A DNA stretch of 64,000 nucleotides. It comes from Eledone cirrhosa. Its lineage: Eukaryota. The position numbers and the translations under genes are program-made. Below are positions 1 through 64,000 of the stretch, one piece after another. How positions within the stretch are numbered: the first letter of the stretch is position 1; every line of letters begins with the position of its first letter. The DNA lies in contig OZ024740.1 of assembly GCA_964016885.1 (NCBI GenBank), positions 195,362,001-195,426,000 on the forward strand, in the 5' to 3' direction. The notes under the pieces were generated by a model. It was not told the DNA's origin, ran no database searches, and was given only the letters and a program-made list of their open reading frames with translations.

Positions 1-41
1 TGAGAAAAGCCACACCATAGCTAATACCCCCATGAGACTTA

Positions 42-506
42 CCATATATACTCATATGTGACAAAAAATAAATAGATGGTAAAATGGGAGTTGGCTTATA
101 TTCAAGATCAATATTTTGCCAATATTCACCAACTTCAAATTCTACGTAAATATGGAGCTAAAATAGTTTCACTTTCAAGGGGAATATTACACCAGTTTCA
201 CTTTGGAGATGAATATTACATGATTTCACTTTGTAGGTAAAATTTGTTTTTCCTATTGCTTTGAATGAACATGGGCTTCAAAATGGTTGGAAATTGGTAA
301 AAAATATCATTATATAATGGGGTTGTAAAACAAAAACTGCACTCTAAACAACACTTAAAACATTTTAAATATCAAAATACTAAAACTTCATTAATATCTT
401 CTCCATTCATGATATTTTCAAAAGGAAGCTGTTTCAGCAGCATTTCTTAGACATAAAATAGGGGGTTAGCTTATATTCGGATCAGCTTATTCGCGAGTAT
501 ATACAG
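42..506. mobile_element. pogo/Tc2-type MITE (non-autonomous DNA transposon)
   Basis: Imperfect TIRs CCATATATACTC (42) and GAGTATATACAG (to 506), each flanked by TA (40-41, 507-508); no ORF. Confidence 0.55.
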
Positions 507-959
507 TAACAGACAGGAAGTAGATCAGACTGAAAGCTCTGGACTAAAAACAGAAATAGGTCTGATCTTAACTGCATAGGACCAATGCTAAGTCAACAAC
601 AATGCTAAGTCACAAAAAAATAAAATAAAAAAGATGTTATCACCAAATGCAAACTATGCAACAAGTGAAATACGACAGTTTACCATATCTGTTTTAGCTG
701 ACTAATCTTTGCTATGTCCAAGTATATTCTCAGACATATTAAGCCAGCAGTTATATCCACAGGGCAATATGCCAACAATTCAATGTGAAAATAAATAAAA
801 AGTTGTCTAAATATGTACCAGGTATTAACCTACTCACAATCATCTGGAATATGCAATGTCCAAATAGAAACAAGAGATCAAGGAAAACCATCTAGATATA
901 ATTGTCAACAACTGAGAAATCATTAATAGTAAAAGAAGCAATAAAGTGATGGAATTAAT

Positions 960-1105
960 AATGGTTTCTACTTTTGGCACAAGACCAATAATTTTTGAGA
1001 GAGAGGAACATTGATTACATCAACCCCAGTACATTACTAGTACTTTATTTTATCGATCCCGTAAGGATGAAAGGTAAAGCTAACCTCAGCAGGATTTGAA
1101 CTCAT
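960..1105 (-). mobile_element. SINE fragment (family also at 4876-5070 +, 23290-23430 -, 24782-24965 -, 25150-25280 -)
   Basis: Shared core GAGTTCAAATCC...TTGCCTTTCATCCTT...GGGTCGATAAAATAAAG recurs at the listed loci; B-box-like GAGTTCAAATCC. Confidence 0.6.
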
Positions 1106-1520
1106 AGTGCCAGAAGTGGGATTCAAACCCACGCTGGGAAAACCCAACTTGGTGCATCGGCTGGTGGAATCTGCTTCTTAGATGGGCACAAAACCATGAA
1201 GCTTTAGAGAAAGAAGTGGTAGTCATAGCAGGCCTGTCACCAAGGGATATGAGGGGCACTGGATGACACTAAAACAAATGAATGACCATGGGTTTTGCAC
1301 CTAGAAAGTTCCTCTTCCAGGGTGTCTTTGGGGAAAACCTATACATAACAGTCTCTTCTCTCCAAACCACTGATATTGTCTAAGACAGCTTGGCACCAGT
1401 GATGTTGCAACTCATTTCTACAGTTGAGTCAACACAATGCATCACCCAGTCCAGGAATCAATATTGCACTGTCAGATTTTGAAAATTTAGTGATATGCTT
1501 ATTCCAAATTTCAACCTTAA

Positions 1521-1726
1521 CCCTTTAGTATTTAAACTGGCCATATCTGGCCAAAATTCTCTCATTTCTTTCTTTTCAAACCGGCCATAACCAGCTGCTT
1601 ACATTAAGGTATTGTTCTCAAAATAAATAGTATCAAAATCTCATAGATTCAATATTATATGAGATAATTATGTGAGGTAAAGCCTTTATCATGAAAATAT
1701 AGTACATATAGAGTAATGCTAACGAG
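1521..1726. mobile_element. piggyBac-type MITE (~205 bp)
   Basis: TTAA|CCCTTTAGTATT ... AATGCTAACGAG|TTAA. A second copy in opposite orientation lies at ~50492-50689. Confidence 0.6.
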
Positions 1727-4700
1727 TTAAAATTACTGTGAACTAAAATGTCCACCCAGAATGCCAGAATGTTCTGAAGCCTTACACCCACCAGCTTCAC
1801 AACTGGCCTGAGTCATAGTCAAGTGAATTAAGTCATCGTCATGATTGTTGCTGCCACCACTATCATCATCATCAACATCATCCTCAAATGTTCATTTTCC
1901 CTGCTAGCAAGAGTTTTATGGATGATCACAAACCAAGTCAGTATTTAATCAGAGCCACTGATGTGCCAGGTTCTCATCTTACTCACATCTTTCTGCATAG
2001 TATAGTGTGCTGTGCATTTTACCATGGCACCAGCACTAATGAGGTCCTCATGTCTTTGACACAACTAAAGAGTCCTCTCTAACATTTGACAAAGTTTCTA
2101 TGGCTGGATGCCCTACCAACCCCTTTACAGAGTGTACTCGATGCATGTTATCATATCACCAACACCAGAAAGGTTTTTGTGCCTTTCACAAAACTGAAGA
2201 ATCCTCTCAACCCTTTTAGCATAGTTTCTGTAGCTGGATGCCCTTGGGTGGGATAGGATATGAGAGATAGGATGAGAATAAGCTGGCAAGGAGGTAGGAA
2301 GGATAAGTATGTCATTGGTAACTGAGAGTAAATGGGGGAGATAACAGTATAATGTCATGTGACCATTTTTTATGGCATCAGCACAATCACTTTACAGGGT
2401 GTACTGGGTGTGATTTATCATTTATTGATTTAATCCTCCCCAAAACATATCTATTTTTTTGAAAATAGGCCATAGGTTGGCTCTGACAAAGTATTGAAAA
2501 ATACATTGATATTTCAGATATTCTCAGTAAAGTTGGCTTATCTCATTAATCGTGTGTGTGTGTATGTGTTTATGTGAGTATATGTGCATATGTGTGTGAA
2601 TGTGAGTGTGCAGGTATGTGTGTGTGTGTGCATGTGTGTATGAATGAATGTGAGAGAGACATGGAGTGAGTGATAGATAGAAACAGAGATAGTATGTGTA
2701 TGTGCATATATGTGTGGGTCCATATGTGTATGTGCATATCTGGGAGGGGGGGGGGATTATGCAGTATCTTTTGTATTTCACTAAAGTTCAATCAGTTCTA
2801 GGTAAGGCTATGCTGCAATGGTATCACGTAGTGAGTGGCATTACAGAATTATGAACCTTTTCTGTTAATGTTGCAGAGAGATATTTATCAAGTTTACTTG
2901 CAGAGAGAAACTTGTTGATAGTATTATATCATCTCATCACAAAATCTTTCCCTTGGTGCTAAACTAAAGCTGGAACACTCCTTTTCACACCATTTCATAC
3001 TTCACAAGAATTAAATATGTTAGTATTTGGCTGATAAATTTAGTTGTGTGGTGGTGATATTTCTTTTTAATAATATATCATATATTTCTCTATCCACAAG
3101 CCAGCACAACATATACACATACATAAACACCCAAACTGATATATACACACATATGTATATTATATTTATTCAAGTATAGTATGCACTCATATATAATGCA
3201 TGTCCCTAATTATAGGCAATAAAAGCCTGGAAAAAAATATCTCTCTTTCCATAACAAATACTGGCTTTTCTTTAATATCATTTCCATCACAGCAGCAGAC
3301 CATGTTATGAAGTATGGAAAGAGGAGTATTTAATCATATTTATTATAGTTGTAGAATAAAATAGAGAATGAAATCATATTTGTATCATAACTATCTGAAT
3401 GTTACACTGAAATTGTTTATATATTCTAAACAAAATAAAAACATTTGAAAGTGACCTTTGGATTTTACTGGAGTCGGCTGTAAAGTCCACATGGTGGAAA
3501 TCACACTATAATATTTTTTCTAGAAAATCAATTTGATTTTCGATAATGATGGTGCACTTAAATAAGTATATACTCAATTTTACTATTTGGTCTATGCAGT
3601 GATGTTCATGTGACCATGTTGTCAAAGGAGAACAAATCATTTATCATTCACTAGTGAGACTAAGCAGGGTACTTTAATATATGAACCTGTTTCTTACATA
3701 ATGAAGAAGTTTCCATGCTTTATGGCATTTAAGCAAACAACATACACATCATCATCATCATTTAATGTCCACTTTCCCTGCTAGCAAGCGTTGGACAGGT
3801 CATCAAAGACTAAGTCAGTACTGAAGTGGGGCTACTGAAGTGAGGCTACTGAACTCCCAGACAGGCTGAGGGGTCAGCATCCTACTTACATAAGGTCATA
3901 CATTCTATCACATGCAGAGGAGAAGTTGTGTCATTTGACACAACTGAAGGGTCCTTCCAACCCTTTGTTTGACAAGCTTGCTATGGCTGGATACCCTTCA
4001 TATCACCAACCACTTTACAGCATGTACTGGGTGCATTTATTGTGTAGATCCCAAACACTAGGGAAGTTGTCACGCCCTTGACAGAACTGAAGGGTCCTTC
4101 CAAACATTTGTTTGGCAAACTTTCTAAGGATTGATGCCCTTCCTAACACCAACCACGTCACTGCATGTACTGGGTGCATTTCTCCTGTAGATCACCAACA
4201 TGGAAAGAGAAATTGAATGCAGTGTTGTATGCAGACGAAAATGGAAACTGGGTTGCTATTTATCATTTTAGATGCTCTGAGTTTAATATCCAACTCTGGT
4301 ACAAAAATAAGTCTTGAAGCCAAACAGAAGGTAAATCTGCAGCATTTTAGTTAAAGAAATAACTGATGAAGAAGGTGAAGGAATGCAGAATGGATGACAT
4401 TAGAGTCAGAATAACTGACATTTGTTTCAAGGTGATGAAAATCACAATGAAGATAGTAACAACACCTGACATAAACATAAACTGTGTTGACACTGATAAT
4501 GGATATAGACATATTTTATTTATAGTACAATGTTACACATACTTTTGTATGAATTTGTGTCTAGATAAAATTAAAAAAAAACAGCATCTCATTGCATCTC
4601 AAACCAATTTTATTTTCTGATTACTTCACAACAATACATGAACAAACATTTACTGTATTTAATCAGACATTCATCATTACAATATCTGATATGAACAGCT

Positions 4701-4875
4701 GTCGGTGGTGACCATTGTCTGTAAACATCATGCAACACATATCATTATTGGCACCAGCAATATGAAATTTACTTTGTTAATGCATACTTGTGAAATATAA
4801 TAAATTTAATGTATTAGCATATCATAGAAAAATATAACATCATTTATAATGATTTGAACTTATTATATATCAGTT

Positions 4876-5070
4876 GGGGCAGTGGATTGGCAGTACCAGT
4901 AGAACATCAAACACCATGCTTTGCAGCATAGAGTTGTGGCCCTTGGTGTTCTGAGTTCAAATCCCGCCAAGGTTAGCTTTGCCTTTCATCCTTATAGGGT
5001 CGATAAAATAAAGCACCAGTAATGCACTGGGGTAATTGCTGGCCTTGTGCCAAAAGTAAAAACAATTATA
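4876..5070 (+). mobile_element. tRNA-derived SINE
   Basis: Degenerate A-box (TGGCAGTACCAGT) and B-box (GAGTTCAAATCC), then the body shared with other copies in the window. Confidence 0.6.
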
Positions 5071-5246
5071 TATCAATTATCTTAGACAATAGATATAAAT
5101 TTCTTTAGACACTTGCATGCATGCATATATGTTGGACTTCCATCAGTTCTGACGATATGTGTACTAGTTGTTTGATCAATGGAAGAGCCTACTTGTGAAA
5201 TTAACATGCAAGTGGTTGAGCATTCTACAATCATGTGCACCCTTAA

Positions 5247-6338
5247 CCCTTTAGCATTCGCATTAATTTTTAAACGTCATGCTTATCTGTCCACATTATT
5301 TTGAGTTAATCATAATCAAGAGGGTTATCAATTTTATTTGTTTGTAATTTTCTTAATTTTCTATGTGCAGGCTTGAAATTTTGTCAGTAGATGTTTAAAT
5401 ATCAATAATTTACAATTATATAATTTTACCTGATTTTTTTGGTCAAATTTGACTTTTAGGGGCAGGTGAAATTAATTAATTGGAAGTATCAACCAGGTGC
5501 AAATACTGGTTTAATTTTAAATATGTTGTTTTCGGCATAATACTTGATATATAAGGATCACTAAACCTTATATCAGTGTTCCAGTAATTCCACAGTCTTG
5601 GAAATTGTTTTATACCAAACATAATACTTACAGTAAAAAATGCTTGCATTTCTGCAGCATCTGTCGGTCGCCAAACAGATCGGGTTTTCCTTGATTTGAA
5701 ATCTGTTGTTGGGCATATCGATTAATCTTTTCTGCCACAACTTTGAAGAAAGTTTGTGGTAAAAACAAAAAGAAATAATCCAGTGCTTTAGCATCGGGAG
5801 CTAATGTATGTTGTGGAACAGTATTTTGAATAAAATCGGGAACATATATTGGTGTGGTATTTTTCAACCACGTTGCTGTAATATTTTCAATGGCGCCCTG
5901 GAGACCTCCTTCGTTTTCACTTTCAAAACAACAATCATCGTCGGACGAAATTTCAGAAATATAAACATCAGATTCATTTAAAGATAAATCACTAATATTA
6001 TCTTTTGTTTCTTGTTCATTCTGAATGTCATCGTGTGTAAAATTTTCAAAGTCAGTATCGCTACTTTCATAAGCCACGTTGATACCAAAAAAAAATTTGT
6101 CGCACTTTGAAAGTTAAAAAAACACTTGTTTTTTTAAGTTGTTCCACTATATTAAGTGTTAATTTTTGTGGTAAGGGCCTAATCTCGCATCAGTCTCGAA
6201 TTGACGAGATTTTGATGATGGTTTGTTTATTTTTATAACGATTTTTTAGTGTGGGTGTTTTCGGGCGATTTCGGGCAGTTTGAACAAATGAAGGGGAAAT
6301 AATTTTGGGCGATTTCGGGCGGTTTGAACACTAAAGGG
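5247..6338 (-). mobile_element. Internally deleted piggyBac transposon
   Basis: TTAA TSDs at 5243-5246 and 6339-6342. TIRs CCCTTTAGCATTC / GAACACTAAAGGG. Subterminal direct repeat GGGCGATTTCGGGC(A/G)GTTTGAACA. ORF 5628-6077(-) has the acidic N-terminus and 'ALDYFFLFLP...INRYAQQ' segment typical of piggyBac transposases; the catalytic core is missing. Confidence 0.8.
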
Positions 6339-6991
6339 TTAATGTAGCTCTCAGAGAGATTTAGCATGAAACAGTATATATATGTAAGGATGAGCCTTTG
6401 AATTACAATTGGACTGGAGCAATGTAAAATAAAGCATCTTGCTCAAGGACACAATGTGCCACTGCAAACTGAACTAACAACCTTGAGATCGTAAGCCAAA
6501 TAGTCCTTAAACGATGTTCCTCCTACATACAAAGTGACAGTAATATAGATAACTAAAGTAGTCTATCTTGGACATTTTGTTGTAATCTAGAAACAGTAAA
6601 TAATGCACAAATGGGAATAGGGATGCTGATAAACTAATTGATGTCACAAACAATGTAGACTCTGTAGAGTTAACACAGAAGATGGGACCCACATAATACT
6701 TAGCTGTCCAAAAATGTCATCATAACACTAACTACTGATGATAAGGATTGATGCAGGGGCCAAAACACTATACAATATAAGCTGTAGAAGAATAGTCCTG
6801 CATATCTAAAAGAACATACAGTAGTATAGAGGGCATATTCACCCATAATATGAAAGAATACTGGTGGAATGTACTCATCAAAATATCTGTAAAATTTAGG
6901 CACAACAGTTCAGACATAATAATTTGGTAAAGAGAAAAGATACTGTGAGAGTAACAAAAATCATTTGTCCAACACCCATTAACATATGTTA

Positions 6992-7178
6992 GGTCATTCA
7001 TGAGTGGTACTGGTAACATGTAACCCAGTAGAACCTGTTGCATGGTTGGGTCATCAGTCACTAAACTGGCAACCTAACCAAGCTTGCTTGGTGAGGAGGG
7101 TGATTTTTGGACACCCTGCAGGATGAAAAACAAAACCTGTCAAGGAGTGAAGGAACTCAGGAGAGTCAACAGCCATCC
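6992..7178 (+). mobile_element. RTE 5'-UTR-like repeat with HDV-like ribozyme fold (copies at 49332-49518 - and, divergent, ~28060-28325 -)
   Basis: About 185 bp of clear homology between 6992-7178(+) and 49332-49518(-), both starting at GGTCA; nested pairing as described in findings. Confidence 0.5.
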
Positions 7179-7186
7179 AGTAATGT

Positions 7187-7532
7187 ATCATCATTTCATC
7201 ATCATTTCATTTTACGTCCGCTTTTCCCTGCTTGCAAGGGTGGGACGGGAACTGATTCTGGCTTGATTTCTACAGCTGGATGCCCTTCCTAACACCAACC
7301 TCATTTACAGTGAGTGCTGGGTACTTTTTTGCCGTGGCACCTCCACGACCACTTTGCAGTGGAATGATATGGACCCCAGTCCCTATCATCTCATTTCTGC
7401 AGCTGATTAAACTGGAGCAATGTGAAATAAAGTGTCTTGCTCAAGGAAACAACACATCACCCAGTCTGAGAATTGAACTCACAACCTTTTGATTGCAAGG
7501 CCAATGCTCTAACCACTAAGCCATGTGCCTCC
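7187..7532 (-). mobile_element. Tripartite SINE: tRNA head, central body, RTE-derived 3' tail ending in (GAT)n
   Basis: A-box TGGCTTAGTGG and B-box GAGTTCAATTC. The 3' end CCCACCCTTGCAAGCAGGGAAAAGCGGACGTAAAATGA matches the end of the RTE at 43500-46760. Near-identical copy at 30186-30520. Confidence 0.8.
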
Positions 7533-8204
7533 ATTGTATGTACATATATATTTTTGATATAGTTATGTAGCTAACTGCCTCAGCATGAACGTTCAAGAGC
7601 ACAGCTTCACAAAACCAGAAAGGATATGGCTTACAATTATAAGCCATTAATGGAATTGCAAAGATATGAAATAGAAATATAGTATTATAAATACATATAC
7701 ACAGGCATAGACATATAAACATATGTATGTGTACATGTATGTATGTCAAAACATGGATTCCCAAATACAATGACAAACATGCATGCTTGCAATAAAATGT
7801 GCATATGCACACACAGATGCATAAACAAACTCTTACATACACAGGTATAAAGGCAAACAGGAAAACAGTATATTCATGGACAACTGCTACAGAACCTAAA
7901 ATTTCTCTGCCAAGATCATATATTTGTATTCACACACATAATCACCATGAATCATTGGTGCACATGGTTATCTTGCTAAACATCTAAGTGGTCATCTCAA
8001 AATGGTGGAGTTTTCAGACAAAAAAAAAGGTAACCAGCTATCATGCACTTTGCAAATTCCATCTGTAAGAACAGTAAACATATGCATTTTCATTTTCTCC
8101 ACCCCTTCCCCTCAGTTTTGCATTATTATACCAAACTGTAGCTAAACAAATTTCTTGTGTAGTTGATCACACAGAATGTGTTAAACCCGCCCCAACTGGT
8201 GAAT

Positions 8205-9096
8205 ATAATGAAAAGTAAAGGTACTGATTGTCCTATGTACAACATGGTAATGCAGCACCTCATTGATGTATATAGGCATGTTGATTATGACCTTGGCTGT
8301 GTGTACATACTTGTTTCAACATGATCAATTGAGTCAGTCGTGAGTTATTGCAGTTTATGTACAGATGTGTTTATAATCTCTATTATATTTGTGATGCAAA
8401 AAAAATATTGAATAGCACGTGATCAAATTTTGTGTGAAACAACAATTCTGCCACCGAAACACTTAATTCTTTAACACAAGCTTATGGAGATGCCTCTCTG
8501 TTAAGAAGTAAGGTTTTTAAGTGGCACAAAGGTTTCAAAGAGAGCGAAGAAAATGTTGAAGTTAAACTTCATACTGGAAGACCAATCTCAACAACAAAAG
8601 AAGAAGATTTGGAAGTGGTGGAAGCAGTGATGACGCAAGATCACTGATTAAATGTTAGGATGTTTGCAGAAGAAACGAGCTTGAATAAAAATGCAGTGAC
8701 CAGAATTTTAACAGACCATTTGCACATGCAAAAAGTTTGTGCAAAACACAACATTTCAATTGGAGAATTTCTGGTGAAGAAAAACATTCCTACTCTTCCA
8801 CATCCTCGCTACAGCTCAGATCTAGCTCCATGTGATTTCTACTTCTTCCCTAAGTTGAAATTGAAGGTAAAGGGTCTTCAGTTTGGGGCTGTAGAAAACA
8901 TACAAAAAATTGTAACTGACAAGCTAAGGACACTCAAAGAAAATGAGATCCGGTACTGCTATGGTCAATGAAAAAAATGATGGAACCACTGTGTGACTTC
9001 CCAAGGGTCATATTTTGAAGAAGATAACTTGTTATTTCATATAGGTATACATTTAAATAAAACATCAGTTCCCTTACTTTTGTGACAAACCTCGTA
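8205..9096 (+). mobile_element. Degenerate mariner transposon
   Basis: ORF 8660-8971 contains PHPRYSSDLAPCDFYFFPKLK (mariner YSPDLAPxD motif). Right TIR ...CCCTTACTTTTGTGACAAACCTCG|TA; partial left TIR AAAAGTAAAGGTACTGAT at 8211. Confidence 0.8.
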
Positions 9097-9268
9097 TCAT
9101 TGTAAACAGAAGTCATCTATCTTCAATATCTAATGCAGAAGTTATCACATAGGATACTAGAAATGCAAGATCAGATATCAGTTCAAAAACCTACTAGATC
9201 GAACTAATCCATGTTTTCAGCAGTCTGCAAAGAAAGTTTTTAAAATGCTGAAATAAAAAACTACTTAC

Positions 9269-9368
9269 ATGATATCATTTCTCAAATGTTAAGACACATG
9301 TGAATCCAAAGACTCAGTTTGCAGTGACACAACAGTTTTTTTTTATTAAAAATATTACTTTGACAAAT
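9269..9368 (-). pseudogene. Candidate third exon of unknown host gene; the continuing frame hits TGA
   Basis: Acceptor atttttctgtAG and donor GTAAGT, 104-bp intron from the previous exon. Translation ICQSNIFNKKKLLCHCKLSLWIHMCLNI*. Confidence 0.3.
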
Positions 9369-9472
9369 CTACAGAAAAATATATATTTAGTATGAAATCC
9401 ATAACATGCTGACAGCTCAAAGCTTTCATTAAAGAAACTTTGAGCAGAAAAGTTCAAAAATCAAGCACCTAC

Positions 9473-9631
9473 CTTTGCATTGTCAGTTGGTGCTTTAAAT
9501 GCAGAATGTAAATGATTCATCAGTTTGTCACCCTGCATCTCAATCAAGTTTACAACTGGAGCTGCCGTAGCACTGATTTGTGTAGATGACACTTCAGATG
9601 AATCAATAAAAGGCTGCATGTCTAAGTTTAG
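9473..9631 (-). CDS. Candidate internal coding exon (53 aa, phase 0/0) of an unidentified host gene
   Basis: Polypyrimidine acceptor tttctctttcctatttgttttctAG, donor AAG|GTAGGT, and a stop-free 159-bp frame LNLDMQPFIDSSEVSSTQISATAAPVVNLIEMQGDKLMNHLHSAFKAPTDNAK. Confidence 0.55.
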
Positions 9632-10287
9632 CTAGAAAACAAATAGGAAAGAGAAATTATCATCATTACTCTCCCTCCTGACAAAATAAAAAATAGTTTT
9701 TAAAATAATTAGGATTGTGGTTGAATTTTATAAAACAATTAACATATATCCATACAGTGTTTTAAACATTTAAAAAAATACATATAATTATGAGTGAGAT
9801 TCTTTTAATTTTTAACAAGAGGTTCCTAATTTAACTTTTAACGACCAACAATTATTGAGCAGAAAATGTCTAAGAATGGGTTTGTTTATTCAAATGTTTA
9901 TACTGTATTCACTTTTAGACAGATTGTTTGGAAAATTGGCAGAATTATGTGAAAGACTGTTTTTTAATGAGATATAGTCATTTGTGCTAAAAAAATAATA
10001 CTGTGTATGTGTAAGCTTTCATTAATGTAATTAATGATATAATTAAAAGAACATGAGCACTGAAAAAAATATGATGTAAAGAAAAATGTTAATAATTAAT
10101 TAATAGGCAGTTATGAATACATCCCCAAATATCTCCAAAAGCAAAATATTATTATCTGTTATTAATTCATCATCAAATAAATCATCAATATTTGTCATCT
10201 TTGAAAGAATGTTTAGCAGCAATTTAAAAAATATCAGAATAAAGTCCAGAGGGGAAAAATTGATCAAATTTAATAAAATTCACTCAC

Positions 10288-10373
10288 ATGTGGATTGAAT
10301 TTCAATATGAAACTAAAAACAATGATGGAAGACCATTTAAAGTTTTCTCCCTTGCAATGGAGCTCTTTACTTT
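10288..10373 (-). CDS. Candidate internal coding exon (86 bp, phase 1/0), frame-compatible with 9473-9631
   Basis: Acceptor tttattttatAG, donor CAT|GTGAGT; open frame xSKELHCKGENFKWSSIIVFSFILKFNPH. Confidence 0.45.
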
Positions 10374-10665
10374 CTATAAAATAAATGTAAATTATTAATG
10401 CCAGTTTGTGCTTTTCAAATTTCCTTACTGAATTGTGTTATACAGGATATTAAGAATTGGATATGAACACTTTAAAACAGGCAGTTCTGTATCATAGAAG
10501 CAAAAATGGTTTTAGGCAGGTAAATATCAAAGTAGTTAATCTCAAAACTACAGATCTGGTCAATTAATACTTTATCCTATTGGCTATTTCACCACTACAA
10601 TAGATTGGAGTCTATAGACTACATTCAGGTTGATCTGTACTCTACTGTCTAAGACATGTCCCTCA

Positions 10666-10741
<76 letters not shown>

Positions 10742-10819
10742 TATAATGTATGTGTATATGTGTGTACGTGTGTCATGTATATAAATGTATATATATATAT
10801 ATGTATATGTATATATTAA

Positions 10820-13800
10820 AATAATAGAACTACGGTGACAGTAATATCTGCGTACGCACCCCAATCCGGACTGCCCGGCACTATAAAAGACAGATTCTAT
10901 GAGACACTGATGCTCACTACCTCCCAAATAACCGACAGTGATTAGATAATTATTGCAGGCGACCTAAATGGTCATGTTGGACAACATTGTGACGGCTACG
11001 ACGAAATCCATGGAGGCTATGGGTTTGGTACTAGAAATGAGGAAGGCTCCAGAATCCTGGAATTCTGTGACGCAAATAACCTAACTATCTGTAACACTAA
11101 CTTCAAAAAATGTGACAATCACCTGATCACCTATAGATCGGGGGAACACACAAGCCAGGTAGATTATATCCTTACCAGAAGACGTGACAGAGTGTCTGTT
11201 GTAAACACTAAATCCCTCCCCCATGAAGAATGCACCTCCCAACATAGACTGATAATTAGCGACCTAATAGTCAGGACGAGACGTACTAGACAACAGAAGA
11301 GGACTATCCCCAGGAGAAAAATATGGAAGCTAAAGGACCCCACAGCCAGAAATAAATTCAAAAGTATACTACTTGATGCTTTCGACAGTAAGGAAGAGCA
11401 ATTAGAGTCGTACAATATAGAGGAGCAGTGGGAATTCCTGAAAGCAAACCTGCTGATGGCGGCAGACGAAGTCTGTGGCTGGAGCAGGCCTGTAGGCAAG
11501 AGGAGAGTAACATGGTGGTGGAACATGGTGGTGGAGGGGTCAATTAAGGCCAAAAAGCAGGCTTGGAAAGTATGGCGGGATGGGGGAAGCAGAGAAGACT
11601 ATCAAGTGGCCAGGAGGGAAGCTAGGAGACAAGTGTACTTCGCAAGAAGGGAAGCAGAAGAAAGAAAGTTCAAGCATGTTCTACAACGCGAGGACCAAAA
11701 ACGTAAGGTGTTCAGGATTGCTAGGCAATGTGTCAAGGAAAACCGTGATATTGTCGGGGAGAAGTGTGTACTTAATGATGACGGCGTACTTGCCATCACC
11801 GACGCTGATAAGAAGGTAGCTTGGAAGTGTCACTATGAAAGGCTACTAAATGAGGAGAATAAATGGGAGAAAGACAGTCTCCCCCACATCGACCCAATAG
11901 AGGGACCAGCAGTGTTAGTCCAGGGTAGTATAATAAGTAAGGCAATCAAAGATATGAAGACGGGTAAGGCGGCTGGGCCTTCGGAAATAGTTGCCAAGAT
12001 GCTGAAGGCATCTGGTACGGTGGGACACACCATGGTCACCCGGATAGTTAACCAAGTCGTACAGAATGGGGTTGTTCCGAAGGACTGGCATAGCAGCATC
12101 ATCGTTAACTGTTATAAGGGTAAAGGAGATGCCCTAGATAGGAGTAACTACAGAGGCATTAAATTAATCGACCAGGTCATGAAGGTCACGGAAAAAGTAA
12201 TAGCGCAACTAATCAGAGAGAGAATTGATCTAGATGAAATGCAGTTCGGGTTTGTGTCAGGCAAAAGTACCACAGACGCTCTTTTCATTGTACGACAACT
12301 ACAGGAGAAGTACCTAGCTAAAAGTAAACCCCTATACTTAGCTTTCGTCGACTTGGAGAAGGCCTTCGACAGAGTCCCCCATTCCATTATCTGGTGGGCT
12401 CTTAGAAAACTAGGTGTTGACGAATGGCTTGTGAGAGCTATACAAGCCATGTATAAAGAAACAGTCAGCAAGGTTAGAATTAACAACGAATATAGTGAAG
12501 AGTTTAGCGTAAAAGTTGGCGTCCATCAGGGCTCTGTTCTCAGCCCCCTACTATTTATTATTGCCCTTCAGGCTATAACAGAGGAGTTCAAGACCGGTTG
12601 CCCATGGGAACTCCTATACGCAGATGACCTAACACTCGTAGCTGAATCAATGGCCGAGCTAAAGAAGAAATTCCAAACATGGAAGCACGGCCTAGAATCA
12701 AAAGGCCTTAAAATTAACCTGGCTAAGACTAAAGTTCTAGTTTGTAAGAAAGAAAATAAGGCGGCGGTCCCTTCCGGGAAGTGGCCATGCTCAGTGTGTA
12801 GGAAAGGCGTAGGTAGAAACTCCATTTTGTGTCCCAAATGCAAAGTATGGGTGCATAAAAGATGTAGTGGGATCACAGGTAAGCTAACTAAGAACATAGA
12901 TTTTACATGTGGCCGGTGCTCTGGTGCAATAAGTAGCAGCAAGTGCCCACAAAATACTAGCTCTTTCAACTGCGCAGAGGGTTCTATAGAAATAGTGGAC
13001 AGCTTCCGTTACCTGGGTGACAAAATCAGAACTGGATGGAAAAAGTTCAGAGAGCTTATACCACTATTAGCCGCTAAAGGGTTCTCCCTAAAAATGAAAG
13101 GCAGGTTGTATGATGCCTGCATACGAACAGCAATGTTGCATGGCAGTGAGACCTGGGCATTGTGTACAGAGGATATACGCAGACTAGAGAGGAACGAAGC
13201 TTGCATGCTCCGCTGGATGTGTAATAGTAATATACGTGAACGGCAAAGCATAAACGAACTAAGGAAAAAATTAGAAATAAGAGGGATCAGATGTTGTTTA
13301 CTCGAGAGAAGGCTACGTTGGTATGGTCACGTGATGCGCATGAAAGACGATAGCTGTATAACAAAGTGCAAGGCAATAAAGATAGACGGTAGCCACGGAA
13401 TAGGCAGACCCAGAAAAACCTGGGACGAGCTGATAAATTACGACCTCACACACTTACACCTCACCAAGACAATGTCACTGGACCGAGACCTTTGGCGGTA
13501 CTCAGTAATAGAGAAGACCCGCCTTACCTAAATACAAAGTAAAACCTACTACAGTCAATAGGCATCTCTAACAAAATACACCCCCGTCCCACCACCCCCA
13601 CCCCATCCACACCGCCCCTTTCAATGTAAAGTTATGTTGGTGCCACAACATCCAGGCCGAAACAAATGAGATCGTGTAGGTGTCACGACAAAAAAATACA
13701 CAGTTCACGCTGTAATGTGGCCGTGTAGGCAACACGGTAAAAACCTCCCAGCCCCACACTGTAAATGTGGTTGGTGTTAAAAAGGGCATCCAGCTGTAGA

Positions 13801-14032
13801 AAACCCGCCAGACAGTCCACGCTGTAATGTGGCCGTGGTAAAAACCTCCCAGCCCCACACTGTAAATGCGGTTGGTGTTAGGAAGGGCATCCAGCTGTAG
13901 AAAACCCGCCAGATAGTCCTATGCGAGCAAGATAATCACTCTGGCCTCAAGTGGGAAAACCCCCGTCCAAACCCATGCAAGCGTGGAACACGGACGTTAA
14001 ACGTTGATGATGATGATGATGATGATGATGAT
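10820..14032 (+). mobile_element. RTE-clade LINE, 5'-truncated (long-3'UTR sub-family)
   Basis: Partial APE (SAYAPQ, AGDLNGHVG, SQHRL), RT (DLEKAFDRV, VHQGSVLSP, YADD), PHD-type finger, structured 3' UTR and (GAT)n tail. In-frame TAG at 10943-10945. Confidence 0.93.
10946..13531 (+). CDS. RTE ORF remnant (endonuclease C-half, RT, C4HC3 finger)
   Basis: Stop-free frame containing track ORF 11192..13531. It has a 14-codon in-frame deletion (LGDKI^RTGWKK) relative to the copy at 14437, with TCAG microhomology. Confidence 0.85.
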   Translation: MIIAGDLNGHVGQHCDGYDEIHGGYGFGTRNEEGSRILEFCDANNLTICNTNFKKCDNHLITYRSGEHTSQVDYILTRRRDRVSVVNTKSLPHEECTSQHRLIISDLIVRTRRTRQQKRTIPRRKIWKLKDPTARNKFKSILLDAFDSKEEQLESYNIEEQWEFLKANLLMAADEVCGWSRPVGKRRVTWWWNMVVEGSIKAKKQAWKVWRDGGSREDYQVARREARRQVYFARREAEERKFKHVLQREDQKRKVFRIARQCVKENRDIVGEKCVLNDDGVLAITDADKKVAWKCHYERLLNEENKWEKDSLPHIDPIEGPAVLVQGSIISKAIKDMKTGKAAGPSEIVAKMLKASGTVGHTMVTRIVNQVVQNGVVPKDWHSSIIVNCYKGKGDALDRSNYRGIKLIDQVMKVTEKVIAQLIRERIDLDEMQFGFVSGKSTTDALFIVRQLQEKYLAKSKPLYLAFVDLEKAFDRVPHSIIWWALRKLGVDEWLVRAIQAMYKETVSKVRINNEYSEEFSVKVGVHQGSVLSPLLFIIALQAITEEFKTGCPWELLYADDLTLVAESMAELKKKFQTWKHGLESKGLKINLAKTKVLVCKKENKAAVPSGKWPCSVCRKGVGRNSILCPKCKVWVHKRCSGITGKLTKNIDFTCGRCSGAISSSKCPQNTSSFNCAEGSIEIVDSFRYLGDKIRTGWKKFRELIPLLAAKGFSLKMKGRLYDACIRTAMLHGSETWALCTEDIRRLERNEACMLRWMCNSNIRERQSINELRKKLEIRGIRCCLLERRLRWYGHVMRMKDDSCITKCKAIKIDGSHGIGRPRKTWDELINYDLTHLHLTKTMSLDRDLWRYSVIEKTRLT

Positions 14033-14121
14033 ATATATACACTATATTAAATAAATGGAAACTATATTTTTAAAACCATATTTATTCTATTATATATATT
14101 TCAAGGGTACCAAACACTTTG

Positions 14122-14184
14122 TATTTTATCTGATGAAAGCGTACCAAAGTTTTTTGGTACTCTTGAAATATATATAATAGAATA
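14122..14184 (+). ncRNA. Type I minimal hammerhead ribozyme motif, copy 1
   Basis: Stem I TATTTTAT/ATAGAATA, CTGATGA (14130-36), stem II AAGCGTACCA/TGGTACTCTT, GAAA (14165-68), palindromic stem III TATATA, AUA triplet with predicted cut after 14176. Confidence 0.75.
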
Positions 14185-14229
14185 AATATTTATTCTATTA
14201 TATATATTTCAAGGGTACCAAACACTTTG

Positions 14230-14292
14230 TATTTTATCTGATGAAAGCGTACCAAAGTTTTATGGTACCCTTGAAATATATATAATAGAATA
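14230..14292 (+). ncRNA. Type I minimal hammerhead ribozyme motif, copy 2
   Basis: Same architecture 108 bp downstream: CTGATGA 14238-44, GAAA 14273-76, predicted cut after 14284. Confidence 0.75.
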
Positions 14293-14436
14293 AATATGGT
14301 TTTATAAATATAGTTTCCATTTATTTAATATCATTGAATATTTACTCCAGAAAACTGTTGAGTGCTCTGAATCAGTTATAAACATTTATATTTGTTGGAT
14401 TTCCAACAAATTAAATATCTCTTCTACTTATATATA

Positions 14437-15593
14437 TGGCCATGCTCAGTGTGTAGGAAAGGAGTAGGTAGAAATTCCATTTTATGTCCCAAATGCAAAG
14501 TATGGGTGCATAAAAGATGTAGTGGGATCACAAGTAAGCTATCTAAGAACGTAGATTTTATATGTGGCTGGTGCTCAGGTGCAATAAGTACCAAGTGCCC
14601 ACAGGATACTAGCTCCTTCTACTGCCCAGGTGGCTCTATAGAAATAGTGGACACCTTCCATTACCTGGGTGACAAAATCAGCAGTGGTGGAGGGTGCTCT
14701 GAAAGTACAGTAGCCAGAGTCAGAACGGGGTGGAAAAAGTTCAGAGAGCTTATACCACTATTGGCCGCTAAAGGTTTCTCTCTAAAAATGAAAGGCAGAC
14801 TATATGATGGCTGCATACGAATAGCAATGTTACATGGCAGTGGTACATGGGCATTGTGTGCAGAGGATATACGCAGACTGGAGAGGAACGAAGCATGCAT
14901 ACTCCGTTGGATGTGTAATAGTAATATACGTGAACGGCAAAGCATAAACGAACTAAGGGAGAAATTAGGAATAAGAGGGATCAGATGCTGTTTACTCGAG
15001 AGAAGACTACGTTGGTATGGTCACGTGATGTGCATGAAAGATGACAGCTGTATAAAAAAGTGCAGGGCGATCAAAATTGACGGAAGTTACGGAGTAGGCA
15101 GACCCAGAAAAACCTGGGACGATTTGATAAATTCCAACCTCACACACTTACACCTCTCCAAGACAATGTCACTGGACTGAGATCTTTGGCGCTACGCAGT
15201 AATACAGAAGACCCACCTTGCCTAAATACAAAGCGAAACCTACAGTCAGTAGGCACCTCTTAATCAAATATACACCCCACCCCACCCCCATCAACACCAC
15301 CCCTTCTCTGTAAAGTTATGTTGGTACCACAACATTCAGTCCTAAACAAATGAGATCGTGTAGGTGTCACGACAAAAAACACACAGTCCAAGCTGTAATG
15401 TGGCCGTGTAGGTAACACGGTAAAAACCTCCCAGTCCACATTGTAAACGTGGTTGGTGCTAGGAAGGGCATCCAGCTGTAGAAAACCTGCCGGACAGTCC
15501 TATACGAGCGAGACAACCAATCTTGCCTCAAGTGGGATAATTCCCGTCTAAACCCATGCTAGCGTGGAAGATAGACGTTAAACGATGATGATG

Positions 15594-15595
<2 letters not shown>
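14437..15595 (+). mobile_element. RTE LINE 3' fragment starting at the PHD-type finger
   Basis: Translation WPCSVCRKGVGRNSILCPKC...RRLRWYGHV closely matches the 10820 copy; same 3' UTR and (GAT)n tail. Confidence 0.9.
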
Positions 15596-15624
<29 letters not shown>

Positions 15625-16094
15625 GGGAGGACAAGGACCAACAGCCTCTCTAGCATTGGTACCACAAAAATGCACCTAGACCACCCAGTAAAGTGGTTGG
15701 TGATAGAAAGGGCATCCAGCCATAGAAAACTTGCCAAACAAAGGGTTGAGAGGACTCTTCAGTTGTGAGAAGGACTTGAAAGCCTGCCCAGTGTTGGTGT
15801 TAGGAAGGGCATCCAGCCATAAAAAGTTTACCAAACAAAGGGTTGGGAGGACCCTTGTATTGTGTCAAGATGACAACCTCCCTATGGTTTGTGATCTACA
15901 TGATAAACACACCCAATAATGCTGTAAAGTGGTTGGTGATAGGAAGGGCATCCATGCATAGAAAGCTTGCCAAACAGGATTAGGAGGACCTTTCAGTTGT
16001 GTCAAAGACATGACATCTTTCATGCTGGTGTACTCAGTAGAATGAGATGATATATAAGCAAGATGCAGACCCGTCCAACCCTTACTGTGTGAAG

Positions 16095-16329
16095 AAGTGT
16101 GGCTGAGTGGTTAGAGTGTTTAATGTCATAGGTTCGATTCCAGGATAAAACACTTCATTTTACATTACTCCAGCATACTCAGCTGAAAATGAGTACCATC
16201 AGTAGCTGGGGGTTTAGCCCTGTGATAGACTGGCATCCTGTCCAGAAAGTGTCTTGTACTTTCAGTTGCTTAATGCCAAGGAAACCTGGATAAGCACAAA
16301 CATAATGAACTTCCAAGATTGACTTTAGA

Positions 16330-16330
<1 letters not shown>
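16095..16330 (+). mobile_element. tRNA-headed SINE (related copies at 32080-32355 - and 50900-51160 -)
   Basis: TGGCTGAGTGGTTAG A-box, GGTTCGATTCC B-box, and body CTCCAG..ACTCAGCTGAAAATGAGTAC. Confidence 0.65.
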
Positions 16331-16368
<38 letters not shown>

Positions 16369-16370
<2 letters not shown>

Positions 16371-16554
16371 CGAAGGAAATGTGGTAAGGAACCAGGTGGA
16401 CCATAACGCACCAAAGTACTCAATACTTGAGGTAGTAGAGTGGGTAATAGGAACCAGTAAGACCCCGACGGCTGAGCTCAAGCCGTTTCGACGGCTAATT
16501 CAGCGAATTAGCCGTCGAAACGGCTTGAGCTCAGCCGTCGGGGTCTTACTGGTT

Positions 16555-16559
<5 letters not shown>
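16369..16559 (-). mobile_element. Short GC-rich insert in (TA)n with a perfect 55-bp inverted repeat; probable Penelope-like terminus with 3' half of a hammerhead
   Basis: Arms 16447-16501 and 16505-16559, 3-nt loop; contains GAAAC-GGC(TTGAGCTCA)GCC-GTC. Confidence 0.55.
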
Positions 16560-16613
<54 letters not shown>

Positions 16614-17746
16614 TAACAAATTCTACTTTAACTTTCCTATGGCTACACAAGAAAAAGGAAAATCAATTCTTAAAAGATGACCTAACTATGTTTAAGATAA
16701 AGTTCCTAAAATGATTAAACTGTTCTATTTATGGATGGATTTTAAGTAGGTATGTGTGTATGTAGAACTATGTAAAATAGTTTTACACACAGACACATTT
16801 TTTTTTTAAGTGGCCATAAAACAATGATTACACACACATACACACACACACATACAAAGAAGACATTTTTATTTGGTAGTAAAACATTCAAAATAAAATG
16901 CTGGGAACATTGTCTGACCAACTGCCATGAAACAGTACTCATAAACATTTAACAACAGTCTATATAACATAAGGCCATTTATCTCTCAATAGAGAATCAA
17001 TCAAAGAAGAAAACAAAGAAAAACTAAGAATATTAAATTAGAAAAAAATATATAAAAACAACAATAATGATGATGATAATAATAATAGACAGATCCATTT
17101 AATGATTTATTCATAGTATTAACAAATTTGTGCTTTATTCAAGTTATTAATAGGGGTAGAGGATACAGAAAAAAATATGAAGAATACCAAGAAAATTAAG
17201 AACTACCGAACCGAATTTCAGCTGAAAAAGTAAATTTGTTATTTTATCGAAATTTTTCATTTTTCTTTTAATTTTTTTAATTTTCTTTTCTTTTTTTTCA
17301 TTTCATTGACATGAAAAATTGCATAAAATACACACATTGTTCCTTTTCCTCTTCACCCAAGATAAACATGTCTCTATAAATTAAAACACTGCCATTTTTT
17401 ATGGATATTTTACTGCCAATGTTTAAACATGTTTATTTATTTGTTATTACTTATTTTTGATTTTGATATCATTTGTCTTTTGTTTTGTATTTTGTTGTTG
17501 TTTTGATTTATTTTCTGTGGGTTGGGTGGGGATAGCAGGCTTTTTTAGCTTTTTTATTTATAGTTTTTTTTTTATTTAGTGTCTATTTTAAAAGTAATTT
17601 TAAGAGTTTCTTTGAAATCATTAATATATAATATATACACACATATATATATGTACACACTACACACACACATATAACCCATGCTAGCGTGGAAAATGGA
17701 CGTTAAATGAAGATGATGATGATGAGATGATATATGTGTACACACT

Positions 17747-17797
<51 letters not shown>

Positions 17798-19556
17798 AAT
17801 TCAGACACACACACAGATACGTATATATGTATATATACACATACATACACACATATATATATATATATACACACACACCACTTTTTTTTTTCGTAATCTT
17901 CCAATTTTTATCACTTTGCAATGTTCAGGCCCGTAGTTAATTGGAAAATAATTATTGGAATCTTTTCTATGTTATACATTCAAAATTCTTGGCAGATTTA
18001 CAATACTTCCATAACATGTTCATTTGACAGAAATCATAAAATAAAATACAAAAATTATGAACAAGAAATGTTGTAAGGTATAAAGCCTTTAAAAACTCAT
18101 TATAATTTGAACCAAATCATCTCTTGGCTATGAAAAAGCAGACATAAACTTCATTTTATGTATTTATTTTCCACAAAATTATATCAGCATATACTGCATC
18201 AAAATTTAGATCATTTTGATAGACTTCCTCTTATTATTAGTTTCCTTTGTAGAGAAAGAAAGATATTTTTGAGATGGGGGAAGATATTTGTGTTGAATTT
18301 CCCAGAAGAAATCTATGATAAATGTAGCTGACATATGTTCTTTTGCCAAGAAAATCAATTTTCAGAGAACATAAAACAAATGTATAAATTTGCATCAAAA
18401 CAGATCTGCATACAAAATCAACATACAATTGCATATAAACACAAATGTACACATGATTGGTTTCACTAAAACAGGGCAACATCAAGTGGTTTGAAGAAAA
18501 TCAATTGCCAAATAATTATGACCCTAAGGAGAGGAACAACAAACTTTCAAAGCCTGGCAAAATAACAAATACAATGCTACCAAATAAACAAATATAGACA
18601 ACCACTCATAGTTCATGATGTCAAGCTAGTTGAGAATACATTTATGTAGCTGTTTGACCTTTTAATGTCAAAACCAAATTTTTACAATGAATTCCCTATT
18701 ACTTTCTTCCAAATGGAAACAAGTGTTTTTAAGTCTTGAATAATAGAAGCATCATATCCTGTAATAAAAATAAAATTCTTTCCACCTTTTAACCATTAGG
18801 TTGACAAACAATCTCTGGTGACTTCTTTGACTAGCAGTGTGTGCTTGTTATAAAATTTTCAAGGAAGAATACAAAGGTGATTTCCTATTGTATTTCTTCA
18901 GGTGTATTTTATGAGACACCATCCTGTCAGCTAGAGCCAATTCTGAGAGAATGAGAGGATAAGAAGGAGCACAAAAAGAAAGAAGAATTAACCCCAGAAC
19001 TTGACAGGTATTTTATTGGTTTAAGATTCCAAGATTGTCAATTTGCGGTAACTACTTTGGATTTTATTACACTGACATTGCTGAGAAAATCTTCATCTGA
19101 AGTCATGCAAACAGATTTCTCACTACTAATGAACAACTCTTCATAAATCTCATTTAGATTTTCCTCCAAACAGAAGTGCAATGGATGATTTTCATAAGAT
19201 TTCTAAAGATGTTAAAATTATATTTTTTTTTAGTTTATTAACCTGATCTTTGTAAATAATTTTTTTTAAATATTTACATCTACACTATGTTTTCATCAGC
19301 CTGGTCTCCATCAGAAAGTGCCTTGGATGTATATATAGCACCTGAAAGGATTACCACTATAGACCTTTAGACCTAAACAAAGGGTATTAACCCTTTTGAT
19401 ACCAAATCACATAAAACCACCCCTGGTTCTATAATACAAAACTCTTTATTTTATAGTATTTATACTTATGTAAAAACCTTCCAACATAATTTTATGTAAG
19501 AACATTTGTTAAGTAATGTTCTAAACACCAGCTTAATAATGTGAAAATTAACTTCT

Positions 19557-19900
19557 TTACCCACTTATTCCTGGGTCATGGGGACAGAGTCCTCAAACTC
19601 TCATTCCACTGGATCCTGCCAGAAGCAACCATATTCTACTGAGTTCCCAAGCAAGACCAGCCAAACTCATGGATGTTATCTAACCATCTTGCTTAGGGTC
19701 TCCCCTGGGTTTCCTGCTGATTGGATTTGCCCGTAAAATCTGTCCAACAATTCTTTCCTGAGACATTCTAACCACATGCTTGTAGTATTAGAGCTGTGGT
19801 CTCTCAATTCGGAAAAGTAATGTCTCTACCTGAAGAACCCTCTGATCTCTGAGCTATGCACTCTATTGAGTAACATTTCTCCAAAGACCCTTTGGAGGAA
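19557..19900 (-). mobile_element. Highly degenerate RTE 3' fragment nested in a TTAA-CCCTTT MITE starting ~19391
   Basis: Minus-strand remnants resembling 'GKPRG.P...W..NIHEFGW' LINE C-terminus; MITE flanks resemble 35100-35320. Confidence 0.35.
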
Positions 19901-20560
19901 CCCATGCTAGAGAACGGATTGCAGGTGGCAGATAGCAATACACCACCAGATATGATGACTAGTTGCGATATAAGCAGACACCTGCCAGATGACTAAGCAG
20001 CCCCAGACCAACAGTAGAAAACTAAAAGGGGAGATGAAGAAAACTTTCACAACCCAGTGCTGTAGCTATGATGAGGCGAGTAAAGGCTGCCGCTATAAAA
20101 TATAAGAAAGTTAACTTCATTACGAAATTCCTCCAAATTCTTAGTTATTTTCAAAATGATTTGAAAAATCATTCGTAGTATCTTTCAATAGAAATTTGAT
20201 AATAAAATAGTGAATGCTTTTATCCAGTCAAGCAACGATGCAGGCATAAAAAAACCGAGGATAATTGTGCCAGGAAACTTTTAACTAGTTGTTCAACAAG
20301 CTAGAAATGACAACCAAACATTCCTCAAATCCCATTCTATCATCTTAGAAAAGGACATTGGATAATGTGGTCTTGGATTTCTTGCACATAGGTCTGTTCA
20401 ATCATGACTAACTTGGAGTTATACAGATGATGACAACTGGAAATCAACTCACTGAAAATGTAGTGTAGATGTTAATATTTTAAAAACTTTCGTCTTGAAA
20501 TAAGATTAGTATTCCAAAACATTATAATCTTATTAACAACAACTTATTTCAGACATTTAG

Positions 20561-22539
20561 ATGTCGATATGCAACACAAACTTCAAAAAACCCGACAACC
20601 ACCTGATCACCTATAGATCAGGGGAGCATTCTAGTCAGGTAGATTTTATCCTTATCAGAGGACGTGACAGATGGATGGTCGTAAACACAAAAGCCTTCCC
20701 TAGTGAGGAATGTACCTCCCAACATAGCTTAGTTGTCAGCGACCTCACGGTCAGAACTAGACGAACCTGGAAACAGAGGCCAACCTGGAGAAGAAAGATC
20801 TGGAAGCTGAAATACCCCTCAGCCAGTAACATATTTAAAGATATTTTACTCACCGCCTACAACAGTAAAGAAGAACAGATAGAGACATTCAATGTAGAAG
20901 AGCACTGGGAGTTCCTAAAAAATAACTTACTAGAGGCGACGGATGAGATCTGTGGCTGGAGTAAGTCCACAAGCAGGAGGAGAGTGACTTGGTGGTGGAA
21001 CAATAAGGTAAATGAGGCAGTTAAGGCCAAGAGACAGGTATGGAAAGAATGGAAGAACGGGGGAAGCAGGGTACATTACATAGAGACCAAGAGGGAAACT
21101 AGGCGACAAGTATACTTAGCTAGGAAGGAAGCAGAGGATAGAAAATTCAAGCATGTTTTGCAACGTGAGGACCAGAAACAGGAGGTGTTCAAGATTGCGA
21201 GGCAGTGTGTCAGAGAGAATTGTGATGTCATTGGAGAGAAGTGTATCCAGAATAATAAAGGTGAGCTTGCCCTCACAAGTGCTGAGAAGAAAGATGCATG
21301 GAAGAGCCATTATGATAGATTACTAAATGAGGAGAATGCATGGGAAGAAGAGACCCTACCCCAAGTAGACCCTATAGAGGGGCCAGCACTACAAGTCAGC
21401 GGCAGCATAGTAAGTAAGGCAATCAAAGATATGAAGATGAGGAAGGCAACCGGTCGTAGGAAAGGTGTAGGTAGGAACTCCATTCTCTGCCCCAAATGCA
21501 AACAATGGGTTCACAAGAGATGTAGCGGGATCTCAGGAAGCTTAATTAAGAATGTAGGCTTCACATGTAGCAGCTGTGCTGGAACAGCAAGCAGCAAACA
21601 GCCACAAGTACCACCAATCTCTGGGAGGGCTCTGTAGAAACAGTAGTCAGGTTCTGCTACCTAGGTGACCGAATTAGCAGTGGAGGTGGGTGTTTAGAAA
21701 GAATAATAACTAGAGTAAGAACGGGATGGAAGAAGTTCAGGGAACTACTGCCACTGCTAGCTGCAAAAGGCTTCTCCCTCAAAATGAAAGGCAGACTGTA
21801 TGATGCATGTATCCGAACAGCGATGTTGCATGGTAGTGAGACCTGGGCACTGAATATGGAAGACTTACGTAGATTAGAAAGAAATGAAGCCTGCATGCTC
21901 CGATGGATGTGTAATAGTAATATACGCGAACGGCAAAGCATAAAGGAATTGAGAGAGAGGCTGAGCATAAGAGGAATCAAATGCTGTGTGTAGGAGAGGT
22001 GGTTGCGTTGGTATGGACATGTGATGCGTATGAAAGATGATAGCTGCATAAAAAGGTGCAGAGCACTAGAAGTCAATGGAAACCGCGGAGTGGGGAGACC
22101 CAAGAAGACCTGGGATGAGGTGATAAAAGCCGACCTTACCCAATTACACCTCTCAAAGGCGATGACACACGACCGTGACCTCTGGCGTCACGCAGTAATA
22201 CAGAGTACCCGACCTCCCATGGGTACAAGCTGAAGCATATAGACAATATGCCCCCACACCCTCCCACTGCAAAGTGGTTGTGGAGGTGCCACGGCAAAAA
22301 AGCACCCAGCCCACACTGTAAAGTGGACGTGTAGGCGCCACGGAAAAAAGCACCCAGCACTCACTGTAAATGAGGTTGATGTTAGGAAGGGCATCCAGCT
22401 GTAGAAACCAAGCCAAAATCAGTTCCTGTATGAACAAGGCATGGTCAACCGACCAGACACTGCCCATAACAGGACAACCCGTCTAACCCATGCTAGCATG
22501 GAAGAACGGACATAAAACGGTGATGATGATGATGATGAT
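20561..22539 (+). mobile_element. RTE LINE copy lacking the RT domain (internal deletion)
   Basis: EN C-half reads into KDMKMRKATG^RRKGVGRNSILCPKC with junction at ~21455; later frameshift and TAG at 21991; long 3' UTR and (GAT)n. Confidence 0.9.
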
Positions 22540-22730
22540 TTAGACATTAATCCAAAGATATTTGACTTTTATCATTCTTTCTAAGGAGTTTGAATTTAAA
22601 TATTGTTGACGTTATGGCTCACACCTGCATATGTTGAGCTGGCCCCCCATGAGGTCACATCTCACATAAGGTCTCATCAGTATTTTAATGATAGATACCC
22701 CAGGCCTATTTATTATGTTATGATTTTTCT

Positions 22731-23199
22731 GGTTATATGATGCCTGTGTCAGATGAGCGATGCTGCATGGTAGTGAGACATGGGCAGCAACTGCAGAGGA
22801 TATGCGATGGCTGGAGAGAAATGAAGCAAGCATGCTCCGTTGGATGTGCAATGTCAATGTGCGTGAACAACCAAGCATAGACGAGTTGAGAGAGAAACTG
22901 TGTATAAGAAGGATAAGCTGTAGTGTGCGGGAGAGAAAACTGCGTTGGTATGGACATGTGATGCGCATGGAAGATGACCACTGGGTAAAGAAGTGCCAAG
23001 AAATCCCAGTAGAAGGAAGACACAGTAGAGGAAGACCACAAAAATCATGGGCAGAGGTGGTGAGAGCTGACTTCAAATTGCTGAAGCTCACGGAGGAGAT
23101 GGCGAAGGACCATAACGAATGGAGAGATGTTGTGCTGAATAGGACCCATCCCACCCTTGCAAGCAGGGAAAAGCGGACGTAAAATGATGATGATGATGA
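22731..23199 (+). mobile_element. RTE LINE 3' fragment (no-3'UTR sub-family)
   Basis: MLHGSETWAATAEDMR...PTLASREKRT* matches the C-terminus of ORF 43521-46202; the stop abuts the (GAT)n tail. Confidence 0.9.
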
Positions 23200-26100
23200 G
23201 GCAGGATTTGAAGCTAGTAGGTATAGAGCCAGAACAAATACTGCAAAACAACCTGTCCAACACACTTATAATTATGCCAATCTACCACCCTGGACTGATA
23301 CTTAATTTATTGACCCTGAAAGGATGAAGGGCAAAGTTGACCTCAGCAGCATCTGAATTCAGAACAGAGAAAACTGGAACAAATACTGCAAGGCCTTTAA
23401 TTTAGTAACTCTGTCAATTCAATGCCTTGTGTTTTATGACATGTAATTATAAAAATATCTAGATTCTGATGGAAATATGTCAAAATCATATACCTCTTTC
23501 CTGATTATATGAAACCATCAGTGAATTGCTATAATTCCCAAACAAAATTGGTGGCTGAAGAAGGATTTGTGATAACACACATCTGACAGCTGTCGTATAC
23601 CTCATTAAAAAACTACTACCTGATGGACATTTCCCAAATAAGAACAATAGTAAGATCTTTGATTTGGGAATAAAATTATCAATGCAGATCTATAGTGAGT
23701 TAATAACCAAAACAATGTCAAGATACAGAGACCACTAGGAATCTCCAGAATAGTAATAAGCAATAGTTTTGCAAGGCCAAAAATGCCTCACCACACACAC
23801 ACATACGCATTAAATATTTACTACAATTCTCTCATCTTAATAGTGCCTTACCAAATACTGTTGCTGACAAGTCTACACAAGAGTATGTCAAATACTTTCC
23901 AAGGCAAGGAAATGTTGTTTCTAGTTTCATAAATAAGATGATTATCAACCTTAGTACCATTATCTCCTCCTAAAAACTGAGACCCACAGAATATTGTTAG
24001 AGGCAGGAATATTGTCATCGTTATCCTCATCACCACCACCAACAGCACAAAAAAAGTGATGTAGAAAACTGAGAGGGAAAGGTATTAGAGAAGGTAATAG
24101 TGAAAAAGTGTCAGTGGAAGGCAGCTAATTTTTAGTTTTCGGTAAGAAGATTTAATAAGATAAAAAATGAATGGCAGGATAAGAAAATATAGTCTTTATA
24201 GATAGGAATCTGAGAAAACAAACCTAACTTACATGATATAAAACAATTTTTTTCATGACTTAGTCAGAAGAGGAAGGGCAGAACTCATGACATTTGCAAG
24301 TCTTCTGAGATAGATGAGGGGGGAAAAGATAAGAAGACACCACAATTTGTGGGTTATCCTCAAATGAGAATCCTGGTCAATGCTACTGCTCAAGTTAAAT
24401 ATACCTCCAAACTAAATTTGTAACTATATACAGACTTTTGAATGGAAGTGGAATAGATATTACTTTCAAACTTTCATCAAAAGTTTTAAAGAAAATCTAT
24501 TAAAAATTCTGAACAACTTACAGAAAAGAGTTGTGTCCTAACTTTCTATGGATTCATTTTTACAGCTTCAGTTTTAGGTCTTCTTTAGTAAACATTAGAA
24601 TCCAAGAAAACTAGTGATGTTCTGCATCAGCAAAATATAAACTTTATATCATAAACTATATCTAGTATTATCAATTTCTTTTATATGCTCATAACAATAT
24701 AGTTGTTTCTCAGCTGATGTCTTTCATACATATTATTTCTTTTAATATGATTCTTAAATTCACATATTTTTTAACAGATAATTGTTTCTACTTTTGGCAC
24801 AAGGCCATCAATTATCCCAGTGTGTTACTGGTACTTTATTTTATCGACCCCGTAAGGATGAAAGGCAAAGTTAACCTCGGCGAGATTTGAACTCAGACTA
24901 TAAAGGGCTGTAACTCTTTGCTGCAAAGCATGGTGTCACACCCTCTACCGATACTGCCAATCCAGATAATACTCAACCAACTTGTCACTCTCTAATGGCT
25001 GCAGATTTTCCATATTTGCTCTATACTATAACTGCCGCATGTGTGTGTGTGTGCATGCATGCATGCATACGTGTTGCTGGGTAGAGATTTAGGCTTTACT
25101 CTACTATGCTAGCTCAATCCATATTGAGAAAGATAGGAAGTACATTAAACTAACCCCTGTATTTAACTCATACTTTATCTTATCAATCCCTGAAAGGATG
25201 AATGATGAAGTGGAGTACAACAGGATTTGAACCATGAACATAAAAGAGCCAGAACAATTTCTAACAATTTTGCTAAACCACCCACGCATCTACCCTCTTA
25301 CTAAAAATGGAAAACATAACATAACAATCCAAATTCAAATAACAATCTAAAACTCTTGAGAAAGGAAAGGAAGGCTTATACACACATGGAAAGAATTTCT
25401 CACCAAATCAACTTTCAAAAATATTTTTGACACAAAAATAATTAGAAAAAACTCAGTGAGTCCAAGAAGTTGTAAACAAAGTTTTATATTTGATATTCGA
25501 TGCACTTATTGTCAATTCTCATCACACCTTCACAAGATAATCAAGCATCTTTGATATCCTCAAAGGAGTTAATTACTAGAAAATGGTTGAGTAATTAGAT
25601 AAATAAATTTTGTTAAAATTAAATTCCTTAAAAAAAAAAAAGTGTGGGGGGGGGGGGGGATATATATTTGATTAGAAAATTTTCTGAAGAAATCCCTCAT
25701 CGTGTGTAAAAGACTTGATGGAAAACAAAAGAATCAGCAGAAAAATACCCTAGAAGTTTTCCAAAATATTACATTACAATAATTTTTTTTTTTTTTTTGA
25801 TAACTGAAATTTTCCTTTTCTTTTATTTCCATTTTCATTTCTATTATTATTAATTTTTATTTTTAACATTTATAATTATTCAACAACACAATTATTATCT
25901 TTAATTGCCATAGTTCATGTGTTTTTTTTTGTTTTTTTTTTTGTTTTTTTGTTATTGATTCTTCCTCTCCCTAAGGATTTTGTAATCCTGAGTTAAGCAG
26001 TTTTATGGCAATAACAACTTGGATAAAATATATTGATACTTGATGAAAATATTTTACCACAGATACAAGAGAGCTATGTGTTATCTGTGGTTAAATATCT

Positions 26101-28522
26101 TCTGTTGATATGTGAGAGTCTCACTACAGATATTGCACTGGAACAGTCTTTCTCCCATGTGAGTACATGTGTTGAGTTGATTAGATATTCTTGGATTTTC
26201 TTCCGAGATCAAAATGAAAATGAACATTTTTCAAAATCTTTATCAATGTCACTATCACCATCAATACTAGTATTATCATCAACCCCGCCACCATCAATAC
26301 TAGCATTACCATCAACACCACCACAATCAACATCATCAATACCTATCACTGTTGTCACTTCTGTTATCATTCAGATGATGATGATGTAGATGATGATGAG
26401 GAGGAGGAGAAGGGGGAATGCATAGTTACAGTGTGGACTAGGTGCTTTTTATCATAGTGCCAAAACAATCATTTTACAGGGAAATCTGAGTGTTTTTTGT
26501 CATATCACCTACATAACCACCTAACAGGATGGACTGGGTGCTTTTTGTCATGTCACCAATACAACCAGCTTACAGTGTGGACTAGGCACTTTTTGTGTCA
26601 CCAGCATGACCACCTGACAGAGTGGACTGGTTGCAATAAAAGAAAAAAAAAGTGATTTTCTTTCATTTGCTTCAAAGCATAAAACAAGCCTTTTTAGAAA
26701 GAGACAGAAATGAATCATAAAAATTTGGGTTGATTGATATCTCTTTCTCTCTCTCTCTCTGTTTCAATTCTATGCTGTGTAGTACATATGTTGGGTGCTT
26801 GAATAATTACACAAGACCAACACCCTAGACTGATAATTTATTTTATTGACTCCAGATGAAAGGCAAAACTGACTTCAGCAAGATTTATACTTAGAACACA
26901 AAGTTAAACAGATTAAATCCTAAATTTGCAGACTAAGTTCCAGATCAGTGTCATGTAATGATAAAATGTGCATCATATAAAAGCTGATTATTTTCAGATT
27001 CTGGAAAGTTTATCAATTTAGTGGTGAATTATACACCTGACTAGAACACTAGTTCTCTGGAATACACACAGAGATGATATCATATTGACTAGTTCTCATA
27101 ACTATTGAAATTATAACTACAATATAGTTATAGAGTGCACCTGATTTTCCATATAATGAAGAACATTATTCCAGAAATCAATCAAACATAGAATTAAAAA
27201 GGAAATAGTACAATGCTTGAAGAAATCTATGCTAAAATGAATAAGTTCCAGACAAACTGAACTCAAATGACTTATTCTAATTGCATATGGCATGCACTAT
27301 ATGGCTGAGGTATATATATAATAAAGAAGAAAAAATCGAGATATATGCTTAATAATGATAAAATGTAAGGTTAATCAATGATATTAATAGGTAGACAGTT
27401 AGACAGAGAAGCAAATACAAACATGCACAAACACAGAGAGAGAGAAAAAGTCATTAATGCTAAAATAAGCAAGCAAGGTACAATTGTTCTTCCCTGTAAT
27501 TTAATATTGATATATGTGTATGCATGTGTGTATGTGTCTGAATATGTGTAAGAGAATCTGTGTGTGTGTGAGAGAGTGTGTATACAACATTCGACACAAG
27601 CTATCAAAGATGGTGTGTAAATTTTGAAGTTCTATTTTAGAAAACGTAGGTATTCCAAATGCAGAAAATAGCAGTAACCACAGTTGATTGATGTAAATAT
27701 TAGCTTAAAAACCCATTAAAATACCCCTATGGAAGGAAAAAAAATGTTCAGCAGTCGCTATGGAGAATTGAATGCCCTATCTCTCAAATTCCAGCAGTGT
27801 ACTCTAGTCATTAAGCTAAGAAACCTCAGAAAACAACTACGATCTGAATTAAATAGCTCAATGGTTAAAGCATTTAGCCAGAATTTAAGAGATATGGAGT
27901 TTGTTTCTCCATAGCAGCTGCTTGCTGTATGTGTGTCTGGGTGCGTATACAGGAATATAGAAGAGTACTGATGTCCAATCCAATCCATGACCTTCACACC
28001 TCTGTTAGAGGAACCTTTCCCTGCTTGACTGCCACTGCTTTGTTTGGTTTTGATAATGTCAGAGGAATAACCTTACTTAACAGGCTTGGGCAATTGCAGG
28101 TTGATGAGTCTATTTAACCCATATTTGGGTTGGATGGCTCTTGATTTTGAGGAGTTCATCCATCATTTTTACAGCTCGTTTTTTTGTGTGGCTGGGGTTC
28201 CACTTACCCTCCTCACCTGAATAGGGTCTGGTAGGGGAGCCAGTTTTTGTCTCCATCCACTTGACCATTAAGCAGGTTGCACTGAGTTATATGGTACCTG
28301 CAGTAGGCAGAGACCTGACCTGACCATATGCAAGTATGAATAAGTATGTGTGTAAGTTATATACATGTGCATATATGGGTATACATACATAAATATAGGT
28401 GTAAGTGTGCATGAGTGTTTGAGCACATATTTGGATCTATATATATGTATATATATATAGATCCAAATATGTGCTCATATATATGTATATGTGAAGGCGC
28501 ATGGCTCAAATATATGTATATG

Positions 28523-28775
28523 TGAAGGCACATGGCTTAGTGGTTAGAGCATTGGGCTTGCAATCGAAAGGTTGTGAGTTCAATTCTGGGACCGGATGAT
28601 GTGTTGTTTCCTTGAGCAAGACACTTTATTTCACGTTGCTCCAGTTTACTCAGCTGTAGAAATGAGTACCGGCCTGCCGGCCCTGCCAGTGGGATGGTGT
28701 TATCTTATGGCTAAAACAGCACGACATGTTGTGACCAGCGGCGCCACCCGACAGACTGGTCGGTCAAGGTGATCA
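28523..28775 (+). mobile_element. tRNA-headed SINE (similar head at 41720-42050)
   Basis: GAAGGCACATGGCTTAGTGGTTAGAGC...GAGTTCAATTC...TCCTTGAGCAAGACACTTTATTTCAC. Confidence 0.75.
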
Positions 28776-28889
28776 AGGTGATATTTGTATATACATACTC
28801 GTATATAAATAAGGGTATATGAGTGTTAGTGGAAGAATGCCAGAATGTGTGTGTATACCACATATGAAGATGTGTATAAACACCGATTT

Positions 28890-29435
28890 GTATGAGGAGT
28901 AAGTCAAAATCATTCGATGTGGGAATCGGAATCCGCCAAGCATGTACTGTCGCCTCTTCTGTTCATAATCTTTGTGAACAGGATTGACATGTGCAGCCAG
29001 GTTGGAAGTGGTATCTTGAACGGCAAGTGTAGGATCAGTCAACTGGAATTTGCAGGTGACATGGTACTACTTAACTCAATGCAAAGTGATCTCTGACATG
29101 CATTTGATAGGTTTGATGTCAAGTGGTGCATGGCTGGAATGAAAATCAGGATAGAACTGGTGATTCTGTATAGTCAACTATATATATATATATATATACA
29201 TACACACACAAATATGTGTATGAGAAATATGTGGTTATCATAACAAGTCTTGTCTCAGACTAGGACGACCTTTCCAACCCAGGTGAAGACAAACACTCGT
29301 CCTATCAAGGAAGCCTGCACAGTGAATACTACATGTGAGTGGAGTTCGACTGAAGCAGGTGGAGAAGTTTAAGTATCTCAGGGCTTTGTGCCAACGGTAT
29401 TTGTGCCAACTCTTACCTTTGGTCATGAATCTTGT
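28890..29435 (+). mobile_element. Old RTE (Expander-like) RT relic
   Basis: Broken frames read GIRQAC..LSPLLFIIF, LEFAGDMVLL, LKQVEKFKYL, VFVPTLTFGHES. Interrupted by a ~105-bp segment duplicated at 29503-29612. Confidence 0.65.
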
Positions 29436-29964
29436 GTAATATATATATATATATACACACACACATATATATATATATATTTAGGTTTGTTGGTTCACCA
29501 CTGGATAGAACTGGTCATTCTGTATCGTCAACTATATATATATATATATATACATACACACACAAATATGTGTATGAGAAATATGTGGTTATCATAACAA
29601 GTCTTGTCTCAGACTATAATGACCTTTCCAACCCATGCTAGCATGGAAAATGGCTGCGTGGTGGTAGTGGTGATGATATATATATTAGTGGTGATGATAT
29701 ATATACATATTAAATCTCTTTCTTCAGGGTTATTTTATCATATATCTAATAAGACTGCAAAAAAATTGTGCAGTATGAAGTTGGCACTTTTGCAGAAAAC
29801 TCTACAAAAACTACTTTTCACTAATACCATTTGTTTCATACTTTCATGTTTGTTTCTTTGTTTTTTCTCTCTTTTTTATTTATCTGCTTATACTTATCTG
29901 CCTGAACATTATATACAATTTATGTATATATGCGCATATGTCTGTGTATTCATATATATATATG

Positions 29965-30064
29965 CAGGGTGTCCCAAAAATGTATACATACTTCAACAGC
30001 ATTCTAATAAATATTTCCTGTACAGGTAATCAAAGTGTGTATATATATATTTTGGGACAACCTG
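29965..30064. mobile_element. 100-bp Tc1-type MITE
   Basis: TIRs CAGGGTGTCCCAAAA and TTTTGGGACAACCTG. Confidence 0.6.
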
Positions 30065-30185
30065 TTTGTGTATGTATATATATATATGTATGTGTGTGTG
30101 TGTGTATATATATATATGCGTGTGTATATATATGTGTGTATATATATATGTGTGTATATATATATATATATGTGGATATATATAT

Positions 30186-30520
30186 GGAGGCACATGGCTT
30201 AGTGGTTAAAGCATTGGGCTTGCAATCGAAAGGTTGGGAGTTCAATTCTCAGACCGGGTGATGTGTTGTTTCCTTGAGCAAGACACTTTATTTCACATTG
30301 CTCTAGTTTACTCAGCTGTAGAAATGAGATGATAGGACTGAGGTCCCTATCATTCCACTGTAAAGTGGTTATGGAGGTGCCACAGCAAAAAAGCACCCAA
30401 CACTCACTGTAAATGGGGTTGGTGTTAGGAAGGGCATCCAGCTGTAGAAATCAAGCCAGAATCAGTTCCCGCCCCACCCTTGCAAGCAGGGAAAAGCGGA
30501 CATAAAATAAAATGATGATG
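30186..30520 (+). mobile_element. Tripartite SINE with RTE 3' tail
   Basis: Near-identical to 7187-7532(-). Confidence 0.8.
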
Positions 30521-30542
30521 AAATTATGATATATATGTGTGC

Positions 30543-30584
<42 letters not shown>

Positions 30585-30592
<8 letters not shown>

Positions 30593-31174
30593 TACTCGAG
30601 AGAAGGCTACGTTGGTATGGACACGTGATGCGCATGAAAGTCGATAGCTGTATAACAAAGTGCAGGGCAATAAAGATAGACGGTAGCCACGGAATAGGCA
30701 GACCTAGAAAAACCTGGGACGAGCTGATAAACTCCGACCTCACACACTTACACCTCTCCAAGACAATGTCACTGGACCGAGACCTTTGGCGGTACTCAGT
30801 AACAGAGAAGACCCGCCTTGCCAGTAGGCATCTCTAACAAAATACACCCCGTCCCGCCACCACCCCCACCCCATCCACACCACCCCGTTCTATGTAAAGT
30901 TATGTTGGTGCCGCGCCATCCAGGCCGAAACAAATGAGATCGTGTAGGTGTCACGACAAAAAAACACACAGTCCACGCTGTAATGTGGCCGTGTAGGCAA
31001 CACGGTAAAAACCTCCCAGACCCACACTGTAAATGGAAGGGCATCCAACTGTAGAAAACCTGCCAGACAGTCCTATGCGAGCAAGACAATCACACTTGCC
31101 TCAAGTGGGACTACCCCCGTCCAAACCCATGCAAGCGAGGAACACGGACGTTAAACGTTGATGATGATGATGAT
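30585..31174 (+). mobile_element. RTE LINE 3' fragment inserted in (TA)n
   Basis: CCLLERRLRWYGHV...DRDLWR, 3' UTR and (GAT)n. A second inverted 3'-UTR fragment follows at ~31211-31445. Confidence 0.88.
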
Positions 31175-31472
31175 ATATATGTGTATATATATATGTGTGT
31201 GTATATATATATCATCATCATCATCATCATTTAACGTCTATCTTCCACGCTAACATGGGTTAGATGGGAATTATTCCACTTGAGGCAAGATTGGTCGGGT
31301 GACCGTGTCTCACTCATATCTTGCAGGTTTCCTATGGCTGGATGCCCTTCCTAACACCAACTACATTTACAGTGTGGACTGGGAGCTTTTTACCGTGTTA
31401 CCTGCATGGCCACATTACAGCATGATCTGTGTGTTTTTTGTCATGACATATATGCGTATATATATATATAAA

Positions 31473-31530
<58 letters not shown>

Positions 31531-31636
31531 TAAATAAAAGCTATCGCCGTATTTTGACTAAAGAAATTAAAGAAATTATTTAGCCTGATAGTGGGGTTAA
31601 GAACCCTCGGAGAAAAATGGAAAAAGATGAGTATTG

Positions 31637-31667
<31 letters not shown>

Positions 31668-32858
31668 CGCACATATATACTGCACGCTTGTCTGTATTTC
31701 ACTTTTATTTTGTTGAATTGGGAAAAGAAAAAATAGTTTAAACCTTTTATCGTGAATAACTTATGCCTCTAAACCCGAGTTCAAATTTCATTAGAGTTAA
31801 TTAATTGTTCCTTTCATCCTGCAATTGATGATAAAATAGGTACCACGCACATACATATGTATATACTAGGTTCAATAGAAACCAATGGAGGAGCTTCTAA
31901 TTCTAGCTGATTACTTGATCTGCTAGAATTTGTAATAAAATCGCTCTCAAATCATAATCTATAATGTTTTCAGGAAATGATTAAGAACATATTAGGTACT
32001 ATAGTCAAAGTTACTTCTAAGAAAATGAGATGATCATGGTTTCAAAGCCTTTGGTAACAAGTCTACTTGATCAGGGATTTAAGTTCTCAGCTGAAGGCTT
32101 ATTAGACTCATGCTTAACCACACTTTCTTTGGCATTAAGCAACTGAGAGTACAAGACTCTCCCTGGAGAGGATACCCATCTAGTGCAGGATTAACTCTCC
32201 AGCAACTGCTTGTACTCATCTCAGCTGAGTGTACTGGAGCAATGTGAAATAAAGTGTTCTGCTCAAGAACGCAATGCAGCTGCCTATCCAGGAATTGAAC
32301 CGACAACATTATGATCATATGTCAAGTATCTTAACCATTAGGCCATGCGGCTTCATAAATGATTGGGGCAAAGTAATCGCAGCTGGCTTCAAATTGGCTC
32401 ACTAGTGAGTTATTTATGTCAAAGCATGAAAAATCTCTAGTCTCTTCTATAATATTATTCTGCTTCTTTTTATCTACATTTATTATTCAGTCAAGACGAT
32501 AAGAGCAGTGCCTATGTCTCATTCTAATACCTTCAAAACTGTTGGAAAAGTGAGAAGGTATCCTTAAACTTGTGACCTAGTCCAAAAGCTTTCGACATAG
32601 TGTACTCTGCTAAAGGCCCAGGTGGTAGTGTAAAAATGAGTGGTGGATTAAGTCTACCCTTCAAAAATTATATCAACTCCCCAAAATTGAGTCATCCCCT
32701 TAAGATTAAATTCACCATTCAAAAGTAAATCTATCACTCAAGATTAAATCTATTAGCCAAGGTTTGAGCATGATGCATTAAACAACCTTAAATATTGACT
32801 GGAATCAAAGATAATCAAAATTTTTAGCAATTAAAAATATTTGAACATTACACATAAA

Positions 32859-35065
32859 CCCCTTGCTCCCTAACAATGTGTATAGTTATGACATTAAAAT
32901 GTCAATGAAAGTCAAAGCATGACATGAGTCATTTATTTACACTTAACATTGGTAGTCGAATCATGACTAGGCATCATATGGTAGTACTCGTTTTTTTTAT
33001 GTAAAATAATCAGTGATTGGATGAATTAGGAAACTATTTTTATTTTAAACCAATCATAGAGTGTTTTATAAATAAATTTTAAATATAAAGGCACGGCGTT
33101 GCAATTAATTATTCCCTTTTTAAGAGAGAGAGAGATAGAGCAAAACGTTTTAATAATGATCATTTACATCAACAAATATGGAATCAGAAAATGAAAGTGA
33201 AACTTTTTTCAAAGGTTTTACTAAAACTGATTTAGTTAAAGAGCAAAAGAAATATGATTCTTTTATTGAAAATGAACAGAATTTATCAGACATTGATTTA
33301 ATGTCAGAATCTGAGTCTGATGATGATATATCGATGAATTCAAGTGAAAATGAAGACAATAGCGAACCCACGTTGGAATGGAGCAAGAAATTTTCTGAAG
33401 TTGATGTTAATACATTCAGAGAAAATCCTGTATTGGTAAATATTTGGGATGCTGAGAAGAAAGAACTAAATTTTTTCTTTAAAATATTTAATAGGGATTT
33501 GTTCGATATGCTGGCAATCAAAACAAACAATTATGCTGAAACAAAAGGCCCTGATCAGAAATGGCAAAACACAACTGCTTCAGAAATGAGGGCTTTATAT
33601 TACGTTTCAGATAGTGATGAAAGTTGTTTCTATCCCTAATCAGGACATGTATTTTTTAAAAGATAATTTATTCCAGTCAACAGGGATCAGGGAAATGATT
33701 ACAAGGGTCAGACTGGACAAACTAAACCAATTATTCCATAATGCAGATGTCACAAAGAATTCAGCATGTGGTCACCCTGACCACGACAAACTTGCCCATG
33801 TTCTGCCATTTATTGAAAATATTCATGAGAACTTGAAGTCACAGTATAGTCCACACTGTGAAACATCAATTGATGAAGGTATGGTTACTTTCACTGGATG
33901 ACTTGGCTTCAGATAATATCTTCCACTAAGCGTGGGATAAAAGTGTGGATGTGGGCTGTTCCACACAACGGCTATGTAAATGACTTCCAAGTATATACAT
34001 GGAAAGTCCCAAATCAATCAGAACAAGGACTTGGAGAAAGAGTTGTGAAGGACCTCACAAAGTACATATGGGGGGAAAATTACCTTGTGTATTGTGATAA
34101 TTATTTCTCCTCTGTCAAACTCATTCAGGAACTTTTTAAAAATAGGACCTATGCTTGCAGCACAATAAGAAAAAATAGAAAAAACATGCCAGAAGCTGTT
34201 ACATTGGCAAAATTGAAATAACAAGGTGATACAATCCAGAGGTAAAAAGGGAACCTGGTGAAAACAGCCTGGAATGAGAAGAGGTCTATGCCACTGCTGA
34301 CCACAAATTCCAGTCCCAATGATTTTACATGTATCCAGCAAAAAGAAAAGACCAAGGAACACAGCATTGTGCCATGTCAAAAGGCAGTAAGAGAATACAC
34401 AGAGCACATGAACGGAGTGGACTTGCAGACTGGTTGAAAGCCAACTACTGCATTGGAAGGAAGTCAAATAAATGGTGGAAGTATTTGTTTTATTTTGTCG
34501 ATAATTTGGATATATGTTCATCATTTGTATTGATGAAAGAATCTCCAAACCATAAACTCCTGTCTAGAAAAGGCAAGGAAAAAAATGTACCCAGCTGAGT
34601 TTCAGAATGAACCAGGTCCATCAACTTATTGAGGATTATTCCTATAAAATGCCTTTGGAAGAAATTCCCCAGGTCCAGGGTGCTATGCACTGGCCTGTAG
34701 ACTTAGGGAAAAAGAAAGATTGTAAGCAGTGTTTCAAACAAAATATTAGAAGGAACCAAAAACAGGCTGTGATCAATGCAAGATAAGTCTCTGTATTAAC
34801 TGTTTCAAGTCCTATCTAATTTGGAACATTTCCTTGAAAAGTATATGTTGATATGTTTTTTGCTTACATTTTATTATATTAAATAGTTTATTTTATTTAA
34901 TAATCAATAAATATAATGACATTTTTTACAATATCCTTTAGAAACTTCAGTTTGGAATCTTCACTGAAAATGTTGTGCTTTTATCTTAACAATTTATCAA
35001 CTTAGAGCCATTTTGGTATGGTCATGTTAAAAAACTATTGAACTATTTGGCTTAGGGAGGTAGTG
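32859..35065 (+). mobile_element. Degenerate near-full-length piggyBac transposon
   Basis: Consecutive broken ORFs 33178-34598 carry piggyBac motifs (SIDEGMV, GIKVWM, VYCDNYFSS, ACSTIRKNRK, KWWKYLF) and a Cys-rich tail near 34720-34805. Decayed TIRs CCCCTTGCTCCCTAA (32859) and TTAGGGAGGTAGTG (35052). Confidence 0.82.
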
Positions 35066-35767
35066 TCAAAACAAAAGATGGTTAGTGCCACAAGGCAAAA
35101 ACTTTGATATCAAACTCACTGGAACTGGCCCTGGTTCTATGAAATAGAAATGTTTATATTTATATTAAAAAAAAACTTTTATCAGAATTTTATGTAAGAA
35201 ATTATGTTAACTAATGCTCCAAACACCAGCTTAGTAATTTTCCAAAACACCCCAAATTCTTTATTTCTTCTAAAATTATTTGGAAATTATGGGCAGTGTT
35301 TTTCACAAGAAATATAGTGGTGCTTTTGGTGGTAGTGGTGGTGGTGGTAGTGGTGACAGTGATGGTGGTGGTGGTAGCAGCAACAGCAATAATAACAGAA
35401 ACAGAGTGGTAAATTAGATGGTATTAGTTATGCCGTTGCTAATTTATATATTTATGTAGGAAATAGTTTCTATTACATTTAGTTATTTACTTTTTACAGA
35501 AAAATTGATATAAAGCAATAAGGAAATGAAGAGAAGGAAAATAAAATAAAAAATAAAAGATGAAATTAAATAAGGAAATGTAGGGAAGAGGGGAGGGAAC
35601 AACAGATTCTACACCTCAGACTGAGTAGTATCTCTCAGCTGCATCCTGCAGACAAAATGGCAGAGGCATTGCCATGGAAAATGGCCAGCAACACCCGCTG
35701 TAACAGCCACTCCACCTCATGGGGTTTTTTTTCTGAGAAAGTTAACATTTCATATAACACACATCTG

Positions 35768-36315
35768 CAGTCAGTCAGCCAACCACCTAGTCAATCTAAG
35801 GCAACCAACCAACCTGTCAGCCAACCAACCAATCAGTCAGCCAGCCAACCACCCAGTCAGTCATCCAACCAGCCAACCACGCAGCCAGCCTTCCAGCCAA
35901 CCACCCAGTTTGTCAGTCAGCCAGCTGGTCAGTCAACCAACTGGTCAGTCAACCAACTGGTTAGTCAACCAACTGGTCAGTCAACCAGCTGGTCAATCAA
36001 CCAGCCAGCCAGTCATTCAGTTAGCCAGCTGGTCAGTCAGTTAGCCAGCTGGTCAGTCAACCAGCCAGCCAGTCATTCAGTTAGCCAGCTGATCAGTCAA
36101 CTACCCAGCCTGCCAACTAGTCAGTTAATCAGTCAGCCAGCCTGTCAACCAGTCAGTCAAAAACCCAGCCTACCAACCAGTTAGTCAGCCAGCCAGCAGG
36201 CCTGCCAGCCTGCAAACCAACCAGCCAGTCAACAACCCAGCCAGCCAGCCAGCCAGCCAGCCTAGAAGCCTGCCAACCAGCCAGTCAGTCAGTCAGTCAA
36301 CCTTACCCAGCCAGC
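35768..36315. repeat. Degenerate tetranucleotide repeat (CAGC/CAAC/CAGT)n
   Basis: Continuous imperfect 4-bp periodicity; explains the low-complexity SQP ORF. Confidence 0.85.
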
Positions 36316-37069
36316 TCTAGACAAATGCAACAAATCTTGGCAGTTTAAATTGTAGTGGAAAGGAAACACTGGAGTTTTCAATAAACATTTCACATTTTGA
36401 TTTTGATTTTTTTTATCACATACATTTTTTTATTATTTTTTCATCATATTTATTTTTTATTGAATTTTTACTTCTATTTTTTTTTTCTATTTTTTACTCG
36501 ACAAATTACATGGTGCCTAGTAATTATAAACTATTAATGAACAACAAGTGGGCTATATATATATTTTTTTCTTTTTTCTTTAACAAGTAAAGTAAAGCAA
36601 AGGCAGTGATTGAGCTGGGAGGGGTTGGGTAGAGGTGTGGGCATCGGACATGATGCTGGGGTGAATGAGAGTGTGATGAAAGTGATGTCTACCAAAAAAA
36701 AAAAAAAAATTTTTTAAATTAAAAATTAAATAAAATTAAATAAATTTTCAAGCTGTTTAATGAAGGGGAAGATAATAAATGAAATATATGGTTTATCAAT
36801 TTGAATGAAAAGCCAGCAATTCTGTTGTAGCATTAGAAACCTATTCATCTTCCCAGATTTTTATCATTTCACCAAATTTATATTTCCTCCATTCTGTTTT
36901 TATTTTCATTATTTTTTATTATTCTATATATGAGTTGTTTCTTGGGGGGGATGTTTTTTTTTACTTTCTTTGTTTCTTTCCTGTTTTACACACTTATTTT
37001 TCTTTGTAGAAAATATTATTTTATCAATAATGTATATATATATATATATATTTATTTACATGAATATAT

Positions 37070-37106
<37 letters not shown>

Positions 37107-37228
37107 TATAAATAAATACATAGCTGTCCAGCAGGGAAAATGAACCTGAGGCAGTAATGATATTGATGATGATAACATAATTATATCTATATATATATAT
37201 ATATATAAGTATACACAAACACATACAT

Positions 37229-38341
37229 AATAATAATGATAATAATAATGGTTTCTTTATTAGCCAGACAGGGCTCACATTAAGAAAAACATTTTAAATG
37301 GCACAGGACAGTACAAATGTGTTTTTTCGTGTAAAAAATATTTAACAAGCAAATTGTATGTAAATATTAAAATATTAATAACAAGAAAATTCCCTAATAG
37401 GGGGGAAACATTCCATTAGGGCAAGTGCCCCTTCCCAGTTATCCTACTCAAATTTACAGGCACATACTCAGAGCAAGCCCATTCACTTGAGCCATGCTCA
37501 CCACTCTCATCTACCTTTCAACATACTAGTTGGAAGGTAGCACTTCCCTCTCTACTCTGATTTTCTTCTTAAAGTGAAACCTAGAAAAGCTAATCAGGGC
37601 TTTGACAAAGAGGAAAGTACTTGTCTACAACTCTTTCAAATACATCCACCACACGACCTCTATTCCCATGGCCATCAGGCAAATAAAAACTACCTGCTTT
37701 CCTGGCTAAAGAAAGGCAACGAAGCAATCTTCATGTCCTGCAAATGCCAGCAGGTATTTGACAGAAGCCTACAAGTCATCAATATTCTTAACCACAATAC
37801 TCCCTTCCATACACCCCCATGCCTTTACACCCAGCCTCCAACTCCAGTCCACACCATTTTTGTACTGTAAAGTTACGCTGGTATCACAAAATGTATCCAG
37901 CCTACACTGTATAGTGGTCATGTAGATGTCACGACAAAAGTGCCCAGCCCACACTGTAAAGAGGTCATGGAGGAGTCACAACAAAAAGCACCCAGTACAT
38001 ACTGTAAATGTGGTTGGTGTTAGGAAGGACATCCAACTGTAGAAATTTAACTAGAAATGCTTCTATATGAGCAAAACACGGTCACCTGACCCAACTCAAA
38101 TGGGACAACCTGTCTAACCCATGCTAGCATGGAATGGACGTTAAACGATGATGATGATGATGATGATGATGGACAAGTTCATACTGGATGGTTTCATCAC
38201 CTTGTACACATCTTGGGCAGGCACAGCTGATGGCACTTCCATGCCTGTAGAGTTTATCTCAAACTGGCAATTCTCTGAAATTCTGGCCAGGGATTTCTGG
38301 AAGTTATCCATGGGCTCTGGACCAAAAGTCCTCCGGAAAAG
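37229..38341 (-). mobile_element. Old Tx1-clade 3' relic, split by an RTE 3'-UTR insert (37797-38170, +)
   Basis: Minus frames FRRTFGPEPMDNFQKSLA, DKLYRHG..CPRCVQGDET and HFKKKIRVEREVL..AQVNG align to the C-terminus of ORF 55475-58912; ends AATAAAGAAACC(ATT)n. Confidence 0.8.
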
Positions 38342-40705
38342 CAATAATAGTAATAATAAATAAGAGAAAATGATGGAATAATTCCAGATACAAAACATAG
38401 GTTTTAAGTAGTTAAATCAAGGGACTGGAAAAACATTTCGGAATTTAAGATGATGGAAATGTTACTTGAAGTGAGCAAAAACAAGGTGTATGTAAACCAT
38501 AAACAAATTAATATAATGCAAATGAAGAGAGAAAATCTGTCTCTAAAACATCTTAGATCAATATTTTGTTTTTGTTATTTTTCATTTTTGTTGTTTTTTG
38601 GCTGATTTTAATTTGTTATATTTAATCTTCGTTTTTTTATTGTTTTTTGGGGGGAGGGAGAGTAGAAGGGAAGGTTACTCCTCATTGAGGTAACTTCACT
38701 ATAGAAATTTGATAAGAAAAAAAGTATTTCTCAATTTCAGTTTCCCGTCTTTATTTTTGTGTATTGTAAATTTCAATTGCTCAATATCTTGTAAAATATC
38801 ATTCACTCTTCAATCGTTCTTGAACAGTAGAACAAGTAAACGGAAGAACACAGAACAAAATAGGGTGAAAAAAGAAGAAAACAAAGTTGGAGTCTAGGCA
38901 GACTGAGTAAATAAGATATTGTACCACCATCTGAAGAAGTGACAGCTTACATCATCATACATTACAATACACTACATCAAATTACTTCTGCTGCAATGTA
39001 TCAATGGTGCTTCCTCATTCTGCCATCACAGCAGTAAACAAATGTTTGATTTAGTCAACAGATTGGCAGAGTTATTAGTGTATAGGACACAATGCTTTGT
39101 AATATCTGTTTGGGTTCTCCGTACTCCAAGTTAAAACCCTGGCATGGTCAACTTTGACTTTCAACTTTTGAACATTAATAAAATAAAGTATCCATCCAGG
39201 ACAGAAGATAAGTAGAATTGCTTGAGCCTTAAAACGAGATGCTTCACAGTATTTGTTCTGGATCTTTGCATACTGAGTTAAAATGTCACCAAAATCACCT
39301 TTACCTTTCAATCTCTGATGTTGTGAAATGTCATCATCTGGCCCTTGCCAGCCATGCCACTCACCATGATGAACCTGCTGGAAGATTGCTCCTCTGGACT
39401 CTGGATGCAAACAGATGAGTTGGCCAGCTGTATATCACCTTGAAACCAATCATCGTGGTGAGCACAGGCCACAAAGAAATGGATCTGCATGCTGTAATGG
39501 TCAACCGAGGACTATTGAGCTTGAATTTTGTCACCTTAAGACATCAGATGACTCAAGGAGGAGGAGGAATAATCCAGGACAGAAGATTAGAGAAGATGCT
39601 TTGCAGTACTTGTTATTGATCTTTGTATTCTGAGTAATAGATTTAATCCCTTAACTGGTTTAACACCACTATCTGGTCCTTGACTACATTTAACAGAGTT
39701 TACTCTGTTGCAAGCATTTGGATCAGGTTTCTTGTTTGAAGATAACTTCCTTTTTTCCTGCTATCAGCCTTAGAAGTTATGAGTGCTGCTTTTCCTTCCC
39801 TGGCTAAGCAGTAATAAAAAGAAAAAAAAGCACCATACTGTCACTTTTATCAACACCCACTCTCTTATCCAGGTGTTACTTTTACCCTTCAATCTTGCAC
39901 AACTCTGCACAAACAGGAAACATCCATACTCAATACCTAGAAACCTCACACCAAACATAAACTGACCCTAATTAAAAGAGACAATGAGATGGGATAAAAA
40001 AAAACAAATCTTCAGCAGCAATAAAATATTTGAGAAAACAATATTGTCCCCAACCCTCCAGCTACATAATCATTATCATTACCATTAATACCATCATTGT
40101 TATCAGTCATTATCATTTTATGTCTGCTTTCCATGTTGGCATGATTACAGCCAGATGCCCTTCCTAATACCAACCACTTAACCACTTTACAGAGTGCACT
40201 GAGTGCATTTTATCATGGCACAAGAACTAGAGAGGTTAACATGTCCTCAGAAAGACTAGAGAGTCCTCTCAACCTTATGTTATCTTTGTTCATTCCCCTA
40301 ACTACTTTACAGGGTGTACATGGCATCAACATTAGAGAAGTGGCTTTGTCCCCTGCAAGATTGAGAGCTCTCTCTCTCTTCTCTTTACTATATGTTGTCT
40401 CTGTTCTTTAGAAGCAAATTTGTCTAAAGAGAAAGTGTGAGTGTGAGAGAGAAAACAGTCATGGGAATGAGAGGGTGTTGTGAGAGAAAGCAATGAAAGA
40501 GAGAGGGAGTGGTTTGAGGACAACTACTTCCTTCCTAGCACACTTGGGGGTCCTGATTAGGGTCATGGACACTGCTAGTCTTCTTGACTAACCAATATAT
40601 CCATAATAAAGTGCTAGAAAAAAGGCATGAACATTACACATTCTCTAAAAATTACACTCGTCATGTCTTTTTTTTTTTACTTAGATAAATGATAAATCTG
40701 AAATA

Positions 40706-40707
<2 letters not shown>

Positions 40708-40787
<80 letters not shown>

Positions 40788-40880
40788 TGTGTGTGAGTGT
40801 GTGCGTGTGTGTGTGTGTGCGTGTGTCTGAGTATGTGTGTGTGCACGTGTTTGAGTGTGTGTCTGTGTCAGTGTGTGTGC
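40708..40880. repeat. (TG)n microsatellite (one of many TA/TG/CA tracts)
   Basis: Direct reading. Confidence 0.95.
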
Positions 40881-41509
40881 TTATGTAACAAATCATATAA
40901 TATCCTGTCGAAGAAGATTTCTTTTCATCATAGTAATCTTGAAAGAAGAAATGTGTTCACTAAATACAAAAGGAAAAAAGTTGAACTTAGTCATTGATAA
41001 CAATCAGAGAATACAGGAAAGAAATTGTGATTAGAAAGGAAAAGAAAAGATAATAGTAAACAAAAAGATAATTATGGTTATCATCAATAGTTAAAAAATA
41101 TTGATTCATCTTTCTTCTTTCAGTTCATATTTATTCTTGTAATTGTACTTTTTTTCCTTTTATTTTCTTAGTTTTGGGGGCATATTTTTTTCATAGATTG
41201 TTCTCTCATTTATTTTCATTTATTTTATTCTTAAAATATGATTCGATAATTTTGAAAATTAGAAAATTACACCTGAGTAAAGATGTTTACTAGATGTCTT
41301 TTTTTTTTTTCTCATATTATATAAAATGCGAGTGTGTGTATATGTCTAAAGATGATTGCTTTACAAACACACGTGAATGAGATGTATATATATATCTATA
41401 TATCCCTTCATGAAAATATCTATATCGATATTATAGATTTGTATGATGATTCATATTATCACCCTCATCCTCATTTTATATTTGTTTTGTTTTTTATGCT
41501 GACATGGGT

Positions 41510-41540
<31 letters not shown>

Positions 41541-42278
41541 ACAAATTGAGACAGATGTGTTTGTGAGTGTATGTATATATATATATATATATATATATCC
41601 CACCCTTGCAAGCAGGGAAAAGCGGACGTAAAAAAAAAAAAATAAAAAAAAAATGCATGCACACACACACAACTATGTACATACAAACAGGCACATATAT
41701 GTGTGTGTGCGTGTGCACGTGAAGGTGCATGACTTAGTGGTTAGAGCGTTGAATTCACAATTGTGAAGTTGAGAGTTTGATTCCTAGACTGGGTTGTGTG
41801 TTGTGTTCTTGAGATAAAACTATTTCACATTGCTCCAGTTCACTCAGCTATAGAAAATAGTTGCAATTGCACTAGTGCCAAGCTGTATTATCCTTTGCTT
41901 TTCCTTTCGACAACATCAGTGATTTGAGAGGCTAGAATGCATGGGCAACTGCTGGTCTTCCACAAAAATACTTTGCCCAGACTTGTGCCTTGGAAGAGAA
42001 ACTTCTAAGACCCAAATCCCATGGTCATTTGTGACCGAAGGGGGTCTTTATATATATATATATCATCATCATCATCATCATCATCATCATATATATATAT
42101 CGTTTACCGTCCATCTTCCAATCAAGCATGGGTTAGACGTGTTTGTCCCACTTGAGGCAAAATAGGTCATATAGAACTGTTTCTGGCAAGTTTTCTACGG
42201 CTGGATGCTCTTCATAATGCCAACCACATTTACAGTGTGGACTGGATGCTTTTTGTTGTGTCTACTACATGACCACTT

Positions 42279-42329
<51 letters not shown>

Positions 42330-42332
<3 letters not shown>

Positions 42333-42630
42333 GATTATTCAAAAAAGTATTCAACTTTAGACTGGGGAAAGGATTACATACTTGGTGGGGTTCAGTTGGT
42401 AACTTCCTTTGAAGTAGGCTCATTGTGCCTCCATACACACACAGCCATTGCTCTCTCTCTCTCTGTAGTTCGAAGCATCTCAGGAATGTTTCTTCTTAAA
42501 AGGCTTGCAGCTCTACCACCACAGCCTGTGTGACATCCTCTCCACTCTCAAACCAGGAGCCATTCAGTGACATTCTTCATTTTTGGAAATGTCTAAATCA
42601 GAAGGAGCCATGTCTAGAGAGTAAGGAGAC
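42330..42630 (-). mobile_element. mariner 3' relic
   Basis: Minus strand encodes PYSLDMAPSD, followed by decayed C-terminus. Confidence 0.55.
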
Positions 42631-43499
42631 TGGCAAATGAAGGAAGTAATTTTTCTACAGCTAGATACCTTTCCTTACACCAAAACCATATGGTGACAAA
42701 GCAATATTCTTAATCACATATGTAATATATATATGTCTGTGTGTGTGTATACTCAAAGATTGTTTGCAAATTTTTACTAAAATAAAGTTAGGCATGAAAG
42801 AAGTATATGGAATTATCTACTGAACCATGCTCTAGGCTTGAAACATCAAATAATGATGCCAAAATATTATAAATAAAAATCATAAATACTAATCTACTTC
42901 TGCAACATATATACAAGACTATATAGTATGTGTGCATGTGTGTGTACAAACATAAAGGTGCGTGCATGTGTGTGTGTGTGTGTGTGTACACATATTTGGA
43001 TACATGAAGGTATTATAGCTCTATCTGTTTTGAATGGAATAATCTTGTTTGTTTGTTTAATCCATTCTATCACTAGCACTTAGTCATAGCTCTAAAATCC
43101 CTTTCATTCATTGTAAATACACACATATACCCAAATACATTGCAACTTAGACACAGGCATAGATATAACAACATACATATAGAGATCAATCAGGGTGAAA
43201 TAAAAATTCTTATTTAATTTTCACCTGACGTATAATCTTGGATAAAGAAGTTATCTGCCTTGGAGGAATCTACAGCTAAGAGTACTATAGTAGGTGGGAT
43301 TATTCAATATTAACTTGAAGAATTCAGTAAATCTGATGAATGACTCTTCACCTACTTTGCAAAAGTAAAAGAACTTTAAACAGGAATGTAATATTTATTG
43401 GGGCCTCTTCATCTGAGATATAATAAACACAAGAATAAAGAAAGCAAAGAAATCTTAGAGGCAAAGAGAAAACTAGCAAGAAATGAAATCAAAAACTAT

Positions 43500-46400
43500 A
43501 TCATCATCATCATCATCATTTTACGTCCGCTTTTCCCTGCTTGCAAGGGTGGGACGGGTCTTATTCAGCACAGCATCTCTCCACTCGTCACGGTCCCTCG
43601 TCATCTCCACCGTGAGCTTCAATGATCTGGGGTCTGTTCTCACCACCTCCGCCCATGTTTTTCGTGGTCTACCTCTACCACGTCTTCCTTCAACTGGCAT
43701 TTCCTGGCACTTCTTCACCCATCGGTCATCCTCCATGCACATCACATGTCCATACCACCTCAGTCTCCTCTCCCGTACACTACATTCTATCCCTCTCAGA
43801 CACAGTTTCTCTCTCAACACATTTATGTTGGGTCGTTCACGCACATTTACACTGCACATCCAACGGAGCATGCTTGCCTCATTTCTCTCCAGCCGTCGCA
43901 TATCCTCTGCGGTTGCTGCCCATGTCTCACTACCATGCAGCATCGCGCTCCTCACACAGGCATCATACAACCGGCCTTTCGTACGCAGGGAGAAACCCTT
44001 CTTCGTCAACAGAGGAAGCAGCTCCCTAAACTTCTTCCAACCCGTCCTTATTCTAGATACTATGGCCTCGGAACACCCTCCTCCCATGCTAATCTGATCT
44101 CCTAGGTACCGGAAGCTATCCACAACTTCTATAGCGCCCTCTCGCATTTGAAAAATGTGTCTATCAGTGCGACTTCTACTGTCTAATTTCCCTGTACATC
44201 TACTGCATACATATTTCTCCCTACCTGTTAGTTTGCCTGCTATCCCGCTACATCTCTTGTGTACCCAGGACCTGCATTGTGTGCATTTTATAGAATTTAT
44301 GCCAGTTCCTTTTCTGCATATCGAACATGGCCATTTCCCTGACGGAATCAGGGTTTTGTCCTCTTTTCTACTCATCAACACTTTTGTCTTAGCTAGATTT
44401 ACTCTCAGTCCTCTTGCTTCCAACTGCTGTTTCCATAGCCGGAATTTATTCTCTAGCTCCTCTACTGATTTTGCTATAAGAGCCAGATCGTCAGCATAGA
44501 GAAGTTCCCATGGACAGCCAGTCTTAAACTCCTCTGTTATGGCTTGGAGGACTATAATGAACAAGAGCGGGCTGAGGACCGAACCCTGATGTACTCCTAC
44601 TTGTATCTGGAATTCCTCACTAAACTCCATTCCTACCCTGACTTTACTGAGAGTACCTCTGTACAAAGTTTGCACTGTCCTCACAAGCCATTCCTCAACA
44701 CCTAGCTTCCTTAGGGACCACCAGATGACAGATCGGGGTACCCTATCAAAGGCCTTCTCTAGGTCAACAAAGGCTAAGTATAGTGGCTTATTCTTCTCTA
44801 AGAACCTCTCTTGCATTTGTCTCACCAAGAAGAGGGCATCTGTTGTACTCTTCCCAGGCACAAAACCAAACTGCATCTCATCTAGTTTGACCCTTTCTCT
44901 AATTAGTTGTGCTAAAATCCTTTCTGCCACTTTCATAACCTGATCTATCAGTTTTATACCCCTATAATTGCTCCTCTCCAAAGCATCCCCTTTACCTTTG
45001 TAGCAATTTATGAGAATACTGCTGCACCAGTCTTTGGGTATGACACCACCATATATAGCCTGATTGATTATGCGTGCAACCAGTTTAGTGCCTACGTCCC
45101 CTGATGCCTTCAGCATCTCAGCAACTATTCCCGATGGTCCGGCCGCCTTACCATTCTTCATTTCCCTAATCGCCTCTTGGACCCTATATTCGTCAATCTC
45201 AATAGCTTGTCCCTCTGTCGGATCTACCAAGGGTAATTTTTCTCTCTCCCATTCGTTCTCCACATTCATCAGTCTCTCATAATGACATTTCCAGGCCTCC
45301 TTTTTCTGGTCATTCGTGACACTAAGTACACCGGCATCATCCCGGACACATTTATCACCAACAACATCCTGATTTGCATTGACACACTGCCTTGCAATGT
45401 GGAACACCGCACGCCTCTGATCTTCCCGTCGCAGAACATTGGCAAACCTCCTACTCTCTGCCTCCCTGCGTGCTAAGTACACCTGGCGTCTAGCTTCTCT
45501 CTTAGTGGCCGTATATTCTTCCCTACTCCCACCCTTATTCCAAGCCTTCCATGCTAGTCTTTTGTCTCTAATAGCCTTATCTACACTGCTGTTCCACCAC
45601 CAGGTCACTCTCTGTCTGGTTGGAGCTCTGCTCCAGCCACAGGTTTCATCAGTAGCCTTCAGCAAGTTGTCACGTAAGAACTTCCAGTTATTATCTATGT
45701 CATACGTCTCTAAATCGTCTTCTTTTTCGTCATATACATCTTGAAGGGCTTTCCTAAATTTGAATTTTAGTGAAAGGTCTTTTAGCTTCCAGACCTTTCT
45801 TCTCCACACCTTCCTATATGTCTCATTCCATCTCTTGCTTACTGAGATATCACTAACAACTAACCTATGCTGTGGGGTACATTCTTCCCCAGGGTATGCC
45901 TTGGTATTAGACACTATCTGCCTGTCCCGCTGCCTAACTAGCAGGAAGTCAATCTGGCTTATGTGCTCACCAGATTTGTAGGTTATTAGGTGATTGGCAG
46001 GTTTCTGGAAGTTTGTGTTGCAAATAGTCAATGTACTTGCATCACAAAATTCAAGAAGTCTCACTCCTTCTTCATTTCTTGAACCATAACCGTGCCCACC
46101 ATGTACCCCAGTGTAACCATCCTGGAGCTGTCCAACATGACCATTGAAGTCTCCTGCTAGCATAACGATGTCTCCGTCCTCTGTCATTGTGGTTGTTTGC
46201 AAGAGTTGCTCATAAAAGCAGTCTTTCTCATCTTTGCCTAGGCCTGCTTGGGGAGCATAGACCGAGATGATTGTCAGTAGTCTCCTACCTACAGCTAATC
46301 TAAGCTTAATTATTCGATTACTAACTCGAACTACCTCTATTGTCTTATTGATCCATTTCTCAGCCAGGAAAATGCCTACTCCCCCTAACCCATCATCCTT

Positions 46401-46757
46401 ACCTACCCAGACTAGTCACGCAGAGGCACCTCTCCATCTCACCTCTTGCATGCAGCACACATCCACCTGCCTTCTCTCCAGCATCTCCGCTATTTCAGCA
46501 GATCTACCTCTGAGAGTGCCAACATTAAGTGTTGCAACTCTGAGATGCGACGTCTTCATATTTTGTTGTTGTTCCTATGCTGTTTTGTTGCTGTGCTGAT
46601 AAGCTTTTTGGCATTGATACACTGGTTGGATGCCCTTCCTAACACCAGCGCCACTTTACAGCATGGACTGGGTGCTTTTATTTGTGCCACCAGCACTAGA
46701 GAGGATGTCTTACTAGACTCAAGGGCCCTCTCTACCCCTCCATTTTACAGCATCGTC

Positions 46758-46760
<3 letters not shown>
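43500..46760 (-). mobile_element. Near full-length RTE-clade LINE (no-3'UTR sub-family)
   Basis: ~200-bp 5' UTR, single ORF from ATG 46559 to TAA 43521, then (GAT)n tail. Confidence 0.93.
43521..46559 (-). pseudogene. RTE ORF (APE + RT + C4HC3 finger), 1013 codons with one internal TGA at codon 48
   Basis: MKTSHLRVATLNVGTL...CCMQEVRWRGASA*LVWVG...SVYAPQ...AGDFNGHVG...YADD...PTLASREKRT; TGA at 46416-46418; otherwise open. Confidence 0.88.
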
Positions 46761-46789
<29 letters not shown>

Positions 46790-48059
46790 ACACAAACACT
46801 CACACACCAATACTCATGCATACAAACTACAACCACACATACCAACACTCATTCATGCATACAATCACACACACCACTCACAAACACACATATATATATA
46901 TACATATATTACCGACAGTACTGATACAAAATCAAAATCGTCAAAATCACTATCATGTCAACTGTTGACCTTTCCCAGTCCAGTTCAGCTTGTATATAAT
47001 AATAATAACAATAATAACTGTTTGCTTTACGCTGGTAATGGCGGTGGTGGATGGTGTCAGTGTGGTGGTGGTGGATGGTATCAGCGTGGTGGTGGTGGAT
47101 GGTCAGTGATGGTGGTGGCAGTTGTTGGTGCTGTAGTTGTTATTGTAGTTGTTGCTGTTGTTGTTGTTCTTCATTTCACTGCTGCTGTTGCTGCAGACAA
47201 TGGTGTTGATGCTGTTATTGCTGTTGCATATATACAAACACACACATACACACACATTCAACACAGACGATGGTGTTGTTGCTGTTGTTGTTGTTGGTGT
47301 TGCTGTTGTTGTTGTAGTTGTTGCTGTGTTGAAATCTGGTAGCATCCACTGAGATATACATATACACACACATACACATATGTATATACACATACATACA
47401 TCAAAAGAGAGTCAGCAGTATGTCAACAGGGGACAGGACAGCGACCTGAGAGTAATGTGGTGATGGGGGGGGGGGGGAGTGTAGGCGTTATTGTTATTGT
47501 GGTGGCGGGGGGTCAGTAAGTTCATAGATCACTTCTCTCTTTTCCTCTCTCTTCAAAATTTTGAATTTATGGCCTTTTGCAATGGCGGACAAGTATATAT
47601 AATATATATATATGAAGCAAAGAAAAGAAAATTTTTCACTGATACGGAAGATTTCCTGGTAGAAGTTCAGGTGTATTCAGTGATTTGTATCCAATTAGAA
47701 AATCCAACGAATCTTTTAGAGGGGTCCACGCAAGCATTGATATATATATATGTATATATGTAAAATGCAAGCAGAAATAACAACGAAAGATTTCCTGGTA
47801 GAAGTTCAGGTGTATTCAGTGTTGGTATCCAGTCTCGGGGTATCCAATTAGAAAATCCAACGAATTTTTGAGAGGGGTCCACGCAAGCATATACATAGAT
47901 ATATACATGTATATATGCAAAATGCAAGCAGAAATAACAACACATATACTAAAGAACATACATTAAACACAGAGGGACTGTAAATGATAATAGCAATATC
48001 TAGATATAAATATAAATGTATATAAATGTACATATCTCTATTGGTCTCATAAATTTTCT

Positions 48060-48325
48060 CTTTCCTCTATATATATAATATATATATATATATTATATAT
48101 ATATCTTATATATACATATATTATATATATATATATATTATATCCATATCATATATATTATATCTATATCTATATATATTATATCTATATCTATATATAT
48201 TATATATATATATCTATATATATTATATATATATCTATATATATTATATATATATCTATATCTATTATATAGATATCTATATCTATTATATAGATATCTA
48301 TATCTATTATATAGATATCTATATA
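48060..48325. repeat. AT-rich low-complexity tract with ~21-bp unit (TATATCTATTATATAGATATC)
   Basis: Direct reading. Confidence 0.8.
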
Positions 48326-48516
48326 AATTAATAAAATAATGAATAAACAAAGAAACAGTTCCTTATATTAAAAAAAATTCATCATTTTACGATCGTTTCT
48401 AGGATATATATGTGTTAGAGTTGGTATGCATATTCTATAGATCTATGTACAATATTTATACAAACTATCAGAGGGAATATACATACCTACACATATACAT
48501 GCTGTCTTCAGAAATA

Positions 48517-48550
<34 letters not shown>

Positions 48551-48580
48551 GTTATGTAATAAACAACATAAGATAATTAT

Positions 48581-48641
48581 TTCATTTACCAGTGGTTTCT
48601 TGAAGACAGATGTTGTATCTGTCTTCAGTCATCTGAATGAA
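48581..48641 (-). ncRNA. Degenerate type I hammerhead motif
   Basis: Minus strand: TTCATT-CAGATGA-c[TGAAGACAGAT/ATCTGTCTTCA]a-GAAAC-CACTG-GTA-AATGAA; one core substitution (CAGAUGA for CUGAUGA). Confidence 0.55.
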
Positions 48642-49883
48642 TAAAAAACATGGTGTTTTTATTAAATATGGATTTGAAAATAAAATTTAGGAAATATGAA
48701 AGTGAGGCTGAAAAGAACGGGTGAAAAGGAAATAGGGGAAAAAACATATATATATAAGAATAAAAATATAAATATCCAGAACGTAAACGTACACACAATC
48801 AACTATGCGCATATACTAAAAAGTATGTAGACGTAAACTCACACAAACGTCTACAAAGAAATATGAACAGGAACATAAATGCATACACATACATATACAC
48901 ATATATATACAAAAATACATACACATACATATGGTGGCTGCCAACTCGTTTTCGAGTACGGCCAATACTTTATATCCATGTAGGAGAACCCCTACCGATG
49001 CGCTGAACGAGTGTGACTTTTTAGTCCAGCCAGTGACTTGAAAACTCTGGTACAAACACTACACCTGTGACAATTATTGACACATAGTGCTGGGCCCATG
49101 GTACCATGTAACGACAAGTGCAGAGAGATCTCCAGATATAAAGCAATGCCTGTGCCGTGAAGCTTTTATAGTGAGCAAAGGCACTGCACAAAGCCAGTCC
49201 CACTCTTTTAACCAAGATGATATTTACCAAAAAGAAGAACAAGTCAACATCATTGGATACCATCAGGGTTGCAGGTGTTATATCAGAGTTTTCCTTGACA
49301 AAGGCTAAGGGGTCATCTCTCCCGGTGATTTTGGATGGCCATTGACTCTTAAGAGCTCCTTTGCCCTTTGACAGGTTTTGTTTTTAGTCCTGCAGGATGT
49401 CCAAAGCCACTCTCCTCACCAAGAAACCTTGGTGGGGTTGCCAGTTTAGTCGCCAACGACCCGACCATGAGACAGGTTGTACTGGGATACATGTTACCAG
49501 TAGCACCAACTGGTGACCTGACACATACATACACACAGGTATATACACTCAAATTTGGGAAGTAGTAAGCAAGCAGAAATAACTAAATAAAAAAATAAAT
49601 AAGAACAAAAAATATATATATATATAATAAGCTCTGTAGCCTACATAGAGCACTCTTTTTTCCTGTACCTTTCCGACGGAAATACTTCATTTATATATAT
49701 ATATATATATATATATGGAGAAATAGGTGATGTCTCTTCACACAAGTTAGATAATACAGAAAAGATAAAGATAAAAATGCACACAAAGAATGTGTACAGT
49801 TTATAGTAATATTAAACAGCAAATACAATCATTCTTCACACCTTATGACAGTATCAACAGTATTAAATGTTAAATATTATACA

Positions 49884-50421
49884 TTGGTATGGACATGTGA
49901 TGCGTATGAAGGATGACAGCTGCATAAAAAGGTGCAGAGCACTAGAAGTCGATGGAAGCCGCGGAGTGGGGAGACCCAAGAAGACCTGGGATAGGGTGAT
50001 AAAGGCCGACCTTTCCCAATTACACCTCTCAAAGACGATGACACACGACCGTGACCTCTGGCATCATGCAGTAATACAGAAGACCCGACCCCCCACAGGA
50101 ACAAGCCGAGGCTGAAGCATATAGACAATATGCCCCCACACCCTCCCACTGCAAAGTGGTTGTGGAGGTGCCACGGCAAAAAAGCACCAAGCCCACACTG
50201 TAAAGTGGACGTGTAGGCGCCACGGAAAAAAGCACCCAGCACTCACTGTAAATGAGGTTGGTGTTAGAAAGGGCATCCAGCTGTAGAAATCAAGCCAGAA
50301 TCAGTTTCTGTATGAGCAAGACAAGGTCAGCCGACTGGACACTGCCCACAACAGGGCAACCCTTCTAACCCATGCTAGCGTGGAAGAACTGATGTAAAAC
50401 GGTTATGATGATGATGATGAT
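49884..50421 (+). mobile_element. RTE LINE 3' fragment (close to 20561-22539 copy)
   Basis: WYGHVMRMKDDSCIKRCRALEV..., same 3' UTR, (GAT)n tail. Confidence 0.9.
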
Positions 50422-51169
50422 TATATACAGTTTATAATCATATTAAATTAAATATCTATTGCTGTTTATCATCAACAATTTATTAACTTAATCCTTTACA
50501 TTACTCTATATATACTATTGCATTTTTGTGGTAAAGACTTTATCTTATATAATTATCTCACATAATATCAAATCTATGAGATTTTGATGTTATTTATTTT
50601 GAAAAAACACCTTAACGACAGTATAAGCAGTTGGTTATGGCCAGTTTGAACAGAAAGAGGTGAGAGAATTCTGGCTGGATACTAAAAAGTTAACTGGTTT
50701 TCACTTAGCTAATCATAGATTTAACTGTAATTAAAAGTTATTTCATCTACAACATTATCGTAGAACATTATGTTAGAAGGCTTGCATTTTGGTAGTAAAT
50801 TTTCAAAATGTAAGAATCCTAGCAGTAGTTATGCAACTTGGTACATGAATTTCAAGCAGAATATTTATAATACCTAAACATTTCAAGTCTAAAAAGTTTA
50901 AAGTTTGTCTCAAGTCTGGAGGCTCACCAGGCCTGTGCTGATCCCAGTTTCCATGACATTAAGTGACTGAGAGTACAGGACTCTCTCCTAGTCTATCATA
51001 GGGTTGAACCTCCAGCTATTACTGATACTCATTTTCAGCTGAATATACTGGAGCATTGTGAAATGAAGTGTTTTGCTCAAGAACACAACACACAACCCAG
51101 TCCAGGAATTGAACTCATTATGATTATAAATCCAACATCCTCACAACTAGAACATGCACATCCTCTTAA

Positions 51170-51990
51170 ACATTGAAACGTGAATTATATTTATTAATTA
51201 AAATCTCTTTGTTTCTTCTTTATTGTTTGGTAATATCCTCTACAAATTGATAATTTGGAAACATTTGTAGGTTGGAAAAATTTCTTCTGCTACATCTCAC
51301 ATTATGCCCAGTCTTTTTTTGTATTTATATCTCAGATTGTTGTCAGTGGATGGGCATCTATTTCCATAAATCATTCCCAGTTGCTCTGATCTTATTTTCC
51401 CTACATCCACAACATGTTTAAACACAGACAAGATTACCAGATGAACATGTGAAACTATTTTTAAGTTTAAACGTTTGTTCAAGCCTTCTAGCATATAATC
51501 ACAAATTCTACAATTAGGTCTTCCACATTTTGTTACTGATAGATTGGGAATATGTTTGTAAATTTTTGCACTAGAAAGTATTTTTTTCAAATTTTTGGGT
51601 TGTTGCTTGCTCTTTATAATTTGTTGATTCCCCAAGACATTTTCATTTTTTATTATACAAAATGGGTAGATTCCTATGAACATGATTGTAAATTTCAATA
51701 TTTGAAACGTATGTTGATATAAATCCAAGTGCATTTTCTTTCGGTTTTCTTTTTATCATATGTAATTTTTTGATAGTTATACTTTTTGCTCTTTCCATTT
51801 TTCACTAAACTGGAAGGAAAATTTCAAAGGATTAATAAATTTTGTAGTGCTACCAGCCTTTGTTCTCATATTACAAGATTGAAAACAATTGTGCATATTC
51901 ATTCTTCTTGCCAAAGTAAAAACAATGTGTATTCGCATATGTTTTGGATGGCAGTGAATATTAAGTATACTAGATAATGTGGAGCATCAT
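51170..51990 (-). mobile_element. Penelope-like element relic (linker, Cys motif, GIY-YIG region)
   Basis: IIKSKQQPKNLKKIL..VTKCGRPNCRICDY followed in shifted frame by CSSGNLVC..CCGCRENKI..TGNDL; typical PLE endonuclease layout with many lesions. Confidence 0.7.
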
Positions 51991-52699
51991 CATCATTTAA
52001 TATCTACTTTTCCTGCTGGCAAGGTTTGGACAGATATCCACAGACTGAGTCAGTACTGAAGTGGTGCTACTGACTTCCCAAACAAGCCGGGGATTCACTT
52101 CTCACTTACATATGGTTCCACATTCTACTGAGTACATTTTATTGTGGCACCAGCACTAGAGTAGTTGCTATGTTCTTGACAAAACTGAAGGATCCGCTTA
52201 ATCCTTTGTTTGGCAAGCTTTCTATGACAGGATGCCCTTCCTATCACCAACCATTTTACAGCAGGTACTGGGTGTGTTTATTGTGTAGATCATCAACACT
52301 AGAGAGGTTGTTATGCAGTCAACACAACTAAGGAATCCTCTTAATCTTTATAGGCATGGTTTAAAGAAGCAAGTGAACTGGCCCTTTTAGAATAAGTGAC
52401 ACAAGACGTTTAAACCATGGAATTGATATGTAGACAAACTGATTGTACTACAGCAGCAGCTCCATCGATGTTAATTGGTAGCTGTCTATAAATAATGTTC
52501 TTAGTATCTGACATTGTTATAAAGTCAATTATTGGATCATTCTGGCATATCCACCACAGGTGTGAGATTGAGCAAAGGCGTTCATCTGATATTATATGCT
52601 GGGAACTGATGCAAGAGTTCCTTTGGTATGCTGGTTCTTAGCTCTTTCTAGCCTTGTACATATGTACAAGGCTAGATAGAGTTATGGTGGGCCATAGGG

Positions 52700-53060
52700 G
52701 ATGTTCAGAGCCAGTTACTTAAAGTTGGTTAACTAGGTGACAGCAAAATGTTGTCGGTTTTCCTGTTGATAGATTACTGCAATATATGCAACCGCTCATG
52801 GAGGTAAACTGGCTGCAGCAGACCCAGGGGCACCCTGTCTAGGATACAATATTTGATGTAGGAGTGTTGCTCTATTGGTTCCAGAGCCTCCAGATAAAAC
52901 AGGACAAGGAGGTGGAATTTTCCCTGCCTCTGCACATAAAGGAGTGTACATGCTGGCTAAATCTACCCTTGAGCTCATAAGCTGTTAAGCCTGTATAATT
53001 CTGAAAAGATGCTGCTGTGGAATGTAGCAATACAGCTTCTGAAAGCAGTACCGAAACCAA
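52700..53060 (-). mobile_element. Second Penelope-like GIY-YIG relic
   Basis: YTGLTAYELKGRFSQHVHSF..ENSTSLSCFIWRL resembles the PLE consensus YIG.T...FK.R...H...F....NST.LS..IW. Confidence 0.65.
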
Positions 53061-54450
53061 TTGTTATAACAACAGGTAGTGATGATCAACCCTGTTGAAT
53101 GCTTTGGATTGATCATCCAAATTGAGTTTATTCCCAACTCATTCTCTGCTGAATCTAATGAAGTGGGGGTTATCATGGATACAACTGTCAAGGATTGTAC
53201 AGGTCCACAAATTTCCAAATAAACTACTGATGACAAGAACGAAACTGTATATTTTTAAAATAGAGATTCCTGTAGAGGGTGAGGGGAGATGACAACTGAA
53301 ATGTTTGGCACAAATAAGAGCTAGTTCTGGAGTGGATGCCTCATTTGAGAATAATGAAAGTTGCCCAACACTCAACTGATACTGCCAATCTAGTGCCTTT
53401 AATACAATAATAATTAATAAATAAATAAAGGTTTTAATTTAAACAAGAATATATTATATATAATTTAAAAAAATTGTAAAATAAAATTTCAACAATCAAA
53501 ATTCCAATAAGGAAGATAATAATAAAGATAAGGAATAGAAAAGAAAAAAATAAGAAATATGTAAGACATTATTGGGAATATATTAGGAGGAGCAGTAATG
53601 GCAACAAGAACAACAACAGCAATATACGGGAAAATCAGAAAGCACTGAAAGGAAAAATATAGCAATTGAAAGTATGTTTGGTTATTTAGATTTTTACTTG
53701 GTTGTTTAGTGGTTGCTTTTAGTTTGTTTTGTTTTTTGTGGTGCTGGTGTGTTAAAAAGATAATTTGGAAAATTAAATTTCACTTAGAAAGAAAGAAGCT
53801 TTAAAACTGAATCTATTAAAGAAGCTGTAAAACAGATTTCAATGAGAACAGTAGAGCTGGTTCTACTGCAGCATATATTTTGACCATAGGGGGTTGTGGT
53901 GTAAGGTGTGTATGGGGGGTGGGTCAGTGGAGAAGAAGTCGGAGAATGAGTTTGTTTGTTTGTATAAGTAAAGAAAATGAAGAATGGGATGCAGAATGGG
54001 ATGCTGCTGCTGTTATTGGTGTTGGTGAAGGTGATAGTGGTGGTGGGGGGGGGGATGCGAGTGGGGGGGGGGGGGTGTTAGTGGTTGTGGCGGTGGTGTT
54101 GGTTGAAGTGGTGATGTTTTTGATAGTGATGGTGTTGGAGGTGGTGGTGGTGGTGACAGTGCTTTTGTTGGTCTTGGGGATAGAGGTTGTGATGATGATG
54201 GTTGTGGTTTCAAAGGGGGTGGGAACAGGGTGCTAGTGCTGATGACTATGGTGATGACAGCAGTGTTGCTTGAAGAAATCCAGGTTGTTACATCAAATTA
54301 AATGTAAGTGATAGGAAGGAAAATATTTATTTTTTTATTTGCAAAATGTCAAAGAAAATAAGTTTTAAATGTTTCAAAATATGAAAATATACATTTTAAA
54401 GTAATAGCTTAATTGTAATAGCTGAGAGACACATACACTTACACATACAG

Positions 54451-54482
<32 letters not shown>

Positions 54483-54650
54483 ACACAGATACATTTTAAA
54501 GTAATAGCTTACTTACACTTAGACACACAGACACACAGATACACACATAGACACTCAGATATACACATAGACACACAGAAGCACACACACACACACGGAG
54601 ACACATATACACAAACACAGAGATACACAGATACACACAGACATGCACAT

Positions 54651-55347
54651 ACCTATTACATCAACATAATATGTAATGGCTACCTATTACATCAACATAA
54701 TATCACACTGTATGTAGTACCTACCTATTACATCAACATAATATCACACTGTATGTAGTACCTACCTATTACATCAACATAATATCACACTGTATGTAGT
54801 GGCTACCTATTACATCAACATAATATCACACTGTATGTAGTGGCTACCTATTACATCAACATAATATCACACTGTATGTAGTGGCTACCTATTACATCAA
54901 CATAATATCACACTGTATGTAGTGGCTGCCTATTACATCAACATAATATCACACTGTATGTAGTGGCTACCTATTACATCAACATAATATCACACTGTAT
55001 GTAGTGGCTACCTATTACATCAACATAATATCACACTGTATGTAGTACCTACCTATTACATCAACATAATATCACACTGTATGTAGTGGCTACCTATTAC
55101 AACAACATAATATCACACTGTATGTAGTGGCTACCTATTACATCAACATAATATCACACTGTATGTAGTGGCTACCTATTACATCAACATAATATCACAC
55201 TGTATGTAGTGGCTACCTATTACATCAACATAATATCACACTGTATGTAGTACCTACCTATTACAACATAATATCACACTGTATGTAGTGGCTACCTATT
55301 ACATCAACATAATATCACACTGTATGTAGTGGCTACCTATTACATCA
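54651..55347 (+). repeat. 41-bp satellite, left block (~17 units)
   Basis: Unit ACCTATTACATCAACATAATATCACACTGTATGTAGTGGCT; begins directly after a (CA/GACA)n tract. Confidence 0.97.
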
Positions 55348-58300
55348 CACTGATGCCCCCACACTTCCACAAACCACCACCCCACCCAACAACCCATCCC
55401 CCACCCTAATGGAAATTGTGCAGCCCGATACCCGGGACGCAGAGAGGTAAGTGCCTTTTCTCTTCACCACCAACATGGCTATGCTAAGAGTAGGCTGTTT
55501 AAATGCGCGTGGCCTGGGCTCAACTTGGAAGCAAGCAATGCTTCTAAATGACCTCAGGTCACAACGTATAGATGTGATGGTTATTTGCGAGGCCCGGATC
55601 AGCAACGTGCGACAGCTGGCCCCCACCTTTGATGACTTTGAGATGCACGCATCTCTCTGTCAGCCTGGAGGTGGGGGTGGAGTTGTCGTTCTGCTGCAAA
55701 AACATCTGGGTCTCGCAACACAGATGGTACATTTGGACCCGGAGGGTCGACTAGTGGTTCTGGACCTTGGCAGTGGTAAAGGCGGAGCGTTTAGGTTGGT
55801 AGCCGCCTACGGCCCTTTCGGGTCAATGCGGCCGGACTTCTTCCATCGTCTGGAGACTTTTCTAGGGACGTCCCGCTCCTTGCTATTAGTGGGGGACTGG
55901 AATGGTATCCTAGATGCACGTTGGGACTACGTAGGGGCCTGCCCCGATAGAGAGGGGTGTAATAGCCTCAAAGGGTTAATCGGTCGATTTGACCTGGCCG
56001 ATAGATATCGACTAGATTTTCCGACTGTGCCAACCTGGACTTGGGCAAATCGTAGCGGATCATCTAGGTCGTACCTAGATAGGTTCTTAGTTAGAATTAA
56101 GGATAAGGAATTTTTAAGTTGTCCAAAAATGCGCATTGTTGGCTATTCAGACCACAAATTAGTGACCTGCATGGTCAACCTTGACAGAACTCATAGACAG
56201 GGCCCCGGTTACTGGAAGCTCAACTTGTCCTTGCCGGCAAGTAGAGCCTACAGGAATCGGATTAGTACGTTAGTTAAGGAACGGTTGACTGGAGCGATCG
56301 TCAACAGCAGGTGGTGGGTATCTCTAAAGAGAGAGATTAGAGTAGTCTCGATAGAATTTAGTAAGGTTCTAGCTGCGGATAGGAATAGGAAGGAAAGGGA
56401 GCTAATAGATAGAGTAGAAGAGGCAATTAGAAGCGGCGACGTGGCCAGAGTGCTAGCGTCGAGAACGGCTTTGAGCCAGTTTTTCGACGCGAAGCACGAA
56501 GGCTGCGTTGTCCGAAGTAAAATACGTGCTCTAGGGAACGAGGGGACCAAAGCTGTTAGCTGGGCCCGCGTGACAGAGGCCAACAGTGGAACTAAATCCA
56601 CCATCCGGTCTTTGCGAGACCTGGATGGACGGGCGATTCTTGAGCCTAAGCAGATGTGTGAGGCCTTTCAAAGGCACTTTGCCCGACTGTTCGGGAGGGG
56701 CGGGGAGCCGGTTGGGAACGTGGACTTCGGTCCATACCTCGACGGCCTGCCGCGCCTCTCGGACAGGGAGGCGAAGTCCTGCGAGGAGCCGATTTCGGCC
56801 GCTGAGATAGAGGACGTGCTGAGCCAATGCGGCAAACGCAAATCCCCGGGTCTCGATGGTCTTCCTTACGAATTATATCTAGCTATGCCGGACTTGTTCC
56901 CCGATCTCCTCGAGGCGGTCTACTGCAACTGGCAACAGAACGGGAGAATTCCCTGTACTGTGACCAAGGGCGTAGTCACGCTAGTGAGGAAGGACGAGAA
57001 CAAGGGGGACGAAATAAGTAACTTCAGGCCCATAACACTGCTAAATACAGAGTTACAGATTTTGGCCAAGGTGCTAGCAAAGAGGTTGGCGCTTGTCGTG
57101 GGCAACCTGGTGGGAGATGCGCAGACATGCGCTATCCCGTCCAGGTCCATCCATGACAACCTCCACCTCATGCGATACATCATAGAGAGGGTTGGGAACG
57201 AACCCGGCTTTGGTGGGGCTCTGATCAACTTGGATCAATCTAAGGCGTTCGATAGGGTCGACCATGGTTACCTGGATGCGGTGCTAGCGGCGGCAGGCTT
57301 CGGACCCGTTTTCAGGGGCTGGATCACTGCTATGCACAGCAGCCGCATCTGCTCTAGGGTCAAGGTGAACGGCTACCTCTCGGAGCCGTTCAAAATCGCG
57401 CGGTCCATCCGACAAGGGTGCCCTCTCTCCTCCCTTCTGTATGTATTGACTCTCGAGCCACTACTGCGGAAGTTGGAGTTGTTGCAGGGCATCCCTTTGG
57501 AACCGGGATTGCGGAAAGCGGTGTCGGCCTACGCCGATGACGTGACAGTAATGGTGTCGACGGCCTCCGAAATCGAGGCGGTCGGCACCTTACTGGAGGA
57601 GTACGAAAAGTTCACAGGGGCTAAGCTGAACCGGGACAAGTCGATCGGTTTGCAACTCGGCACGTGGAGGGGCAGACCGATGCCCTCCGATAGCGTCGTC
57701 GGACGCTGGACGGAGGGCCCGGTGAAGTTGCTCGGGGTCTGGTTCGGACCGGACCTCCAGGTGGAGAAAAACTGGGCGGAGGTTACGAACAGAGTGTTTG
57801 CACTGACCCAGAAGTGGGCCAGTTGCAAACTATCCCTGAAAGGTCGGGCGGAGGTGGCGAACACCTACATAGCGTCCGTCATCTACTACCGCCTGACCGT
57901 AGTGCCCTGCCCAAGGGAAACCCTCACCAAGATGGAGCGCGCGCTCTTCCAATTCCTTTGGAAGAGGCGGGCTCCTATGGTGAGGAGATCCATCTGCTGT
58001 CAACACCCTTCGAAAGGAGGGCTGGGGATGCCGTGGCTAATGATGCGTAAACACGCATTAAGGCTACGGCACCTCTACGTATTCCTCACCGGACAACCGG
58101 TGTGGGCCTCGTTTGTGAGACGAACCTTTCCCAGACTCGTCTCACTCACCGAGCTGCAATCCTGGGTCAAGCAAAGACCGAGAAAACTGGGCGCCTGGCA
58201 CACTGAGTGTGCCCAGGCGCTCACCGCCCTCTGGCAGGCGGATCCGGTTATCAGTGGAGACTCCACCGCAACATTCTATAGAGGGCTGGTACGCAGCAGG

Positions 58301-59176
58301 TGCGACGACGCCCTCGGAGAAGCCCTAGACATGGAGGAGGACGAACTGGCCAGCCTTTTCGGTAGGACATTTAGCCCGGGACCTATGGACAACTTCCAGA
58401 AGTCCCTGGCCTGGCAGTGCTACCGAGGGGCTTTACCCGTTCGAGAAAGGCTCTACAGACACGGGCGCCCGGGTAGGGACCCCGCCAAAAAGATCTGTCC
58501 CAGATGCGTGTGCGACGAGGAAACCGTTGCACACGCATTAGTACACTGCTCGGGCGTAGCCGATCTGTGGGGCTATGTCGAACAACTGCTGTCAAGGGTG
58601 GGACCGATCCGGTTGACCACCGAGTCTATTGTAATGATCAAGCCGCCTCCCCCCTTCAAAGATGAAGCAGAGGCGGTGTTTCTGTGCGTAATAGCCATGG
58701 CGAAAGAGGTTGTATGGTGGACGCGTCTGAAAGGACTGAGGTCGGGCACCTTTCTCTCTGGCCAACAACTGGTCCGTTTCTTCCGATATCATTTCGGAAG
58801 AAGGATCAGGATGGAGAGAGAGGTGCTGCACCCCAGCCGTTTCTATGAAAGATGGGTGAAAGTGGCGAGAATGGCCCGTGTGAATGGGCCTTCACTCTAC
58901 ATCAGACTATAGGTGAGGAAGATGAAAGACCAAGGGAGCACCCCTTCTCTGTGCTCCTGAGGAGAAGGGTTGCACACTTTTTTCGGGGGTGTGTGCGACC
59001 CCCCAAGGCGCCTCCTCTCTATTGAGGATTTTGTTAAAAATTTTATTTTTTGTTATATCTTATTTTATTTTTATATTTTGTTATTGCCTTCTCCTTATTG
59101 AGGACGCCTTTTTGTGTAAACTCCCCCCTTTGTACTTGTCCCACTTTTGATGCCCTAGTGGCAAATAAAAGAAATA
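55348..59176 (+). mobile_element. Tx1-clade (L1 group) non-LTR retrotransposon, 5'-truncated in ORF1
   Basis: ORF1 tail (..TDAPTLPQTTTPP..DAER* TAA 55448-50), ORF2, ~260-bp 3' UTR, AATAAA at 59164-69. TSD TACCTATTACATCA at 55334-47 and 59177-90. GC- and CpG-rich compared with flanks. Confidence 0.92.
55475..58912 (+). CDS. Tx1-like ORF2: APE endonuclease, reverse transcriptase, CCHC zinc knuckle (1145 aa from first ATG)
   Basis: GCLNARGL, LVGDWN, SYLDRF, GYSDH; GPGYWKLN; KSPGLDG, RPITLLN, LDQSKAFDRVDH, RQGCPLS, YADD; LSLKGR, GGLG; CPRC..E...HALVHC. No internal stops. Confidence 0.93.
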   Translation: MAMLRVGCLNARGLGSTWKQAMLLNDLRSQRIDVMVICEARISNVRQLAPTFDDFEMHASLCQPGGGGGVVVLLQKHLGLATQMVHLDPEGRLVVLDLGSGKGGAFRLVAAYGPFGSMRPDFFHRLETFLGTSRSLLLVGDWNGILDARWDYVGACPDREGCNSLKGLIGRFDLADRYRLDFPTVPTWTWANRSGSSRSYLDRFLVRIKDKEFLSCPKMRIVGYSDHKLVTCMVNLDRTHRQGPGYWKLNLSLPASRAYRNRISTLVKERLTGAIVNSRWWVSLKREIRVVSIEFSKVLAADRNRKERELIDRVEEAIRSGDVARVLASRTALSQFFDAKHEGCVVRSKIRALGNEGTKAVSWARVTEANSGTKSTIRSLRDLDGRAILEPKQMCEAFQRHFARLFGRGGEPVGNVDFGPYLDGLPRLSDREAKSCEEPISAAEIEDVLSQCGKRKSPGLDGLPYELYLAMPDLFPDLLEAVYCNWQQNGRIPCTVTKGVVTLVRKDENKGDEISNFRPITLLNTELQILAKVLAKRLALVVGNLVGDAQTCAIPSRSIHDNLHLMRYIIERVGNEPGFGGALINLDQSKAFDRVDHGYLDAVLAAAGFGPVFRGWITAMHSSRICSRVKVNGYLSEPFKIARSIRQGCPLSSLLYVLTLEPLLRKLELLQGIPLEPGLRKAVSAYADDVTVMVSTASEIEAVGTLLEEYEKFTGAKLNRDKSIGLQLGTWRGRPMPSDSVVGRWTEGPVKLLGVWFGPDLQVEKNWAEVTNRVFALTQKWASCKLSLKGRAEVANTYIASVIYYRLTVVPCPRETLTKMERALFQFLWKRRAPMVRRSICCQHPSKGGLGMPWLMMRKHALRLRHLYVFLTGQPVWASFVRRTFPRLVSLTELQSWVKQRPRKLGAWHTECAQALTALWQADPVISGDSTATFYRGLVRSRCDDALGEALDMEEDELASLFGRTFSPGPMDNFQKSLAWQCYRGALPVRERLYRHGRPGRDPAKKICPRCVCDEETVAHALVHCSGVADLWGYVEQLLSRVGPIRLTTESIVMIKPPPPFKDEAEAVFLCVIAMAKEVVWWTRLKGLRSGTFLSGQQLVRFFRYHFGRRIRMEREVLHPSRFYERWVKVARMARVNGPSLYIRL

Positions 59177-62100
59177 TACCTATTACATCAACATAATATC
59201 ACACTGTATGTAGTACCTACCTATTACATCAACATAATATCACACTGTATGTAGTGGCTACCTATTACATCAACATAATATCACACTGTATGTAGTACCT
59301 ACCTATTACATCAACATAATATCACACTGTATGTAGTGGCTACCTATTACATCAACATAATATCACACTGTATGTAGTACCTACCTATTACATCAACATA
59401 ATATCACACTGTATGTAGTGGCTACCTATTACAACAACATAATCTCACACTGTATGTAGTGGCTACCTATTACATCAACATAATATCACACTGTATGTAG
59501 TGGCTACCTATTACAACATAATATCACACTGTATGTAGTGGCTACCTATTACATCAACATAATATCACACTGTATGTAGTGGCTACCTATTACATCAACA
59601 TAATATCACACTGTATGTAGTACCTACCTATTACATCAACATAATATCACACTGTATGTAGTGGCTACCTATTACATCAACATAATATCACACTGTATGT
59701 AGAGGCTACCTATTACATCAACATAATATCACACTGTATGTAGTGGCTACCTATTACAACAACATAATCTCACACTGTATGTAGTGGCTACCTATTACAT
59801 CAACATAATATCACACTGTATGTAGTGGCTACCTATTACATCAACATAATATCACACTGTATGTAGTGGCTACCTATTACAACAACATAATCTCACACTG
59901 TATGTAGTGGCTACCTATTACATCAACATAATATCACACTGTATGTAGTGGCTACCTATTACAACAACATAATATCACACTGTATGTAGTGGCTACCTAT
60001 TACAACACAATATCACACTGTATGTAGTACCTACCTATTACATCAACATAATATCACACTGTATGTAGTGGCTACCTATTACAACAACATAATCTCACAC
60101 TGTATGTAGAGGCTACCTATTACATCAACATAATATCACACTGTGTGTAGAGGCTACCTATTACATCAACATAATATCACACTGTATGTAGTGGCTACCT
60201 ATTACATCAACATAATATCACACTGTATGTAGTGGCTACCTATTACAACAACATAATATCACACTGTATGTAGTGGCTACCTATTACATCAACATAATAT
60301 CACACTGTATGTAGTACCTACCTATTACATCAACATAATATCACACTGTATGTAGTATCTACCTATTACATCAACATAATATCACACTGTATGTAGTGGC
60401 TACCTATTACATCAACATAATATCACACTGTATGTAGTGGCTACCTATTACATCAACATAATATCACACTGTATGTAGTGGCTACCTATTACATCAACAT
60501 AATATCACACTGTATGTAGTGGCTACCTATTACATCAACATAATATCACACTGTATGTAGTGGCTACCTATTACATCAACATAATATCACACTGTATGTA
60601 GTGGCTACCTATTACATCAACATAATATCACACTGTATGTAGTACCTACCTATTACATCAACATAATATCACACTGTATGTAGTGGCTACCTATTACATC
60701 AACATAATATCACACTGTATGTAGTACCTACCTATTACATCAACATAATATCACACTGTATGTAGTACCTACCTATTACATCAACATAATATCACACTGT
60801 GTGTAGTGGCTACCTATTACATCAACATAATATCACACTGTGTGTAGTGGCTACCTATTACATCAACATAATATCACACTGTATGTAGTGGCTACCTATT
60901 ACATCAACATAATATCACACTGTATGTAGTACCTACCTATTACAACATAATATCACACTGTATGTAGTACCTACCTATTACATCAACATAATATCACACT
61001 GTATGTAGTACCTACCTATTACATCAACATAATATCACACTGTATGTAGTACCTACCTATTACAACAACATAATATCACACTGTATGTAGTGGCTACCTA
61101 TTACATCAACATAATATCACACTGTATGTAGTGGCTACCTATTACATCAACATAATATCACACTGTATGTAGTGGCTACCTATTACATCAACATAATATC
61201 ACACTGTATGTAGTGGCTACCTATTACATCAACATAATATCACACTGTATGTAGTGGCTACCTATTACATCAACATAATATCACACTGTATGTAGTGGCT
61301 ACCTATTACATCAACATAATATCACACTGTATGTAGTGGCTACCTATTACATCAACATAATATCACACTGTATGTAGTGGCTACCTATTACATCAACATA
61401 ATATCACACTGTATGTAGTACCTACCTATTACATCAACATAATATCACACTGTATGTAGTGGCTACCTATTACATCAACATAATATCACACTGTATGTAG
61501 TGGCTACCTATTACATCAACATAATATCACACTGTATGTAGTGGCTACCTATTACATCAACATAATATCACACTGTATGTAGTGGCTACCTATTACATCA
61601 ACATAATATCACACTGTATGTAGTGGCTACCTATTACATCAACATAATATCACACTGTATGCAGTGGCTACCTATTACATCAACATAATATCACACTGTA
61701 TGTAGTACCTACTTATTACAACATAATATCACACTGTATGTAGTGGCTACCTATTACATCAACATAATATCACACTGTATGTAGTACCTACCTATTACAA
61801 CAACATAATATCACACTGTATGTAGTGGCTACCTATTACATCAACATAATATCACACTGTATGTAGTGGCTACCTATTACATCAACATAATATCACACTG
61901 TATGTAGTACCTACCTATTACATCAACATAATATCACACTGTATGTAGTACCTACCTATTACATCAACATAATATCACACTGTATGTAGAGGCTACCTAT
62001 TACATCAACATAATATCACACTGTATGTAGTGGCTACCTATTACATCAACATAATATCACACTGTATGTAGTGGCTACCTATTACATCAACATAATATCA

Positions 62101-64000
62101 CACTGTATGTAGTGGCTACCTATTACATCAACATAATATCACACTGTATGTAGTGGCTACCTATTACATCAACATAATATCACACTGTATGTAGTGGCTA
62201 CCTATTACATCAACATAATATCACAATGTATGTAGAGGCTACCTATTACATCAACATAATATCACACTGTATGTAGTGGCTACCTATTACATCAACATAA
62301 TATCACACTGTATGTAGAGGCTACCTATTACATCAACATAATATCACACTGTATGTAGTACCTACCTATTACATCAACATAATATCACACTGTATGTAGT
62401 GGCTACCTATTACATCAACATAATATCACAATGTATGTAGAGGCTACCTATTACATCAACATAATATCACACTGTATGTAGTGGCTACCTATTACAACAA
62501 CACAATATCACACTGCATGTAGTACCTACCTATTACAACATAATATCACACTGTATGCAGTGGCTACCTATTACATCAACATAATATCACACTGTATGTA
62601 GTGGCTACCTATTACATCAACATAATATCACACTGTATGTAGAGGCTACCTATTACATCAACATAATATCACACTGTATGTAGTACCTACCTATTACATC
62701 AACATAATATCACACTGTATGTAGTGGCTACCTATTACATCAACATAATATCACACTGTATGTAGTGGCTACCTATTACATCAACATAATATCACACTGT
62801 ATGTAGTGGCTACCTATTACATCAACATAATATCACACTGTATGTAGTGGCTACCTATTACATCAACATAATATCACACTGTATGTAGTGGCTACCTATT
62901 ACAACAACACAATATCACACTGTATGTAGTACCTACCTATTACAACATAATATCACACTGTATGTAGTGGCTACCTATTACATCAACATAATATCACACT
63001 GTATGTAGTGGCTACCTATTACATCAACATAATATCACACTGTATGTAGTGGCTACCTATTACATCAACATAATATCACACTGTATGTAGTGGCTACCTA
63101 TTACATCAACATAATATCACACTGTATGTAGTGGCTACCTATTACATCAACATAATATCACACTGTATGTAGTGGCTACCTATTACATCAACATAATATG
63201 ACACTGTATGTAGTGGCTACCTATTACAACAACATAATATCACACTGTATGTAGTGGCTACCTATTACATCAACATAATATCACACTGTATGTAGTACCT
63301 ACCTATTACATCAACATAATATCACACTGTATGTAGTGGCTACCTATTACATCAACATAATATCACACTGTATGTAGAGGCTACCTATTACATCAACATA
63401 ATATCACACTGTATGTAGTGGCTACCTATTACATCAACATAATATCACACTGTATGTAGTGGCTACCTATTACATCAACATAATATCACACTGTATGTAG
63501 TGGCTACCTATTACATCAACATAATATCACACTGTATGTAGTGGCTACCTATTACAACAACACAATATCACACTGTATGTAGTACCTACCTATTACAACA
63601 TAATATCACACTGTATGTAGTGGCTACCTATTACATCAACATAATATCACACTGTATGTAGTGGCTACCTATTACATCAACATAATATCACACTGTATGT
63701 AGTGGCTACCTATTACATCAACATAATATCACACTGTATGTAGTGGCTACCTATTACATCAACATAATATCACACTGTATGTAGTGGCTACCTATTACAT
63801 CAACATAATATCACACTGTATGTAGTGGCTACCTATTACATCAACATAATATGACACTGTATGTAGTGGCTACCTATTACAACAACATAATATCACACTG
63901 TATGTAGTGGCTACCTATTACATCAACATAATATCACACTGTATGTAGTACCTACCTATTACATCAACATAATATCACACTGTATGTAGTGGCTACCTAT
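59177..64000 (+). repeat. 41-bp satellite, right block (~118 units, runs off the window)
   Basis: Head-to-tail units with a few recurrent variants (TGG/TAC/AGG triplet, TCA/ACA, 38-bp deletion unit). Confidence 0.98.

Follow-up and report, generated by a model that had tools for sequence, protein, structure and literature searches.

Two minimal hammerhead motifs within a probable Penelope-like element insertion in Eledone cirrhosa

Does a pair of hammerhead ribozyme motifs, repeated in tandem in a few hundred nucleotides of DNA, constitute a small self-processing repeat of the retrozyme kind, or is it the remnant of a larger retrotransposon? The question is raised by a locus in the genome of Eledone cirrhosa, where an earlier note, made from the sequence alone, had described a tandem pair of complete minimal hammerheads in a unit lacking open reading frames (ORFs) and had termed that unit Penelope-like or retrozyme-like. 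The window analysed here is the whole stretch of 64,000 nucleotides in which the locus lies (GenBank assembly GCA_964016885.1, contig OZ024740.1, positions 195,362,001 to 195,426,000 of the forward strand), and all coordinates without a locus name refer to it. In this report, we find it probable that positions 14040-14430 are an ORF-less, rearranged 3'-end (pseudo-LTR) insertion of a Hydra-type Penelope-like element (PLE) in (TA)n, and that its two minimal type I hammerhead motifs, which belong to the element's family, would cleave weakly at this locus, if at all.

Anatomy of the insertion and its two hammerhead motifs

The insertion (14040..14430, plus strand) is bounded on both sides by TA repeats (14032-14039 and 14431-14437) and contains no ORF, as the earlier note had held. 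Its ends recur in other family copies, always adjoining (TA)n. The note had given the span as 14045..14430; the right-hand end stands, whereas the start is placed at about 14040. Upstream lies a non-LTR LINE (10946..14032, plus strand) made up of an 861-residue open frame (10946-13531; Exo_endo_phos_2, RVT_1 and PHD-finger domains by Pfam), a 3' region and a (GAT)n tail (14005-14032). This tail adjoins the (TA)n target of the insertion. The earlier note had placed the locus just downstream of an RTE 3' tail; the LINE may belong to RTE or to another clade. A second copy of the same LINE, 5'-truncated and beginning at the PHD-finger region, follows in the downstream flank after TATATAT (14438..15180, plus strand).

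Other features of the window deserve a brief record. The 3' region of the upstream LINE includes a 101-nt tandem repeat (13736-13919; 1.8 copies, 95% matches). On the minus strand, a tRNA-like match at 7462-7525 (30.3 bits against an Rfam threshold of 29) could be a tRNA gene or the head of a tRNA-derived SINE. Also on the minus strand, positions 48560-48655 hold the relic of a second, different PLE-type hammerhead, with a CAGAUGA core in which U4 is changed, an 11-bp helix II, GAAA, CCACUGG, UA and a 6-bp helix I. The tail of this relic runs into (TA)n at about 48520-48560, and the same hammerhead type occurs at locus L019 (+1319).

The insertion reads, from left to right, as an inverted arm, the first hammerhead, a 12-nt tail, a second short inverted segment, the second hammerhead, the full tail and an extension. 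The inverted arm (14044..14112, minus strand) is a 5'-truncated copy of the element's 3' arm; over 69 nt it is 99% complementary to 14263-14331. Because it terminates in the 3' strand of helix II, no complete hammerhead is present on the minus strand. The earlier observation that an inverted copy of the 3' region stops at the stem II arm is thereby borne out. The tandem duplication itself (14078..14297, plus strand) was delimited by Tandem Repeats Finder with a period of 108, 2.0 copies and 98% matches. Both 108-nt units have the identical arm/sense junction, and the duplication thus postdates that junction. A 4-nt ATAT microhomology marks the duplication boundary, and each unit departs from the common family sequence by a single change of its own. 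To the right, the remainder of the 3' arm (14293..14336, plus strand) closes with ATCATTG (14330-14336), which is the 3' end of the element and stands next to (TA)n in many copies. The final 94-nt extension (14337..14430, plus strand), which includes a predicted hairpin at about 14391-14410, matches the first ~96 nt at the 5' end of the full-length element.

Read from the sequence, two complete minimal type I hammerhead motifs occupy 14122..14184 and 14230..14292 on the plus strand, 108 nt apart, with cleavage predicted after 14176 and 14284, respectively. In copy 1, the 5' arm of helix I (UAUUUUAU, 14122-14129) is followed by CUGAUGA (14130-14136), by a helix II of 12 positions with one C.U mismatch and a GUUU loop (14137-14164), by GAAA (14165-14168) and by the palindrome UAUAUA (14169-14174). 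U16.1 and A17 (14175-14176) precede the predicted cleavage site, and the 3' arm of helix I (AUAGAAUA, 14177-14184) completes 8 bp, including a single G-U pair. In copy 2, whose core is at 14238-14244, the layout recurs with a shift of 108 nt, but helix II comprises 10 positions, among them one C.C mismatch. Every part that the earlier note had listed was found in both copies, including the 8-bp stem I and the palindromic UAUAUA stem III; only its stem II of 10 positions needs amendment, in that the figure applies to copy 2 and not to copy 1, although the single mismatch is common to both. Both motifs show the catalytic core of type I hammerheads (C3U4G5A6N7G8A9 ... G12A13A14, with A15.1-U16.1 and an H17 other than G). 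Helix I is composed solely of A-U and G-U pairs. Helix III is a 6-nt palindrome (8 nt if A15.1 and U16.1 are counted) for which an intramolecular stem is impossible, and its self-duplex is worth -3.2 kcal/mol.

These motifs exceed what base composition would produce. A pattern for the core alone matched six times in the window against 0.82 expected, a number that none of 100 shuffles attained. The full descriptor, which adds a helix I of at least 5 bp and a helix II of at least 5 bp to the core, matched 56 times in 302,975 bases (the window and the collected loci) and never in five shuffles; its matches in the window are just the two motif copies, and a scan of the window's minus strand with it gave none. 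The Rfam hammerhead models, on the other hand, returned nothing in the window, either at the gathering threshold or at E<=10. A scan with hammerhead models had been proposed with the earlier claim; the Rfam search thus came back empty, whereas the descriptor succeeded. As a control, the same genome has a PLE with an RVT_1 + GIY-YIG ORF whose downstream hammerhead motif Rfam fails to detect as well, and the negative result in the window therefore carries little weight. For annotation, the lesson is that the Rfam models overlook such hammerheads and that descriptor searches are needed.

A genome-wide family and its link to a Penelope-like element

The hammerhead of the window is one of very many. 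A 29-mer consisting of the helix I arm, CUGAUGA and the helix II arm occurs exactly 621 + 607 = 1228 times in the 3.0-Gb genome, whereas the reversed control word occurs 0 times; the genome copy number raised as a check in the earlier note is thus at least 1228 motif copies. With the 220-nt dimer as query, 1280 first-look candidates were obtained in the same genome, and many 76-nt matches among the 40 that were scored are 97-99% identical. These 76-nt matches cover exactly the hammerhead. Among the first 100 core matches listed, there are 72 singles, 13 head-to-head (-,+) pairs with spacings of 138-2270 nt, and one direct pair, which is that of the window. The 46-nt tandem junction, as read in the assembly, is likewise found in the window only when the 3.0 Gb are searched with up to two mismatches.

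Short forms without a central region are also present at loci L002, L003, L009, L010 and L011. Their junctions vary between loci, and the centre of the inversion differs from copy to copy. In other copies, the arm ends either in ...ATCATTG at (TA)n or in a fixed stretch of ~96 nt that itself ends ...CTTCTACTTA at (TA)n. The short copies are far more alike (97-99%) than the ORF-bearing copies are at the protein level (76-93%); the short form may therefore be a non-autonomous element that amplifies separately, rather than a plain product of truncation. One short form, at L002 (G000 C8:44061222-44064327), shares the arm/sense junction of the window and also lies beside a (GAT)n LINE tail. There, the asymmetric part of the loop, i.e. 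the 5' half of the hammerhead, is inverted with respect to the 96-nt extension, an arrangement resembling the flip and flop states of a hairpin loop.

Conservation of the fold was examined in an alignment of 17 motifs, six of them from diverged subfamilies (L021:2190-2263(+), L017:1012-1084(+), L019:2207-2269(-), L023:2800-2869(-), L026:1294-1372(+) and L004:2633-2707(+)). The diverged subfamilies retain the same core and the same palindromic type of helix III but have other sequences in helices I and II. CUGA-GA, GAAA and U16.1/A17 are invariant in all 17 motifs, which upholds the earlier expectation that CUGAUGA and GAAA would be conserved among genomic copies. With respect to the hammerhead structure, 95.3% of the cells of this partly descriptor-chosen alignment are paired, and both sides change in 14 of 23 pairs: four of eight in helix I, and eight of eleven in helix II (five of six in its inner part, three of five in its outer part). 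None of 500 shuffles reaches the observed score, and with partners slid along the alignment only 37-58% of cells are paired. Several of the motifs were picked with the descriptor, which demands pairing, so the paired percentage is inflated, partly by construction; four subfamilies were found by plain regular expressions. Helix III varies among UAUAUA, UAUGUA (with a G.U pair) and UGCGCA (in L026), and remains self-complementary throughout. The first pair of helix II, 10.1-11.1, is A-U in the window copies and the main family, G-C in two of the 17 motifs and G-U in three. Position 10.4/11.4 (14140/14163 and 14248/14271 in the window; alignment columns 23/54) is never a Watson-Crick pair in any of the 17 (C.C in 12, C.U in two, U.C in two and C.A in one), whereas its neighbours covary.

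The family motif also has a fixed relation to a protein-coding element. Longer copies carry an ORF with reverse transcriptase (RT) and a GIY-YIG-like endonuclease (EN), and the motif follows this ORF on the same strand after ~1.1-1.3 kb. At L054, the two hammerheads of a head-to-head pair, separated by 2270 nt, flank a degenerate GIY-YIG-like endonuclease (1627-1995), with a hammerhead 1173 nt downstream of it. The genome contains at least 150 scored relatives of the 123-residue endonuclease piece from this locus (76-100% identity). When loci were anchored on the EN, a family hammerhead was found on the same strand about 1.06-1.2 kb downstream at nine of 14, one of the nine being nearer because of a deletion, and four of five longer EN loci likewise have one downstream on the same strand. 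Conversely, among the first 100 matches listed, five EN matches stand 1.09-1.21 kb upstream of exact hammerhead matches. Locus L071 provides the other end of the element. There, (TA)n is succeeded by the arm (1774-1942, with a mutated core), a 96-nt stretch (1943-2038), an ATG and the ORF, which encodes RT motifs (YRDD), then a CxCX5C linker and the endonuclease. Because the arm, the 96-nt stretch and the start of the ORF follow one another in this way, the extension in the window is the beginning of the full-length element at its 5' end, and short insertions therefore exceed unit length.

A Pfam search returned nothing for the linked ORF or for five of its database homologues, and GIY-YIG does not score on the EN; a PDB sequence search with the ORF found nothing either. 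BLASTP of the ORF gave weak similarity, and hhalign with a five-sequence profile gave a probability of 23.9%. A profile of 30 sequences, built with database homologues of the ORF, aligned with same-genome RVT_1 + GIY-YIG PLE ORFs over 564 columns (hhalign 98.25%, E 2.8e-14). The ORF has 979 database relatives at E<=0.001, with about 35-46% identity. Most of them are on ~2.5-kb contigs of environmental or run assemblies, and some bear precomputed Pfam tags, PF26215 and PF28514, which a local Pfam scan did not reproduce. By eye, the features of the Hydra clade are present, namely RWK, DKT, a CxCX5C linker before a C-terminal EN, a (TA)n target and a hammerhead; the actual instances are RWR and SDKT in L071, RWk and ADKT in the profile consensus, and CNCRIKSNC as the linker. 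On these motifs, compared by eye and not by means of a tree, the linked ORF family is probably a Hydra-clade PLE. The Penelope-like identity suggested earlier, together with linkage to PLE ORFs, is supported, inasmuch as the same motif resides in the 3' region of an RT-EN family of the same genome.

Genome families that match the Pfam GIY-YIG model (PF01541) were considered as carriers of the motif and rejected. They are other PLE families, and none of 12 such loci has a window-type hammerhead; thirteen longer GIY-YIG loci have hammerheads of other types, with the window type there only as probable unrelated insertions. The GIY-YIG search of the genome yielded 10,597 first-look candidates, from which we judge PLEs to be very abundant in it. 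One of the other PLE families (L044, L045 and L048) has a hammerhead motif of the form CUGAAGA...GAAAGUAC ~390 nt after the stop codon of its ORF and ends in (TA)n; relatives of this family are RVT_1 + GIY-YIG by Pfam.

Predicted folding, proposed history and competing explanations

Predicted energetics bear on whether the motifs would act as ribozymes in their present context. For the dimer region, the hammerhead fold is calculated at -21.8 kcal/mol, plus -3.2 for helix III, against a minimum free energy (MFE) of -66.4. Taken in isolation, the two motifs have hammerhead folds of -12.1 and -9.7 kcal/mol, against MFEs of -13.6 and -11.2. The pair probability of helix I is about 0.08 in the isolated motifs and 0.00 with either inverted arm present. 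The insertion as a whole (14040-14430) has an MFE of -172 kcal/mol with an almost continuous stem. In these models, self-cleavage at the window locus is thermodynamically disfavoured, and the rod-like hairpin far outcompetes the hammerhead fold. A hypothetical 108-nt product of two cleavages is also predicted to be a rod (-43.0 kcal/mol as a linear molecule, -44.6 as a circle), a shape that the inverted-arm structure gives automatically.

We propose a history for the family and for this locus. A nick made by the PLE endonuclease in (TA)n would prime reverse transcription, at UA-rich sites, of an RNA longer than one unit (tandem or circular). Frequent template switching by the reverse transcriptase would append an inverted, 5'-truncated copy and so produce the head-to-head hammerhead pairs. 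The hammerhead would be active only once two copies had paired via the palindromic helix III as a double hammerhead, and such pairs would trim multimeric PLE transcripts to unit length. At the window locus, the inverted arm would have been truncated inside helix II; a later 108-nt duplication, with the ATAT microhomology at its junction, would then have placed two sense hammerheads in tandem, and each copy would since have gained one private substitution. A transcript of the locus would fold mainly into the long AU-rich hairpin, hiding the core. The succession of the element's 3' end and its own 5' start, both in (TA)n, fits the published idea of PLEs being copied from more-than-unit or circular RNA.

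Could the locus owe its appearance to something else? The AU-richness of the helices and the silence of Rfam might suggest an AT-rich palindrome in which CUGAUGA and GAAA occur by coincidence and which has no past as a ribozyme, but 56 descriptor matches against none in five shuffles of 303 kb, compensatory change in helices I, II and III across subfamilies around an invariant core, and a position in a PLE 3' region, as published for this ribozyme class, leave such a resemblance scarcely believable. Equally hard to credit is an origin outside retrotransposition, from a MITE or foldback DNA transposon that has terminal inverted repeats and targets TA. Stowaway-type MITEs do resemble the locus in combining long inverted arms with TA-rich flanks. 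The arms here are asymmetric, however, only one end bearing the 94-nt extension; there is no break between the arm and the 3' untranslated region of the RT-EN ORF, nor between the extension and the 5' end of that ORF; the centre of the inversion varies between copies; and the flanks are long (TA)n runs and not a 2-bp duplication. Another reading makes the hammerheads mere passengers of a source of double-stranded RNA, in which AU-rich hairpin transcripts are diced and the small RNAs silence the PLE family. The -172 kcal/mol MFE with its almost continuous stem is in its favor, as is the fact that the weak Rfam matches are to hairpin miRNA-precursor models only. We think this reading improbable, given that those matches score no more than 36.4 bits, where the gathering scores are 53-140, and that the hairpin is a by-product of the usual inverted-copy architecture of PLEs.

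The retrozyme question itself can now be addressed. The earlier note had seen a retrozyme-like unit whose transcript, perhaps supplied by read-through, could cleave itself after 14176 and 14284 and release a 108-nt monomer able to circularise. As a working dimer, the locus would yield an RNA, from read-through or local transcription, in which the two hammerheads pair by way of helix III and cut at these sites, and the 108-nt product would be ligated into a rod-like circle. In favor of such a dimer, dimer-dependent hammerheads require just this arrangement, two complete motifs in direct orientation, according to Cervera and De la Pena 2014 (PMC4209133), and the product is predicted to be a rod like the retrozyme circular RNAs described in Cervera and De la Pena 2020 (PMC7229834). 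Against it, the 108-nt junction is unique in 3.0 Gb, with only two copies of the unit and a single direct pair among the first 100 matches listed; the locus is therefore one local duplication and not a retrozyme family, and this part of the earlier description is not supported. Further, the hairpin is favoured over the hammerhead fold by about 40 kcal/mol, helix I has a probability of 0.00 with either arm, its pairs are all A-U or G-U, and the 8 bp of helix III, all of them A-U, amount to -3.2 kcal/mol. The same sources report that PLE minimal hammerheads cleave poorly even as dimers (PMC4209133) and that described retrozymes measure 150-450 nt (PMC7229834), a range above the 108-nt unit. We thus consider a functioning dimer unlikely to exist here. 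A related, speculative idea, for which we see only a slim chance, is that a retrozyme has been caught at birth: the first tandem duplication of a Hydra-clade PLE pseudo-LTR would have put two dimer-dependent hammerheads in cis, with the 10.4/11.4 mismatch as a clade-specific trait. If this were true, the locus would exemplify a proposed step from PLE termini to self-processing, circle-forming satellite repeats. A PLE terminal sequence has been proposed to seed a tandem array in a preprint by Li, Clavereau and Pollet 2026 (10.64898/2026.07.22.740005). The single tandem dimer in the window illustrates how a retrozyme-like repeat could start from a PLE terminus, but a single locus is no proof of it. 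The rearranged 3'-end PLE insertion remains our preferred account.

Comparison with known systems

The closest counterparts of the window motifs are the minimal hammerheads of PLEs, as described by Cervera and De la Pena 2014 (PMC4209133). Those ribozymes, like the ones in the window, are of type I, with a long helix II, a palindromic stretch at 15.2-16.2 and scarcely a helix III of their own; a hammerhead so constituted would work as a dimer, and a double hammerhead acting on multimeric transcripts has been proposed for them. They, too, lie in the terminal repeats of RT + GIY-YIG elements, as the family motif does, although the window copy lacks an ORF. In both cases, thousands of mostly solitary or head-to-head copies occur per genome, falling into consensus families with compensatory changes. 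The published dual motifs are on opposite strands, 100-700 bp apart, and are matched by the head-to-head pairs of our family; the inverted arm of the window copy breaks off within helix II. There are differences of detail. Helix II has 12 positions here as opposed to 7-8 bp, and helix I has 8 bp as opposed to 4-5. The window motif does not have the extra base between 9 and 10.1 of the published consensus, and our alignment needs no bulge. The 10.1-11.1 pair is A-U in the window motif and the main family, whereas that consensus has G-C. Finally, the conserved mismatch at 10.4/11.4 is a family trait that sets these motifs apart from the published consensus.

For the architecture of the insertion and the class of the element, Craig et al. 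2021 (PMC8557442) serve as reference. PLE insertions are described there as having pseudo-LTRs, a copy that is inverted and 5'-truncated, and an extension confined to one end, and the window insertion corresponds in its inverted, 5'-truncated copy and its one-end extension. The Hydra clade, comprising PLEs with a C-terminal EN, is on record in molluscs and other aquatic invertebrates. Its members resemble our family in having a single RT-EN ORF, RWK, DKT, a CxCX5C linker, insertion in (TA)n and a hammerhead near the 3' end; the criteria for the clade also include the absence of a CCHH motif. We estimate the present element at ~3.7 kb, whereas '<3 kb' is given for the clade. The hammerhead of the cephalopod element Hydra-1_oBim (File S2 of that paper) has its own 4-bp stem III, in contrast to the palindromic, dimer-type helix III found here.

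With the metazoan non-LTR retrozymes, as Cervera and De la Pena 2020 (PMC7229834) describe them, the locus shares type I hammerheads in direct tandem, a low GC content and a predicted rod-like monomer. Those retrozymes, however, form families of tandem arrays, from dimers to multimers, whose units measure 150-450 nt and which are spread over many loci, whereas the window has one 108-nt dimer at one locus. Most of them have canonical hammerheads with loop-loop contacts, and their circular RNAs have been shown; the window has a minimal hammerhead, predicted from the DNA sequence. As the term is defined in that paper, the window copy is not a non-LTR retrozyme; it is a PLE minimal hammerhead in a decayed fragment of a Hydra-type PLE. 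The locus thereby documents a dimer-type minimal hammerhead tied to what is probably a Hydra-clade PLE, in a family of at least 1228 motif copies.
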